Source: a virus (Duplodnaviria > Heunggongvirae > Uroviricota > Caudoviricetes). From it: a stretch of 14,499 nucleotides of DNA. Where the stretch lies: the IMG/VR virus record IMGVR_UViG_2617270990_000006; one strand, 5' to 3'. How positions within the stretch are numbered: the first letter of the stretch is position 1; each line of letters opens with the position of its first letter. Positions 1-14,499 of the stretch are shown here, in pieces. The translations under genes were made by a program, and so were the position numbers. The notes under the pieces were generated by a model. That model saw only the letters and a program-made list of their open reading frames with translations, had not been told where the DNA came from and made no database searches.

Positions 1-343
1 ATATTTGCTAATCTACTCGCCGCATTTTTAATTGACGACATAATCCAGCCATCGCTGGATTTCCCCCCCAGAAGTGCCGGATCCGAAAAGAAGAACTAAC
101 TCGTTGTGGAGAATAACAAAAATGGTCATCTGGAGCTTACAGGTGGCCATTCGTGGGACAGTATCCCTGACAGCCTACAAAACGCAATTGAAGAACGCGA
201 GGCATCGTCTTAACGAGGCACCGAGGCGTCGCATTCTTCAGATGGTTCAACCCTTAAGTTAGCGCTTATGGGACCCGCCCCCGCACCAACAACCCTGTTA
301 TCGTGTCGTCTGCTCTTCCTGATAAGCTAATGGCGGTTTGTGA

Positions 344-419
344 TGGTGGCCCTTGCTGGATTTGAACCAGCGACCTGGCGATTATGAGTCGCTCGCTCTC
401 ACCACTGAGCTAAAGGGCC
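344..419 (-). tRNA. tRNA with anticodon CAU (Ile2/ileX-like, as in ileZ of lambdoid/Stx phages; Met not excluded)
   Basis: Reverse complement GGCCCTTTAGCTCAGTGGTGAGAGCGAGCGACTCATAATCGCCAGGTCGCTGGTTCAAATCCAGCAAGGGCCACCA folds as a 76-nt cloverleaf: 7-bp acceptor stem, GCTC/GAGC D-stem, loop CTCATAA, GCTGG/CCAGC T-stem with TTCAAAT loop, encoded CCA. Close to E. coli ileX as I recall it. Confidence 0.85.
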
Positions 420-468
420 GGAAGCAGAATAATAATGGTGCGTAATTAATTCTGCAATCTCATCCGTT

Positions 469-1518
469 TCAAACGATTAAATCCTGAACTTCCCTGACTG
501 TCTGCTCAAAACGTCCGGTCTCCAGTTCAACGCCAATCGCACGACGCCCCAGTGCCATCGCCGCTTTTACCGTTGAACCCGACCCCATGAAAAAATCTGC
601 AACCAGGTCACCCGGACGACTGCTTGCGCTGATTATCTGCTGCAGCATTTCTGCCGGTTTTTCGCACGGATGTTTCCCGGGATAGAACTGCACCGGTTTA
701 TGTGTCCACACATCCGTGTACGGCACCTGCGCCGTCACACCAAAATACCGCCGCAGATGCTTATATTCACTCTGCAGCTCCACATACTGCCGGTTCAGTG
801 ACGTATACGTATCCACCAGCTGGTGGTGGGGCTTTTCCAGTTCACCGCGCTGATGTTTCTCTTCTGCCACCCGGGCAAACAGCGACTGTAATTTCAGATA
901 ATCGCTTTCGTTCGGTAGCTGCCACTGACTGGCACTGAACCAGTGCGACACCATGTTTTTCTTTCCTGTGACATCTGCAATCTGTTTTGCCGTTATCCCC
1001 AGGGCCGCGCGCGCATCACGAAAGTAAGAAATCAGCGGGGCCATCACATGCTGTTTCAGTGCACTGCCCTTCGCCGCATACCCGGCATCTTTCGGACGAT
1101 ACGGCCCCTGATAATGTTCCGCGAACAGAATGCGCTCTGTGGCGGGGAAATACGCCCGCAGGCTTTCCTTGTTGCATCCGTTCCAGCGTCCGGACGGCTT
1201 CGCCCAGATAATATGGTTCAGCACACTGAAGCGTTCACGCATCATGATTTCGATATCAGATGCCAGGCGATGACCACAGAACAGGTAAAGACTTCCGGCA
1301 GGTTTCAGCACCCGCCAGAACTGCGCCAGACACTGGTCCAGCCACTTCAGGTAATCATCGTCGCCCTTCCACTGGTTATCCCAGCCTTCAGGCTTCACTT
1401 TAAAGTACGGCGGGTCCGTGACTATCAGGTCAACAGAATTTTCGGGTAACGACCGGATAAATTCCAGGCAGTCGGCGTTGATTAACTCACAACTGGATAT
1501 TTTTACAGTATTAAGCAT
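469..1518 (-). CDS. DNA amino-methyltransferase, beta-class (N6-adenine likely, N4-cytosine possible); apparently orphan
   Basis: 349 aa with ATG start. DPPY (motif IV) lies near the N-terminus and FFMGSGST (motif I, FxGxG) near the C-terminus, the beta-class order, with a ~100-aa insert between them. No nuclease partner nearby. Confidence 0.8.
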   Translation of the reverse strand: MLNTVKISSCELINADCLEFIRSLPENSVDLIVTDPPYFKVKPEGWDNQWKGDDDYLKWLDQCLAQFWRVLKPAGSLYLFCGHRLASDIEIMMRERFSVLNHIIWAKPSGRWNGCNKESLRAYFPATERILFAEHYQGPYRPKDAGYAAKGSALKQHVMAPLISYFRDARAALGITAKQIADVTGKKNMVSHWFSASQWQLPNESDYLKLQSLFARVAEEKHQRGELEKPHHQLVDTYTSLNRQYVELQSEYKHLRRYFGVTAQVPYTDVWTHKPVQFYPGKHPCEKPAEMLQQIISASSRPGDLVADFFMGSGSTVKAAMALGRRAIGVELETGRFEQTVREVQDLIV

Positions 1519-1653
1519 GGATCATTAAGCCTGTCTCTGATAGGCTCATTCTGCTTTTGCGCAAAGCAGTGGGCCTGAGGTTTGCTTGTGAACCCAACGC
1601 ATGAGCAGATGGCTGGTGGGTGCCCCTAACACCCACCAGCCGCCCATTTACCA

Positions 1654-1682
1654 CAAATAAAAAAGCCTTCACTGCGGAAGGC
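1654..1682 (-). terminator. Intrinsic terminator (minus strand) between small ORF and methyltransferase gene
   Basis: Hairpin GCCTTC-N6-GAAGGC (1665-1682) followed on the minus strand by TTTTTTATTTG. Confidence 0.5.
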
Positions 1683-1866
1683 GTCTGTAACAACCGAACT
1701 GATAGTCTGCCAGACCCGCCATAACCAGCTGGGTCAGTATTAACTGGCAGCGTTCGCGTGAAAGGTAAGTATTCTGCGCTATCTCCCCGACTGTCGCCGG
1801 TTCGGTAACGCTTAATTCATTAAACACCACTCTGGCGGTTTCTGTCATATCCTGCTGTTTTAGCAT
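1669..1866 (-). CDS. Small hypothetical protein (65 aa from ATG at 1866), possible HTH
   Basis: The ORF-track start at 1953 is GTG; the internal ATG at 1866 has an AAGGGA SD 8 nt upstream. Lies between two terminator-like hairpins; the stop is inside the hairpin stem. No family recognised. Confidence 0.3.
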   Translation of the reverse strand: MLKQQDMTETARVVFNELSVTEPATVGEIAQNTYLSRERCQLILTQLVMAGLADYQFGCYRRLPQ

Positions 1867-1985
1867 GTCTTTTTCCCTTTTCCGGTTAACGTGACACACC
1901 AATAACTCTTGTCGAAAAAGCCAGCAAGCTGAAAGACAGGTATTCACCGCCACCAGCGCGTTTACTGTACTGACGCGATTTCAGT

Positions 1986-2010
1986 CATAAAAAACCCGCC
2001 AGGCGGCGGG
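1986..2010 (-). terminator. Intrinsic terminator just downstream of Q (tR'-like)
   Basis: Hairpin CCCGCC-AGGC-GGCGGG (1995-2010) followed on the minus strand by TTTTTTAT. Confidence 0.5.
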
Positions 2011-2059
2011 GTGTAAAAAATCTTCTAACGTCAGGCATAAAACGCCCATCGTTAGGGCA

Positions 2060-2087
2060 AATTTACCACAGATTCGGGAAAAATCAA
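2060..2087 (-). promoter_or_regulatory. Candidate sigma70 late promoter (PR'-like) at the 3' end of Q
   Basis: On the minus strand: TTGATT (plus 2082-2087), 16-nt spacer, TAAATT (plus 2060-2065). About 50 nt upstream of the 1986-2010 terminator, resembling the lambda PR'-tR' unit on which Q acts. Confidence 0.35.
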
Positions 2088-2092
2088 CAACA

Positions 2093-2914
2093 CTATCGCG
2101 TTACCCTCTTTAACTGCCGCTCCGCCCATGCCTCTTCAATGTCAAACCGAACCACCAACGTATCGTAAAAGCGTTTCACTGATTTTTTCCACGTATCAAG
2201 CGTGATAGCACTCGTCACTTTGCATATGGCATTAAATGCCTCCGTTGATGGCAGCCTTTCACAGCCACGACCACCACAACGCTGGCAATCTCTGATAACA
2301 GGCATACCACGTTTTACCGACTCTTCACGATGAATGGCGACACCACGCCCACGGCAATCCTTACAGGCGGTGGAAACCTCACCCTTTCCGCCACACTCCG
2401 GACAGGCAACTTTTACCACCTCCCTGACTTTTTTCCATTCTTCCCAGTAAGACGGATACACGCCTTTTGTGCACTTTGCCCACACTGGTGGCTTACCATC
2501 CGGATACTGGATCTTGTTTGTAAAAACCTCGCTTTCAATAAATTTTTTTCCGTGACAGCAGGGGCACTGTTTTTTGCTCGCCGCGCTACGGGCATAATCT
2601 TCAAACGCATACGAAGCCATAATGCGCATCACTACCGGTTTTATTTCTGCCGGAAGTTTTCTCAACGCCGCCACACGATCGCACCGACTGAGTGCATAAT
2701 CTGCCAGTAATTCTGTTGCCCGCGCCCTGTCATTCATACTGATGCCCATTTTCCCCAGGAACGCAGAAAACCCCATCTCAGCCCGATTCTGTGTCATGCC
2801 CTGCGCGGCCATCACATCAGTGATACTCAGCGCATCTTTTGACGTTGAGGCCGATGCATCGGTCAGGCCAGGGGATTTTGGGGAGTAGTATTTCGGTAAA
2901 TCTTCCAGTTTCAT
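2093..2914 (-). CDS. Late-gene antitermination protein Q (Cys-rich zinc-finger type)
   Basis: 273 aa with several CxxC pairs (CPCC, CPEC, CKDC, CQRC). Sits directly after rusA with an ATGA stop/start overlap at 2911-2914 and directly before the candidate late promoter and terminator. Confidence 0.7.
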   Translation of the reverse strand: MKLEDLPKYYSPKSPGLTDASASTSKDALSITDVMAAQGMTQNRAEMGFSAFLGKMGISMNDRARATELLADYALSRCDRVAALRKLPAEIKPVVMRIMASYAFEDYARSAASKKQCPCCHGKKFIESEVFTNKIQYPDGKPPVWAKCTKGVYPSYWEEWKKVREVVKVACPECGGKGEVSTACKDCRGRGVAIHREESVKRGMPVIRDCQRCGGRGCERLPSTEAFNAICKVTSAITLDTWKKSVKRFYDTLVVRFDIEEAWAERQLKRVTR

Positions 2915-3285
2915 TTTTTGACCTGCTCTTCATGCATTATGGGGTAAATCTTCACCCCCATACGTCCACCAGATACTGGCTGACCACGAACGATATTGAT
3001 TTCATCAAACTGCTCATCGTCCATTAACACTCCCGCATGCGTCAGCGCATCCAGCGGTGCTTTCAGGATATTGTCCAGGTCGCGACGACGCTTATCCGGT
3101 GGCTCTGCAATCACCTTTATCGCCAGCCTTCCGGACAGGCTTAATTTCAGCCGCTGCTGGCGAACAATAAGCGCCACAGCCCGGCGATAACGCTTTCCCT
3201 CCTCCGAGATAAAATATGTGCTGCCACGGCGTCGCCAGTAAGTGTTCACCGTCGGCGGGTAAGGTAAAACCAAATCTATGAGCAT
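2911..3285 (-). CDS. rusA: RusA-family Holliday junction resolvase
   Basis: 124 aa. PDKRRRDLDNILKAPLDALTHAG matches the RusA catalytic region (E. coli RusA [23 protein letters not shown] as recalled). ATG with GAGGTG SD. Confidence 0.9.
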   Translation of the reverse strand: MLIDLVLPYPPTVNTYWRRRGSTYFISEEGKRYRRAVALIVRQQRLKLSLSGRLAIKVIAEPPDKRRRDLDNILKAPLDALTHAGVLMDDEQFDEINIVRGQPVSGGRMGVKIYPIMHEEQVKK

Positions 3286-3297
3286 CAGTCACCTCTT

Positions 3298-4344
3298 TTA
3301 CCCAAGCACGCCAGTTGCAAAGGCGTGATCAAGAAAACGAAAAATTAAATCAACCTGAGAACCATGCTTTTCTTCGAACGCCAGAGGATCCGCATGAAGC
3401 TCGTTGTGATGCTCCCGACACAGCGGTAGCGTGAAAATATCGTGAGATTTTGTCCCCATTCCGCCCTGACCATGACCAATCAGGTGATGGGGATCGTCGG
3501 CTGGCTTACCACAACACGCACACGGCTGTGTCTTCACCCAGCGTGTGTATTTCTCGTTAACCCAGCGGCGACGTTTAGGTCGTTTCATGAAAGATTCCGG
3601 AGACTCAGGATCAACGGCAATGCTGACCACCGTCTCTTCCTGTGGCGGGTTTTGCTGGTGGGCGTGAGGCAGCGGCGCAAGATTTTTTGTGCGCTGCTTC
3701 AGTATGCTGGTGGCGGTCTGCTCTCCCGGTACGATGTCGCTTTCACGGTACATTGAGCGGATTTTTTCCGCACGCAACCCCAGCGAACGACGTAATACCG
3801 CTTCCGGTAGCGCGTCCGCCACCTGATTGCGGACCGCCCACCAGGATAATTCAGCCAGCGATAATTCCCGTTCCTGCGAGCCATTCATTGCATGGCGTAT
3901 GACGTCAATCATCCATGCAGACAGGTTTTGGTGAGCAAGTTGCCCGAGTGATTCGGAGGTCTGGTCGCGCAGCTGGTTGTCGCAGTGCCAGCACAACACC
4001 ATTGCGCCGGTACCATAACGGTGAATGACGGTTTCACTGTGGTGATAATCGCCGTGTGGCCACTGGCAGGATTTAACATGGCGCAGTAACCAGTCAGACA
4101 ATGCGCCAGCGCCACCAGCAGCACGAATCACTCGTTCGTCGCTGAAAAATGGCAGTAATGATTTATCCTCCGCCAGCGGCTGGCGAACGACAGGAACGAC
4201 CCCGGACGGCAGATTACGCATGCTTTTCGGTTCCGGCTCCACCAGTACCCGGGTATTGTGGAATACCGGCATGGATTCACGGCCCGGCTTAACGATCACC
4301 AGCCCGAGTTCCGGTACCAGAACAGGTCGAAGTAATACCCGCAC
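3298..4344 (-). CDS. DUF968-family phage protein (YdfU-like) with C-terminal HNH/zinc-finger-like motif
   Basis: 348 aa. GTG start at 4344 with a strong GGAGG SD 4 nt upstream, 1 nt after the stop of the preceding ORF. C-terminus CACCGKPADDPHHLIGHGQGGMGTKSHDIFTLPLCREHHNELH. Confidence 0.7.
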   Translation of the reverse strand: MRVLLRPVLVPELGLVIVKPGRESMPVFHNTRVLVEPEPKSMRNLPSGVVPVVRQPLAEDKSLLPFFSDERVIRAAGGAGALSDWLLRHVKSCQWPHGDYHHSETVIHRYGTGAMVLCWHCDNQLRDQTSESLGQLAHQNLSAWMIDVIRHAMNGSQERELSLAELSWWAVRNQVADALPEAVLRRSLGLRAEKIRSMYRESDIVPGEQTATSILKQRTKNLAPLPHAHQQNPPQEETVVSIAVDPESPESFMKRPKRRRWVNEKYTRWVKTQPCACCGKPADDPHHLIGHGQGGMGTKSHDIFTLPLCREHHNELHADPLAFEEKHGSQVDLIFRFLDHAFATGVLG

Positions 4345-4345
4345 G

Positions 4346-4624
4346 TTACCTCCAGATGCGTTGCTGGAATGTGCGGGACGGACGCGGTGGGCGTTCGGAA
4401 TAAGGGAGTCTGACGTAGATTATCCAGTGACGATAATCGAGGGTGAGGGCTTTCCTAAACTCATATCCACGTCTGCGGTAGTTATGAATCAGCCATTCGG
4501 CCTGTTCTTCAGTGCATGGGGGATGCTGGAACCAGTCAGATTTGAAAGTGCGGGAACGCCGCCCGTGCCTGCTGGCAAAGACGGCAGAATCATCAGAATT
4601 GTGTAATTTGGTATCGTGCGCCAT
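4346..4624 (-). CDS. Hypothetical protein (92 aa from ATG at 4624)
   Basis: The track start at 4705 is TTG and would overlap the upstream terminator, so the first ATG (MAHDTKL...) is preferred; SD weak. Arg-rich, no family recognised. Confidence 0.35.
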   Translation of the reverse strand: MAHDTKLHNSDDSAVFASRHGRRSRTFKSDWFQHPPCTEEQAEWLIHNYRRRGYEFRKALTLDYRHWIIYVRLPYSERPPRPSRTFQQRIWR

Positions 4625-4693
4625 CGGTTGTCTCTGCTGGCGCAGCAGGTGCCAGTTGTTCAGGCTGGCGTGTGGATTGTAAACCAGAATGCC

Positions 4694-4722
4694 AGGAAAA
4701 AACAAAACCCGCGAAGCGGGTT
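4694..4722 (-). terminator. Intrinsic terminator closing the R-M island
   Basis: Hairpin AACCCGC-GAA-GCGGGTT (4706-4722) followed on the minus strand by TTTGTTTTTTCC; about 70 bp past the endonuclease stop. Confidence 0.6.
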
Positions 4723-4794
4723 AGTAAAAATGTACTGAAGTCAATGACGTGCCATCACAGTTAAAATATGACAGACTCTATTTACGTAGAGATG

Positions 4795-5673
4795 TCAGAC
4801 TGCAAGATCCAAGGGAAGATCAGAAATATCCTTTAATCTTTTACCATTAACCATCACGGAAAGCATGTCAGCTGCATCGCTGAGCCCCAGTATTTCAACT
4901 GCTGATATAAGTTCATAAAGCGCAAAATGATACACGCAATCTATATCACCAGTACCAAGAGCAATAGACGCCAGACGACTTGGAGTAGGCTCAGCAGTAA
5001 CAACCATTACATGAGGGAGATTTCCCTTACGGTTGCGAATAAGATTTAATGCCTCAGAACGAGCATTCTGGGCCCGGTCGCTTCTTATTGTCCATTTGCA
5101 GGAAATACTTGCGTGTAATATTGGTTTCCCACCATTCGAACTCCTGAGAGCTGACATGCGGGTAACAGAATCATCCACCAGTAATTCAGGACTGTTGATA
5201 ACTTGATCACATTCAGGTTCTCTTTCAACAATAATATCTGGTGAAATCGTATAATCACTCCCCAGTGCAGCAGCTAGCTGAGGATTACTTTTTGCAGCAC
5301 TATCCAATGCTATAAGATGGGCATATTGTTCATATTTAGCTATCTCTAATCTGTTTCTACCAGAAACCTGATGTACATTCCATTTTCCAGGGCGTAAGTG
5401 GCTGAGTTTAAAAAAGGTTTTTTCTATAAACTCTGCGCAGATACTCTCAAACTGATTACCAGATGTTTGCCCTGCAACACGTTCACCAATCGTTTCAGCC
5501 TGCAAGAAGCGAGCAATTTCTCTTGCTATAGCTTTACTGTTTTTGTTACTGCTATCTGCGTTACTAACAACTCCGGCAGTATTAATTGTGAGCGTATTCA
5601 GTAACAATTGGGCATGAAACTCCTTTCTGGCTTCAGCAAAACCAACTATGCTGTCAACCAAATCTCCATTCAT
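4795..5673 (-). CDS. Type II restriction endonuclease, NgoMIV/Cfr10I/Bse634I-like (CCGG-core site predicted)
   Basis: Preferred start is the ATG at 5673 (AAGGAAA SD 9 nt upstream, 14 nt after the methyltransferase stop); the track ORF runs to 5808 with a TTG. Motifs SPDIIV ... SCK ... E with Asp-to-Lys 47 aa and Lys-to-Glu 14 aa, the spacing I recall for NgoMIV (Asp140/Lys187/Glu201). Confidence 0.7.
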   Translation of the reverse strand: MNGDLVDSIVGFAEARKEFHAQLLLNTLTINTAGVVSNADSSNKNSKAIAREIARFLQAETIGERVAGQTSGNQFESICAEFIEKTFFKLSHLRPGKWNVHQVSGRNRLEIAKYEQYAHLIALDSAAKSNPQLAAALGSDYTISPDIIVEREPECDQVINSPELLVDDSVTRMSALRSSNGGKPILHASISCKWTIRSDRAQNARSEALNLIRNRKGNLPHVMVVTAEPTPSRLASIALGTGDIDCVYHFALYELISAVEILGLSDAADMLSVMVNGKRLKDISDLPLDLAV

Positions 5674-5686
5674 TTCTGGATTTCCT

Positions 5687-6811
5687 TCAGGCTGCTTGAC
5701 TATTCTTACTGATGTTATTCTTATACCGTCCCTGCAAAACTCCATACACATATTGTGCGATTTTTGCCGCAAATAGCGGTGGAACAGCATTCCCGATCTG
5801 CTTTGCAATCTCAGTTTTTGAACCGGTAAAAATGAAATTATCAGGAAAAGACATTAATCTCGCTGCCTCACGATGAGTTATTGGCCGATCCTCTTCCGGA
5901 TGTAAATATCGCCCTTTCTCCGGTTTGAAAAACTCAGTACGAATCGTTACTGAAGGTCTGTCCCACCACAGACGTCCAAACAAATCGGTCCCTCCAGATT
6001 TCTTTTTTAGCCAGCACGCCGGGGTTATATCAGGTCTTTTTTTCTGTAAATCGAAACGGTTACCTCCTGGTGGAACCGCTTTATATCGCTCCAAAGAAAC
6101 AGGTGTGGGATTACGCCCAAAATGTAAGTTCAGCGGAGGAAGTTCATTACGAATATCAGTTCCAACAGGAGCAGGTAAGTCACCAATTGCATCACGCGTA
6201 CAGACCCATTCAGGCAAAGCGACATCCTTATCAGGGGAACGATGCGTTGGTGCTGGCGGGAACGCCGGAATACTATGCACATCGAAGAGTTCTCGTTTGA
6301 TACCGATTGCTATCGTTCGTTTTCTTGTCTGAGGTACTCCATAGTCAGCAGTATTCAACACCATTGGATTAAGCAGAATAAAGCCCATGGATTTCGCTCT
6401 AAACGTAATGTCCGCAAACTCATCGCTTATCAGCAATCCGGGGACATTTTCCATGACGAACATACAAGCCCTTGAACGCTCAATGACATCCATATAAGGC
6501 TCCCACAATGCTCTTCGGTGATCACCATAACGATTCTTATTTAATAAACTGAATCCCTGACACGGGGGGCCACCTATGACCACATCAGCCTCAGGAACAG
6601 TATTGCTGGATGCCCACTCCTCAATATTTGCCTGAACTCCATGCAAACCAAAATTGGCATTGTAGGTATTTATAGCTGCAGCATTATTATCAATAGCAAG
6701 GATACTTTCAAAGTAGTCAGACATCTCTCCATGAAGAAAACCATAAGATAATCCACCTGCCCCACAAAAGAGGTCTATCACTCTGAATTTATTTAATTCT
6801 TTCATCCGCAT
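5687..6811 (-). CDS. DNA (cytosine-5)-methyltransferase, cognate of the adjacent endonuclease
   Basis: 374 aa with C5-MTase motifs in order: FCGAGG (I), GGPPCQGFS (IV), ENV (VI), QTRKR (VIII), GNAVPP (X). Confidence 0.9.
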   Translation of the reverse strand: MRMKELNKFRVIDLFCGAGGLSYGFLHGEMSDYFESILAIDNNAAAINTYNANFGLHGVQANIEEWASSNTVPEADVVIGGPPCQGFSLLNKNRYGDHRRALWEPYMDVIERSRACMFVMENVPGLLISDEFADITFRAKSMGFILLNPMVLNTADYGVPQTRKRTIAIGIKRELFDVHSIPAFPPAPTHRSPDKDVALPEWVCTRDAIGDLPAPVGTDIRNELPPLNLHFGRNPTPVSLERYKAVPPGGNRFDLQKKRPDITPACWLKKKSGGTDLFGRLWWDRPSVTIRTEFFKPEKGRYLHPEEDRPITHREAARLMSFPDNFIFTGSKTEIAKQIGNAVPPLFAAKIAQYVYGVLQGRYKNNISKNSQAA

Positions 6812-6989
6812 CCATATGCCTCAGATTAATGTTGAGCGTCTTACAGGACGCGTAATGTTAACTGGGGCTTTCTCTATCTGCCTTTTGGTGTTCATGCCTG
6901 AGGCAGACAGCCTCAGGCACCCGCAGCAATTCTACTTAACTCACGTCACCTCGCCAATATGAAATCAATCAGAAAGGTGATCCATAAAA

Positions 6990-7676
6990 TCACTCCTTCT
7001 CTTCTTTTCCGTAGTGGAGTTGGCCAATTTTGATAAGAGGGCGTCCCTGAGATTTGCGGTGTAGATTGGTATCGCGCAGAGAATACACACAGCCACAATA
7101 TTCCTGCTGATAGAATTTTTCGCGCTTGCTGATTTCAATCATACGGGACGAGCCGCCCTGCTTGCGCCAGTTATAATCCCAGTACACCATACCCGGATAA
7201 TGCGCAACAGCTCGCCGCCCACACTCGTTAACCTGCTGCATATTTTTCCAGCGTGAAATGCCCAGTGAACTGCTGATCACACTGAAACCATTTTCAGCAG
7301 CGTACAACGCTGTCCGCTCAAAACGCATGTCAAAACACATGGTACAACGGATCCCCCTCTCAGGCTCCCATTCCATTCCTTTGGCACGTTCAAACCAGTT
7401 GTCGGTGTCGTAATCAGCATCGATAAACGGCACGCCGTGTTGTTCAGCAAAGCGAATATTTTCATCCTTACGAATTAAATACTCTTTCTGAGGATGAATG
7501 TTCGGGTTGTAGAAAAAGATGGTGTAGTCGATTCCCGAGGCCTGAAGCGCCTCCATCACTTCACCGGAACATGGAGCACAGCAAGAGTGCAGTAGTAGTT
7601 TGTTTGCCCCGTTTGGGAGTTCCAATTTAGGCCGTTTGAAATCAGCAATAGTCATAAATATTTTTATTGGGGTCAT
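6990..7676 (-). CDS. QueH-like protein (DUF208, epoxyqueuosine reductase family)
   Basis: 228 aa. N-terminal [13 protein letters not shown] and C-terminal YCGCVYS conserved Cys motifs as I recall for QueH/DUF208. AT-rich like the neighbouring R-M genes. No convincing SD at either candidate ATG (7676 or 7655). Confidence 0.7.
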
Positions 7677-7829
7677 GAAAATAGCACAGAGTGTAGCATC
7701 AGAGCAGGGCTATCGGGAATATATGTCTAAATCTGGTAATATCTGGTTTTGACGCAAAGCGGACAACCACGCTGGCTCTACCCTGCGCCATGAAAATGTC
7801 AATTCACATCTGAACTAATGCTCTTTAAT

Positions 7830-8225
7830 CTAGTAACGTCTAAAATACCTAACATTTCCTTGATAAAATGTCAGTACACGCTGCATAGCTTCGCTCTTCC
7901 GGCACTCGCGACAGATTATATTCAGGCGCCTGTCGTAGCGGCGTATTTCTCCGTCTGGTAACTTTCGAATCAGTGTCGGGTCAGCAGCCTTCTCCGGTGT
8001 CTTACGCCATACGCGATACGCCTGCTCTGATGGAAATACCCCGCAATCACAGAGCCAGACATCACCACTGGCCGCAAGCGCACCAGATAAACGACGAATA
8101 GCGGTCTTACTGACACCCGTTTTATCTGCCAGTTGTCGAAAAGTTTCTCGTCCGCTCAGGCGCACGAATTCCACAATGCGCGCCTTCACTTCTTCCCGCT
8201 CTTCTGGTGTAAATACTTTTGCCAT
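7830..8225 (-). CDS. Hypothetical protein with HTH-like segment and Cys pairs (131 aa from ATG at 8225)
   Basis: The track start at 8240 is TTG; the ATG at 8225 has GGAGG 5 nt upstream. LADKTGVSKTAIRRLSG is HTH-like; CDC ... CRECRK suggests a zinc ribbon. Confidence 0.5.
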   Translation of the reverse strand: MAKVFTPEEREEVKARIVEFVRLSGRETFRQLADKTGVSKTAIRRLSGALAASGDVWLCDCGVFPSEQAYRVWRKTPEKAADPTLIRKLPDGEIRRYDRRLNIICRECRKSEAMQRVLTFYQGNVRYFRRY

Positions 8226-8240
8226 AAGCGCCTCCGGCAA

Positions 8241-9011
8241 TCACTTTTCCGACACAATACGACCGGATGAATCGACAATCTGTCGAACAATATCCCGGTG
8301 CTTGTACAGCTCCCGCAGCGCGGCGCAGACTCGCTCCCACTTCTGAACCTGACCTTTTGCCCGGCGCAGCTCGCGGTTAGCCACATGCAGCGATGGTAAA
8401 ATCAGACCATCCGGATGTTTTCTGGTGAACGACGGCTGTGACTGCACTGTGACCGCCACACTTTCAGTTTTTATTTCTTCCTGTGTTTCCGCTTCCCGGA
8501 CAGGTAACGCAATACCTGCTGGCTGAGGAATGGCTTTACCATCCGTTTCCGCTACGGATGCAGCTTCCGGCTCTGCCGGTAAATCAGCGCCCGGTATGCA
8601 GTAACGAAATTTACCGTTCTGATTTACGCGTGCCAGGCGCCCCGTTGCTGTTACGACCGCCAACGTGGAAGCAACCTTGCGAATGCTAACACCGAACTTA
8701 TCCGCCAGTTCCTCACACGTTTTAGCCCCATCCTGACAGATAAACTCAATCATCATGTCCGCGGTAACTTTTTGTTCGACCTCCCCGGTCAGCATATCCT
8801 GTGCTTCAGATTTTACTGGCCGCTCTTCGGTTACCCGGGATTCACCTTCGCCAGCCAGAAACCAGGTGTGACCAGTTTTATCAACGACGCCATTTCTTTT
8901 GAGTTCCCACAGCTCGTTGACAGCCTCTTCACGACTGATTCCAAGGCGAGCTGCCACCACATGTGAAGAGGCTTTTTTCAGTGCTTTCAGTGCGTCAAAT
9001 ACGGTTTCCAT
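8241..9011 (-). CDS. Hypothetical protein with two winged-helix-like domains (256 aa from ATG at 9011)
   Basis: The track start at 9029 is TTG; the ATG at 9011 has GGAGG 8 nt upstream. Two HTH-like segments (AARLGISREEAVNELWELKRNG and EELADKFGVSIRKVASTL), an acidic linker and a basic C-terminus. Confidence 0.55.
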   Translation of the reverse strand: METVFDALKALKKASSHVVAARLGISREEAVNELWELKRNGVVDKTGHTWFLAGEGESRVTEERPVKSEAQDMLTGEVEQKVTADMMIEFICQDGAKTCEELADKFGVSIRKVASTLAVVTATGRLARVNQNGKFRYCIPGADLPAEPEAASVAETDGKAIPQPAGIALPVREAETQEEIKTESVAVTVQSQPSFTRKHPDGLILPSLHVANRELRRAKGQVQKWERVCAALRELYKHRDIVRQIVDSSGRIVSEK

Positions 9012-9044
9012 TAATATTTCCTCCGACAAAATCGTTTCTCAGAT

Positions 9045-9707
9045 TCAAATAAAACCAGCTGCCTTCCGGCGTTCGTATTCCTGTTTCAGCCGTTCAATTG
9101 GCGTTGGCCCTTGCGGGTGTTTCGCCCCTTCCAGTTGTCGTCGCACTGGCGGAACACTCATCCCGTTACCAACATGCTTTGCCCATTTCGTCAGTTGCCG
9201 TTCCGCAAGTCGTTTTAACTCACCCTGCGTCATCTGGCGCTCAATCCCTCTGGTACGCATTTCGAGGCAGATGTGGTACAGCACAGGCTGTGGCCACGGG
9301 TATTTATCACTCCCGTCGTATCGCCAGGATTCATTGCGCCAGCGCCGGTACTCTTCCATCACTGCATCCACCGTAAGACCAAATGGATTTGCCCCACTCT
9401 CCGAAATCAGTGCAACAAACTCAGCCAGGTCCGGGGGCCACGTTTCACCCGCCCGGCAGCGGTCCATGCACTGACGGCAGACCAGCCGGATTTGCTGTTC
9501 AGTCATCGCGCCAATCTGGGCAATCCAGAGCTTCGAAGGTGCGGCCCCGTTCTTCTGTGTCCAGCGGTTCGAATACACCTCCCCCATAAGCTCCCACAGC
9601 TTCCAGGCCGTTTCCGTTGCTGATAAATCCGTTGTCACGTTCCCACTGTTCGCGTGCTGCCCGGATTTCCTGAACTGCCCGTGATGCCGTGCCACCTGAT
9701 GCTGCAT
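9045..9707 (-). CDS. Replication protein P-like (helicase loader)
   Basis: 220 aa. ATG at 9707 with AAGGGGG SD 6 nt upstream. WPPDLAEFVALI, YPWPQPVLYHICL and MTQGELKRLAERQL resemble lambda P (PSPGQFVAWC, YPWKSNAHYWL, LTDAELRRKAADEL as recalled). Overlaps the O-like ORF by 209 nt out of frame. Confidence 0.6.
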   Translation of the reverse strand: MQHQVARHHGQFRKSGQHANSGNVTTDLSATETAWKLWELMGEVYSNRWTQKNGAAPSKLWIAQIGAMTEQQIRLVCRQCMDRCRAGETWPPDLAEFVALISESGANPFGLTVDAVMEEYRRWRNESWRYDGSDKYPWPQPVLYHICLEMRTRGIERQMTQGELKRLAERQLTKWAKHVGNGMSVPPVRRQLEGAKHPQGPTPIERLKQEYERRKAAGFI

Positions 9708-10515
9708 GGCTTACCCCCTTGCTGACTGGTTTTACCTGTGCCCTGACGTGCTGCACGTGGCGGGCAAATTTCTGCTCCCACTGAACCTGCGTGAAAACCT
9801 TCCCCTCCGCCATCCAGTAATCCCGGAATGCGGCAAGCTCTGCAGGTGTAAATTCCGGCTCAGGCAGAGCCATACCCCACACTGCTGCCCGTTGTCGAAA
9901 ATCCGACGACAGCTGCCAGACAGTAGTCATCGAAAATTTCCCGATCGGTTCGCTCAGGCCGTCCAGGTATTCAGGTTCGGCTGTCTGCAACGGCGCACCA
10001 TGCGACTCACCGGTTGGAGCACTCTCGCGCATGCGCGCGTTATGTGTGGGGTTTAATTCTGTATCTGTATCTTTATCTGTCGTGACTTGTCGTGACATGT
10101 GCGTGACATTTCGTGACGCGCCGTGACAATCGCCATTTTGTTCCCGCTTTCTTTCCCTCTCACGCTGCGCCCTCTTGCGCTCTGCCGGAGATTTTGCGGT
10201 TTGCGAAATATTGCCGTTGTCCTCTTTAAGCACCTGGCGTTTTTCCCATCCAGTGATTAAATCACCATCAAGTACCCGCCCCTGCATCGTCTGCAAAATT
10301 GAATCAATTACCTCTTCTGTCACGTCGAGCGCACTTGCCAAATCTTCTGTCGTGACATCAATGTGACCTCGCGTGACATTTCGTGACGCGCTCACCAGGA
10401 GGTGGATATACACTGCCATCACTGTTGCAATTGGCTGCCCTGACACCCTGGCAATTGTTCGCCACTTAGGGTCATTTGGCATGTCATGCCATAATCTGAG
10501 CCAGGCGTTAGCCAT
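9499..10515 (-). CDS. Replication initiator (O-like) with origin iterons inside the coding sequence
   Basis: 338 aa from the ATG at 10515 (AAGAGGTG SD); the track start at 10521 is GTG. Two clusters of phased CGTGAC repeats fall inside the gene and encode a repeated ASRNVT peptide. Sits between the cII-position gene and the P-like gene. Confidence 0.65.
   Translation of the reverse strand: MANAWLRLWHDMPNDPKWRTIARVSGQPIATVMAVYIHLLVSASRNVTRGHIDVTTEDLASALDVTEEVIDSILQTMQGRVLDGDLITGWEKRQVLKEDNGNISQTAKSPAERKRAQRERERKREQNGDCHGASRNVTHMSRQVTTDKDTDTELNPTHNARMRESAPTGESHGAPLQTAEPEYLDGLSEPIGKFSMTTVWQLSSDFRQRAAVWGMALPEPEFTPAELAAFRDYWMAEGKVFTQVQWEQKFARHVQHVRAQVKPVSKGVSHAASGGTASRAVQEIRAAREQWERDNGFISNGNGLEAVGAYGGGVFEPLDTEERGRTFEALDCPDWRDD
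10081..10127. repeat. Iteron cluster A: five CGTGAC repeats phased 10-11 bp (candidate ori)
   Basis: CGTGAC at 10081, 10091, 10102, 10112 and 10122. Preceded by an AT-rich stretch (10050-10080) and the palindrome CGCGCATGCGCG (10026-10037). Confidence 0.6.
10351..10391. repeat. Iteron cluster B: four (C/T)GTGAC repeats phased 10-11 bp
   Basis: Repeats at 10351, 10362 (TGTGAC), 10372 and 10382. The 21-mer GCGTGACATTTCGTGACGCGC at 10371-10391 is an exact copy of 10101-10121. Confidence 0.55.
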
Positions 10516-10586
10516 ACTCACCTCTTCTGATACCGAATCTTTTTACTCACGAGTTGCCGGAAGCGATTCGATATGGCTATTGTCAG

Positions 10587-11012
10587 TCAATGTACTGCCA
10601 CAGCATTTCCTGCCGGGCCACCACGGTTCATCTGATTGAAACCGGCGATTGCCACTGCGACAAAATCATCAGCGTCTCTCACCAGTCGCTCCCGCGTCTC
10701 CACCAGCTCCCGAAAATAAGCTGAACTGTGGCTGCGCATTCTGGCCACCAGCAAAGGTGGCATTGCCTTTTCGATCGCTGGTAACAACGCCTGAATTTTT
10801 TCAACTGCATCAGGGGTGTCTTTCTCTACCCAGCGGAAAATTTTCTGGGTATTACGGGCCAGGGCTTCCGGATGGCTGTCGTCGTACAGTTCCGGGAACG
10901 TCATCCCCAGTTCGAAATAAGTCCGGGCTATTTCAGCTGCTGGAACTTTCTCACCGTCTGGATACGCCCAGGCATTCATTGCCATGCGGATGTGTTCATG
11001 CTTGATTTTCAT
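10587..11012 (-). CDS. ydaT: cII-position regulator, YdaT-like
   Basis: 141 aa (E. coli YdaT is ~140 aa). ATG with GGGGGTGA SD; overlaps the cro-like gene by 17 nt. Assigned by position and length, not by remembered sequence. Confidence 0.5.
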   Translation of the reverse strand: MKIKHEHIRMAMNAWAYPDGEKVPAAEIARTYFELGMTFPELYDDSHPEALARNTQKIFRWVEKDTPDAVEKIQALLPAIEKAMPPLLVARMRSHSSAYFRELVETRERLVRDADDFVAVAIAGFNQMNRGGPAGNAVAVH

Positions 11013-11271
11013 GAATCACCCCCGCCTCTGGTTGTGTGTTAGCCTGATACTCGACAGGTAAGCCGTCGGTTGGGTTGGGATAAGTACTGCCATCAATCTC
11101 GTGCGGAGTTACTATCCAGCCTGTTGCTTCGCACCAGCGTAAAATTTTTTTCCCCGTAAGTTTCGCCCGTCCGGTAATGACATGGCTTACCATCCCTTGG
11201 GTTACCCCAACAATTTCAGCAAAATGCTTCTGAGTTATACCGGAATGATGCAAATATTCTCCAAGATTCAT
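10996..11271 (-). CDS. ydaS: Cro-like HTH regulator (YdaS-like)
   Basis: 91 aa. ATG with GAGGTG SD. HTH segment GITQKHFAEIVGVTQGMVSHVITGR. Divergent from the repressor gene across the operator region. Confidence 0.6.
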   Translation of the reverse strand: MNLGEYLHHSGITQKHFAEIVGVTQGMVSHVITGRAKLTGKKILRWCEATGWIVTPHEIDGSTYPNPTDGLPVEYQANTQPEAGVIHENQA

Positions 11272-11283
11272 TGTTCACCTCAT

Positions 11284-11345
11284 GTGATGTCATCACGATC
11301 ATTAATAGCATTGTTATTTTTAAAAGTAAATAGCATCACTATTTC
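11284..11345. promoter_or_regulatory. OR-like operator/promoter region between cro-like and repressor genes
   Basis: Two AATAG-N5-CTATT-type sites (11304-11318 with one mismatch, 11331-11345) 27 bp apart, plus a 13-bp palindrome GTGATGTCATCAC (11284-11296). Candidate minus-strand promoter TTTACT-N17-TATTAA (plus 11325-11330 and 11302-11307) overlaps the sites. Confidence 0.55.
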
Positions 11346-11378
11346 AAAGAGATTAATAATCTTATTAGAATTGAAGGT

Positions 11379-11879
11379 ATGAAAAGAAAATCCCTGTCAG
11401 AGATCGACCTGCAAGCCGCCCAGAGACTGAAAGAAATCTGGACGGCGAAAAAAAATCAACTAGGGTTAACCCAAGAGCGTGCGGCAGAAATTCTGGGATT
11501 TTCGACACAGGGAGCTGTAAGCCATTATCTAAATGGTCAGACACCTTTAAATCTTGAGGCTGTTATCAAGTTCGCAGGGTTGCTGCAAGTTCCTCCCGAG
11601 TCAATCAGACCAGATATGGCCGAGTTGTTACAAATTGTAAGGATGTATCCCCAAGAATCTGGGGAGGACAATGTTGTCACTATATCTGCAGATATGGAAC
11701 AATCGGAAAACGAACTTCCGTTTAATATAGACCCCATGGAGCGGGATTTGCTCCAGACGTTCAGGGCTTTCCCCAAAGAAGATAAAGAGAAAATGCTTAA
11801 GGAAATGAAGGAGAAAAAAGAATCAATTGAAGAAATCGTTGCGCGATGGCTAGCTGCGCAAAAGGGTCGTCGCGCCTAA
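11379..11879 (+). CDS. paaR: Prophage repressor, HTH-XRE type without a LexA-like cleavage domain (PaaR-like)
   Basis: 166 aa. HTH LGLTQERAAEILGFSTQGAVSHYLNGQ. C-terminus is acidic/Lys-rich with no Ala-Gly or Ser/Lys peptidase motifs. First gene of a three-gene operon in the cI position. Confidence 0.7.
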   Translation: MKRKSLSEIDLQAAQRLKEIWTAKKNQLGLTQERAAEILGFSTQGAVSHYLNGQTPLNLEAVIKFAGLLQVPPESIRPDMAELLQIVRMYPQESGEDNVVTISADMEQSENELPFNIDPMERDLLQTFRAFPKEDKEKMLKEMKEKKESIEEIVARWLAAQKGRRA

Positions 11880-11896
11880 TCTGAGGAGGTAAAAAC

Positions 11897-12088
11897 ATGA
11901 GTACAGCCCTTTCCCCGATAATTTCTGAATTTGAAACAGTCGAACAAGAAAACAGCTATAACGAATGGTTGCGAACCAAAGTGGCAGCAAGCCTCTCAGA
12001 TCCCCGTCCTGCAATTCCACATGACGAAGTAATGGCTGAAATGGAAAACCTTATTGCTCAATTAGCTGCAACGAACAGGAGTGAGTAA
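11897..12088 (+). CDS. paaA: Antitoxin of the ParE toxin (PaaA-like)
   Basis: 63 aa. GAGGAGG SD 7 nt upstream. Stop overlaps the toxin start (TAATG). Length and context match the PaaA2 antitoxin of the paaR2-paaA2-parE2 system as recalled. Confidence 0.65.
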   Translation: MSTALSPIISEFETVEQENSYNEWLRTKVAASLSDPRPAIPHDEVMAEMENLIAQLAATNRSE

Positions 12089-12378
12089 TGCTGCCCATTT
12101 TATGGCTACCTTCTGCACGTGATGATTTACGTCAGATCGTAGCCTATATTGCTAAGGAAAACCCTCCCGCTGCACGTAGACTAAAAATACGCATTGAAAC
12201 ATCAGTTTTGTCACTTACTGAACACCCTTATCTGTACCCACCGAGCGAAAGAGTTCCAAGTCTTCGTGAGATAGTGACTCATCCTAACTACATAATACTT
12301 TACCGAGTAACAGCATCTAACATCGAGATCGTAAATGTAGTTCACTCACGAAGACAGTATCCAAACAAAACCTGTTAA
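12088..12378 (+). CDS. parE: ParE/RelE-superfamily toxin
   Basis: 96 aa. ParE-like pattern: WLPSARDDLRQIVAYIAKENPPAARRL ... LREIVTHPNYIILYRV ... IEIVNVVHSRR. AGGAG SD; coupled to the antitoxin. Confidence 0.85.
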   Translation: MLPILWLPSARDDLRQIVAYIAKENPPAARRLKIRIETSVLSLTEHPYLYPPSERVPSLREIVTHPNYIILYRVTASNIEIVNVVHSRRQYPNKTC

Positions 12379-12392
12379 TCCTTCCTGTCAAC

Positions 12393-12417
12393 AACCACCT
12401 TCGGGTGGTTTTTTTCT
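12393..12417 (+). terminator. Intrinsic terminator after parE
   Basis: Hairpin AACCACC-TTCG-GGTGGTT followed by TTTTTTTC. Confidence 0.7.
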
Positions 12418-12426
12418 TGCCACGAT

Positions 12427-12468
12427 AATAGCACTGCTATTTACATAATTAAATAGTAGTGGTATTGT
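12427..12468 (+). promoter_or_regulatory. OL/PL-like operator-promoter for the early-left operon
   Basis: AATAGCACTGCTATT (12427-12441, perfect palindrome) and AATAGTAGTGGTATT (12452-12466), the same AATAG-N5-CTATT motif as at OR. They overlap a candidate promoter TTTACA (12440-12445), 17-nt spacer, TATTGT (12463-12468). Confidence 0.5.
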
Positions 12469-12647
12469 TCATTCATCAACCCACCCCGCCCCACAGAACG
12501 CCAGGCAATACTTCGAGTTACCCGGCAGTGGTCAGGGGTTAAGTAGCCAGCCCGAGGCGTATGAACATGACGGCGGGAACACTTTATATAACAGCGCAGC
12601 AGTTTTTTAGTTCCGCTACCCCGGCGTTAAGGGGAAATGAGGTCAGC

Positions 12648-12803
12648 ATGGATACTATCGATCTTGGCAACAATGAATCTCTGGTGTACGGCGTGTTTCC
12701 CAACCAGGACGGCACATTCACCGCGATGACGTATACCAAAAGCAAAACGTTTAAAACCGAAAATGGTGCCCGTCGCTGGCTGGAAAGAAACTCAGGTGAG
12801 TGA
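12648..12803 (+). CDS. ydfA: YdfA-like small protein (51 aa)
   Basis: ATG at 12648 with GAGG SD 5 nt upstream, preferred over the track start at 12561 (no SD). 51 aa matches Qin YdfA length; first gene after the PL-like promoter. Confidence 0.55.
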   Translation: MDTIDLGNNESLVYGVFPNQDGTFTAMTYTKSKTFKTENGARRWLERNSGE

Positions 12804-12804
12804 T

Positions 12805-12933
12805 ATGGATTTCGACACAATCATGGAAAAGGCTTACGAAGAATACTTCGAAGGCCTTGCCGAAGGCGAAGAAGCTCTCAGCTTCAGTGAGTTTAAACAG
12901 GCGCTTTCCAGCTCGGCAAAATCTAACGGCTGA
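12805..12933 (+). CDS. ydfB: YdfB-like small protein (42 aa; below the ORF-track cut-off)
   Basis: Hand-translated: MDFDTIMEKAYEEYFEGLAEGEEALSFSEFKQALSSSAKSNG. AGGTGA SD 5 nt upstream; starts 1 nt after the ydfA-like stop. Length matches Qin YdfB. Confidence 0.5.
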   Translation: MDFDTIMEKAYEEYFEGLAEGEEALSFSEFKQALSSSAKSNG

Positions 12934-12962
12934 TAAGCGAAACAGCACCGCGAGGAATCAGT

Positions 12963-13181
12963 ATGCAGAAACGAGAACCCGTCATCATCGCGCCAGACTA
13001 TACCGATGATGAACTTTATGAGTGGATGCACCAGAAAATTAATGCAGCGCAGGATCTGAAATGGGCCAATGAAGCCAGGGCTAAGCAGGCTGAAAATCTG
13101 TCCGCTCTGGAGCAGGATATCACTAATCTGGAAAAAGCAGCGGCATTAAGCATTGCCAGAATGATTACATACCCGCGTTAA
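12963..13181 (+). CDS. ydfC: YdfC-like small protein (72 aa)
   Basis: ATG with GAGGA SD 6 nt upstream. 72 aa matches Qin YdfC; third gene of a ydfA-ydfB-ydfC-like array. Confidence 0.6.
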   Translation: MQKREPVIIAPDYTDDELYEWMHQKINAAQDLKWANEARAKQAENLSALEQDITNLEKAAALSIARMITYPR

Positions 13182-13236
13182 TAGCTAACCAACGTGAACC
13201 GCCCCGGGTTTCCTGGAGAGTGTTTTATCTGTGAAC

Positions 13237-14127
13237 TCAGGCTGCCAGATCATCGTTTCCGATGGAAGCATAATAAGCTTTTTCTGCTTCTGCCGGAGGA
13301 GTATGGCCCAGCCTTCCCAGCAATCGTCGATTGTTATACCAGTCCACCCACGTTAGTGTGGCCAGTTCCACTTCTGCACGGTTTTTCCAGCTCTTACGGT
13401 GTATTACCTCCGCTTTGTAAAGACCATTGATGCTCTCAGCCATCGCGTTGTCATACGAGTCGCCTGTACTCCCTGTTGATGCCAGTAATCCGGCTTCTTT
13501 TAGTCGCTCCGTATAGGCCAGTGACACATACTGAGAGCCTTTATCGCTGTGATGGATGGTGCCAGACGGACGACGGGCCCACAACGCCTGCTCCAGCGCA
13601 TCCAGCACGAATGTCGTTTCCATAGACGATGAGACCCGCCACCCCACGATGTATCCGGCAAACACATCAATGATAAACGCCACATAGACGAAGCCCTGCC
13701 ATGTGCTGACGTAAGTAAAATCAGCCACCCACAGCTGGTCAGGTCGTTCTGCCACGAACTGACGGTTTACGCGGTCGCCTGCGGCAACGGCTTTCCGGCT
13801 GATGGTCGTACGGACCTTTTTACCCCGGAGAACACCGGCAAGTCCCATAACCGCCATGAGACGTGCCACTGTACATCTGGCCACCCTGATTCCTTCCCGT
13901 AACAACTGACGCCAGACTTTACGCACACCGTACACCTGATGATTTTCATCGTATACGCGCTGTATCTCTCTCTTCAGCCAGTCGTCGTGCTGCGCACGGG
14001 CACTGCGTTTATCCGGATGATGTCGCTGTTGCTGACAATGGTAATACGTTGACGGGGCAATATGCAGTTCGCTGCATACCGGTCCGACCCCGTACTGCTC
14101 ACGCAGCTTATCCAGCAGTGGCATCAT
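13237..14127 (-). CDS. IS3-family transposase OrfB (integrase core, DDE)
   Basis: 296 aa matching IS629 OrfB as recalled ([16 protein letters not shown] ...). DDE residues in [17 protein letters not shown] and [15 protein letters not shown] overlap with orfA. Confidence 0.9.
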
Positions 14128-14450
14128 TTTTTCCAGAGGCGGTCGAACTCCGCCTTCGCAAAATAAGCGGAAGCCTGGCGAAGGATATCGTTACTGCGGC
14201 GCAGTTCACGATTTTCACGTTCCAGCTCTTTCAGACGCTGACGTTCAGCGCTGGTGAGCCCACCATCACCGCCCCCGGTATCCCGCTCATGCTGGCGAAC
14301 CCAGACACGCAGAGTCTCCGGCGTACAGCCAATCTTTGGGGCAATGGAACAAATTGCCGCCCACTGTGAGTCATATTCATCCTGACTTTCCAGAACCATA
14401 CGAATCGCCCGCTGACGGACTTCGGGGGAAAAACGAGTATTTTTAGTCAT
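14124..14450 (-). CDS. IS3-family transposase OrfA (HTH/leucine-zipper part)
   Basis: 108 aa, [51 protein letters not shown] ..., matching IS629/IS1203 OrfA as recalled. A-rich run GGAAAAAATGA at the orfA/orfB junction suits -1 frameshifting. Confidence 0.9.
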
Positions 14451-14499
14451 CCTGTTTACCTCTTTCTCAGGGAGTTTAGTCTCCAGGATTTCCGGGGCG

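Follow-up and report, generated by a model that had tools for sequence, protein, structure and literature searches.

A probable lambda-like late-gene switch in an E. coli prophage, followed by a methylase cassette and a tRNA and cut by an insertion sequence

A Q-lambda cassette is defined by a Q gene, the promoter PR', a pause element, a terminator and late genes (PMC9388147). The Q-lambda family is assigned to PF03589, and the Q-binding element (QBE) of lambda sits at the position of the promoter spacer, between the -35 and -10 hexamers (PMC9388147). In Stx1 and Stx2a phages, a constitutive PR' transcript that ends at tR' in the lysogen, upstream of the tRNAs and the cargo, is known as the source of StxS (PMC7547250). 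A related arrangement is present in the E. coli K-12 cryptic prophage Qin (ydfT/quuQ, ydfU, rem, hokD, dicA/dicC), in which Q is followed by csp genes and small ORFs.

These systems were compared with a stretch of 14,499 nts (the window; IMG/VR record IMGVR_UViG_2617270990_000006). As judged from homology and conservation, one part of it is very probably an ordinary late-gene switch of a lambda-like E. coli prophage, made of Q, a promoter, a pause signal and a terminator, and the cassette can be typed with high confidence as late-gene regulatory, of a Qin/lambda-like E. coli prophage. Behind the switch come a methylase cassette, which is optional, and a rare-codon tRNA; the region is then cut by an insertion sequence. 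The architecture is a textbook one, already known, and adds no new biology. All the elements of the module, from Q through the tRNA, are on the minus strand, and the features listed by an earlier sequence-only reading were recovered on that strand at or near the positions given there; a regulatory layout of the textbook kind can be recovered from raw sequence without tools. The features, in the order of late transcription, are the following.

2093..2914, minus strand: antiterminator Q, 273 aa (Pfam Antiterm PF03589, E=2e-49)
2082..2087, minus strand: PR' -35 hexamer TTGATT (aligns with lambda TTGACT; kept in close relatives)
2066..2081, minus strand: 16-nt spacer TTTCCCGAATCTGTGG, candidate QBE
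2060..2065, minus strand: PR' -10 hexamer TAAATT, with TGg before it (hexamer identical to the lambda PR' -10)
2045..2053, minus strand: predicted transcription start A2053 and sigma-dependent pause element AACGAT plus GGG, +1 to +9 (identical to lambda)
2027..2053, minus strand: predicted 5'-terminal hairpin of the PR' leader RNA, +1 to +27 (minimum-free-energy fold, z=-2.9)
1989..2010, minus strand: tR', intrinsic terminator CCCGCC-GCCT-GGCGGG plus T6 (terminator scan and fold)
1669..1866, minus strand: small ORF, 65 aa, stand-alone winged-helix protein (phrog_331, E=1e-37)
1659..1682, minus strand: second intrinsic terminator GCCTTC-CGCAGT-GAAGGC plus T6 (terminator scan)
1519..1658, minus strand: conserved structured methylase 5' leader (fold -63.4 kcal/mol, z=-3.1)
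469..1518, minus strand: orphan DNA methyltransferase, 349 aa, beta-class N6-adenine type (PF01555, E=1.7e-44)
429..457, minus strand: weak candidate tRNA promoter TTGCAG, 17 nt, TATTAT (read from the sequence)
344..419, minus strand: tRNA, anticodon CAU, ileZ type, tRNA-Ile2 (ARAGORN: Met (CAT); Rfam tRNA, 72.5 bits)
1..269, no strand assigned: terminal part of IS421, IS4 family (100% identical to an IS421 copy lying within the methylase gene of L003)

Q, its promoter and the first terminator

The Q protein is the long (QuuQ-type) form of the Q-lambda family. Among PDB structures, phmmer matched it to those of Q-lambda (7ubm/4mo1), the alignment with 7ubm (E=2e-38) falling in two blocks, residues 1-113 and 182-273, so that Q is homologous to Q-lambda over both body and arm. 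Its full length (273 aa) equals that of intact relatives, and the alignment with the family covers it from end to end. Its identity to Q-lambda is only 39% and, unlike the lambda protein, it carries a 66-aa insert. Q contains four CxxCxGxG zinc motifs; the extra pair lies in this insert, at the body/arm junction.

The promoter had been read as overlapping the end of Q; it abuts the gene instead, starting 6 nt after the Q stop codon (TAG 2095-2093). The core GGTAAATTTGnnnnAACGATGGG agrees with lambda PR' at 20 of 23 bases, including the -10 TAAATT, the 6-nt spacing and the pause element AACGATGGG, which lies at 2053-2045 and is identical to that of lambda. By sequence comparison, the promoter is a real homologue of lambda PR'. 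A generic consensus scan with a cut-off of 9/12 detected no sigma-70 site at or above that score in positions 1-3000 on either strand; PR' scores 8/12 and is unlisted for this reason, so that the scan neither confirms nor refutes it, and its identity is settled by the homology to lambda. The spacer differs in sequence from that of lambda and is 16 nt long, compared to 17 nt in lambda. It is nearly invariant in relatives whose Q is 51-100% identical, and the lambda-like and Qin-like clades of Q have a different conserved spacer in place of TTTCCCGAATCTGTGG. This clade pattern fits co-evolution with Q, and the spacer is a putative QBE.

The case for the module is that promoter, pause element and terminator recur in this order downstream of Q homologues in many genera. 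It was surveyed in 39 other Q-lambda-family loci with Q proteins 38-98% identical to that of the window. An AAnnAT(GGG) element was found in 37 of them; the pause element is exact in 28 and has at most 2 changes in 9 more. Wherever a TAnnnT hexamer could be assigned, the element lies 6 nt after it; this hexamer rule located the pause element in 31 of 33 leaders. Bases A1, A2, A5 and T6 of the element are retained in nearly all variants, A2 and T6 being invariant. In close relatives the -10-like hexamer varies at positions 3 and 4 only, which is what recognition by sigma region 2 would tolerate. An intrinsic terminator starting 25-47 nt after the pause element is present in 31 of the 39 loci.

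The terminator tR' consists of a stem at 2010-1995 with 6 G-C pairs and a 4-nt loop, followed by T6 at 1994-1989. Its stem begins 50 nt past the -10 hexamer, which bears out the expected distance of about 50 nt between promoter and terminator, and is retained in relatives via compensatory or wobble changes. Terminator-like sites numbered 5 compared to 2.9 +/- 1.5 in shuffled sequences, a raw count that is not significant alone. One of these sites, at 2059-2043, was rejected as a terminator, its 5' arm being upstream of the predicted start.

Compared with the described systems, the locus shares with lambda Q/PR'/qut/tR' (6S RNA) a PF03589 Q, the -10 TAAATT, the 6-nt distance, the pause element and a downstream intrinsic terminator. 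It differs from lambda in the end of the terminated RNA, predicted at about +64 as against +194, and in the cargo genes and tRNA that lie in window-type modules between tR' and the lysis genes. With Qin, it has in common the Q family and the early-to-Q gene order, the window also containing dicA-like, YdfA (DUF1391), DUF968 (ydfU) and Q genes; in contrast, the genes that follow Q in K-12 include neither methylase nor tRNA. Loci with a Q of 250 aa, presumed to be of the Qin type from this length and an identity of about 40% to the Q of the window rather than from direct comparison with K-12, show the same -10, AACGATGGG and terminator layout; they differ in the spacer sequence. Combined, these comparisons uphold the earlier suggestion of a layout for Q-dependent antitermination: Q belongs to the Q-lambda family, and the promoter and pause element are homologous to those of lambda PR' and kept across the family.

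Promoter activity, pausing, Q binding and readthrough at this locus are modelled on the lambda paradigm, starting from its sequence features, their homology and their conservation. Q (2914-2093) would be made from the delayed-early transcript, and PR', as a constitutive sigma-70 promoter just downstream of Q, would start transcription at about A2053. Sigma-70 would re-bind the -10-like AACGAT(GGG) at +1 to +9 and RNA polymerase would pause near +16. Without Q, the polymerase would stop at tR' (2010-1989) and an RNA of ~64 nt would be released. When Q binds the promoter spacer and joins the paused complex, it would generate a termination-resistant polymerase, able to pass tR' and the second terminator and to transcribe the winged-helix ORF, the methyltransferase, the AUA-decoding tRNA and whatever follows. 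In the window copy, the transcript would run into IS421 instead of tRNA-Arg, cargo and lysis genes.

The cargo between tR' and IS421

The small ORF extends from an ATG at 1866 to a TGA stop ending at 1669 and has 334 homologues, named by NCBI as TrmB family or DprA-like winged helix. Its AlphaFold2 model (pLDDT 91) has an H-H-H-beta-hairpin topology and matches MarR/IclR winged-helix domains with a TM of about 0.8 (Foldseek). The stem of the second terminator (1682-1665, then T6) overlaps the stop codon of this ORF; in one relative (L002) the stem is retained with a different loop. In the translation of the methyltransferase, DPPY was read at residues 34-37 and FFMGSGST near the C-terminus, i.e. 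DPPY is N-terminal to the SAM-binding FxGxG, with an insert of roughly 100 aa between them. The protein matches YhdJ, M.RsrI and CcrM (NCBIfam, PDB), M.RsrI and CcrM being the nearest solved relatives. A literature search on the function of a methylase downstream of Q found nothing specific. The tRNA is identical in sequence to one that PGAP annotates as tRNA-Ile and that Stx phage records list as ileZ; from this identity it is read as Ile after lysidine modification, decoding AUA. An Rfam search at a permissive E-value gave the tRNA only, two marginal matches (P26, E=0.045, on the plus strand; plastid ycf2, antisense to the tRNA) being treated as chance.

In a set of 80 close relatives, tR' is followed by the small ORF, the methylase or both in at least 47, and immediately by the tRNA in 15. 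As judged from this presence and absence, the block of ORF and methylase is optional cargo, inserted as a cassette between tR' and the tRNA; behind the small ORF there is a terminator, and no consensus promoter of its own was detected for the cassette.

The slot taken by these genes is that of Stx phages. In the Stx2a phage Stx2_EH1910 (LC567834), the region from quuQ to stx2 is 93.9% identical over 2.7 kb, with the same order of rusA, quuQ, PR'/tR', 65-aa ORF, DNA methylase and tRNA (CAU). The phage then has two tRNA-Arg, stx2A, stx2B, iraM, a nanS-like gene and a holin, whereas the window continues into IS421. The tRNA is the same gene, at the same position, as the first one (CAU) of the ileZ-argN-argO cluster of Stx phages; the window differs in having ileZ only, argN and argO being missing or displaced beyond IS421. 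The proposal that the methylase and the tRNA occupy the tRNA/cargo slot of Stx phages is supported by a Stx2a phage with the same Q, ORF, methylase and tRNA directly upstream of stx2AB. Expression of stx2 in at least one Stx2a phage would be governed by this same module of Q, PR' and tR', and where the antiterminator is of the QuuQ type, the site of the toxin-expression switch would be marked by the pause element AACGATGGG, the short leader and the spacer specific to the clade. Homology with many Stx2 phages starts exactly at 2010, and Stx2a_1447/WGPS2-type phages have the module in common from tR' onward, with no Q gene directly upstream. The window itself contains no stx sequence, IS421 following the first tRNA, and at least one E. 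coli genome carrying the module (L001) has no stx gene in the cargo slot.

Alternatively, the downstream genes could be self-contained morons with their own promoters, expressed independently of Q in the lysogen, the two terminators merely insulating them. The small ORF is closed by its own terminator, and the small ORF, the methylase and the tRNA are found separately in relatives. Also, the candidate tRNA promoter, which ends 9 nt before the tRNA and is below the threshold of the consensus scan, is kept in two architectures, the second being that of a relative (L006) in which the tRNA directly follows tR'. Finally, the methylase leader is more conserved than the adjoining coding sequence. It contains a long hairpin at 1647-1601 and, across 7 loci, near-invariant blocks together with G-C to G-U changes, and in a locus lacking the small ORF (L039) it stands directly after tR'; this high conservation and structure hint at separate regulation. 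Against this alternative, the consensus scan gave no site in 1-3000, and no strong sigma-70 consensus promoter lies between tR' and the tRNA. Moreover, the genes are co-oriented with PR' and in intact relatives are found after it and before the lysis genes, which is where the Q-dependent stx genes are located (PMC7547250). Q-independent expression of this cargo is considered somewhat unlikely, and the two modes of expression are not mutually exclusive.

Two further elements of the methylase leader were considered and rejected. A second TGTGGTAAAT at 1655-1646 could have been a relic or duplicate of PR' but belongs to the leader of the methylase cassette: other loci have TGTGAAAAT or TGTGGAAAT in its place, it yields no consistent -10, and in L039 the leader containing the site directly follows a different terminator. 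A 33-codon ORF (ATG 1647) was rejected as coding, with mostly non-synonymous substitutions, frame-shifting indels and conservation of the hairpin nucleotides.

IS421 and the integrity of the window copy

Whatever lies just beyond the left edge had been expected to be expressed in the same way as the cargo. The next element is not late cargo; it is IS421, which interrupts the late operon. The counterpart of positions 1-269 is annotated as IS421 transposase in matching genomes, and the insertion point of the element is 75 nt past the tRNA, its transposase gene running antisense to the late transcript. Lysis and morphogenesis genes in the same orientation, present downstream in relatives, are not in the window, which reaches IS421 at 269; their absence bears on the integrity of this copy and not on its classification. 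In an E. coli prophage 99.6% identical, iraM, a nanS-like gene and the holin and lysozyme genes come after the module. Of 5,426 complete E. coli genomes, 1,064 (about a fifth) contain 80% or more of the 3-kb query.

The prophage is flanked and cut by IS elements, and the switch may control nothing useful here. Taken further, the locus would be an inactive relic, a Q-switch architecture in a probably defective, IS-ridden prophage with its late genes undriven and its elements drifting. Consistent with this are the break in the operon by IS421, an IS3-family element at the opposite end of the window (13237-14450), a deletion reaching into the tail genes after the same IS421 junction in strain 3502, and uncompensated changes of the pause element in close relatives (AATAAT, AACTAT, AAAGAT). 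However, Q is full length, and PR', the pause element and tR' of the window copy are identical to the commonest functional-looking version in relatives. In strain 14EC017, which has the same IS421 junction, the lysis genes are still present beyond the IS, as is tRNA-Arg, and polymerase modified by lambda Q can cross kilobases of foreign DNA. Inactivity is regarded as unlikely, more so than independent expression of the cargo, and a late-gene switch remains the preferred reading.

The PR' leader RNA

Leaders of 57-75 nt are the rule in Q-lambda-family loci, lambda being a long outlier. In the 5' hairpin predicted for the window, the pause element as transcribed into RNA (+1 to +5) pairs with +19 to +27. 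An analysis of the PR' leaders with MAFFT/RNAalifold found no structure, variable loop length causing misalignment of the 3' arms, and the complementarity was instead tested directly against shuffles. AACG/CGTT complementarity is retained across the family with three independent compensatory switches: both arms changed together to AACAA/TTGTT once and to AATGA/TCATT twice, in three independent lineages. A paper on NusA and RNA length (PMC4914094) does not address terminator proximity.

A last alternative, that what the locus mainly yields in the lysogen is a regulatory small RNA, the short PR'-tR' transcript, has its closest parallel in StxS, an Hfq-binding RNA given by Stx-phage PR' transcripts ended at tR' (PMC7547250), and would agree with the predicted RNA (hairpin at the 5' end, U-rich stretch inside, terminator ending in U6), the compensatory changes and the family-wide leader length; yet it is quite improbable, as the DNA-level pause element already explains most of the conserved bases, uncompensated 5'-arm changes are tolerated in close relatives and no Rfam family matches. 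StxS also differs in its full-length transcript of 258 nt, processed by RNase E, compared to the ~64 nt predicted here, and the Q-adjacent sequence of its source phages is not common to the window.

Within the late-gene switch, the short leaders as the family norm, the covarying 5' hairpin and the four-motif zinc arm of Q are comparative by-products for specialists of transcription. It is conceivable, though rather unlikely, that the short PR' leader RNA of Q-lambda-family prophages carries a selected 5' hairpin. If so, the hairpin could stabilise a constitutive StxS-like regulatory RNA or, alternatively, could act in Q loading, e.g. outside the Q nozzle, locking the modified complex.

Layout of the late-gene module and its homology to lambda

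The sequence-only reading had listed Q, a promoter, terminators, a small ORF, a methyltransferase and a tRNA, and all of these elements were recovered, on the minus strand.

Features of the late-gene module
2914..2093, minus strand: Q ORF, 273 aa (Pfam Antiterm PF03589, E=2e-49)
2095-2093, minus strand: stop codon of Q, TAG
2087-2082, minus strand: -35 element of PR', TTGATT, six bases past the Q stop codon
Between TTGATT and the -10 element, minus strand: PR' spacer, 16 nt
2065-2060, minus strand: -10 element of PR', in TGgTAAATT
2010-1995, minus strand: stem of the intrinsic terminator tR', six G-C pairs, followed by T6 (terminator scan; canonical)
1866-1669, minus strand: small ORF, 65 aa
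1682-1665, minus strand: stem of the second terminator, followed by T6 (terminator scan), overlapping the stop codon of the small ORF
1519-1658, minus strand: methylase leader, 140 nt, between the second terminator and the methylase gene
1518-469, minus strand: DNA methyltransferase (PF01555)
419-344, minus strand: tRNA, anticodon CAT

PR' was absent from the output of the generic promoter scan because it matches 8 of 12 positions and the threshold was 9 of 12, and the number of terminator-like sites was not significant (5, versus 2.9 +/- 1.5 in shuffles). Homology and comparison therefore carry the case. Judged by its sequence, Q is a member of the Q-lambda family. A search of solved structures aligned it with the Q-lambda structure 7ubm (E=2e-38) in two blocks, residues 1-113 and 182-273 of Q corresponding to residues 1-113 and 116-207 of Q-lambda, with an overall identity of 39%. 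PF03589 is the Q-lambda family, and the cassette described for it consists of the Q gene, PR', a sigma-dependent pause element, a terminator and the late genes (PMC9388147). Upon alignment of the promoter regions, 20 of 23 bases were identical between the window (GGTAAATTTGCCCTAACGATGGG) and lambda (GGTAAATTTGACTCAACGATGGG); the -10 element, the six-base distance and the AACGAT + GGG pause element are therefore the same as those of lambda. By analogy with lambda, transcription is predicted to start at A2053 and the terminated PR' RNA would end near 1989-1991, giving a transcript of ~64 nt. In the predicted fold of this leader RNA, a U-rich linker connects a 5' hairpin (+1 to +27) with the terminator.

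Relative to Q-lambda, Q carries a 66-aa insert (window 2372-2572, minus strand; residues ~115-180) at the body/arm junction. Four CxxCxGxG motifs are present in Q and two in lambda Q, the insert supplying the extra two; the two-zinc DnaJ zinc domain likewise has four. Lengths of 250-278 aa are the rule among family loci, the 207 aa of lambda being the exception, and this long form represents the majority of Enterobacterales homologues. To our knowledge, the long form has no solved structure.

Conservation of the promoter, pause element and leader in the Q family

A scan for Q relatives, limited to one genome per species, returned 69 loci. For 39 of these, lambda and three close relatives among them, the sequence following the stop codon was extracted. 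The pause element AACGATGGG was found exactly in 28 of the 39 loci and with one or two changes in nine more, and was missing in two. In every leader for which a TAnnnT hexamer was assignable (31 of 33), the pause element lies six bases past it. In 31 of the 39 loci an intrinsic terminator starts 25-47 nt past the pause element and the RNA ends at about +57 to +75, i.e. the leader is ~57-75 nt long; lambda, with tR' at +194, is the outlier. Among 80 close relatives from IMG/VR, representing 31 distinct PR'-tR' sequences, the pause hexamer varied at positions 3 and 4 only (AATGAT, AATAAT, AACAAT, AACTAT, AAAGAT and AATTAT), as would be expected of a sequence read by sigma region 2, and compensatory or wobble changes preserved pairing of the terminator stem. 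Conservation of the spacer TTTCCCGAATCTGTGG extends to Q relatives of ~51% identity, and other conserved spacers take its place in the lambda-like and Qin-like clades, a pattern that fits a clade-specific putative Q-binding element.

The PR' transcript begins with an RNA copy of the pause element, and its first 4-5 nt are complementary to (T)CGTT at +19 to +27 in almost every family member. A perfect 5-bp Watson-Crick match was present in 11 of 33 leaders; 2,000 shuffles gave 0.78 such leaders on average and at most 4. Both arms were switched in three independent lineages (AACAA/TTGTT in L024, AATGA/TCATT in L026 and L059), and we put the probability of finding three such matches by chance in seven variant loci at ~1e-4. 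Uncompensated changes in the 5' arm are present in close relatives and the constraint on the hairpin is therefore not absolute. This covariation suggests a selected 5'-terminal hairpin in the PR' leader RNA. No Rfam family covers the 5' leader hairpin, which lies at 2027-2053 (minus strand) in the window and has equivalents in the comparison locus L004 and in the loci downstream of Q homologues (L007-L066).

Proposed Q switch and the genes behind tR'

As an architecture, the module is very probably best explained by a lambda-paradigm Q switch. PR' would be constitutive and polymerase would pause at the pause element; without Q, transcription would terminate at tR', and with Q the polymerase would become termination-resistant and cross both terminators into the small ORF, the methylase, the tRNA and beyond. 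The core of the sequence-only reading, a Q-antitermination layout, is upheld by homology to lambda and conservation among relatives; its expectation for the left neighbour is wrong. The module is textbook and widely sequenced.

Three alternatives to the lambda-paradigm reading, which are non-exclusive, were weighed. The genes downstream of tR' may be transcribed from their own promoters: one candidate, TTGCAG-17 nt-TATTAT, is located at 457-429 (minus strand), ends 9 nt before the 5' end of the tRNA and is kept in L006, a relative in which the tRNA directly follows tR'. The promoter scan gave no stronger candidate than this one. The short PR'-tR' RNA may itself be a regulator like StxS (PMC7547250). 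Finally, the copy in the window may be a relic within a defective prophage.

Under the lambda-paradigm switch, the first gene reached behind tR' would be the small ORF. It encodes a real, conserved protein, matching phrog_331 and having 334 homologues, which NCBI names as TrmB family or DprA-like winged helix. AlphaFold2 modeled it (pLDDT 91) as three helices plus a beta hairpin, and the model resembles MarR/IclR winged-helix domains (TM ~0.8); as modeled, the product is a bare winged-helix domain. The methylase has DPPY near the N-terminus and FxGxG near the C-terminus, which is the beta-class order, with an insert of roughly 100 residues; among proteins of solved structure, M.RsrI and CcrM are closest to it. 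The tRNA was called Met by ARAGORN; the identical sequence is annotated as tRNA-Ile by PGAP and as ileZ in Stx phage records.

The leader of the methylase gene is highly structured (z=-3.1), with a long hairpin at 1647-1601 and several invariant blocks. Across loci of ~84% identity it is better conserved than the adjoining coding sequence, and most of the changes in it turn G-C into G-U. A 33-codon ORF within it does not look coding.

Relatives, the left edge and the rest of the prophage

The 3-kb query was covered to at least 80% in 1,064 of 5,426 complete E. coli genomes. The genes that come after the module are tRNA-Arg, iraM, a nanS-like esterase, holin and lysozyme in strain FDAARGOS_1259 (99.6% identity of the module), and two tRNA-Arg genes and stx2AB in phage Stx2_EH1910 (93.9%). 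Many Stx2 phages have only positions 2010 to 312 in common with the window, so that their homology starts exactly at the tR' stem. The small ORF and/or the methylase follow tR' in at least 47 of 80 close relatives and the tRNA follows it directly in 15 of 80; the ORF and methylase are also found apart from each other, and the block they form is optional. In the WGPS2-type Stx2a phages (Stx2a_1447, 1380-1530), the same module of ORF, methylase, tRNA and stx2 begins at a tR'-like terminator, and upstream of it lie two oppositely oriented genes, not a Q gene. The spacer between tRNA-Ile and tRNA-Arg is ~100 nt in FDAARGOS_1259 (8700-8760), compared to 7-9 nt in Stx phages.

The left-edge neighbour had been expected to be expressed like late cargo. 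The end of an IS421 copy that interrupts the methylase gene in another strain (L003) matches window 1-269 with 100% identity, and matching genomes carry an IS421 transposase annotation here; in the window the IS421 end is inserted 75 nt past the tRNA, with the transposase gene antisense to late transcription. The immediate left neighbour is IS421 and the expectation therefore fails for it, DNA further out being outside that verdict. Strain 14EC017 shares the junction of methylase, tRNA and IS421 and carries tRNA-Arg and lysis genes beyond the IS; in strain 3502 the IS is followed by a deletion into tail genes. The insertion of the IS421 end past the tRNA is common to several E. coli genomes (L003, L006, L158) whose upstream modules differ: the methylase is present in some and absent in others, and the antiterminator is of the Q-lambda type or of the DUF1133 type.

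At the right end (13237-14450, minus strand) lies an IS3-family element, with HTH_Tnp_1 in orfA and the rve integrase core in orfB; insertion sequences therefore flank the prophage segment on both sides. A PaaA2/ParE-type toxin-antitoxin pair (11897-12378, plus strand) adjoins a dicA-like repressor gene (11379-11879). The early region contains a QueH-like epoxyqueuosine reductase gene (6990-7676, minus strand; PF02677, E=1e-65), an unusual tRNA-modification cargo, and the nin region a type II restriction-modification pair (4795-6811, minus strand), consisting of an NgoMIV-family endonuclease (PF09015, E=1e-126) and a C5-cytosine methyltransferase (PF00145), whose ORFs overlap as listed.

Follow-up and report, generated by a model that had tools for sequence, protein, structure and literature searches.

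The methylase gene of the window (the whole stretch of phage DNA analysed here, 14,499 nt) raises the question of what a DNA methylase with no nuclease partner does in the late region of a lambdoid prophage, which sites it modifies and when it is made. A sequence-only reading of the locus had described an orphan β-class amino-methyltransferase of the late operon with an inserted region of about 100 amino acids, had proposed an anti-restriction or epigenetic role for it, and had expected a discrete m6A or m4C motif to appear on its expression. The comparative analysis presented here suggests that the gene is very probably an orthologue of M.EcoGII and M.EcoGI, which would methylate adenine in any sequence context, be expressed late in dependence on Q, and act in anti-restriction. 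The features of the locus are collected in Table 1.

Table 1. Features discussed in the text, with positions in the window
Feature	Position	Strand	Details	Source
IS421 end	1-294		truncates the tRNA-Arg that normally comes after tRNA-Ile	
tRNA, CAT anticodon	344..419	-	50 nt downstream of methylase stop; tRNA-Met by ARAGORN	ARAGORN
β-class N6-adenine DNA methyltransferase CDS, M.EcoGI/M.EcoGII family by sequence	469..1518	-	349 aa, ATG start	ORF list
Motif I, AdoMet-binding FFMGSGST (FxGxG)	571..594	-	aa 309-316	translation
Target-recognition domain (TRD), helical bundle with predicted HTH at about aa 177-194	808..1041	-	aa 160-237	M.EcoGII limits from PMC11551740
Motif IV, catalytic DPPY	1405..1416	-	aa 35-38	translation
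Conserved structured 5' leader, about 137 nt	1519..1655	-	P0 enclosing hairpins P1 and P2, then hairpin P3, then conserved UGAGCCUAUCA stretch	
Intrinsic-terminator-like hairpin	1665..1682	-	GCCTTC..GAAGGC, then TTTTTTAT	terminator scan, sequence
65-aa ORF, weak winged-helix character	1669..1866	-	phrog_331 at 1.4e-37, no assigned function	
tR'-like intrinsic terminator	1995..2010	-	CCCGCC GCCT GGCGGG, then TTTTTTAT	terminator scan, sequence
Lambda-like late promoter pR', predicted	2048..2087	-	TTGATT, N16, TGG-TAAATT; AACGAT promoter-proximal pause element; right after Q stop	
Antitermination protein Q	2093..2914	-	273 aa; PF03589 Antiterm 2e-49; phrog_127	PGAP 'antitermination protein' in E. 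coli 042
NgoMIV-family REase	4795-5673		paired with C5 methylase	Pfam, PADLOC
C5 methylase of NgoMIV-family pair	5687-6811			Pfam, PADLOC
IS3-family element	13237-14450		beside immunity region, at the other end of the window	identified by eye

Class and relatives of the methylase

The protein is a β-class N6/N4 methyltransferase, as had been proposed. The Pfam family PF01555 (N6_N4_Mtase) matches residues 29-340 with 152.9 bits (E 1.7e-44), far above its cut-off (gathering threshold) of 26.7 bits, and the order of the motifs, with catalytic motif IV ahead of motif I, is that of the β class; the PADLOC profile MTase_II (PDLC03265) matches with E 3.5e-167. Alignment revealed no alteration of the catalytic residues, both motifs being invariant across 25 homologues of 75-95% identity (in motif I, residues F309, F310, G312, S313, G314, S315 and T316). 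With an AF2 model of the full-length protein, of moderate confidence (pLDDT 61.7), the top Foldseek matches were CcrM, M.BceJIV, M.MboIIA and M.RsrI (E 5e-9 to 1e-6), and these enzymes, PvuII and HpyAVI were all matched with probability 1.00. No solved structure of M.EcoGII was found in the PDB by sequence and Foldseek searches.

The exact protein is deposited at NCBI as WP_032237784.1, and its cluster at 90% identity has 5932 members. The best-studied enzyme to which it can be compared, M.EcoGII, is encoded by a prophage of E. coli O104:H4 C227-11 (GenBank EGT69837.1; Murray et al. 2018, PMC5778455). The two proteins agree in length (349 aa), in motif order, in the layout of the TRD and linker and in the lambdoid prophage as host element, and a full-length alignment with M.EcoGII as given in the SUPREM supplement has 331 identities in 350 positions (~95%). 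The printed text looks machine-read, and since several mismatches look like reading errors (HH for HI, RRR for RR, a garbled THKPVQ), the true identity may be nearer ~96%. About 14 substitutions seem real; most lie within the TRD and linker (aa 148-278), two of them in the predicted HTH, where V183 and S191 replace the A and P of printed M.EcoGII. None of three hand-repaired versions of M.EcoGII had an exact database entry, so the identity figure rests on the printed text together with the link through phage 1720a-02, whose methylase was named 'very similar' to M.EcoGII by Murray et al. (PMC5778455) and whose gene is 95.6% identical in DNA to that of the window. The O104:H4 copy was not located among 1981 matching records.

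The divergence of the window protein from M.EcoGII is similar in size to that between M.EcoGII and M.EcoGI, a member of the same family encoded by another prophage of that O104:H4 strain (333 of 349 residues identical, i.e. 16 differences; PMC5778455). The residues published as the dimer interface of M.EcoGII (97-110 and 116-140; PMC11551740) are the same in the window protein except at position 103, where the mismatch (HH vs HI) looks like a text-reading error, and this stretch is also conserved over the 25 homologues; by homology, the window protein would likewise form a homodimer.

By sequence, then, the methylase is an orthologue of the M.EcoGI/M.EcoGII family, an enzyme already known and not new. 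Finding it is in itself ordinary: roughly one in three complete E. coli genomes has a gene of M.EcoGII type (1979 of 5426, with up to six copies per genome), and the type enzyme is sold as a reagent. A methylase of 99.2% identity is encoded in E. coli 042 within the same order of genes bearing the same PGAP names. The methylases of phage 1720a-02, of many Stx2a, Stx2c and Stx2d phages and of phiP27 show 84-96% DNA identity to the window gene, and relatives of 63-81% identity were found across Enterobacterales.

Prophage context

On its minus strand, the window runs across the boundary between the early and late regions of a lambdoid E. coli prophage. It carries, in this order, an immunity region with cI-like and Cro/YdaS-YdaT genes, replication genes, DUF1627 and DUF977, QueH, a C5 methylase with an NgoMIV-family endonuclease, DUF968, RusA, Q, the 65-aa ORF, the methylase and a tRNA. 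No cognate endonuclease adjoins the methylase, its neighbours being the 65-aa ORF upstream and the tRNA downstream. The sole nuclease nearby belongs to the C5 restriction-modification pair, which is complete (4795-6811), separate, and 3.3 kb from the methylase gene. Both the orphan status of the gene and the presence of two different methylation activities in the prophage, as claimed by the sequence-only reading, are borne out by this arrangement. The counterpart of the tRNA in E. coli 042 is annotated by PGAP as tRNA-Ile.

The methylase genes of Stx phages are placed likewise, with Q on one side, the stx/lysis region on the other and the same small ORF 5' of the gene. These phages have other Q types and carry stx downstream, whereas in the window the downstream region is cut by IS421, which interrupts the tRNA cluster some 150 nt beyond the end of the methylase gene.

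The state of the prophage suggests a reading in which the gene of the source strain is a functionless passenger, intact by chance or by recent descent and never productively expressed. The IS421 end truncates tRNA-Arg, a genome with the same IS421 junction has lost the lysis, terminase and head genes beyond the IS, and an IS3-family element, recognized by eye, lies beside the immunity region. With these two elements at the two ends of the window, the prophage may be defective, and the methylase may never act on progeny of its own phage. Nevertheless, we consider decay to this point unlikely. Q, pR', the 65-aa ORF, the leader and the methylase ORF itself have all remained intact, and nearly the same sequences occur in complete prophages, such as the one on contig JNMX01000063, an intact relative with the identical protein in which the same gene order continues into holin, lysozyme, Rz, terminase and capsid genes. 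Moreover, expression could still be turned on by the Q of a second lambdoid prophage of this type. In any case, this reading bears on the present use of one copy and not on the identity of the gene.

Candidate late promoter and terminators

A candidate late promoter was identified by alignment with the Q-S intergenic region of lambda, to which the window is identical in GGTAAATTTG and in AACGATGGG, the pause element. A generic sigma-70 scan of positions 1-3000 flagged no promoter, and by our count the candidate pR' matches 8 of 12 sigma-70 positions. Two potential intrinsic terminators separate it from the methylase. The first, a strong one resembling tR', lies ~45-50 nt downstream of the predicted pR' start. 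The second overlaps the stop codon of the 65-aa ORF directly upstream of the leader, and at its place other genera have analogous T-run hairpins of different sequence.

This layout resembles the lambda pR'-qut-tR' unit and the StxS-generating pR' unit of Stx phages (PMC7547250), with the -10 region and the AACGATGGG pause element kept and a terminator shortly after Q. It differs from them in the first sizeable gene past tR', which is stx or a holin gene in Stx phages and lambda but the module of the small ORF and methylase in the window, and in the second terminator placed between the small ORF and the methylase.

The pR' of Stx phages is a constitutive promoter whose transcripts are terminated in lysogens, and Q gives read-through (PMC7547250). 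By analogy, the pR' transcripts of a lysogen would stop at the terminators and leave the methylase silent, and Q-driven read-through late in the lytic cycle would transcribe it. Since the gene lies downstream of Q and behind pR' and two terminators, late, Q-dependent expression seems well supported by its placement, which agrees with the earlier assignment of the gene to the late operon.

The same placement would explain a property reported for M.EcoGI and M.EcoGII, which are silent in the native lysogen and cause slow growth or harm when expressed constitutively (PMC5778455). The candidate pR', tR' and second terminator offer a concrete and testable reason for this silence, which PMC5778455 left as a presumption. 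Because of the silence in lysogens and the harm of constitutive expression, an epigenetic role in the lysogen, one of the two functions suggested for the gene, is unlikely. The other, anti-restriction, coincides with the proposal of the M.EcoGII authors (PMC5778455). In the reading favoured here, replicating and packaged phage DNA would become heavily adenine-methylated late in infection and would probably be protected from many restriction enzymes with A in their sites.

Inserted region and target recognition

The insert of about 100 amino acids is confirmed by comparison with solved enzymes. The conserved blocks are separated by 167 residues in the window methylase vs 74 in M.BceJIV (8urk), and the corresponding gap of M.RsrI has 41 residues vs 140 in the window methylase, a surplus of ~93-99 residues between the core halves. 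CcrM, M.BceJIV, M.RsrI and M.MboIIA, all with solved structures, have the same catalytic core (phmmer E 1e-25 to 5e-15), but they are only 17-21% identical to the window methylase, are sequence-specific, and lack ~95-100 TRD/linker residues.

The published model of the M.EcoGII subunit (PMC11551740) consists of a Rossmann core (1-134 and 260-349), a four-helix-bundle TRD (160-237) with an HTH, and a long charged linker; the SUPREM authors modelled the enzyme as a homodimer and suggested that its positively charged surface stands in for base-specific contacts (PMC11551740). Our AF2 models agree in outline with this model, at lower confidence. The AlphaFold model of aa 145-262 (pLDDT 78) has helices at 146-173, 177-184, 189-193, 204-224 and 231-258, the charged linker helices after the TRD extend to about aa 259, and the TRD and linker are colinear with those of M.EcoGII, without insertion or deletion.

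The HTH signal of the window protein itself is weak: Pfam HTH_3 matches aa 167-195 with E 0.07, below its cut-off, and a model of the TRD alone gave no significant Foldseek match against the PDB (best E 0.36). The local matches of highest probability, none of them significant, are XRE-type HTH domains, among them CapH-N (probability 0.95, rmsd 1.9 Å over 54 columns), C.BclI (probability 0.85) and C.Esp1396I. The insert probably represents the usual TRD plus linker found in the M.EcoGII family and no added regulatory domain; of the two roles proposed for the HTH-like segment, target recognition is favoured over regulation.

By homology, the window methylase would act as a homodimer, in which the Rossmann core (aa 1-134 and 260-349, with DPPY and FxGxG) would flip out and methylate adenine, while the HTH domain and charged linker (about aa 145-259) would grip nucleic acid by non-specific, largely electrostatic contacts.

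Sequence specificity

M.EcoGII methylates A in any context in dsDNA, ssDNA, RNA:DNA hybrids and RNA (PMC5778455). DNA and RNA were methylated by each of the six ancestors reconstructed for the clade; two of them, Anc291 and SUPREM (Anc284), were examined for motifs by nanopore, and neither had a discernible one on RNA (PMC11551740). Judging from the activity of these ancestors and the absence of a motif, non-specificity looks like a trait of the clade and not of one allele. Homologues of ~93% similarity were labelled 'nonspecific' in a methylome study of STEC, via REBASE similarity searches (PMC6602927). We therefore infer non-specific adenine methylation by the window allele.

A site-specific orphan enzyme, reading a motif of its own through the HTH-like domain, would also fit a few observations. 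M.PflMI (CCANNNNNTGG), the closest relative whose site specificity is proven, is predicted to fold similarly, TRD included (PMC11551740), the differences from M.EcoGII cluster in the TRD and linker, and the NCBI name of the protein is 'site-specific DNA-methyltransferase', although this label is generic. Against it, the window protein is ~95% identical to a proven non-specific enzyme and retains the long charged interdomain linker, which M.PflMI lacks in the description given in PMC11551740; the ancestors, far more distant than this allele, all methylate DNA and RNA and lack a motif on RNA in both cases examined, and homologues at the 93% level are already assigned as nonspecific. These observations make a site-specific enzyme highly improbable.

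Non-specific methylation carries a practical consequence. From an enzyme of this kind no discrete methylation motif should appear, and bulk m6A without a motif is to be expected, so that the earlier expectation of a new m6A or m4C motif fails; for this family, massive m6A in the absence of a motif would be the positive result. Accordingly, bulk m6A and not a motif is what methylome tests of M.EcoGII-type genes should seek, and the annotation 'site-specific DNA-methyltransferase' misleads where methylation of all adenines is to be expected.

That the natural substrate is RNA or ssDNA (transcripts of phage or host, or the phage tRNAs encoded next to the gene) in place of duplex phage DNA is the least credible reading, even though M.EcoGII in vitro methylates ssDNA nearly as well as dsDNA and also acts on RNA and on both strands of RNA:DNA hybrids (PMC5778455), and phage tRNA genes regularly lie downstream of the methylase gene: DNA is by far the better substrate, with ~90% of A methylated vs ~30% in RNA (PMC11551740), no RNA target in vivo is known, and tRNAs are general to this late-region slot of lambdoid phages and no specific partner of the methylase, the same tRNA directly following Q in strain 3502, with no methylase between them.

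Conserved leader upstream of the methylase gene

The interval between the 65-aa ORF and the methylase gene attracts attention by its conservation. In 88 close loci this 150-nt spacer is mostly 95-100% identical and more conserved than the coding sequence, and it aligns across genera with visible compensatory changes. For the covariation analysis, a protein search of viral contigs was of no use, as it returned only relatives of at least 94% identity; the necessary diversity was provided by a genome collection with one genome per species.

The proposed structure (Table 1) leaves 94.7% of cells paired vs 27-45% with slid partners, and 13 of its pairs have compensatory (double) changes vs 4-8 in the slid controls; none of 500 shuffles reached the observed values. 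After realignment with a covariance model the figures are 96% and 14 pairs, the alignment then being fitted to the structure and leaning towards it. At one pair of P1 there are many changes from U-A to U-G, which fits an RNA of the sense strand. The leader of the window has a minimum free energy of -60.6 kcal/mol (z -3.67) and is matched by the covariance model at 1516-1655 of the minus strand with 126 bits.

Besides the window, 52 of 80 species-level loci gave exactly one strong match to the model, without exception on the sense strand and just before the methylase start; as all but one of these 52 loci supplied sequences for the model, this result shows the absence of extra copies and is not an independent detection. 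No leader was detected by the model at the Xenorhabdus and Photorhabdus homologues, where this region is shorter and different. A 24-nt pattern from the leader matched at least 120 viral contigs, and among the matches listed a methylase start lies 30-120 nt downstream in each of the 115 that could be evaluated.

Rfam gave no sense-strand match to the leader at E <= 0.1 for the window or at E <= 1 for eight diverse loci, and no description of such an element was found in the literature, including the excerpts of the M.EcoGII papers. The leader is immediately preceded by a terminator, and no obvious Shine-Dalgarno sequence was seen by eye before the start codon at its 3' end; from this position a post-transcriptional gate on a toxic enzyme is the most economical guess. 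We regard it as possible, though tentatively, that the leader, with or without a protein partner, is an undescribed cis-regulatory RNA that imposes a second restraint on a host-toxic methylase. It could act by translational gating, as a processing site, through autoregulation by an RNA-binding methylase, or by sensing SAM or SAH.

Several other candidates in this region were rejected. A match to Rfam P26 at 1578-1642 of the plus strand (E 0.033) was taken as chance, being below the gathering threshold and on the wrong strand. The conserved TGTGGTAAAT immediately 5' of the leader was considered as a further promoter and discarded, as the -11A/-7T pattern is lost in other genera. Neither a fourth helix, AUCAG/CUGAU, masking the region before the AUG, nor the long-range pairing of the 5' GUGG with the CCAU at the start codon in the minimum-energy fold showed compensatory changes by eye. 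A GATC occurs at 1520-1523, just 5' of the methylase start codon.

Small ORF associated with the leader

The leader and the small ORF together are the only element of this locus that might be new, and they may represent an undescribed control module of the methylase family across Enterobacterales. If true regulators, they would show how phages keep a host-toxic, genome-wide methylase off until the last minutes of infection. The 65-aa ORF, whose counterpart in E. coli 042 is annotated as a hypothetical protein, gave weak matches to TrmB, MarR_2 and HTH_24 (E 0.003-0.09), all below cut-off.

Its association with the methylase is more distinct. The ORF, spacer and methylase keep a fixed spacing in 86 of the 88 close loci, whatever the type of Q upstream, and the ORF was present in all 107 viral contigs with enough upstream sequence among the matches listed. 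At the species level, a small ORF lies just upstream of the methylase in 53 of 78 loci having upstream sequence, with a range from Escherichia to Xenorhabdus and Photorhabdus and amino acid identities of 39-87%.

Leader RNA and small ORF upstream of the methylase gene

The M.EcoGII-type adenine methyltransferase gene is preceded by a structured leader in which covariation supports an outer helix P0 that encloses P1 and P2 and is followed by P3; the stretch UGAGCCUAUCA is conserved within it. Copies of this leader were detected in many enterobacterial genera, always one per locus and directly 5' of an M.EcoGII-type gene, and no Rfam family matches the leader, either in the window or in eight diverse loci. 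In L167, a Rahnella prophage, the methylase leader is preceded, at a distance of a few hundred bases, by a near-threshold match to the STnc100 sRNA family (positions 2986-3195; 43.9 bits, gathering score 47). At the junction of leader and gene, a GATC (Dam) site is located 2 nt 5' of the methylase start codon and is kept in most genera, and in the window copy the start codon is overlapped by a four-codon out-of-frame upstream ORF, ATGATCCATGCTTAA. No Shine-Dalgarno sequence was obvious on inspection of the methylase start.

A 65-aa ORF is found directly 5' of the methylase in 86 of the 88 close loci, in 53 of the 78 species-level loci with upstream sequence (one genome per species), and, among the matches listed, in all viral contigs (107/107). 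Its position remains constant despite the different types of Q gene located upstream. The encoded protein weakly matches the winged-helix families TrmB and MarR_2, and may regulate the methylase or act as its partner.

Further upstream, a terminator lies approximately 50 nt 3' of a lambda-like late promoter pR' with its pause element. As judged from the sequence, this unit would give rise to a short constitutive transcript, analogous to the 6S RNA of lambda and to StxS of the Stx phages.

Features of the window discussed in this section
Feature	Position	Strand	Basis or remark
End of IS421 (IS4 family)	about 1-294		cuts tRNA-Arg
tRNA, CAT anticodon	344-419	-	ARAGORN: Met; PGAP on E. coli 042 counterpart: tRNA-Ile
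Methylase leader, ~137 nt	1519-1655	-	covariation-supported helices
GATC (Dam site) and out-of-frame uORF near methylase start	1520-1532	-	sequence
65-aa ORF, phrog_331	1669-1866	-	weak winged-helix matches
Lambda-like pR', pause element, terminator	1990-2087	-	sequence
NgoMIV-family endonuclease (Type II R-M pair)	4795-5673	-	292-aa form, as in other annotations
C5 cytosine methylase (Type II R-M pair)	5687-6811	-	complete pair with endonuclease
QueH, epoxyqueuosine reductase (tRNA modification)	6990-7676	-	PF02677, E 1e-65
Two adjacent small ORFs, 63 and 96 aa	11897-12378	+	judged by eye
Two overlapping ORFs, 108 and 296 aa	13237-14450	-	identified by eye

Restriction-modification and defence genes

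The Type II restriction-modification pair is complete, with the C5 cytosine methylase gene preceding that of the endonuclease. Its G+C content (0.42-0.47 across 4795-6811) compares with approximately 0.5-0.56 in the flanks, and the pair looks like a cassette inserted in the nin region. In the related phage L006 (region 6100-11050), whose methylase protein is identical to that of the window and whose Q protein belongs to a different family (PF06530), the interval between Q and the small-ORF/methylase module encodes a C5 methylase, along with a HEPN protein and a Type IV restriction protein of the GmrSD type. Because of this gene content, genes for modification and defence seem to have a hot spot in the post-Q slot.

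Insertion sequences, tRNA genes and minor ORFs

The IS421 end interrupts tRNA-Arg, normally the next gene after tRNA-Ile. The same junction is shared by strain 3502, where the lysis and head genes past the IS are absent. The two overlapping ORFs adjoining the immunity region look like orfA and orfB of a putative IS3-family element, and the presence of both elements suggests that the prophage is decaying.

Since its E. coli 042 counterpart is named tRNA-Ile by PGAP, the CAT-anticodon tRNA is probably a lysidine-dependent Ile tRNA. The prophage carries tRNA genes along with QueH, an identical copy of which is widespread (a cluster of 2308 members). Finally, the two small ORFs adjoining the repressor gene look like a putative pair of an antitoxin and a RelE/ParE-type toxin.

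Follow-up and report, generated by a model that had tools for sequence, protein, structure and literature searches.

Two separately exchanged modules, a queH gene and a restriction-modification pair that probably replaced the hokD/sok core, in an accessory slot of a Qin/Rac-like lambdoid Escherichia coli prophage

The window, a 14,499-nt stretch of DNA from a virus of the Caudoviricetes (IMG/VR record IMGVR_UViG_2617270990_000006), carried on its minus strand three neighboring genes encoding a QueH protein, a C5 DNA cytosine methyltransferase (M), and a type II restriction endonuclease (R) (Table 1). They occupied a slot with the replication genes (DnaT-like O, P, DUF1627, and DUF977) on one side and DUF968-RusA-Q on the other, where Pfam recognized DUF968 (1e-77), RusA (3e-17), and the antiterminator Q (2e-49). 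In relatives, the DUF977 gene was conserved beside differing cargo genes, and the cargo found at the same place was DUF551, an alpha/beta hydrolase, DUF5677, DUF7167, or Kiwa; in strain 103, a complete KwaA/KwaB pair was flanked on both sides by a hok promoter and leader. The first-pass annotation had read 4694-7829 as one independently acquired cargo unit of about 3 kb, inserted between the replication and nin/Q modules. Acquired cargo it is, with exchangeable contents and insert-free junctions in relatives, but not one unit.

Table 1. Features of the accessory slot and its borders (positions in the window)
Feature	Position	Strand	Basis or remark
DUF977 gene (right border, last conserved backbone gene)	7830..8240	-	Pfam DUF977, 2e-38
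Gap upstream of queH	7677..7829	-	TTGACA at 7802-7797; weak promoter-like sites (8 of 12)
queH	6990..7676	-	Cobalamin-independent epoxyqueuosine reductase family (DUF208); Pfam QueH
Module A (queH and the 153-bp upstream gap)	6943..7847 (about)	-	Delimited against L005
Candidate retained hok promoter, TTGGCG-17-TAGAAT	6929..6957	-	Promoter scan, 9 of 12; predicted start about 6922
5' part of the hokD mRNA leader, about 105 nt	6818..6922	-	Rfam RF01794; identity to M24
Module B (R-M cassette, 2094 bp)	4724..6817	-	BLAST breakpoints against M24
C5 DNA cytosine methyltransferase (M)	5687..6811	-	Pfam, TIGR00675, motifs
NgoMIV-family type II restriction endonuclease (R)	4795..5673	-	Pfam, 1FIU alignment, PADLOC
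Predicted intrinsic terminator, AACCCGC-TTC-GCGGGTT then TTTTGTTTTTT	4694..4722	-	Hairpin and fold energy
Left border backbone	3298..4624	-	Small hypothetical gene (4346-4624) and DUF968 gene (ydfU-like), then RusA and Q

The queH product matched Pfam PF02677 over 174 of 175 profile positions (1.1e-65), retained the Cys motifs CCAPC, CTMC, and CGC (conserved cysteine ligands), and was 95% identical to an ORF of HannyBb, an isolated phage. RefSeq places the queH start seven codons further in. NCBIfam contained no equivalog for QueH or for R. According to Zallot and colleagues, writing in 2017, QueH (DUF208) is reportedly an epoxyqueuosine reductase. Passages of PMC5372724 and PMC6884629 cite Zallot et al. 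2017 on QueH (DUF208), and QueH was absent from the viruses analyzed by Hutinet et al. 2019. When the window was compared by BLAST with the related locus L005, 6818-6942 and 7848-9031 matched, and between the two L005 held 931 bp with DUF551 and a small ORF. The gap upstream of queH accompanied the gene in relatives, and 1032 of the 5426 complete E. coli genomes (19%) carried the two together, 984 with a coverage of at least 80%. The common prophage cargo of module A would reduce epoxyqueuosine in host tRNA to queuosine with no need for cobalamin, and prophage QueH may represent a lysogenic-conversion trait for cobalamin-independent queuosine maturation, its activity being predicted from the family assignment.

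M matched the Pfam family DNA_methylase (4e-54) and TIGR00675 (dcm, 5e-45), and its sequences FCGAGG, PPCQGFS, ENV, QTRKR, and GNAVPP corresponded to motifs I, IV, VI, VIII, and X. R aligned with all 275 of 275 positions of PF09015 (NgoMIV_restric, 6e-127) and was 66% identical to NgoMIV (1FIU) over 282 columns (1e-118); PADLOC matched the pair to REase_II (R, 8e-126) and MTase_II. Residues D34, E70, D140, S185-C186-K187, R191, D193, R194, E201, and R227 were identical in R and NgoMIV. Going by the roles reportedly assigned by Deibert et al. 2000, D140, K187, and E201 are catalytic, within PD...(S/T)xK...E, and R191-D193-R194 (R-x-D-R, CCGG), D34, and R227 are recognition residues, outer G:C contacts being among their roles. 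Given the 66% identity and the conservation of these key residues, the predicted site of R is GCCGGC (G^CCGGC). NgoMIV is a type IIF enzyme that cuts G|CCGGC, and cleavage by a tetramer requiring two sites is a property of its family (PMC4081073). M was only 22% identical to the methylase adjoining R.NgoMIV in Neisseria gonorrhoeae, so its specificity is deduced only from its conserved pairing with R; the more distant R-M relative L126 keeps the M-R pair (M 77%, R 84% identical).

The GC content of 4694-7829 was 0.439, compared to 0.521 in the left flank and 0.532 in the right flank. The earlier impression that the whole stretch from QueH through the endonuclease is more AT-rich than its flanks was therefore correct overall, but the decrease was uneven, and the deep drop coincided with M and R. 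The lowest-GC segment of 2094 bp across the full sequence was 4721-6814 (GC 0.426), corresponding to the M and R pair, and the R-M cassette at 4724-6817 likewise had a GC of 0.426. GC3 was 0.300 for R and 0.365 for M, and the RSCU correlations of these genes to the pooled backbone genes were 0.11 and 0.14, compared to 0.63-0.88 for the backbone genes, which themselves contribute to the pool. The strong deviation in GC and codon usage of M and R was not shared by queH, which was mildly deviant (GC 0.473, RSCU r = 0.37) and backbone-like in GC3 (0.515, z = +0.1); from its RSCU correlation, queH too is probably not ancestral backbone. The compositional island is the methylase/endonuclease pair at 4724-6817 alone, and queH lies near the backbone. 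A second, equally AT-rich stretch was seen at 11000-12500 (GC 0.432); low GC is therefore not peculiar to 4694-7829.

The boundaries of the R-M cassette were defined by comparison with strain M24, which was 95.5% identical to the window at 3597-4723 and 98.9% identical at 6818-7962. Between those flanks, M24 held 287 bp with hokD, and the window held 2094 bp with R-M. The idea of a simple insertion was thereby lost: relatives with the same junctions in insert-free versions do exist, but M24, with QueH and hokD and without R-M, reveals a replacement. A joined-flank probe detected 216 genomes in which both flanks enclosed hokD within about 0.7 kb, and junctions in further loci were checked by alignments and pattern searches. 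Of the 5426 complete E. coli genomes, 60 had the cassette, 59 of them at an identity of at least 99%, and its near-identical copies spanned the unrelated serotypes O157, O111, O103, and O39. In a search of genome contigs for a donor, the nearest relatives of R outside E. coli were at most 78% identical, all in high-GC Proteobacteria and others, and IMG/VR contained R-M relatives of 83-85% identity in other contexts. The R-M pair is rare and foreign, and the junctions indicate that it replaced hokD rather than being simply inserted.

These data bear on whether QueH, M, and R form a single unit of about 3.1 kb, acquired in one event with its own promoter in the gap and its own terminator. The three genes lie side by side in one orientation, the stretch averages the low GC given above, and 57 of the 60 R-M genomes covered at least 80% of 4300-8300, QueH included; as the scan detected no terminator between QueH and M, the genes may be co-transcribed by read-through. 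Against this, QueH was 17 times commoner than R-M, and each was found without the other: M24, at a flank identity of 98.9%, carried QueH and hokD but no R-M, strain A34 carried R-M with the hok leader and terminator and without QueH, and the IMG/VR locus L111 carried R-M and the terminator within a different lambdoid backbone that had neither QueH nor the hok leader. Secondary deletion in relatives would account for such loci, but no deletion scars were seen. Furthermore, queH resembles the backbone in GC3, and a complete hok promoter and leader stands between QueH and M. As for a promoter of the unit's own in the upstream gap, the perfect minus-strand TTGACA without a convincing -10 element that had been noted by the first-pass annotation was located there, and the hexamers 16-18 nt downstream of it (TAGAGC, AGAGCC, and GAGCCA) were unusable as a -10; a promoter scan of 7677-7829 gave no site reaching 9 of 12, the best sites being 8 of 12, and the hok promoter is more relevant to M and R. 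Acquisition of the three genes as one unit is thus highly improbable.

The hok promoter, which is located between queH and M, is a candidate rather than a mapped start; it is proposed from its 9-of-12 match to the consensus and from its conservation, both hexamers being kept in five loci with differing upstream and downstream DNA. Rfam model RF01794 (hok/sok leader) scored 61 bits (gathering score, 59), with an alignment convincing only across roughly the first 88 model positions, and the match began at 6922, right after the promoter. Down to 6818, the leader region was 98.9% identical to the M24 hokD locus, and the remnant contained the 5' stem-loop, the complement of the Sok terminator hairpin, and the mok Shine-Dalgarno sequence GAGG. 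It lacks the hok and mok frames, the sok promoter with the Sok 5' tail, and the fbi element; the sok region falls within the replaced segment. We also considered a replacement Sok-like antisense promoter opposite the M start, and rejected it when the promoter scan found no plus-strand promoter-like site in 6700-6900.

Downstream of R, the minus-strand intrinsic terminator that had been claimed was confirmed by folding: a 7-bp stem (4722-4706) with five G-C pairs, followed by UUUUGUUUUUU and located 72 nt past the R stop codon, had a folding energy of -10.1 kcal/mol (z = -3.3 vs shuffles). This terminator does not belong to the island alone; the same hairpin also closes hokD loci without R-M. 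Homology to these loci picks up again exactly at the hairpin, which matches the hokD terminator and is common to the R-M-less hokD loci and to all three R-M contexts. The terminator, at which transcription is predicted to end, would accordingly mark the 3' recombination joint of the cassette on the basis of these alignments. Since it also accompanies R-M in L111, where the hok leader is missing, a hok origin of the terminator is the more parsimonious reading rather than a proven one.

The three contexts also bear on the place where the replacement occurred. The terminator, and perhaps the hok leader as well, may have been part of the cassette before its arrival in this prophage; the cassette would then have been put together inside a hok-type shell, for instance of a plasmid or a different phage, and its entry would have been a homologous recombination at shared hok sequences instead of an illegitimate replacement of hokD here. 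That all near-identical R-M copies share the terminator in three contexts, one of them without the hok leader, is consistent with such a history, as is the fact that A34 shares 4704-6934 of the window (leader, R-M, and terminator) as a single block and that the leader was at an equal distance in 25 of 26 near-identical IMG/VR loci. However, L126, in which R is 84% identical, has neither the leader nor such a terminator downstream of R-M; no plasmid searched carries the cassette (relatives at about 66% DNA identity only), no copy of the R-M part was found in deposited phage genomes, and R outside E. coli does not exceed the identity given above. Moreover, the same terminator and leader surround hokD in thousands of E. 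coli genomes. We consider assembly elsewhere unlikely.

The M codon at 6811 is ATG here, GTG in A34, and GCG in L111, whose homology starts only at GCGGATGAAAG; the conserved start of M is therefore probably ATG 6805, which has no good ribosome-binding site and lies 13 nt downstream of the mok Shine-Dalgarno sequence. The proposal that this sequence (GAGG, 7 nt before ATG 6811) drives M translation is weakened by the lack of conservation of ATG 6811. Folding gave a strongly structured retained hok leader (-41.6 kcal/mol, z = -3.1), with which the M start region is predicted to pair. GCCGGC sites numbered 0 in the window vs 4.05 expected (Poisson p about 0.02), and in relatives without R-M they numbered 1 vs 4.1 expected in M24, 0 vs 2.8 in L005, and 0 vs 1.5 in HannyBb. 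As a sign of R activity, site avoidance is uninformative, because R-M-less relatives are equally depleted.

The weak ribosome-binding site of M, the predicted pairing of its start with the leader, and the depletion of GCCGGC with or without R-M would also suit a pair that is not an active defense, either because R is silent or inactive and M serves as an orphan, epigenetic, or self-protective methylase, or because expression is lytic only, by read-through from the early operon. On the other hand, both ORFs are full length and keep all the catalytic residues named above, and over unrelated serotypes 59 of the 60 copies reach an identity of 99% or more; M and R are annotated without pseudogene flags in L002-L004, the loci inspected. 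The order M before R with a 13-nt spacer is, in addition, how active type II systems are normally laid out. That the pair is no active defense is accordingly improbable, somewhat more so than assembly of the cassette elsewhere.

Taken together, we find it probable that the locus is an accessory slot of a Qin/Rac-like lambdoid E. coli prophage in which two modules are exchanged separately, and that in one of them R-M replaced the hokD/sok core. A foreign, low-GC type II R-M operon, M then R, would have taken the place of the toxin-coding core in a hokD/sok locus already resident there, of which the promoter, the initial ~105 nt of leader, and the terminator were left. In a lysogen, the constitutive hok promoter would transcribe leader-M-R, and the hok terminator would halt transcription ahead of DUF968-RusA-Q. 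M is expected to methylate a cytosine in GCCGGC, or in a site containing GCCGGC, on host and prophage DNA, and R, as a tetrameric type IIF enzyme, would cut incoming unmethylated DNA with such sites. Loss of the prophage would expose unprotected sites to residual R, and for this reason the cassette would act both as a superinfection defense and as an addiction module. It is most likely a lysogen-expressed module of this kind that functionally replaces hok/sok, and it would take over the stabilizing role of the displaced locus.

A broader and more tentative proposal, which we hold to be possible but doubtful, is that hok/sok of Qin/Rac-like prophages serves as a reusable expression shell for defense cargo and, separately, that QueH is a conversion trait. 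The conserved recombination joints would then be the hok promoter with the 5' leader and the terminator, with toxin, R-M, or Kiwa cassettes exchanged between them; a lysogen would express whichever cassette it carries with the downstream Q insulated, and the structured hok leader may throttle the translation of M and R.

The analysis provides exact module boundaries for a prophage cargo slot and a clean natural case in which R-M appears to have displaced hok/sok and kept the promoter and terminator of the displaced locus. The carriers include prophages of the Shiga-toxin-associated serogroups O157:H7, O111, and O103, and if the GCCGGC barrier is active, phage and plasmid uptake and the 5mC methylomes of these strains would be affected. 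Our literature search returned nothing specific on this R-M system, on GCCGGC methylation in E. coli, on R-M replacing hokD, or on prophage QueH. The element is nevertheless ordinary phage cargo with tidy junctions, of a known kind and with genes already named in RefSeq, and current concepts are unchanged, since R-M and other defenses in prophage hotspots are well established.

Compared with known QueH (DUF208) epoxyqueuosine reductases, the protein encoded here has a full-length Pfam match and keeps the Cys motifs; it differs in its carriers, temperate phages and prophages, whose host possesses QueG of its own. The R-M system resembles the NgoMIV system of N. gonorrhoeae (1FIU) in a full-length R of 66% identity and in a C5 methylase followed by R, but M belongs to another C5-MTase lineage (374 aa vs 312 aa in Neisseria), and the pair resides on a lambdoid prophage with a GC3 of 0.30-0.37, whereas the Neisseria system is chromosomal. 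With hokD (relF)/sok of Qin-type prophages, the cassette shares the prophage position, promoter, +1, the first ~105 nt of the leader, and the terminator; it is devoid of the hok and mok frames, the sok promoter, and the fbi element. Both would be expected to cause post-segregational killing, the cassette by DNA cleavage and hok by membrane damage.

The mosaic exchange model, with morons and the nin-region accessory genes of lambdoid phages, is said to go back to Hendrix, Juhala, and colleagues. Like such genes, the slot holds compositionally deviant, variably present cargo between a promoter and a terminator and between conserved modules; unlike in morons, the promoter and terminator were apparently inherited from a displaced hok locus, by replacement and not by addition. 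Prophage defense hotspots are an established concept (PMC9122126, PMC9519451), and in those of P2-like phages and P4-like satellites (Rousset et al. 2022, PMC9122126; Vassallo et al. 2022, PMC9519451), as here, a fixed site holds alternating defenses. The slot described here carries R-M in this prophage, Kiwa in strain 103, and other cargo elsewhere, so that two defense cassettes are documented; it differs from the P2 and P4 hotspots in belonging to the lambdoid family and in having the hok promoter/leader and the terminator as its putative joints.

The window is part of a Qin/Rac-type lambdoid prophage of Escherichia coli, and most of its genes lie on the minus strand. The gene order assigned on either side of the cargo confirmed the first-pass annotation in placing it between the replication and nin/Q modules. 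PaaA2 (1e-21) and a ParE toxin (7e-18) come after the 166-aa HTH regulator, all within another AT-rich stretch (GC 0.432). The trio is similar to paaR2-paaA2-parE2, a three-gene toxin-antitoxin module known from O157 prophages; the HTH protein may be a PaaR2-type regulator rather than cI. The IS3-family element contains an ALIL frameshift pseudoknot (Rfam, 121.5 bits). In the late-regulatory region, the tRNA directly downstream of the N6/N4 DNA methylase gene was assigned as Met by ARAGORN, and the homologue in E. coli strain M24 is Ile in RefSeq. Because this N6/N4 gene is present in addition to the C5 methyltransferase gene (M), the prophage carries two DNA methylases of different classes.

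Features of the prophage region, in transcription order of the minus-strand genes
Feature	Coordinates	Strand	Remark
IS3-family insertion sequence, orfA/orfB	13237-14450	-	
ALIL frameshift pseudoknot	14053-14169		within the IS3-family element
HTH regulator, PaaA2-ParE pair	11379-12378	+	
cro-like gene, YdaT-like gene			between the HTH/PaaA2-ParE genes and the O-like gene
O-like gene with DnaT domain	9499-10521		
lambda-P-like gene	9045-9707		
DUF1627	8241-9029		
DUF977	7830-8240		153-bp gap before QueH
QueH	6990-7676	-	178-bp gap before M
C5 DNA methyltransferase (M)	5687-6811	-	
NgoMIV-family endonuclease (R)	4795-5673	-	
Terminator	4722-4694	-	
Small ORF	4346-4624		
DUF968	3298-4344		
RusA, then antiterminator Q			after DUF968
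N6/N4 DNA methylase	469-1518	-	after Q
tRNA, anticodon CAU	344-419	-	after the N6/N4 methylase

The first-pass annotation had described 4694-7829 as a single AT-rich, independently acquired island of about 3 kb bounded by a terminator. The AT-richness was evident (GC of 0.439 versus 0.521 and 0.532 in the flanks), as was the terminator, but the compositional island measured 2.1 kb, not 3.1 kb: the 2094-bp segment of minimum GC across the whole sequence was 4721-6814 (GC 0.426). The low-GC signal stems mainly from the two restriction-modification (R-M) genes. Both deviated in GC3 (R 0.300, M 0.365; 16 other genes averaged 0.503) and in RSCU correlation with the pooled backbone genes (0.11 and 0.14), whereas QueH was backbone-like in GC3 (0.515), with an RSCU correlation of 0.37; the backbone genes, themselves included in the pool, reached 0.63-0.88. 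Acquisition of the R-M pair was upheld, in that it was swapped in for hokD, but the cargo is not one unit. It consists of two nested accessory modules, and a rare R-M cassette takes the place of hokD, framed by the retained hok promoter and leader on one side and the retained terminator on the other.

The alignment test that the first-pass annotation had suggested was positive as regards the R-M pair: relatives with the same junctions and no insert were found, in the form of this replacement. Strain M24, which lacks R-M, has near-identical flanks (95.5% over window 3597-4723 and 98.9% over 6818-7962), between which lie 287 bp with hokD in M24 and 2094 bp with M and R in the window. A joined-flank probe found hokD enclosed by both flanks within ~0.7 kb in 216 genomes, and a partial match of some kind in 4161. 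Since M24 and these 216 genomes have hokD at this position, the R-M pair is a replacement of hokD. The cassette was present in 60 of 5426 complete E. coli genomes, with at least 99% identity in 59, and its carriers include O157:H7, O111, O103, and O39 strains; RefSeq names the pair "DNA cytosine methyltransferase" and "NgoMIV family type II restriction endonuclease". Neither this E. coli prophage R-M nor the hokD replacement was described in any paper returned by literature searches. Strain JKHS016 (NZ_CP147059.1, genome H28) matched window 4300-8300 at 100% identity in two pieces over 5.1 kb; an IS5-family transposase is annotated within this region, and the split is a secondary IS insertion into the same cargo slot.

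The gap between QueH and M forms the 5' end of hok/sok, a type I toxin-antitoxin locus of Qin-type prophages. A promoter (TTGGCG-17-TAGAAT, 6957-6929) lies upstream of M, and the Rfam hok/sok leader model starts right after it at 6922 (61 bits versus a gathering score of 59), with an alignment convincing only down to 6818. The promoter hexamers and the 5' stem-loop were kept in five loci with differing neighbours. Homology to hokD loci ends just past the mok Shine-Dalgarno (...AATCTGAGGC/ATATGG..., slash at the junction) and restarts downstream of R precisely at the terminator hairpin (AACCCGCTTCGCGGGTT in the window, AACCCG(C/G)TTCGGCGGGTT in hokD loci), running on into the small ORF and DUF968. 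With a 7-bp stem containing 5 G-C pairs and a T tract (-10.1 kcal/mol, z = -3.3), this minus-strand terminator qualifies as genuine by consensus. The replaced part comprises the mok and hok reading frames, the promoter of sok, and the fbi element at the 3' end; because the toxin and the sok promoter are gone, the hok/sok locus is here reduced to its shell, and no substitute antisense promoter was visible.

Strain A34 and L111, an IMG/VR locus with R-M in another lambdoid backbone, have the same terminator after R-M and diverge beyond it; comparison with both places the conserved start of M at ATG 6805, not 6811. The hok leader was found at equal distance from R in 25 of 26 near-identical IMG/VR loci, and neither the leader nor this terminator in L126, a relative with 84%-identical R-M. 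The simplest reading of these alignments would be that a hok locus received the cassette, which retained the promoter, leader, and terminator of that locus and later moved with parts of the shell; it is possible that the history of cassette and shell ran in reverse. The hok leader joined to the M start (6795-6922, minus strand) is strongly structured (MFE -41.6 kcal/mol, z = -3.1), and in the fold predicted from this single sequence the leader stretch ACGCGUCC pairs with GGAUGCGGAUG, the segment surrounding the start codons of M. Speculatively, this pairing may dampen or occlude initiation of M translation.

QueH is a phage-borne gene and a module separate from R-M. Together with its upstream gap it was present in 1032 of the 5426 genomes, among them E. 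coli B REL606. M24 has QueH but no R-M, as does the isolated temperate phage HannyBb, whose 95% identical protein (L007 4628-5314 versus window 6990-7676) is annotated as hypothetical; A34 and L111 have R-M without QueH. Set against a relative with DUF551 in its place, the module spans window 6943-7847, a position occupied elsewhere by an alpha/beta hydrolase, DUF5677, DUF7167, or QueH plus Kiwa. The TTGACA seen earlier in the upstream gap is present at 7802-7797 with no usable -10, and the promoter proposed there was not borne out, as no site in the gap scored 9/12. By analogy with its family, which acts in epoxyqueuosine reduction (PMC5372724), QueH is expected to convert epoxyqueuosine in tRNA to queuosine independently of cobalamin, and could plausibly complement the host B12-dependent QueG as a lysogenic-conversion trait. 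No DpdA or Tgt gene was found near QueH, hence no pointer to DNA modification. Hutinet et al. (2019; PMC6884629) reported finding no homologs of QueA, QueG, or QueH among the viruses of their analysis.

At the sequence level, the cassette pairs an NgoMIV-type R with a C5 methylase carrying the full set of C5-MTase motifs. Across 282 aligned positions, R and NgoMIV share 66% identity, and R conserves D34, E70, D140, S185-C186-K187, R191, D193, R194, E201, and R227, which we take to be the catalytic and GCCGGC-recognition residues of NgoMIV. NgoMIV itself, a type IIF enzyme, acts as a tetramer, requires two sites, and cleaves G/CCGGC (PMC4081073). M shares only 22% identity with the methylase encoded next to R.NgoMIV in Neisseria gonorrhoeae (window 5687-6811 versus L147 3358-4296); the M-R pairing is kept in L126 (M 77%, R 84%), and so we infer the specificity of M. 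The unequal identity of R and M to the Neisseria pair indicates that the endonuclease lineage switched methylase partner. GCCGGC was counted in the window and in L001, L002, L005, and L007. It was absent from the 14.5-kb window (4.05 sites expected under a maximal-order Markov model), which was considered as a sign of R activity and rejected: related prophages without R-M were equally depleted, so the depletion is uninformative on activity. Avoidance of GCCGGC is general and not caused by the cassette.

In the mechanism that seems most likely, leader-M-R would be transcribed in a lysogen from the constitutive hok promoter, and the hok terminator would end the transcript ahead of DUF968-RusA-Q, which matters because Q expressed out of schedule would switch on the late genes. 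M would shield host and prophage DNA, and R would restrict unmodified incoming DNA. In type II systems, loss of the element leaves unmethylated sites open to residual R, so the cassette would, by analogy, take over hok/sok post-segregational killing and add defence. On induction, early-operon read-through could co-transcribe QueH-M-R, since no terminator was found between QueH and M.

E. coli strain 103 has a complete Kiwa system (L006 3578-5624; KwaA 1e-101, KwaB 3e-159) just downstream of QueH. This system occupies the slot that the R-M cassette fills in the window, and its breakpoint within the leader differs. It is flanked by two hok promoter/leader copies, the second of which an ISNCY remnant truncates at the ATG of hok. 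These two cases, which are not a survey, hint that defence cargo tends to land repeatedly in the hok locus. The finding is useful for annotation and for grasping restriction barriers in STEC prophages. That prophages carry R-M and other defence systems at set positions is well documented (PMC9122126, PMC9519451). All components described here belong to known families. The cargo also fits the idea of lambdoid "morons", in which DNA of deviant composition is accompanied by a promoter and a terminator.

Follow-up and report, generated by a model that had tools for sequence, protein, structure and literature searches.

A two-gene cassette in a Rac/lambda-like Escherichia coli prophage is very likely an intact, horizontally acquired type II restriction-modification (R-M) operon, methyltransferase gene (M) first and endonuclease gene (R) after it, carried as cargo in the delayed-early (nin-like) region. 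As an R-M system the cassette is an ordinary member of a known family, named as such by routine annotation. Its unusual feature, judged from alignments, is that it occupies the exact site of a hok/sok locus and keeps the hok promoter and RNA leader. The window analysed here is the whole 14,499-nt stretch of viral DNA (IMG/VR record IMGVR_UViG_2617270990_000006), and all positions refer to it (Table 1). A first-pass annotation made from the sequence had placed a complete type II R-M system at 4795-6811; both reading frames are found there on the minus strand, and their identities are supported by Pfam, PDB and PADLOC. The literature on NgoMIV or GCCGGC in E. coli prophages or methylomes, and on replacement of hok/sok by R-M systems, does not describe the locus, and our literature search found neither a publication on the R enzyme nor published methylome, transcript-start or restriction data for the cassette.

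Table 1. Features of the cassette and of the retained hok/sok elements, in window coordinates
Feature	Position	Strand	Basis
Whole cassette, 2.1 kb	4726..6817	(-)	G+C content, junction mapping
hok-type sigma-70 promoter, TTGGCG 6957-6952, 17-nt spacer, TAGAAT 6934-6929 (predicted)	6929..6957	(-)	promoter scan
Retained hok mRNA 5' leader	6818..6922	(-)	Rfam RF01794; alignments to Rac-SA53, PMV-1 and strain 136; predicted fold
M, C5-cytosine DNA methyltransferase, 374 aa	5687..6811	(-)	PF00145, TIGR00675, PADLOC MTase_II, homologues, PDB methyltransferase matches
M-R spacer, 13 nt, AGGAAATCCAGAA	5674..5686	(-)	sequence; same layout in L014 and L015
R, NgoMIV-family type II restriction endonuclease, 292 aa	4795..5673	(-)	PF09015, PDB 1fiu, PADLOC REase_II, residue mapping
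3' untranslated stretch, 69 nt	4726..4794	(-)	alignments: no homology to hokD loci or to related cassettes
Intrinsic terminator common to hokD loci, stem-loop 4722-4706 then T run	4696..4725	(-)	terminator scan, megablast, alignment

The endonuclease, the methyltransferase and their operon

R matches the Pfam profile PF09015 (NgoMIV_restric) at 6e-127 and 423 bits (cut-off 23.2) over profile positions 1-275 of 275, the NgoMIV structure PDB 1fiu at 1e-118 over residues 12-292, and the PADLOC REase_II model at 8e-126. A chance match is no concern at these Pfam and PDB scores. R is 66% identical over its full length to the crystallised NgoMIV enzyme. The permuted active-site motif of the CCGG family is PD-X46-53-K-X13-E plus an upstream Glu (PMC3413111), and in the alignment the catalytic residues E76, D146, K193 and E207 of R are the counterparts of NgoMIV E70, D140, K187 and E201. 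The motifs SPD (144-146) and SCK (191-193) and residue E207 are spaced by 47 and 14 residues, identical to NgoMIV; the spacing given in the first-pass annotation is that of NgoMIV D140/K187/E201. That annotation had named an unrelated family with an incomplete catalytic motif as the contrary outcome; instead, homology to NgoMIV extends over the full length and the catalytic residues are intact.

The CCGG core is read by an R-x-D-R motif (PMC2532715, PMC3413111), and R197-S198-D199-R200 of R align with R191-S192-D193-R194 of NgoMIV. The reported readers of the outer G:C pair in NgoMIV, D34, Q63, S192 and R227 (PMC4652773, PMC5389614), correspond to D40, Q69, S198 and R233 in R, all four identical. 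For the catalytic and base-contacting residues of NgoMIV, the roles given here follow PMC3413111, PMC4652773 and PMC5389614. Because these residues are all conserved, the recognition site of R is predicted to be G/CCGGC. The CCGG-core site proposed earlier is backed by the conserved RSDR motif, and the prediction narrows to GCCGGC since the outer-base-pair determinants D34, Q63 and R227 are also kept. It is highly improbable that the system is active on another CCGG-core sequence, for example the degenerate RCCGGY of Cfr10I and Bse634I: enzymes of the family that share the fold and the RxDR motif do vary in outer-base specificity (PMC3413111), and M lies outside the M.NgoMIV lineage, but the identity of the four outer-pair residues, the 66% overall identity to NgoMIV and the 79% identity of R to a plasmid-borne homologue with an M.NgoMIV-type methylase as its partner all argue for GCCGGC.

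The start of R is ATG 5673, the same as in RefSeq and in homologues, and many relatives are also 292 aa long. A mechanically called reading frame of 337 aa from TTG 5808 was rejected; its extension overlaps M and is without homology. The R family is strongly conserved, at 76-89% identity across many proteobacteria. This conservation, together with the full length of R, its intact catalytic residues and its identity of at least 99% in 59 of 60 carrier genomes, stands against an attenuated or non-functional R that would leave the locus in effect a solitary methyltransferase with an epigenetic or anti-restriction role. Orphan methylases are frequent in prophages, and this prophage has another methylase at 469-1518, yet we regard such a locus as the least probable of the readings weighed here.

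M matches PF00145 (DNA_methylase) at 4e-54 and 184.6 bits (cut-off 22) over profile positions 1-320 of 324, TIGR00675 at 154.5 bits (cut-off 100.65) and the PADLOC MTase_II model at 2e-87; homologues were found at 66-84% identity. All the C5-methyltransferase signature motifs that had been claimed for it can be read in the translation: FCGAGG (I), GGPPCQGFS with Cys84 (IV), ENV (VI), QTRKR (VIII), REAARLMSFPD (IX) and GNAVPP (X). RefSeq places the start of M two codons downstream, at ATG 6805, giving 372 aa. Its motifs show M to be a complete C5-cytosine methyltransferase; its lineage differs from that of M.NgoMIV. Orthology to M.NgoMIV of Neisseria gonorrhoeae was rejected: identity is 22% and confined to generic motifs, and M.NgoMIV is a protein of 312 aa with PCPPFS, as opposed to 374 aa with PCQGFS in the cassette. 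Because of this divergence, and because the near relatives of M in other bacteria, such as Yersinia, Edwardsiella and Idiomarina, are partnered with HNH nucleases, we infer the target sequence of M only from its partnership with R, a pairing conserved in four contexts.

M and R are adjacent and co-oriented, and the RefSeq product names already agree with their R-M identity. The stop codon of M (5689..5687) is followed by 13 intergenic bases and then by the start of R. R therefore begins at the 14th base past the stop codon, in agreement with the first-pass annotation. A Shine-Dalgarno-like AGGA lies directly at the M stop and overlaps it. NgoMIV-family R genes adjoin relatives of M (78-84% identity) in Klebsiella prophages, on a lambdoid phage contig and on the Cronobacter chromosome; in L014 and L015 the genes are separated by the same 13-nt spacer, in L006 by a gap of 9 nt. 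Given the short spacer with its AGGA, the lack of any predicted terminator-like site between M and R, and the spacer's conservation in relatives, co-transcription of the two genes, which had been thought probable, is likely.

A hok/sok locus replaced by the cassette

The cassette lies between the replication genes and the DUF968-RusA-Q genes, in agreement with the earlier description of cargo in the replication/nin region. The hok/sok site, and the proposed use of its promoter and leader by the cassette, were absent from that description. The G+C content of the cassette is 42.6% versus 51-53% in the flanks. In E. coli PMV-1 and strain 136, which have the same flanks and no cassette, hokD fills the exact cassette interval. 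Homology to hok loci stops at C6818, just past the mok Shine-Dalgarno sequence, and the backbone is homologous again from about 4725; in cassette-less genomes the megablast match of the left flank ends at window position 4723. Alignment to hokD loci revealed no mok or hok reading frame between 6818 and about 4725. The fbi element, which in PMV-1 reads CCTCAACGCACCC and has complementarity to the leader's 5' end, is absent from the 3' region of the cassette. The cassette is foreign DNA that has taken the place of the mok and hok coding sequences, the sok promoter and fbi. A surviving sok gene was considered and rejected: there is no plus-strand promoter-like site at 6700-6830, and the segment that bears the sok promoter in PMV-1 is replaced by the cassette. 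A RyhB match at 4699-4756 (24 bits versus a gathering threshold of 55) is merely the terminator hairpin.

The retained leader comprises a 5' (tac-type) stem-loop, a hairpin with complementarity to the Sok 3' part and, finally, the mok Shine-Dalgarno sequence GAGG (6822-6819), with ATG 6811 of M located 7 nt past the latter. With Rfam RF01794 the leader reaches 61 bits (gathering threshold 59), where intact loci reach 113-122 bits, and the alignment is convincing over model positions 1-86 only. Folding predicts that the two possible start codons of M pair with nucleotides of the leader, which could limit translation. The transcript start is predicted at about G6922, where position 1 of the Rfam model aligns. 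Promoter-like matches in the region are no commoner than in shuffled sequences, which tells against the 9-of-12 match of the hok-type promoter too; an internal promoter-like site in M (6711..6683, 10/12) was set aside for this reason.

According to a review (PMC3874152), a weak promoter drives constitutive synthesis of the mok-hok mRNA. Because the cassette keeps the hok promoter, leader, mok Shine-Dalgarno sequence and terminator, and has lost the sok promoter and fbi, transcription of M and R in lysogens independently of the phage repressor is suggested.

Expression and proposed function

We consider it moderately probable that the retained hok promoter, independent of the repressor, drives transcription of M and R in lysogens from a start near 6922, and that read-through from the early rightward promoter adds to it in the lytic phase. 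M would be translated from ATG 6811 or 6805, just past the mok Shine-Dalgarno sequence, and translation of R would be coupled to it via the AGGA at the M stop. A cassette that is silent in lysogens and expressed only on the early lytic transcript, through read-through from the cro-side promoter across the replication genes and QueH, seems to us unlikely. Its main effect would be methylated progeny DNA that more readily escapes isospecific restriction in new hosts, and cutting of unmethylated competitor DNA in the lytic phase, with no standing defence or addiction for the lysogen. This would fit the orientation of M and R, which is that of cro, the replication genes and Q, the absence of a predicted terminator-like site between QueH and M, and the fact that the predicted hok promoter matches the consensus at only 9 of 12 positions. 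On the other hand, the promoter hexamers and their spacing are those of intact hokD loci (the hexamers are identical in PMV-1), whose promoter stands apart from phage early transcription (PMC3874152); R without continuous expression of M would be hazardous upon induction; and the cassette is still intact in strain B-1109, whose prophage is reduced to a remnant by extensive deletion.

The retained leader also raises a possibility that we rate as improbable, namely that sibling prophages in the same genome, where their hokD/sok loci are intact, supply Sok antisense RNAs that pair with the mRNA of M and R and tune or gate the R-M operon in trans. This could occur because the leader keeps the Sok-complementary hairpin and the mok Shine-Dalgarno sequence. 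Cassette-bearing O157 genomes have 5-7 places that match the flank query.

As for the activity of the encoded proteins, it is very probable that R, probably acting as a two-site tetramer in the manner of NgoMIV, would cut G/CCGGC and that M would methylate a cytosine in GCCGGC and so protect host and prophage DNA. If M and R are active in the lysogen, incoming unmethylated DNA bearing GCCGGC sites would therefore plausibly be restricted. By analogy with the displaced hok/sok locus, loss of the prophage could bring post-segregational cutting, which would give the cassette a plausible selfish, stabilising role; hok/sok and type II R-M systems are both classed as post-segregational killers (PMC3874152). 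We regard both putative roles, lysogen defence and addiction, as reasonable and plausible.

The window contains no GCCGGC site, versus about 4 expected under a Markov model. Avoidance of the site was rejected as a sign of activity: observed/expected ratios are 0.3-0.4 in cassette-less prophages and chromosomal DNA as well, and the cassette-bearing prophage of O157:H7 strain 9000 contains 6 sites. In all the E. coli and prophage DNA sampled, GCCGGC occurs about 3-fold less often than expected. Since the site is rare and NgoMIV-type tetramers require two sites (PMC5389614), defence may reach only a subset of phages.

Distribution, related systems and significance

The same junctions were found in 60 of 5,426 complete E. 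coli genomes (59 of them at no less than 99% identity), and these carriers, about 1% of the complete genomes, include O157:H7, O103 and O111 lineages. The exact 31-nt junction also occurs on 7 metagenome contigs with differing mosaic backbones, and the exact 5' junction 31-mer had no match in GTDB species representatives. Searches at near and distant sensitivity found the cassette in none of 50,697 records of isolated phage genomes; only the flank of about 85 nt with the hok leader matches.

Among the closest known systems is the NgoMIV system of N. gonorrhoeae (PDB 1FIU/4ABT; G/CCGGC; type IIF tetramer), which shares with R the permuted active site, the RSDR motif and the outer-pair residues. 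Gene order there is likewise M then R, directly adjacent, but the genes abut, whereas the prophage cassette has its spacer, and the locus is on the gonococcal chromosome instead of at a hok/sok locus of an E. coli prophage. NgoMIV-family systems on plasmids (such as E. coli pNORD58_4 and plasmids of Achromobacter, Delftia and Pseudomonas), whose R is the 79% identical homologue, are also cargo of mobile elements; they differ in residing on conjugative plasmids and in having a methylase of the M.NgoMIV type (72% identical to M.NgoMIV), unlike that of the cassette.

Units with both M and R in the same order are found in a Klebsiella michiganensis lambdoid prophage, the lambdoid phage contig L014 and the Cronobacter dublinensis chromosome (M 78-84%, R 84-89% identical). 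Of these three Enterobacterales relatives, two likewise lie between the replication genes and Q in lambdoid prophages. The relatives share an upstream region of their own (TATGGGTATTTATACAGC...) that is conserved and lacks the hok leader, and among the compared units the fusion to the hok promoter and leader occurs only in the E. coli version. The hokD-type hok/sok loci of E. coli lambdoid prophages and plasmid R1 are homologous to the cassette locus in the promoter, the 5' leader up to the mok Shine-Dalgarno sequence and the terminator, and share its position in the prophage; the cassette differs from them in lacking the mok/hok reading frames, the sok promoter and fbi, with an R-M operon as payload.

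That a single methyltransferase lineage is partnered with nucleases of two unrelated folds adds one more small case of partner shuffling among R-M systems. In the cassette, one selfish stabilising module (hok/sok) has been swapped to the nucleotide for another (R-M), which inherited its promoter, leader and terminator. The hok/sok site thereby stands out as a point of cargo exchange in lambdoid prophages, and the swap offers a concrete and testable account of how a prophage-borne R-M system could be expressed independently of the phage repressor. Control by Sok in trans, if true, would place an R-M system under a type I antitoxin RNA and tie prophage-prophage interactions to restriction. The practical relevance is modest: some STEC lineages could have a GCCGGC-specific barrier and m5C mark, with possible consequences for transformation, for phage therapy or typing, and for the exchange of prophages.

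Identity and predicted specificity of the two enzymes

The first-pass annotation read 4795-6811 as two ORFs, a C5-cytosine methyltransferase with signature motifs (M) and an NgoMIV-family endonuclease (R) starting 14 nt past the M stop. Its coordinates and spacing were correct, both genes being co-oriented on the minus strand, and both family assignments were borne out. M matched Pfam DNA_methylase over nearly the entire profile (4e-54) and TIGR00675 at 154 bits (cut-off 100.65), was called MTase_II by PADLOC, and carries the canonical motifs FCGAGG, GGPPCQGFS, ENV, QTRKR, REAARLMSFPD and GNAVPP. Among solved structures, M is closest to m5C methyltransferases of bacteria and eukaryotes, and every sequence test placed it among the C5 methyltransferases. 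The sequence tests likewise all placed R in the NgoMIV/CCGG family: Pfam NgoMIV_restric matched end to end (6e-127), and crystallised NgoMIV (PDB 1FIU/4ABT) matched at 1e-118, with 66% identity in a residue-by-residue mapping. PADLOC would class the pair as RM type II. A mechanical ORF listing had started R at TTG 5808, which was set aside in favour of the ATG backed by homologues and RefSeq.

All NgoMIV residues named in the structural literature are kept in R. The active site E70, D140, K187 and E201 corresponds to E76, D146, K193 and E207, and the SPD/SCK/E spacings of 47 and 14 noted earlier are those of NgoMIV. Also retained are the CCGG-reading stretch R191-S192-D193-R194 and D34, Q63 and R227, the residues that specify the outer G:C pair jointly with S192 (family motif PD-X46-53-K-X13-E, RxDR rule and outer-pair residues: PMC3413111, PMC2532715, PMC4652773, PMC5389614). 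Because these residues are conserved, the earlier CCGG-core prediction can be sharpened, and our best prediction from the sequence is G/CCGGC.

M was also considered as the M.NgoMIV orthologue. In the gonococcal locus a 312-aa methylase directly precedes R.NgoMIV, whose 286 aa match the PDB sequence exactly, but M shares only 22% identity with it, limited to generic motifs, and orthology was rejected. The NgoMIV system thus has its own methylase of another type, as do plasmid-borne NgoMIV-family systems, in which a methylase 72% identical to M.NgoMIV adjoins an endonuclease 79% identical to R. The specificity proposed for M therefore rests on its partnership with R, not on orthology with a characterised enzyme.

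Coordinates of features in the window and in comparison stretches (L-numbers)
Feature	Stretch	Position	Strand	Remark
tRNA-Met (CAU)	window	344-419	-	just downstream of solitary methyltransferase
Solitary N6_N4_Mtase	window	469-1518	-	PADLOC MTase_II 3.5e-167
Shared hok terminator	window	4722-4706	-	alignment with cassette-less relatives
Cassette (M and R)	window	4726..6817	-	
R	window	4795..5673	-	292 aa; start ATG 5673
M-R spacer	window	between M stop 5689-5687 and ATG 5673	-	13 nt, AGGAAATCCAGAA
M	window	5687..6811	-	374 aa; upstream ORF of pair
Rfam sok match	window	6922..6742	-	61 bits
Chimeric-leader fold	window	6780-6860	-	
hok mRNA 5' end	window	G6922	-	within stretch homologous to hok loci
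hok promoter	window	6957-6929	-	TTGGCG, 17 nt, TAGAAT; homologous to hok loci
QueH	window	6990-7676	-	Pfam 1e-65
63-aa ORF	window	11897-12088	+	abuts ParE gene upstream
ParE-family toxin	window	12088-12378	+	6.6e-18
IS3-family element	window	13237-14450	-	HTH_Tnp_1 ORF and rve ORF
ALIL pseudoknot	window	14053-14169	-	Rfam 121 bits
Joint in B-1109 remnant	L001	19334-20100		
Native upstream block	L014	3760-3870		
Native upstream block	L015	3760-3872		
Native upstream block	L007	4890-5000		
M relative and HNH nuclease	L009	4001-6092		
M relative and HNH nuclease	L010/L011	4001-6073		
M relative and HNH nuclease	L012/L013	4001-6068		

The hok/sok shell and predicted expression of the operon

Both junctions were mapped by aligning the locus to phage Rac-SA53 and to E. 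coli prophages that lack the cassette (PMV-1, strain 136); in these relatives, mok/hokD occupies the equivalent interval. Homology to hok loci spans the promoter, 5' stem-loop, Sok-complementary hairpin and mok Shine-Dalgarno sequence GAGGC, ends at 6818, and restarts at about 4725, just ahead of the common terminator. Since homology to the related cassette of a lambdoid phage contig (L014) starts at about 6816, the 5' junction is fixed to 1-2 nt. The mok Shine-Dalgarno sequence lies 7 nt upstream of the M start codon at 6811 and 13 nt upstream of that at 6805 (RefSeq). Missing from the locus are the mok/hok ORFs, the sok-promoter-bearing segment of intact loci, and the 3' fbi element, which in PMV-1 reads CCTCAACGCACCC and is complementary to the leader 5' end. 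The Rfam sok match scores 61 bits, compared with 113-122 bits for intact loci, and only the first 86 model positions align well; the locus is a shell of hok/sok, not a hok/sok locus. M and R form an intact operon in that order, bounded by the hok promoter and leader and the hok terminator. A terminator scan found no terminator-like site between them, and the spacer layout, with AGGA directly 3' of the M stop, is also kept in related cassettes.

Because mok-hok has a weak promoter of its own that yields mRNA constitutively (review PMC3874152), the operon is probably transcribed in lysogens without dependence on the phage repressor. As it has the same orientation as the early genes, with no terminator predicted upstream, read-through would probably also transcribe it during lytic growth. 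The leader should impose no hok-style translational latency, since fbi and a cis sok gene are missing. In the minimum-free-energy fold, both candidate M start codons are paired with leader nucleotides: cassette-derived AUGGAUGCGGAUG pairs with UUACGCGUCCUGU, a segment that normally forms the Sok-complementary hairpin. Through this pairing the fusion may have introduced a brake on translation, and M may be translated only modestly. Cassette-bearing O157 genomes have 5-7 places matching the flank query. Trans action on the hok leader by Sok RNAs of hok/sok loci in sibling prophages is a reading that we consider improbable.

Distribution and relatives of the cassette

The window is a Rac/lambda-like prophage of E. 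coli with a mosaic make-up. Its minus-strand order is cro-like HTH, YdaT, DnaT-domain replication protein, lambda-P-like protein, DUF1627, DUF977, QueH, M, R, a small hypothetical gene, DUF968, RusA, antiterminator Q, N6/N4 methyltransferase and tRNA-Met; a divergent cI-like repressor, ParE toxin and IS3-family element occupy the right end. QueH, an epoxyqueuosine reductase and tRNA-modification enzyme directly upstream of the hok promoter, is further cargo of this region; we found no paper tying it to E. coli prophages. The solitary methyltransferase, downstream of Q and without an adjacent nuclease, is a conserved feature of this site in many lambdoid prophages, among them those of strain 9000 and PMV-1, and related prophages carry tRNA-Ile/Arg/Arg at the place of tRNA-Met. 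The ParE gene, beside the repressor, and the 63-aa ORF likely form a type II toxin-antitoxin pair, potentially another stabilising or defence module. The IS3-family copy, whose pseudoknot is its programmed-frameshift element, interrupts the early-left region.

The cassette with both flanks occurred in 60 of 5,426 complete E. coli genomes, including O157:H7, O103, O111 and O39 (at least 99% identity in 59 of the 60), and in none of 50,697 deposited phage genomes. At 42.6%, the cassette is lower in G+C than its flanks (51-53%). The exact 31-nt 5' junction was present in seven metagenome contigs with differing mosaic backbones and had no match among GTDB species representatives. In RefSeq, M is already named "DNA cytosine methyltransferase" and R "NgoMIV family type II restriction endonuclease"; our literature search found no publication on the cassette or the hok/sok-to-R-M swap.

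The M lineage is widespread among gammaproteobacteria (66-81% identity), and the R family is very conserved over many proteobacteria (76-89%). M relatives of 78-84% identity adjoin NgoMIV-family endonuclease genes in a lambdoid phage contig, a Cronobacter chromosome and Klebsiella lambdoid prophages, with gaps of 13 nt (L014, L015) or 9 nt (L006); judged from these neighbourhoods, M and R are a stable unit in Enterobacterales. The related cassettes (Klebsiella, Cronobacter, L014) have in common a conserved native upstream region unlike that of the E. coli version and gave no Rfam sok match, which indicates that only that version has the hok fusion. Their native block (…TATGGGTATTTATACAGC.T.AAAATAT…), missing in the E. 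coli copy, presumably serves them as promoter or operator.

In Yersinia kristensenii, Edwardsiella tarda and Idiomarina, the gene after the M relative (66-75% identity) encodes an unrelated nuclease (HNH, about 325 aa); the Y. kristensenii pair lies inside a P2-like prophage, adjoining a PvuRts1I-like gene. One methylase lineage is therefore combined with two nuclease folds. The variable target-recognition region of M is highly conserved in both groups, and the two partners are possibly neoschizomers.

Predicted restriction and possible roles in defence and addiction

R would cut DNA unmethylated at GCCGGC. NgoMIV works as a tetramer and requires two sites (PMC5389614). In the window and L001-L008, GCCGGC occurs at about 0.3-0.4 of Markov expectation, an under-representation of about 3-fold that extends to all E. 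coli/Klebsiella prophage and chromosomal stretches examined, with or without the cassette. For both reasons its defensive range may be limited. In a prophage remnant of E. coli B-1109, tail genes are fused to the DNA just 3' of the cassette, DUF968, Q, lysis and head genes having been deleted; M and R are kept, 100% identical to those of the window. Alongside this persistence, an addiction role for the cassette is plausible and would fit its displacement of a known post-segregational killer, hok/sok.

Follow-up and report, generated by a model that had tools for sequence, protein, structure and literature searches.

Gene content around queH

The window, by which we mean the whole 14,499-nucleotide stretch of DNA analysed here, carries on its minus strand a queH gene that, judging from the order of its neighbours, belongs to a lambdoid prophage and forms part of the early-right operon, with the replication genes on one side of it and Q on the other. 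Read in the direction of transcription, the minus strand encodes a Cro-like HTH protein (10996-11271), a cII/YdaT-like protein (10587-11012), an O-like replication initiator (9499-10521), a P-like helicase loader (9045-9707), a DUF1627 protein (8241-9029) and a DUF977 or Ren-like exclusion protein (7830-8240; PF06163, 132 bits; phrog_142), the last of which is separated from queH by a spacer at 7656..7829. Past queH and a cargo slot described below, the same strand continues with a small phrog_1212 protein (4346-4705, PHROGs), a DUF968/HNH protein (3298-4344; PF06147, 256.7 bits), RusA (2911-3285), the Q antiterminator (2093-2914), an N6 methyltransferase (469-1518) and a tRNA(CAT) gene (344-419, ARAGORN). 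The plus strand holds a repressor-like HTH gene (11379-11879), a PaaA2/ParE toxin-antitoxin pair (11897-12378; PF21217 for the antitoxin and PF05016 for the toxin) and a DUF1391 gene, and an IS3-family element on the minus strand (13237-14450; orfA 14124-14450, orfB 13237-14127) closes the window. The initial annotation had called queH prophage-borne, which the Cro/cII-like, O-like, P-like, DUF1627, DUF977/Ren-like, DUF968, RusA and Q genes around it bear out.

This arrangement recurred in related elements. A DUF977 or Ren-like gene stood upstream of queH in nine of the ten annotated E. coli records sampled, including that of the temperate phage HannyBb, with a partial methyltransferase gene lying between the two in two of the sampled records; the record of strain CE2050 ends just upstream of queH. 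The same upstream gene was found by tblastn in E. albertii. On the other side of queH, the backbone resumes past the cargo slot (3298..4705, minus strand) and is collinear with the prophage of strain JE86-ST05 and with a second prophage locus (L011). As a contiguous unit, the whole window was present in no complete genome of our collection, the best match covering 75% of it. Searches of the 22 other larger ORFs of the window against Pfam, NCBIfam and PHROGs returned no que, tgt or dpd gene, in agreement with the earlier statement that queH has no que or dpd companion here.

Several further features of the window were observed. As listed, the O-like and P-like ORFs (9045-10521, minus strand) overlap by about 209 nt and phrog_15931 spans both, and an internal codon probably serves as the start of the P-like gene. 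At the prophage immunity region (11379-12378, plus strand), the HTH gene together with PaaA2 and ParE resembles a three-gene module of the PaaR-PaaA-ParE type. The IS3 element contains an ALIL frameshift pseudoknot (Rfam RF01497, 121.5 bits, 14053-14169), and it probably truncates the left arm of the prophage, since homology to related prophage loci ends at about 13194. The tRNA gene at 344-419 (minus strand), with its CAT anticodon, was called Met by ARAGORN; the homologous gene of RefSeq prophages is annotated as tRNA-Ile (lysidine-dependent Ile2), followed by two tRNA-Arg genes.

Identity, active site and predicted fold of the prophage QueH

The ORF occupies positions 6990..7676 of the minus strand and encodes 228 amino acids in its longest form. 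The coding sequence probably begins at the second ATG (position 7655, M8) and thus spans 6990..7655, or 221 aa, because the first seven codons vary across alleles (MTPIKIF versus MNLINTF), an in-frame stop interrupts the CE2050 allele within the first seven codons of the longer ORF, and the PGAP annotation of QueH is 221 aa long. No obvious Shine-Dalgarno sequence was seen at either candidate start codon. The assignment of this coding sequence draws on Pfam family PF02677, the invariant cysteines, an AlphaFold model searched with Foldseek, and the comparison of alleles together with PGAP.

In the Pfam search, the protein matched PF02677 (Epoxyqueuosine reductase QueH) along profile positions 1-174 of 175, with an E-value of 1.1e-65 and a score of 221.5 bits against a cutoff of 23.5 bits. 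This score is far above chance, and the observation of a QueH protein is real; the family assignment proposed from the sequence (QueH/DUF208) therefore stands over the full length of the profile. Both cysteine motifs pointed out in the initial annotation are present, the N-terminal 11-residue motif at residues 27-37 and YCGC at residues 193-196 of the 228-aa ORF. NCBIfam contained zero models matching QueH, which was uninformative and was not counted as a negative result. Among PDB sequences, phmmer retrieved only the QueH of T. maritima (7lc5 and related entries; E=8e-22, query residues 27-203), and 4774 relatives were found at E<=1e-3 in a representative library of 1.84 billion proteins.

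To examine the metal-ligand positions, QueH was aligned with 38 diverse homologs (33-86% identity), T. maritima QueH included. All 16 columns that are invariant in these 39 sequences were kept in the prophage protein, namely C32, C33, N59, E65, Y66, R69, E106, R110, C111, C114, K144, Q191, C194, G195, C196 and S199, and among them all six invariant cysteines (C32, C33, C111, C114, C194 and C196), so that the conserved metal ligands sought in this alignment are complete. A near-invariant seventh cysteine, C36, is also retained; T. maritima alone among the 39 differs, with D13 at this position, whereas the other aligned homologs share the cysteine of the prophage copy. The cysteines form the pattern CCAPC ... 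RCxxC ... YCGC, and this set reportedly ligates a [4Fe-4S] cluster and an adjacent iron in QueH. The PDB entries of the T. maritima enzyme include C9S and D13N mutants as well as a queuosine complex, and the choice of these mutants points to the importance of the two positions.

The AlphaFold2 model of the prophage protein reached a mean pLDDT of 93.9 and a pTM of 0.89, and its top Foldseek match was T. maritima QueH (7lc5), with a TM score (target) of 0.92 and an rmsd of 1.2 Å over 179 columns; the next-best folds, TtuA, LarE and YcfA, matched only at E~3e-4. By this model, the protein shares the adenine-nucleotide-alpha-hydrolase-like fold of the solved QueH. The prophage protein thus has the same profile, predicted fold, six invariant cysteines and other invariant residues as QueH proper (DUF208, PF02677/IPR003828; T. 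maritima PDB entries 7lc5, 7lc7 and 9deu), but it differs from a typical QueH in being encoded in a lambdoid early-right operon rather than at an ordinary chromosomal locus, and in coexisting with QueG rather than replacing it. Every QueH feature open to in-silico testing was found, and metal binding and catalysis are predicted beyond them. Taken as sequence, the gene is a genuine and intact queH copy on a lambda-like E. coli prophage, and its product would be catalytically active on tRNA.

A variable cargo slot behind queH

Directly downstream of queH, an inserted type II restriction-modification (R-M) cassette occupies 4724..6817 on the minus strand (PF00145 and PF09015; PADLOC MTase_II and REase_II). 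It comprises a C5 DNA methyltransferase (5687-6811; PF00145, 184.6 bits) and an NgoMIV-family endonuclease (4795-5673; PF09015, 422 bits), both on the minus strand, so the R-M system reported next to queH was confirmed. The longest endonuclease ORF extends to 5808, where it uses a TTG start and overlaps the methyltransferase by 122 nt, and its Pfam match begins at residue 64; the ATG at 5673, which is accompanied by an AGGA-type ribosome-binding site and gives a 292-aa protein, is the likely real start. Going by the family name, the specificity of the system would be GCCGGC. The 14.5-kb window contains 0 such NgoMIV-type sites, compared with about 3.3 expected from base composition, which may reflect a weak avoidance of the site and is not a statistically strong difference. 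The description of the locus as an AT-rich island fits the cassette, with a GC content of 42.9%, and does not fit queH itself (47.3%; whole window, 49.7%).

Just downstream of queH, at 6818..6987 on the minus strand, we found what remains of a type I toxin-antitoxin locus, hok/sok, namely its sok RNA and the hok leader, identified by RF01794 and by homology. Comparison of BLAST breakpoints with the R-M-free prophage of JE86-ST05 revealed that the 2094 bp at 4724-6817 replace a 287-bp segment containing hokD, the breakpoints falling at 4723/4724 and 6817/6818, while collinearity holds for the sok/hok leader (6818-6987) and for the flanks on either side. The 6818-6987 region is homologous to the region upstream of hokD in this prophage and in that of locus L011, and the Rfam match to sok (RF01794, 6742-6922, minus strand) scored 61 bits, where the gathering score is 59. 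The match extends about 76 nt beyond the homology breakpoint, into the start of the methyltransferase gene, and the hok leader remnant within 6742-6987 (minus strand) is without a hok ORF. Of the 5426 complete E. coli genomes, up to 3923 had a match to a segment overlapping this region (6818-6987 at most), and in most of them the match covered only part of it.

What follows queH changes from one element to another. In a survey of ten prophages or phages, hokD or a Mok/Hok-like gene followed queH in JE86-ST05, ST131 2017_APHA, HM670, PSS-11 and HannyBb, a Kiwa system in Z1002, 98192 and 50EVA, and a DUF1971 gene in CE2050. In the prophages with Kiwa, the system was complete by PADLOC (KwaA 337 bits and KwaB 528 bits; L013, 2153-3792, and also L010 and L015) and was located between queH and hokD. 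Downstream of the identical QueH protein, hokD was found on about 56 and the R-M cassette on 20 of the best 80 of 216 IMG/VR contigs. The R-M pair itself was present in 60 of the 5426 complete E. coli genomes, and the junction of methyltransferase and queH in 57 genomes, out of about 985 that are queH-positive. Since the gene after queH varies while queH stays constant, the slot is a swappable cargo and defence hotspot, and queH belongs to the conserved backbone beside it. The pairing of queH with R-M that the initial annotation had implied, and for which it had proposed a survey of other prophages, is incidental: the junction occurs in only 57 genomes, the usual neighbour is hokD/sok, and Kiwa takes the same slot elsewhere. 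The R-M genes have no relation to queH; they are cargo of a variable slot beside it, and their adjacency to queH has no special meaning except that it marks a cargo hotspot.

In its position, queH resembles the accessory ('moron') genes in the nin-like region of lambdoid prophages, phage tRNA genes and defence cargo among them, which likewise lie between the replication genes and Q beside swappable cargo, and the same queH prophages also carry tRNA genes downstream of Q. It differs from such genes in that QueH is a conserved housekeeping-type tRNA-modification enzyme and not a defence, toxin or exclusion gene.

Distribution, ancestry and probable function

At the DNA level, queH was detected in 995 of 5426 complete E. 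coli genomes (~18%), in 707 of them at >=99% identity, and the carriers include ST131, O157:H7, O103 and O111 strains. The matches were almost always chromosomal; 985 of the 995 cover >=80% of the gene, and the intactness of the reading frame was assessed in the four alleles that were translated. K-12 queG, for its part, matched in all 5426 genomes, so that queH in E. coli always comes on top of QueG and in no genome takes its place. The product already bears the name 'epoxyqueuosine reductase QueH' in PGAP and RefSeq, and at least 1000 contigs encode this very protein under the label 'MULTISPECIES: epoxyqueuosine reductase QueH [Enterobacteriaceae]'. A phage-borne QueH had been described as unexpected, a view that these counts do not sustain: the identity of the gene is already known, the gene is common in E. 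coli, and it represents no new kind of system. The initial annotation thus identified the gene correctly and overstated both its rarity and the weight of its R-M neighbour.

Among deposited phage genomes, the sole carrier at the DNA level was the temperate Escherichia phage HannyBb (93.5% identity), whose record gives queH as a 'hypothetical protein' and lists a small ORF overlapping it (PP925841, 33011-33697), and tblastn added only unannotated faecal fragments and doubtful records. IMG/VR held 216 viral contigs with a QueH relative, the best 80 of which encode the identical protein. In PHROGs, the corresponding family, phrog_3217, is labelled 'unknown function', and its profile starts at query residue 41, without the CCAPC motif. 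Phage databases therefore under-annotate QueH, and transfer of the name to phrog_3217 and HannyBb would be a small practical gain. We found no description of a biological role for a prophage or phage QueH in the searchable literature.

The closest relatives outside Escherichia are chromosomal QueH proteins of other Enterobacterales (80-92% identity), those of Scandinavium, Kluyvera and Enterobacter being 88-92% identical and those of Erwinia, Providencia, Proteus, Photorhabdus, Serratia and others about 80-86%. The neighbours of queH in these non-phage settings are tmcA/purC/bamC in Providencia, icd/rluE in Enterobacter and toxin-complex genes in Photorhabdus; among 80 species-representative loci, a lambdoid context was seen in E. 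albertii only. Across prophage alleles, dN/dS was 0.03-0.07 with dS up to 0.46, values that place QueH under strong purifying selection while phage-borne. The gene has also been kept in mosaic prophages whose replication and immunity modules differ, as well as in one isolated phage.

E. coli does not synthesise cobamides de novo. Its own epoxyqueuosine reductase, QueG (YjeS), is cobamide-dependent (PMC11841063, and PMC4646009 citing Frey 1988), whereas QueH is a cobalamin-independent replacement whose presence correlates with a lack of cobalamin supply (PMC5615194, PMC5372724). The two enzymes are present in the same cells and are predicted to carry out the same reaction, from oQ34-tRNA to Q34-tRNA, with unrelated folds and cofactors, QueG depending on cobalamin and Fe-S and QueH being independent of cobalamin (PMC11841063, PMC5615194 and PMC4646009). 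Both enzymes also occur in S. aureus, where the expression profiles of QueG and QueH differ (PMC13443448).

We consider it likely that the prophage gene is a captured housekeeping queH whose product is functional and provides a cobalamin-independent oQ-to-Q step for the host or the phage. A lambdoid phage lineage would have captured queH from an Enterobacterales chromosome and kept it as a stable accessory gene on the early-right strand, between the replication module and the Q antiterminator. The enzymes of E. coli would then make the oQ-tRNA substrate, in line with the status of tgt, queA and the preQ1 genes as core E. coli genes (PMC5372724), and QueH, as an iron-sulfur enzyme, would reduce the epoxide of oQ to Q at position 34 of tRNA-Asp, tRNA-Asn, tRNA-His and tRNA-Tyr, an activity that we infer from the 80-92% identity to chromosomal QueH. 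Because QueG needs a cobamide that E. coli cannot make, the prophage copy would free this step from the supply of B12 in the lysogen, during phage development, or both. An altered queuosine status of tRNA in the lysogen, as proposed from the sequence, would accordingly find its most plausible form in a changed oQ/Q ratio. If QueH is active, E. coli strains would differ in the cobamide dependence of queuosine maturation, about 18% of the complete genomes carrying on a prophage a second epoxyqueuosine reductase that is predicted to be B12-independent, and the locus would provide a straightforward test case for lysogenic conversion acting on the tRNA epitranscriptome.

With regard to expression, a promoter and terminator scan of the minus strand at 7656-7829 found no sigma-70-like promoter and no terminator, Rfam scans at gathering and at permissive thresholds found no riboswitch upstream of queH (the sole match being sok, downstream), and the RNA fold upstream of the gene was not better than that of shuffled sequences (z = -1.26). 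As none of these elements was found upstream of queH, the gene is presumably transcribed by read-through from the early-right promoter, and for the same reason it may be silent in a repressed prophage.

According to a preprint on Shewanella, both queG expression and the Q/oQ ratio rise when phages infect the cells (bioRxiv 10.64898/2026.03.05.709803), which suggests that the oQ-to-Q step can matter during infection. The fraction of NAU among Q-decoded codons was 0.55 in the phage backbone versus 0.53 in K-12 host genes, a small sample, and codon usage thus provides no argument for a phage-specific need. A search of the queH prophages for tRNA genes of the Q family found only those for Ile2(CAT) and Arg, and none in the HannyBb stretch. 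To our knowledge, a physiological difference between oQ-tRNA and Q-tRNA has not been established in E. coli. 

A more far-reaching proposal, which we regard as doubtful, is that lambdoid phages keep QueH because the step from oQ to Q serves as a genuine point of control in the conflict between phage and host rather than as a metabolic redundancy. Phage QueH would there uncouple wobble-base maturation from cobamide in order to reprogram or safeguard translation, at induction or in the lysogen, as part of a fitness module beside a defence hotspot. If this proposal were true, QueH would be a phage-encoded modifier of a tRNA anticodon base, of which our literature searches found no description, with strain-level effects on the physiology of STEC and ExPEC.

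It is improbable that queH is instead a neutral passenger, the hitch-hiking remnant of a past capture. The universal presence of queG in E. coli would make it redundant whenever B12 is available, a dedicated promoter was not found in the upstream spacer (7656-7829), and many queH prophages are degraded and Qin-like; against this stand the low dN/dS among prophage alleles at dS up to 0.46, the >=80% coverage of the gene in nearly all carriers, with the reading frame checked in four alleles, the retention of all invariant residues, and the conservation of the gene across mosaic prophages and an isolated phage.

We hold it very unlikely that QueH works together with the neighbouring R-M genes or belongs to a module for anti-phage defence or counter-defence, tuning tRNA status within a defence island, for instance. 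The idea draws on the slot that queH adjoins, with its defence and addiction cargo (NgoMIV-type R-M, Kiwa KwaA/KwaB and, mostly, hokD/sok), and on QatC, a QueC-like paralog of a Q-pathway enzyme that is a known defence component (PMC13639016). QueH, however, is constant where the cargo changes, and the junction counts and the excess of hokD over R-M on the IMG/VR contigs run against a coupling; it matched 0 families at E<=0.01 in PADLOC-DB 2.0, and it is an ortholog of housekeeping QueH (80-92% identity) whose conserved sites have not diverged. We rejected this explanation because of how seldom queH and the R-M genes occur together and because QueH had no match in PADLOC.

Scarcely credible, finally, is an action of QueH on 7-deazaguanine-modified phage or host DNA instead of tRNA: the initial annotation had raised a non-tRNA target and many phages carry Q-pathway genes for DNA modification, but the window, in contrast to Dpd and phage dG+ systems with their transglycosylase and preQ0 genes beside a que gene, has no DpdA/TGT-like transglycosylase, preQ0 gene or QueA homolog among its 22 larger ORFs scanned, none is annotated in the sampled prophage neighbourhoods, the sequence is nearly identical to tRNA-pathway QueH and without a match in PADLOC, and we know of no DNA form of epoxyqueuosine.

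Two observations concern queH outside E. coli. In Enterobacter sp. ECC-175 (L101, 1677-4669), a chromosomal queH of 89% identity lies about 1 kb downstream of icd, which is a known lambdoid attachment site in E. coli (e14, phage 21); this proximity may hint, speculatively, at how a phage met queH. In Pantoea, Erwinia typographi and E. tracheiphila (L104, L108 and L110), an ORF distantly resembling a C5-methyltransferase is found next to chromosomal queH, on the other strand and some 0.5-2 kb upstream of the gene, and these Erwiniaceae ORFs share 23-25% identity with the methyltransferase of the window.

Follow-up and report, generated by a model that had tools for sequence, protein, structure and literature searches.

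A YdaW-family gene and a Ren-like gene downstream of the replication genes of a lambdoid prophage

Gene order and signals at the locus

The window analyzed here is a 14,499-nucleotide stretch of DNA from the Caudoviricetes record IMGVR_UViG_2617270990_000006 in IMG/VR. Its minus strand encodes, in order, a Cro-like protein, a YdaT-like protein, an O-like initiator, replication protein P, two genes termed A and B, and a block of cargo genes. A DnaT-like domain is present in the O-like initiator, whose gene contains 10-bp iterons at 10078-10127 and 10348-10387. The cargo genes encode QueH, a sok-type RNA, a Dcm methyltransferase and an NgoMIV-type endonuclease, and are followed by the DUF968, RusA and Q genes. 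The coordinates of A, B and their flanking features are collected in Table 1.

Table 1. Features of the gene pair and its immediate neighbors in the window
Feature	Residues	Position	Strand	Remarks
Replication protein P (lambda-P-type helicase loader)		9045..9506	-	Pfam PF06992, 1.3e-15; RefSeq 'replication protein P'
SD GGAGG of gene A		9020..9024	-	8 nt 5' of ATG; sequence reading
Gene A (YdaW-family / DUF1627)	256 aa	8241..9011	-	ATG 9011; stop TGA 8243-8241
A wHTH1	about 1-55	8847..9011	-	AlphaFold2 pLDDT 83-90
A linker 1	56-79		-	disordered, acidic, net charge -3
A wHTH2, Ren-type	about 84-140	8592..8762	-	AlphaFold2 pLDDT ~80
A linker 2	143-182		-	disordered, acidic, Pro/Ala/Glu-rich, variable length, net charge -7
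A C-terminal region	191-256	8244..8441	-	'PSFT..D.LI.PS' motif and basic helix
SD GGAGG of gene B		8231..8235	-	5 nt 5' of ATG; within A-B spacer
Gene B (LygF / DUF977, Ren-like)	131 aa	7830..8225	-	ATG 8225; stop TAG 7832-7830
B winged helix	1-75	8001..8225	-	AlphaFold2 confident over 7-75, pLDDT >90
B C-terminal motif	89-123	7857..7961	-	near-invariant; AlphaFold2 pLDDT 45-63
QueH, first gene of variable cargo		6990..7676	-	Pfam PF02677, 1.1e-65

Genes A and B are the two open reading frames that the earlier note had placed between P and the cargo block. Both are present as described: they lie co-oriented and tightly spaced 3' of P, and each is preceded by a strong GGAGG SD. The spacer between the stop codon of P and the ATG of A measures 33 nt. 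Between the stop codon of A and the ATG of B, where 13 nt had been reported, the coordinates give 15 nt. The genes had also been described as translationally coupled. Because their stop and start codons do not overlap, this description can stand for close spacing at most, and B has a separate SD.

A scan for promoters and terminators across P, A and B returned counts no higher than those in shuffled controls. From this lack of signal between the genes, we infer that P, A and B form one transcription unit. An Rfam search gave no match inside 7830-9011. Likewise, a repeat search for candidate operators near A and B found only short pairs at chance level, and the iterons are the sole clear repeats.

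E. coli strains B-1109 and JKHS016 carry the 1.3 kb region with 100% DNA identity. In that DNA, RefSeq annotates just the two coding sequences, as a “DUF1627 domain-containing protein” (A, WP_032178993.1) and a “DUF977 family protein” (B, WP_032178995.1). Both genes are under purifying selection. In pairwise comparisons with homologues, A has a dN/dS of about 0.26-0.38 and B one of 0.17-0.34; in the conserved C-terminus of B the ratio is mostly 0.03-0.17, rising to 0.28 in a few near-identical pairs. On the basis of these ratios, the RefSeq annotation and the Pfam scores given below, A and B are genuine genes and not chance open reading frames.

Families and architecture of the two proteins

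While the earlier note could place neither protein in a known family, both have one. A belongs to DUF1627/YdaW (PF07789, phrog_630) and B to DUF977/LygF (PF06163), as well as to phrog_142, the family that also holds lambda Ren. The accompanying description of DNA-binding-like proteins of uncharacterized function is borne out for the winged-helix architecture, and the biochemical function is indeed uncharacterized; only the lack of a family has to be given up.

A matches the Pfam DUF1627 model with 280.4 bits (E 4.4e-84), above the gathering cut-off of 28.1 bits, and all 155 profile positions (1-155) align to its residues 91-245. The Pfam model does not cover the N-terminal wHTH1. The match to phrog_630 (2.7e-131) extends over residues 1-252, wHTH1 included. 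Residues 1-154 are 55% identical to YdaW of the E. coli K-12 Rac prophage, which lies in the same position after a loader gene (ydaV-ydaW). A is the full-length form of this product: K-12 YdaW is truncated because Rac is deleted downstream, and is left without acidic linker, conserved motif or C-terminal helix. The intact phage Rac-SA53 carries ydaV (loader), ydaW (253 aa) and lygF (140 aa). An exhaustive HMMER search of 1.84 billion cluster representatives recovered only 160 clusters of the A family at E<=1e-3, and the named sources, together with related genome loci, are E. coli, Salmonella, Enterobacter, Citrobacter, Serratia and Leclercia. The family is thus narrow and enterobacterial.

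The architecture of A was defined from an alignment of 40 family members (20-86% identity) and an AlphaFold2 model with a mean pLDDT of 67, in which the winged helices span residues 1-53 and 84-138. Alignment, model and charges agree with what had been read from the sequence earlier, namely two winged helices, an acidic linker and a basic tail. L34 and W50 of wHTH1 are invariant in the 40 sequences, and phrog_16668 matches this part alone. The second winged helix is Ren-type: residues 84-136 match phrog_142 at 2.1e-6, and residues 73-118 are 39% identical to residues 4-51 of B. Given this similarity, A and B are partial paralogues. A conserved motif at about residues 190-208 has the family consensus IPxF...DxLxxP, and is followed by a predicted C-terminal helix (208-255; net charge +6, pI 10.5) with the family consensus EIRRTKxxLxxLExLRxAxRxLxKH, in which R216 is nearly invariant. 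Residues 191-256 are matched on their own by phrog_29124. The winged helices themselves are nearly neutral, with net charges of 0 and +2, which lends little weight to DNA binding.

B matches the Pfam DUF977 model with 132.2 bits (E 1.6e-38; profile positions 1-133 of 134), above the gathering cut-off of 22.1 bits, and phrog_142, annotated as “Ren-like exclusion protein”, at 2.7e-40. Its homologues are named LygF in phage GenBank records. The allele in the window lacks a basic insertion of about nine residues ('KKxSRAK..KK') that most members have, and is otherwise a full-length member. The HTH-like segment noted earlier is modeled by AlphaFold2 as a single confident winged helix. The C-terminal motif has the consensus LPDGEIRRYDRRxNIICRECRKSxxMQRVLxFY and is partly shared with the C-terminus of lambda Ren. 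The protein is basic (pI ~10). Fusions of DUF977 winged helices to Fic domains are known (PMC2686095).

The paired cysteines to which attention had been drawn in B do not hold up as a feature of the family. C58 and C60 are not conserved, most homologues having S-G-Y-G instead. C105 and C108 (CxxC) are conserved in DUF977, and lambda Ren retains the second cysteine only. A metal site in B was considered and rejected on these grounds.

Structural comparison, which the earlier note had proposed, recovers winged helices and no specific structural relative. With the model of A, Foldseek returns tandem winged-helix proteins (ScpB, SelB C-terminal domains and ESCRT-II subunits) and the DNA-binding domains of MarR and IclR. 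These proteins share with A the domain fold class and the two-domain arrangement (E 1e-4 to 1e-3); however, TM-scores are only ~0.2 and there is no sequence similarity, so that the resemblance is generic and does not amount to membership. With B, only generic winged helices of IclR, MntR, GntR and Zalpha type are found. When Foldseek was run on the PDB with both models and on BFVD with A, all matches were generic single or tandem winged helices (TM ~0.2-0.4), and a PDB sequence search with A and B gave nothing below E 0.07. NCBIfam contains no family above cut-off for either protein. Against the PADLOC defense models, only weak matches at the level of the winged helix were obtained (E ~1e-3), and no defense family.

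The relation of B to lambda Ren is supported at several levels. Authentic lambda Ren matches phrog_142 at 1.6e-41 and hence falls in the same PHROG as B. Both proteins are small and have an N-terminal winged helix, and in both cases the gene is placed behind that of the helicase loader within the early rightward operon. In BLASTP, B aligns to lambda Ren with 27% identity (E 4e-7) over the helix-turn-helix and the C-terminal motif, which reads NIICRECRKSEAMQRVLTFY in B and NLVFKECRQSAAMKRVLAVY in lambda Ren. The two share N-I/L-x-x-x-ECR-x-S-x-x-M-x-RVL-x-x-Y, with the core ECRxSxAMxRVL. A DUF977 HMM built for this analysis gives lambda Ren 24 bits; the Pfam DUF977 model does not list it at E<=1, so that the relation is a remote one, yet consistent. 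B is thus a longer homologue of lambda Ren (131 versus 96 aa), in which some 19-35 additional residues separate the wing from the C-terminal motif. A search of viral contigs for diverse Ren homologues returned only copies that were 99-100% identical.

The placement also differs. The P and ren genes of lambda share 4 nt, whereas B is preceded by A rather than P, and without overlap. The co-translated O-P-ren arrangement is therefore not found in the window, where A intervenes and the genes have spacers of 33 and 15 nt and separate SDs.

Conservation and variation of the cassette

The 1.3 kb region is matched in 3886 of 5426 complete E. coli genomes (~70%), and at least 80% of it is covered in 1226 of them. 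It occurs in up to nine places per genome, and several copies are common. The pair is found in both Stx-phage-like and Rac-like prophages. To describe its surroundings, we used 80 related viral contigs, 75 of which have room downstream. In all 75, DUF977 directly follows DUF1627 with the identical 15-nt spacer. The cassette is linked to two loader types, the upstream gene being DnaC-like in about 56 loci and P-like in about 18, and the downstream neighbor varies, with QueH in 30 loci and at least seven other genes elsewhere.

DUF1627 directly follows the last replication gene in the window, as it does in 79 related loci and, of 12 distant genome loci, in the 11 whose flanks were examined. Its association with DUF977 is looser. 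Canonical DUF977 is often absent beside DUF1627 in distant Enterobacterales genomes, and since several of these have no recognizable DUF977 neighbor, the partnership is not obligatory. Other Ren-like genes occur at such sites. For example, in Citrobacter braakii and in a metagenome-assembled genome, a 109-aa Ren-like gene precedes DUF1627 (phrog_142 at 7e-14 and 3e-11, respectively), and in Leclercia an 87-aa gene matching phrog_2391 and phrog_142 follows it. As judged from these neighbors, DUF1627 and small Ren-type winged-helix genes travel together at the ends of replication modules in variable order. Lambda has ren only, and DUF1627 is missing entirely from many lambdoid phages.

Variation in B is concentrated in helix2-turn-helix3 (residues 29-53), where column entropy averages 1.35 bits per column compared with 0.33 in the C-terminal motif. 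There are three main alleles of this segment, including VSKTAIRRLSGAL and ATRYLMSVLAREL, and each occurs with either loader type and either allele of A. A tie between B allele and type of replication module was considered and discarded, as all combinations occur; the sampling is not independent. Positive selection on the recognition helix was likewise rejected. Synonymous sites between alleles are saturated (pS 0.65-0.79) and dN/dS is ~0.2-0.35, so that the differences represent old mosaic variation and not current positive selection.

Possible roles of the pair

Lambda ren is located after O and P and is co-translated with both, according to the supplement of bioRxiv 10.1101/2021.04.19.439022. 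Every module of initiator and helicase loader is said to carry ren (Weigel and Seitz 2006, as cited in bioRxiv 10.1101/2021.04.19.439022). The same preprint attributes to Toothman and Herskowitz (1980) the findings that growth of ren mutants is poor on Rex+ lysogens and that mutations suppressing this phenotype lie in O and P. Its supplement reports binding between RexB and Ren in a yeast two-hybrid assay, and binding of O and Ren each by RexA and RexB in a bacterial two-hybrid assay; its main text describes ren as “likely involved in DNA replication”. In a CRISPRi study, ren was dispensable for plaque formation when polarity on Q was relieved. Ren is characterized only genetically, its mechanism being less well characterized. 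The earlier note had held that identification of either gene as a known ren protein would count against an uncharacterized pair; because B falls in the PHROG of Ren, this is largely what was found for the downstream gene, within the genetic limits of what Ren itself is known for.

No study of the function of a full-length DUF1627 or DUF977 protein emerged from a search of the literature on LygF, DUF1627, DUF977, ydaW and Ren-like proteins. K-12 ydaW was recovered in an overexpression screen among the prophage genes that block toxicity of RcaT from retron-Sen2 (bioRxiv 10.1101/2020.06.22.160242); this came from one screen, in which the protein was C-terminally truncated. YdaW also appears among predicted E. 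coli transcription factors without an assigned function (PMC9308461). From the Ren literature and the ydaW screen result, an anti-exclusion role for A and B is plausible.

Our preferred reading, to which we assign a probability of about 0.55, is that A and B are Ren-type accessory proteins of the replication module that aid escape from exclusion. This figure draws mostly on the identity of the proteins. Family membership, domain architecture, purifying selection, the fixed cassette and its linkage to both helicase-loader types are established here, and the function is a proposal. Under this reading, the co-oriented genes, which sit in the “ren slot” 3' of the O-like gene and P and before the variable nin or cargo genes, are delayed-early genes of a lambdoid prophage. 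The early rightward promoter would drive their transcription along with that of O and P, and they would serve the replication module as non-essential accessory factors. B, by analogy with lambda Ren, would most likely sustain phage replication and lytic growth in the presence of Rex or another exclusion or abortive-infection system, acting through winged-helix contacts with the initiator, exclusion proteins or DNA. A, as a partial paralogue, would serve as partner or scaffold in the same process. Several observations speak against a Ren-type reading: the link to Ren is one of remote homology at 27% identity, B is neither adjacent to P nor overlapping with the gene upstream, the partnership with DUF977 is not obligatory in distant genomes, the winged helices of A are nearly neutral, and the ydaW result comes from one screen of a truncated protein.

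The target of such escape cannot be restricted to a Rex system of the prophage itself. While lambda has rexAB beside its repressor gene, rexA and rexB are absent next to the cI-like gene of this prophage (11379-11879), and their position is taken by PaaA2 (1e-21) and ParE (6.6e-18). For this reason, a role limited to escaping its own Rex cannot apply.

A and B might instead be direct counter-defense proteins that bind and neutralize toxins of the host or of prophages, such as RexAB-like proteins or retron effectors, with their position reflecting only the timing of early expression. We consider this unlikely, even though several observations fit. Escape from Rex exclusion is the defining trait of lambda Ren, which in the two-hybrid assays of the preprint supplement binds RexA and RexB (bioRxiv 10.1101/2021.04.19.439022); K-12 ydaW, which corresponds to the two winged helices of A, was listed among the prophage genes that block retron RcaT toxicity (bioRxiv 10.1101/2020.06.22.160242). 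In addition, old and reassorting HTH alleles in an otherwise conserved B are what would be expected of a specificity surface, and the Foldseek matches of A include tandem winged helices that bind protein and not DNA (ScpB, ESCRT-II). However, the suppressors in O and P (bioRxiv 10.1101/2021.04.19.439022) point to replication and not to simple sequestration of a toxin. The B alleles show no sign of ongoing positive selection, given their saturated synonymous sites and low dN/dS, no known defense-associated family was matched, and the ydaW result concerns the truncated and not the full-length protein. A more ambitious proposal along these lines would make the YdaW-LygF cassette a widespread two-protein counter-defense module of enterobacterial lambdoid phages, in which B disarms Rex-type exclusion, A blocks retron-type or other abortive-infection toxins, and the HTH alleles of B set the defense or initiator that is recognized; we offer it as speculation and regard it as doubtful.

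The winged helices could also indicate sequence-specific DNA-binding regulators that control read-through into the nin, cargo or Q genes, act at the origin in the O-like gene or repress host genes. Both proteins are confidently modeled as winged helices whose folds most resemble those of IclR, MarR, GntR and MntR regulators, B is basic, its variable recognition helix resembles the specificity switching of repressors, and K-12 YdaW is among the predicted transcription factors (PMC9308461). Against this, there is no repeated candidate operator around A and B, only the iterons of the O-like gene being clear, and no promoter-like site above chance nearby. Furthermore, the ligand-binding or dimerization domain typical of those regulator families is absent, the winged helices of A are close to neutral, and conservation of B is strongest outside the HTH. 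A regulatory function thus seems improbable.

Least likely of all, and in our view very doubtful, is a dedicated replication function with no link to defense, whether in modulating assembly of initiator, loader and DnaB or in a switch from theta to rolling-circle replication: it would fit the invariable place of the genes directly 3' of the last replication gene, whether the module is P-type, DnaC-type or another, the statement on replication quoted above and the two-hybrid contacts of the Rex proteins with O (bioRxiv 10.1101/2021.04.19.439022, main text and supplement, respectively), but lambda forms plaques without Ren in the CRISPRi study, many lambdoid phages do without DUF1627, lambda itself having ren only, and occurrence of the same A-B cassette with the unrelated loaders P and DnaC argues against a specific loader contact.

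We therefore return to A and B as probable Ren-type accessory proteins. As an element the pair is nothing new: it is catalogued already and very common among prophages, and the window gives no special leverage on what it does. The function of proteins in the ren slot is nevertheless a real question: the pair is matched in about 70% of complete E. coli genomes, yet DUF1627, DUF977 and even Ren, 45 years after it was described genetically, lack a known biochemical role.

Gene order around the DUF1627 and Ren-like genes

Ren-like genes also occur beside DUF1627 genes in distant genomes. In Citrobacter braakii and a soil metagenome-assembled genome, the Ren-like gene is placed between the genes for a DnaC-like loader and the DUF1627 protein, the reverse of the order in E. 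coli. In Leclercia, the end of the DUF1627 gene is overlapped by a shorter phrog_2391/phrog_142 gene, phrog_142 being the family of Ren-like exclusion proteins. A database protein (P0002, 204 aa), present on just one contig, matches both Pfam families, DUF1627 and DUF977. It appears to fuse the C-terminus of gene A, the YdaW-family gene downstream of P, to gene B, its Ren-like neighbor, and may reflect a frameshift or read-through artefact.

Features of the window and of related loci (L167, L168, L173; own coordinates)
Feature	Location	Strand	Evidence	Setting
tRNA gene	347-419	-	Rfam, 72 bits	Late-regulatory region
Cargo block: QueH, DNA cytosine methyltransferase, NgoMIV-family type II restriction endonuclease	4795-7676	-		Directly after gene B
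sok antitoxin RNA	6742-6922	-	Rfam RF01794	Between QueH and Dcm methyltransferase
Repeat clusters, 10-bp period	10078-10127; 10348-10387		TGTCGTGACA-like	Within O-like initiator gene
PaaA2-type antitoxin and ParE toxin genes	11897-12378	+	PF21217, 1e-21; PF05016, 7e-18	
IS3-family insertion sequence, orfA/orfB	13237-14450	-		Left of immunity region
ALIL frameshift pseudoknot	14053-14169		Rfam, 121 bits	IS3-family element
Ren-like genes, 109 aa	L167:4662-4991; L168:4974-5303			C. braakii; soil metagenome-assembled genome
phrog_2391/phrog_142 gene, 87 aa	L173:5692-5955			Leclercia

Replication, immunity and late regions

The two repeat clusters are probably origin iterons, a feature in which the window would resemble lambda. 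The antitoxin and toxin genes, whose stop and start overlap, directly adjoin the end of the cI-like repressor gene, a location held in lambda by rexA and rexB. At the other end of the window, the tRNA gene lies downstream of a DNA methylase gene.

Cargo downstream of gene B

Among the cargo proteins, Pfam identifies QueH (PF02677, 1e-65) and the restriction endonuclease (PF09015, 1e-126). The sok RNA match scores 61 bits, where the gathering score is 59, and suggests that a hok/sok-type toxin-antitoxin locus lies within the island. The GC content of the block (0.40-0.46) is below that of its flanks. As the position after gene B is occupied by different genes in related loci, the site has the appearance of a hotspot for moron insertion.

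Follow-up and report, generated by a model that had tools for sequence, protein, structure and literature searches.

The window (the whole stretch of viral DNA analysed, 14,499 nt; all positions below refer to it) belongs to a lambdoid prophage of Escherichia coli. Over its gene region it shares 99.9% identity with the chromosome of STEC strain 2013C-4991, in which the prophage adjoins potC; this region was matched in 2,556 of 5,426 complete E. coli genomes, including O157:H7 and other STEC prophages. Four genes follow one another on the minus strand: a cro-like HTH gene (10996-11271), a cII/YdaT-like gene (10587-11012), a replication initiator gene (9499..10515; 338 aa) and an ORF encoding a lambda-P-like helicase loader (9045..9707). 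A cI-like repressor gene (11379-11879) is divergent. The initiator gene is defined by its ORF and translation, and the same CDS is annotated by RefSeq in E. coli 2013C-4991; it carries both repeat arrays described below. The P-like ORF overlaps the 3′ end of the initiator gene: the start given by RefSeq is 9506, and the frame is open to 9707. Its assignment is based on Pfam (PF06992, Phage_lambda_P, E=1.3e-15), PHROG_109, RefSeq ('replication protein P') and a frame-conservation analysis.

The initiator is predicted to comprise a winged-helix N-terminal domain, a disordered linker and a DnaT-like C-terminal domain, a lambda-O-like logic. An AlphaFold2 model was built from 47 homologues. The winged helix is modelled with confidence (helices 29-45, 56-63 and 67-77; loop 46-55; wing 78-86); the linker (aa ~99-180) is predicted to be disordered. 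The protein is placed in the PHROG 1408/3729 'replication initiation protein' families. A Pfam scan of the 338 aa gave a single match, to DnaT (PF17948; aa 194-260; E=8e-15), and none to Phage_rep_O, the lambda O family; the initiator is therefore not a homologue of lambda O. The DnaT-like ssDNA-binding domain (aa 187-262; NCBIfam PRK02854 DnaT, E=2e-25) is encoded by 9730..9957 of the minus strand. It superposes on residues 84-153 of E. coli DnaT, which have a three-helix ssDNA-binding fold (4ou6; Foldseek, TM 0.91, 56% identity). The full-length DnaT equivalog cut-off was missed (89 vs 201 bits), and the C-terminal domain is best read as a domain relative of DnaT, not as DnaT itself. For the N-terminal domain, the replisome-organiser model TIGR01714 gave a sub-threshold match (15.6 bits for a cut-off of 49.8; E=0.014) that is aligned end to end (initiator aa 5-125 on profile positions 1-119). 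PHROG 4880/5968 'replisome organizer' profiles matched with E=3e-4 to 3e-3, and relatives of the protein are named 'phage replisome organizer' by RefSeq. Foldseek with the whole-protein model gave only generic winged-helix matches for this domain (E>1).

Array B (10081..10127, minus strand; gene nt 389-435) consists of five direct units with the core (T)GTCACG on the gene strand. All five CGTGAC repeats that an earlier note on this DNA had reported at 10-11 bp phasing were located; on the plus strand they start at 10081, 10091, 10102, 10112 and 10122 (spacing 10/11/10/10), that is, one unit per helical turn. This array encodes aa 130-145, in the predicted disordered linker. Array A (10351..10387, minus strand) consists of four direct units, read on the plus strand as CGTGAC at 10351, 10372 and 10382 and as the variant TGTGAC at 10362. 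The description of a second cluster of four, about 270 bp away, is thus correct for the 5-bp core GTGAC (10352, 10363, 10373, 10383) but not for the hexamer, of which there are three. In the protein, array A corresponds to aa 43-55 of the winged helix, where helix 1 ends and the H1-H2 loop follows. Units of both arrays are direct and 10-11 bp long, with a 6-bp core; directly repeated, evenly spaced short units beside an AT-rich region are the general features of iterons. The window was simulated 1000 times with a second-order Markov model, and GTGAC never occurred more than 3 times within 60 bp, against the 5 and 4 copies of the real arrays.

An inverted core, GTCACG (10319..10324, plus strand), was overlooked in the earlier note. 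In gene orientation, array A is followed after 33 bp by this core, which encodes D64-V65-T66 and is present in most homologues (GTGAC at gene nt 193). The order on the gene strand is: array A, 33 bp, inverted unit, ~190 bp, array B, AT tract, palindrome.

The AT-rich tract noticed beside the first repeat cluster directly adjoins array B (10052..10080; 76% A+T; GATAAAGATACAGATACAG... on the gene strand) and is a candidate DNA-unwinding element. It encodes DKDTDTELN. The lowest GC of the gene (0.325) is found in the 40-bp window at 10040. No AT tract lies alongside array A. In most homologous loci, the AT maximum of the gene (the most AT-rich 30 nt) starts 3-27 nt past the last unit of array B, and it reaches 73-90% A+T even where the gene as a whole has 31-40% A+T (GC-rich hosts). 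The length of the tract differs among relatives by hexamer or 12-bp steps.

The homologues were collected in two ways. An N-domain query of one-genome-per-species bacterial assemblies gave 38 loci, which include Shigella, E. albertii, Serratia, Rahnella, Pantoea, Enterobacter, Pseudomonas, Bordetella, Acidovorax, Aquitalea, Chromobacterium, Gilvimarinus, Marinobacter and Sphingomonas. Phage relatives were added by an independent retrieval (tblastn): P. aeruginosa phi1, Aeromonas pAEv1818, Ralstonia Firinga, an uncultured podovirus and Microcystis Mwe-JY25. The phage-database relatives have all been sequenced recently and are uncharacterised. Of the six peptide patterns with which loci were retrieved, two overlap the arrays; WHDMPNDP, however, does not vary among the aligned members of the family (L043, a truncated fragment, being left out), so that sampling of the loci is independent of the arrays. 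Arrays were scored with a strict detector: the same 5-mer at 9-12 bp phasing, at least three in a row in region A and at least two in region B.

The two-array layout was found in 30 of the 43 homologues (31-100% aa identity; Gammaproteobacteria, Betaproteobacteria and phages) and in none of 860 codon-shuffled controls. The earlier note had called two separated clusters unusual. The clusters are real; they are, however, a conserved hallmark of this initiator family and not a quirk of the window. Thirteen homologues fail the strict two-array detector. In six of them (L020, L026, L029, L031, L034, L038) both regions still have a common core, but its copies are irregularly spaced or of mixed orientation. 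No clear arrays were found in L032, L035, L039 and Microcystis phage Mwe-JY25; the initiator protein can thus exist without array A. Array B keeps 3-5 units among the homologues, and array A has about as many, in the same orientation, in nearly all lineages. The distance between the arrays differs (about 211-350 bp), and no constant helical phase between them was found among the homologues. Indels are concentrated in the loop encoded by array A, where 7, 14 and 22 aa are inserted in different homologues; in an O157:H7 prophage, a 21-bp (7-codon) insertion gives six units instead of four. A search of the complete 40-kb genome of phage Evi for a third array (at least three cores in 60 bp) found no other cluster.

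Four core types occur; each is present in both arrays and practically missing elsewhere in the gene. The majority of the genes have GTCACG. GTAACG is found in Pantoea, Enterobacter, Marinobacter and Sphingomonas; CGAACG in several Pseudomonas-type MAGs and the uncultured podovirus; GCAACG in Ralstonia phage Firinga (38% identity; gene nt 130/140/151/161/182 and 401/411/421/431). The core thus differs by lineage, and the change is seen in both arrays together. A finer case is found in Erwinia: the palindrome GTCACGTGAC is present in both arrays of L028, where its close relatives L026 and L029 have GTAACGTTAC at the same places. This is a symmetric double substitution, repeated in both arrays; such palindromic 10-mers are limited to one sub-lineage. 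Helix 3 and the wing were scanned for residues that follow the core type, and no position was convincing.

Selection on the DNA itself was examined in a codon alignment of 21 diverged genes of the GTCACG lineage. The codons of array A, from A43 to T55, are fixed at synonymous sites in the 21 homologues (V47 GTC 21/21; T48 ACG 21/21; G50 GGT 21/21; H51 CAC 20/20; V54 GTC fixed). The same holds for the inverted unit (V65 GTG, 18/18), for array B (S141 TCA 21/21; V144 GTC 21/21; H131 CAC fixed) and for the start of the AT tract (D147 GAT, K148 AAA, D149 GAT). Conserved residues outside the arrays use 3-6 codons each, with a top-codon fraction of about 0.3-0.6. The median top-codon fraction is 1.00 for the cores vs 0.50 (Mann-Whitney p=2.4e-8). 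When the protein of the window was recoded at random with synonymous codons, 2.2 ± 1.4 GTCAC resulted, against 9 observed. Both arrays are under selection at the DNA level.

An exact 21-bp repeat shared by the two clusters, each copy encoding ASRNVT, had also been pointed out, and both copies are indeed in the same frame of the minus-strand gene. GCGTGACATTTCGTGACGCGC is found exactly twice, once in array B (10101..10121) and once in array A (10371..10391); each copy contains two units, the copies are 270 bp apart, and none is expected in shuffles. Such a repeat could mean that the protein wants the peptide (SRNVT...), or that a recent internal duplication took place, the repeats having no DNA-level function. 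The in-frame copies with their common hexapeptide, and the restriction of exact 21-bp identity to the E. coli/Shigella lineage, fit this explanation. Its probability is nevertheless close to nil: the cores show no synonymous variation whereas other conserved codons are saturated, the part of the protein encoded by array B is a linker predicted to be disordered, and the layout is retained down to 38% identity, where the core is another one. The GTAACG lineage also keeps VT, encoded as GTA ACG in both arrays. The peptide-repeat explanation is rejected on the synonymous-site analysis and the recoding null, which largely refute it. The exact 21-mer has one mismatch in phage Evi and is absent from the O157 variant. 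Other lineages have two-unit identities of 17-20 bp between arrays A and B that are of different sequence, e.g. CGAACGCAACCGAACGCG and GGTAACGCAGGTGTAACGCA, which suggests that two-unit blocks are occasionally exchanged between the arrays. The peptide repeat follows from the DNA repeat being in frame (2 x 10.5 bp = 7 codons). The duplication and ASRNVT are a secondary result of in-frame DNA repeats and of probable exchange between the arrays.

The arrays travel with the N-domain. A mosaic joint lies inside the AT tract (10058..10076), where a module made of the N-domain and the arrays meets a module made of the C-domain and P. Matches in E. coli genomes are of two kinds, one over query 560-1023 and one over query 1-578 of the gene region, and the window, L003 and L004 have only ATAAAGATACAGAT in common at the joint. 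This pattern indicates that the two modules recombine inside the AT tract. Arrays are kept with three different C-terminal regions or loaders: phage Evi and strain PCN061 have another C-terminal region and no P gene; Firinga has a DnaB-like helicase; pAEv1818 has a DnaC-like loader. Where a DUF1376-type N-domain precedes the same DnaT-like C-module, no arrays are present. In E. coli the exchanged module also includes the cII/YdaT-like gene; among distant loci that keep the arrays, the upstream neighbours are unrelated.

The two arrays and the AT tract very likely constitute the vegetative replication origin of the prophage, embedded in its own initiator gene. The proposal of an origin within the initiator gene, made in the earlier note, is strengthened by the conservation of synonymous sites, the covariation of the cores and the AT maximum that follows array B. 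The lineage-specific covariation of the core in both arrays gives indirect support for binding by the cognate initiator. The arrays lie in DNA that encodes the N-domain; their co-occurrence is physical and is not independent evidence of binding by this domain. The cores could instead be recognised by something other than the initiator N-domain, be it a protein of the host, a further regulator of the phage or an mRNA-acting factor. Such a factor has a small probability; the N-domain is only the presumed binder, and the cII/YdaT-like gene is exchanged together with the module in E. coli. Against it stand the wholly different upstream neighbours of distant array-bearing loci, and core switches among close relatives living in similar hosts argue against a conserved host factor. 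Neither a DnaA box (one mismatch allowed) nor an IHF consensus was found in or near the gene. A role at the level of RNA or ssDNA structure is opposed by the direct repeats, which cannot pair together in RNA, by the Rfam search of 9000-11600 (E<=1), which gave nothing but a chance lncRNA match, and by the DNA folding of both array regions, in which no significant structure was found (z about -0.25). Internal promoters and terminators were searched for as well; the matches are consensus-level only and occur at chance rate.

For the origin embedded in the initiator gene, the following mechanism is proposed by analogy with lambda O at ori-lambda (PMC7466680), SPP1 G38P at oriL (PMC5737612) and iteron replicons in general. 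The winged-helix N-domain would bind along a single face of the DNA, taking one core in each helical turn. The complex formed on array B would destabilise the adjacent AT tract. Once this is open, host DnaB would be delivered to it by the DnaT-like C-domain and the P-like protein. Array A would be a second initiator-binding array; it could join the array-B complex by looping or wrapping of ~260 bp, and the larger complex would aid opening or helicase loading.

Such a positive role of array A in the origin complex is favoured, with a little less than an even chance, a negative or regulatory role being nearly as likely. In this main rival reading, which has a somewhat lower probability, the origin consists of array B and the AT tract, and the initiator binds array A for the purpose of control. 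The array might serve for titration or handcuffing, obstruct transcription of the distal initiator and P genes in an autoregulatory way, or halt forks and so render replication unidirectional. Extra iteron arrays serve copy control in plasmids P1, F and RK2, but negative copy control is of little obvious use in lytic phage replication. Two lambda iterons and the AT tract are enough for unwinding, and yet the distal iterons of Stx phages are needed for replication although they are weakly bound (PMC7466680). In SPP1, G38P bound at a second site is proposed to stall forks (PMC3485210). The missing AT tract alongside array A and the A-B distance without fixed helical phase are in keeping with a control element, and they weigh against a rigid loop. 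The size of array A, equal to that of array B, its shared orientation in nearly all lineages and its deep conservation weigh against a dispensable accessory. A stronger form of the positive role is put forward tentatively, as possible though somewhat improbable: an obligatorily bipartite origin, with arrays placed in the codons of the winged-helix H1-H2 loop and of the linker, concerted exchange of 21-bp blocks, and array A required in cis through a looped complex. With an obligatorily bipartite origin, the exchange of 7-codon blocks would let the evolution of binding sites directly rewrite the protein, and specificity switches (GTCACG, GTAACG, CGAACG, GCAACG) would hit both arrays at once.

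Origins within initiator genes are textbook knowledge for lambda, P22 and SPP1. The iterons of lambda are 18-19 bp long, partly palindromic and bound by dimers of O, whereas the units described here are direct, with 10-11 bp and a 6-bp core, and lack the dyad symmetry of lambda-type iterons. Here, unlike in lambda, a second separate array is found 260-270 bp upstream, inside the winged-helix coding sequence. The term lambda-like, applied to the locus earlier, suits the layout and the downstream P-like loader; it does not suit the initiator, which lies outside Phage_rep_O (DnaT being the only Pfam match) and has a C-domain with the DnaT ssDNA-binding fold. [quoted passage not shown] It extends to an iteron number that differs between relatives (4 vs 6; PMC7466680) and to the exchange of the N-domain and iterons as one module.

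In SPP1, oriL is made of iterons (AB boxes) and an adjacent AT-rich unwinding element inside gene 38 (PMC5737612), and the arrangement here is alike in that both features are embedded in the initiator gene. The N-domain match to TIGR01714, weak and below cut-off, and the PHROG replisome-organiser matches may point towards the same system, in which G38P also binds a second site. This site, oriR, is tens of kb from oriL and outside the organiser gene, whereas both arrays lie here within one gene; the partners also differ (G39P/G40P vs the P-like protein and host DnaB). Satellite P4 has, in ori and crr, two separate clusters of one short repeat that are served by one initiator and are both needed in cis. 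The separation of two clusters of the same short repeat is shared; the P4 clusters are ~4.5 kb apart and outside the relevant coding domain, and the alpha protein, a primase-helicase, is unrelated to the initiator described here. Iteron plasmids (P1 incA/incC, F, RK2) carry a second initiator-binding array outside the minimal origin. A second array of the same repeat is thus common to both; plasmid arrays are intergenic and serve the copy control of stable plasmids, whereas those described here are coding and belong to a phage lytic module. SaPI origins have penta- or hexanucleotide iterons recognised by a winged-helix domain, in two sets of variable number (PMC9371898), which resembles the present arrays with their proposed winged-helix binder. 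The two SaPI sets are oppositely oriented, one to each side of the AT-rich region, and are found downstream of rep (PMC9371898); the present arrays are intragenic, equally oriented and both to one side of the AT tract.

The searchable literature (subscription journals being outside its coverage) contained no binding or replication experiment and no origin description for this initiator family. The two-array layout appears to be new for the family, and its origin appears never to have been described before. The family (winged-helix N-domain, interchangeable C-domains) is common in E. coli and is also found in Pseudomonas, Bordetella, Aeromonas and Ralstonia phages. The comparison offers a map of two arrays with four natural specificity variants and natural variants of unit number, and may be used for the annotation of origins in prophages and for reading the diversity of replication modules in Stx and other lambdoid phages. 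The candidate unwinding tract would double as a recombination joint between modules. The frozen codons, the insertion-tolerant loop and the peptide repeat make the gene a clean case of a DNA-binding-site constraint dictating protein sequence.

Two minor features of the window are mentioned for completeness. A GTGAC pair at 8438/8449 has non-consensus flanks and is probably due to chance. The 12-bp palindrome reported next to the first cluster, CGCGCATGCGCG, is present (10026..10037) but is not conserved, being missing from the close homologues L002 and L003. It lies in the C-module, scores as a weak terminator-like hairpin without significant fold, and is probably incidental.

DUF1376/YdaU-type initiators, which include Rac-SA53 ydaU, carry an alternative N-domain on the same DnaT-like C-module as the window initiator. 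No GTCAC core (the gene-strand core of the phased iterons) is found in the N-domain of those encoded by the related loci L003 (1501-2511) and L044 (1600-2670). The cores are replaced there by repeats of the ATGTTCAAAC type: a direct pair and a single inverted copy are located immediately upstream of the shared GATAAAGATACAGAT tract, and an additional copy lies around gene nt 97. These repeats probably correspond to the DUF1376/YdaU-type initiator's own iteron set.

Some members of the window initiator's family differ in their repeats. The initiators of Serratia (L040) and Pantoea (L042) loci contain an insertion after the winged helix (aa ~110-170) that is similar to a GIY-YIG or T5orf172-type domain, and these loci carry ACTACG repeats in place of the usual arrays. 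In Ventosimonas/Entomomonas MAGs (L032, L035, L039) and Microcystis phage Mwe-JY25 (L047), loop length is unchanged relative to the family, no array A (the iterons located at 10351-10387 in the window) is recognisable, and a long (GATAAA)n tract is preceded by just 0-2 degenerate CGAACG-like units. The arrays of these four are either lost or too diverged to be recognised.

In the window, a 13-bp inverted repeat, GGCATG-A-CATGCC (10476-10488, gene nt 28-40), encodes the invariant WHDMP motif; the D11 codon is GAC in 20 of the 21 homologues. This inverted repeat may be a mere consequence of the single-codon residues W and M. Outside the initiator gene, the DUF1627 gene contains two GTGAC cores 11 bp apart (8438-8453, + strand), which share the orientation of arrays A and B (the two iteron arrays of the initiator gene). 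This pair is probably a chance occurrence, because its flanks, CTGTGACTG and CTGTGACCG, depart from the iteron consensus. The DUF1627 gene is uninterrupted in the window and split by an IS3 element in E. coli strain 2013C-4991.

The lambda-P-like ORF, predicted to encode a helicase loader, has 67 more open codons upstream of its RefSeq start (9506), and this extension overlaps the initiator 3′ end in a different frame (9499-9707, minus strand). Between the window and Rac-SA53, the first 26 overlapping codons show 7 changes in the P frame and 3 in the initiator frame; the last ~42 show 0 and 8, respectively. The true P start is probably upstream of the annotated one, which would probably lead to a dual-coding overlap with the initiator of about 130 nt or longer. 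PHROG_15931 resembles a fused O+P profile.

A RelB/RelE-type toxin-antitoxin pair (11897-12378, + strand, located by correspondence with L001, a related locus) lies immediately downstream of the cI-like repressor gene. Beyond it, the matching E. coli genome carries ydfA/B/C-like genes, with dicB farther along. Next to the replication module, the early region of the prophage holds a QueH-like epoxyqueuosine reductase gene (6990-7676, minus strand; PF02677, E=1e-65); such cargo is unusual there.
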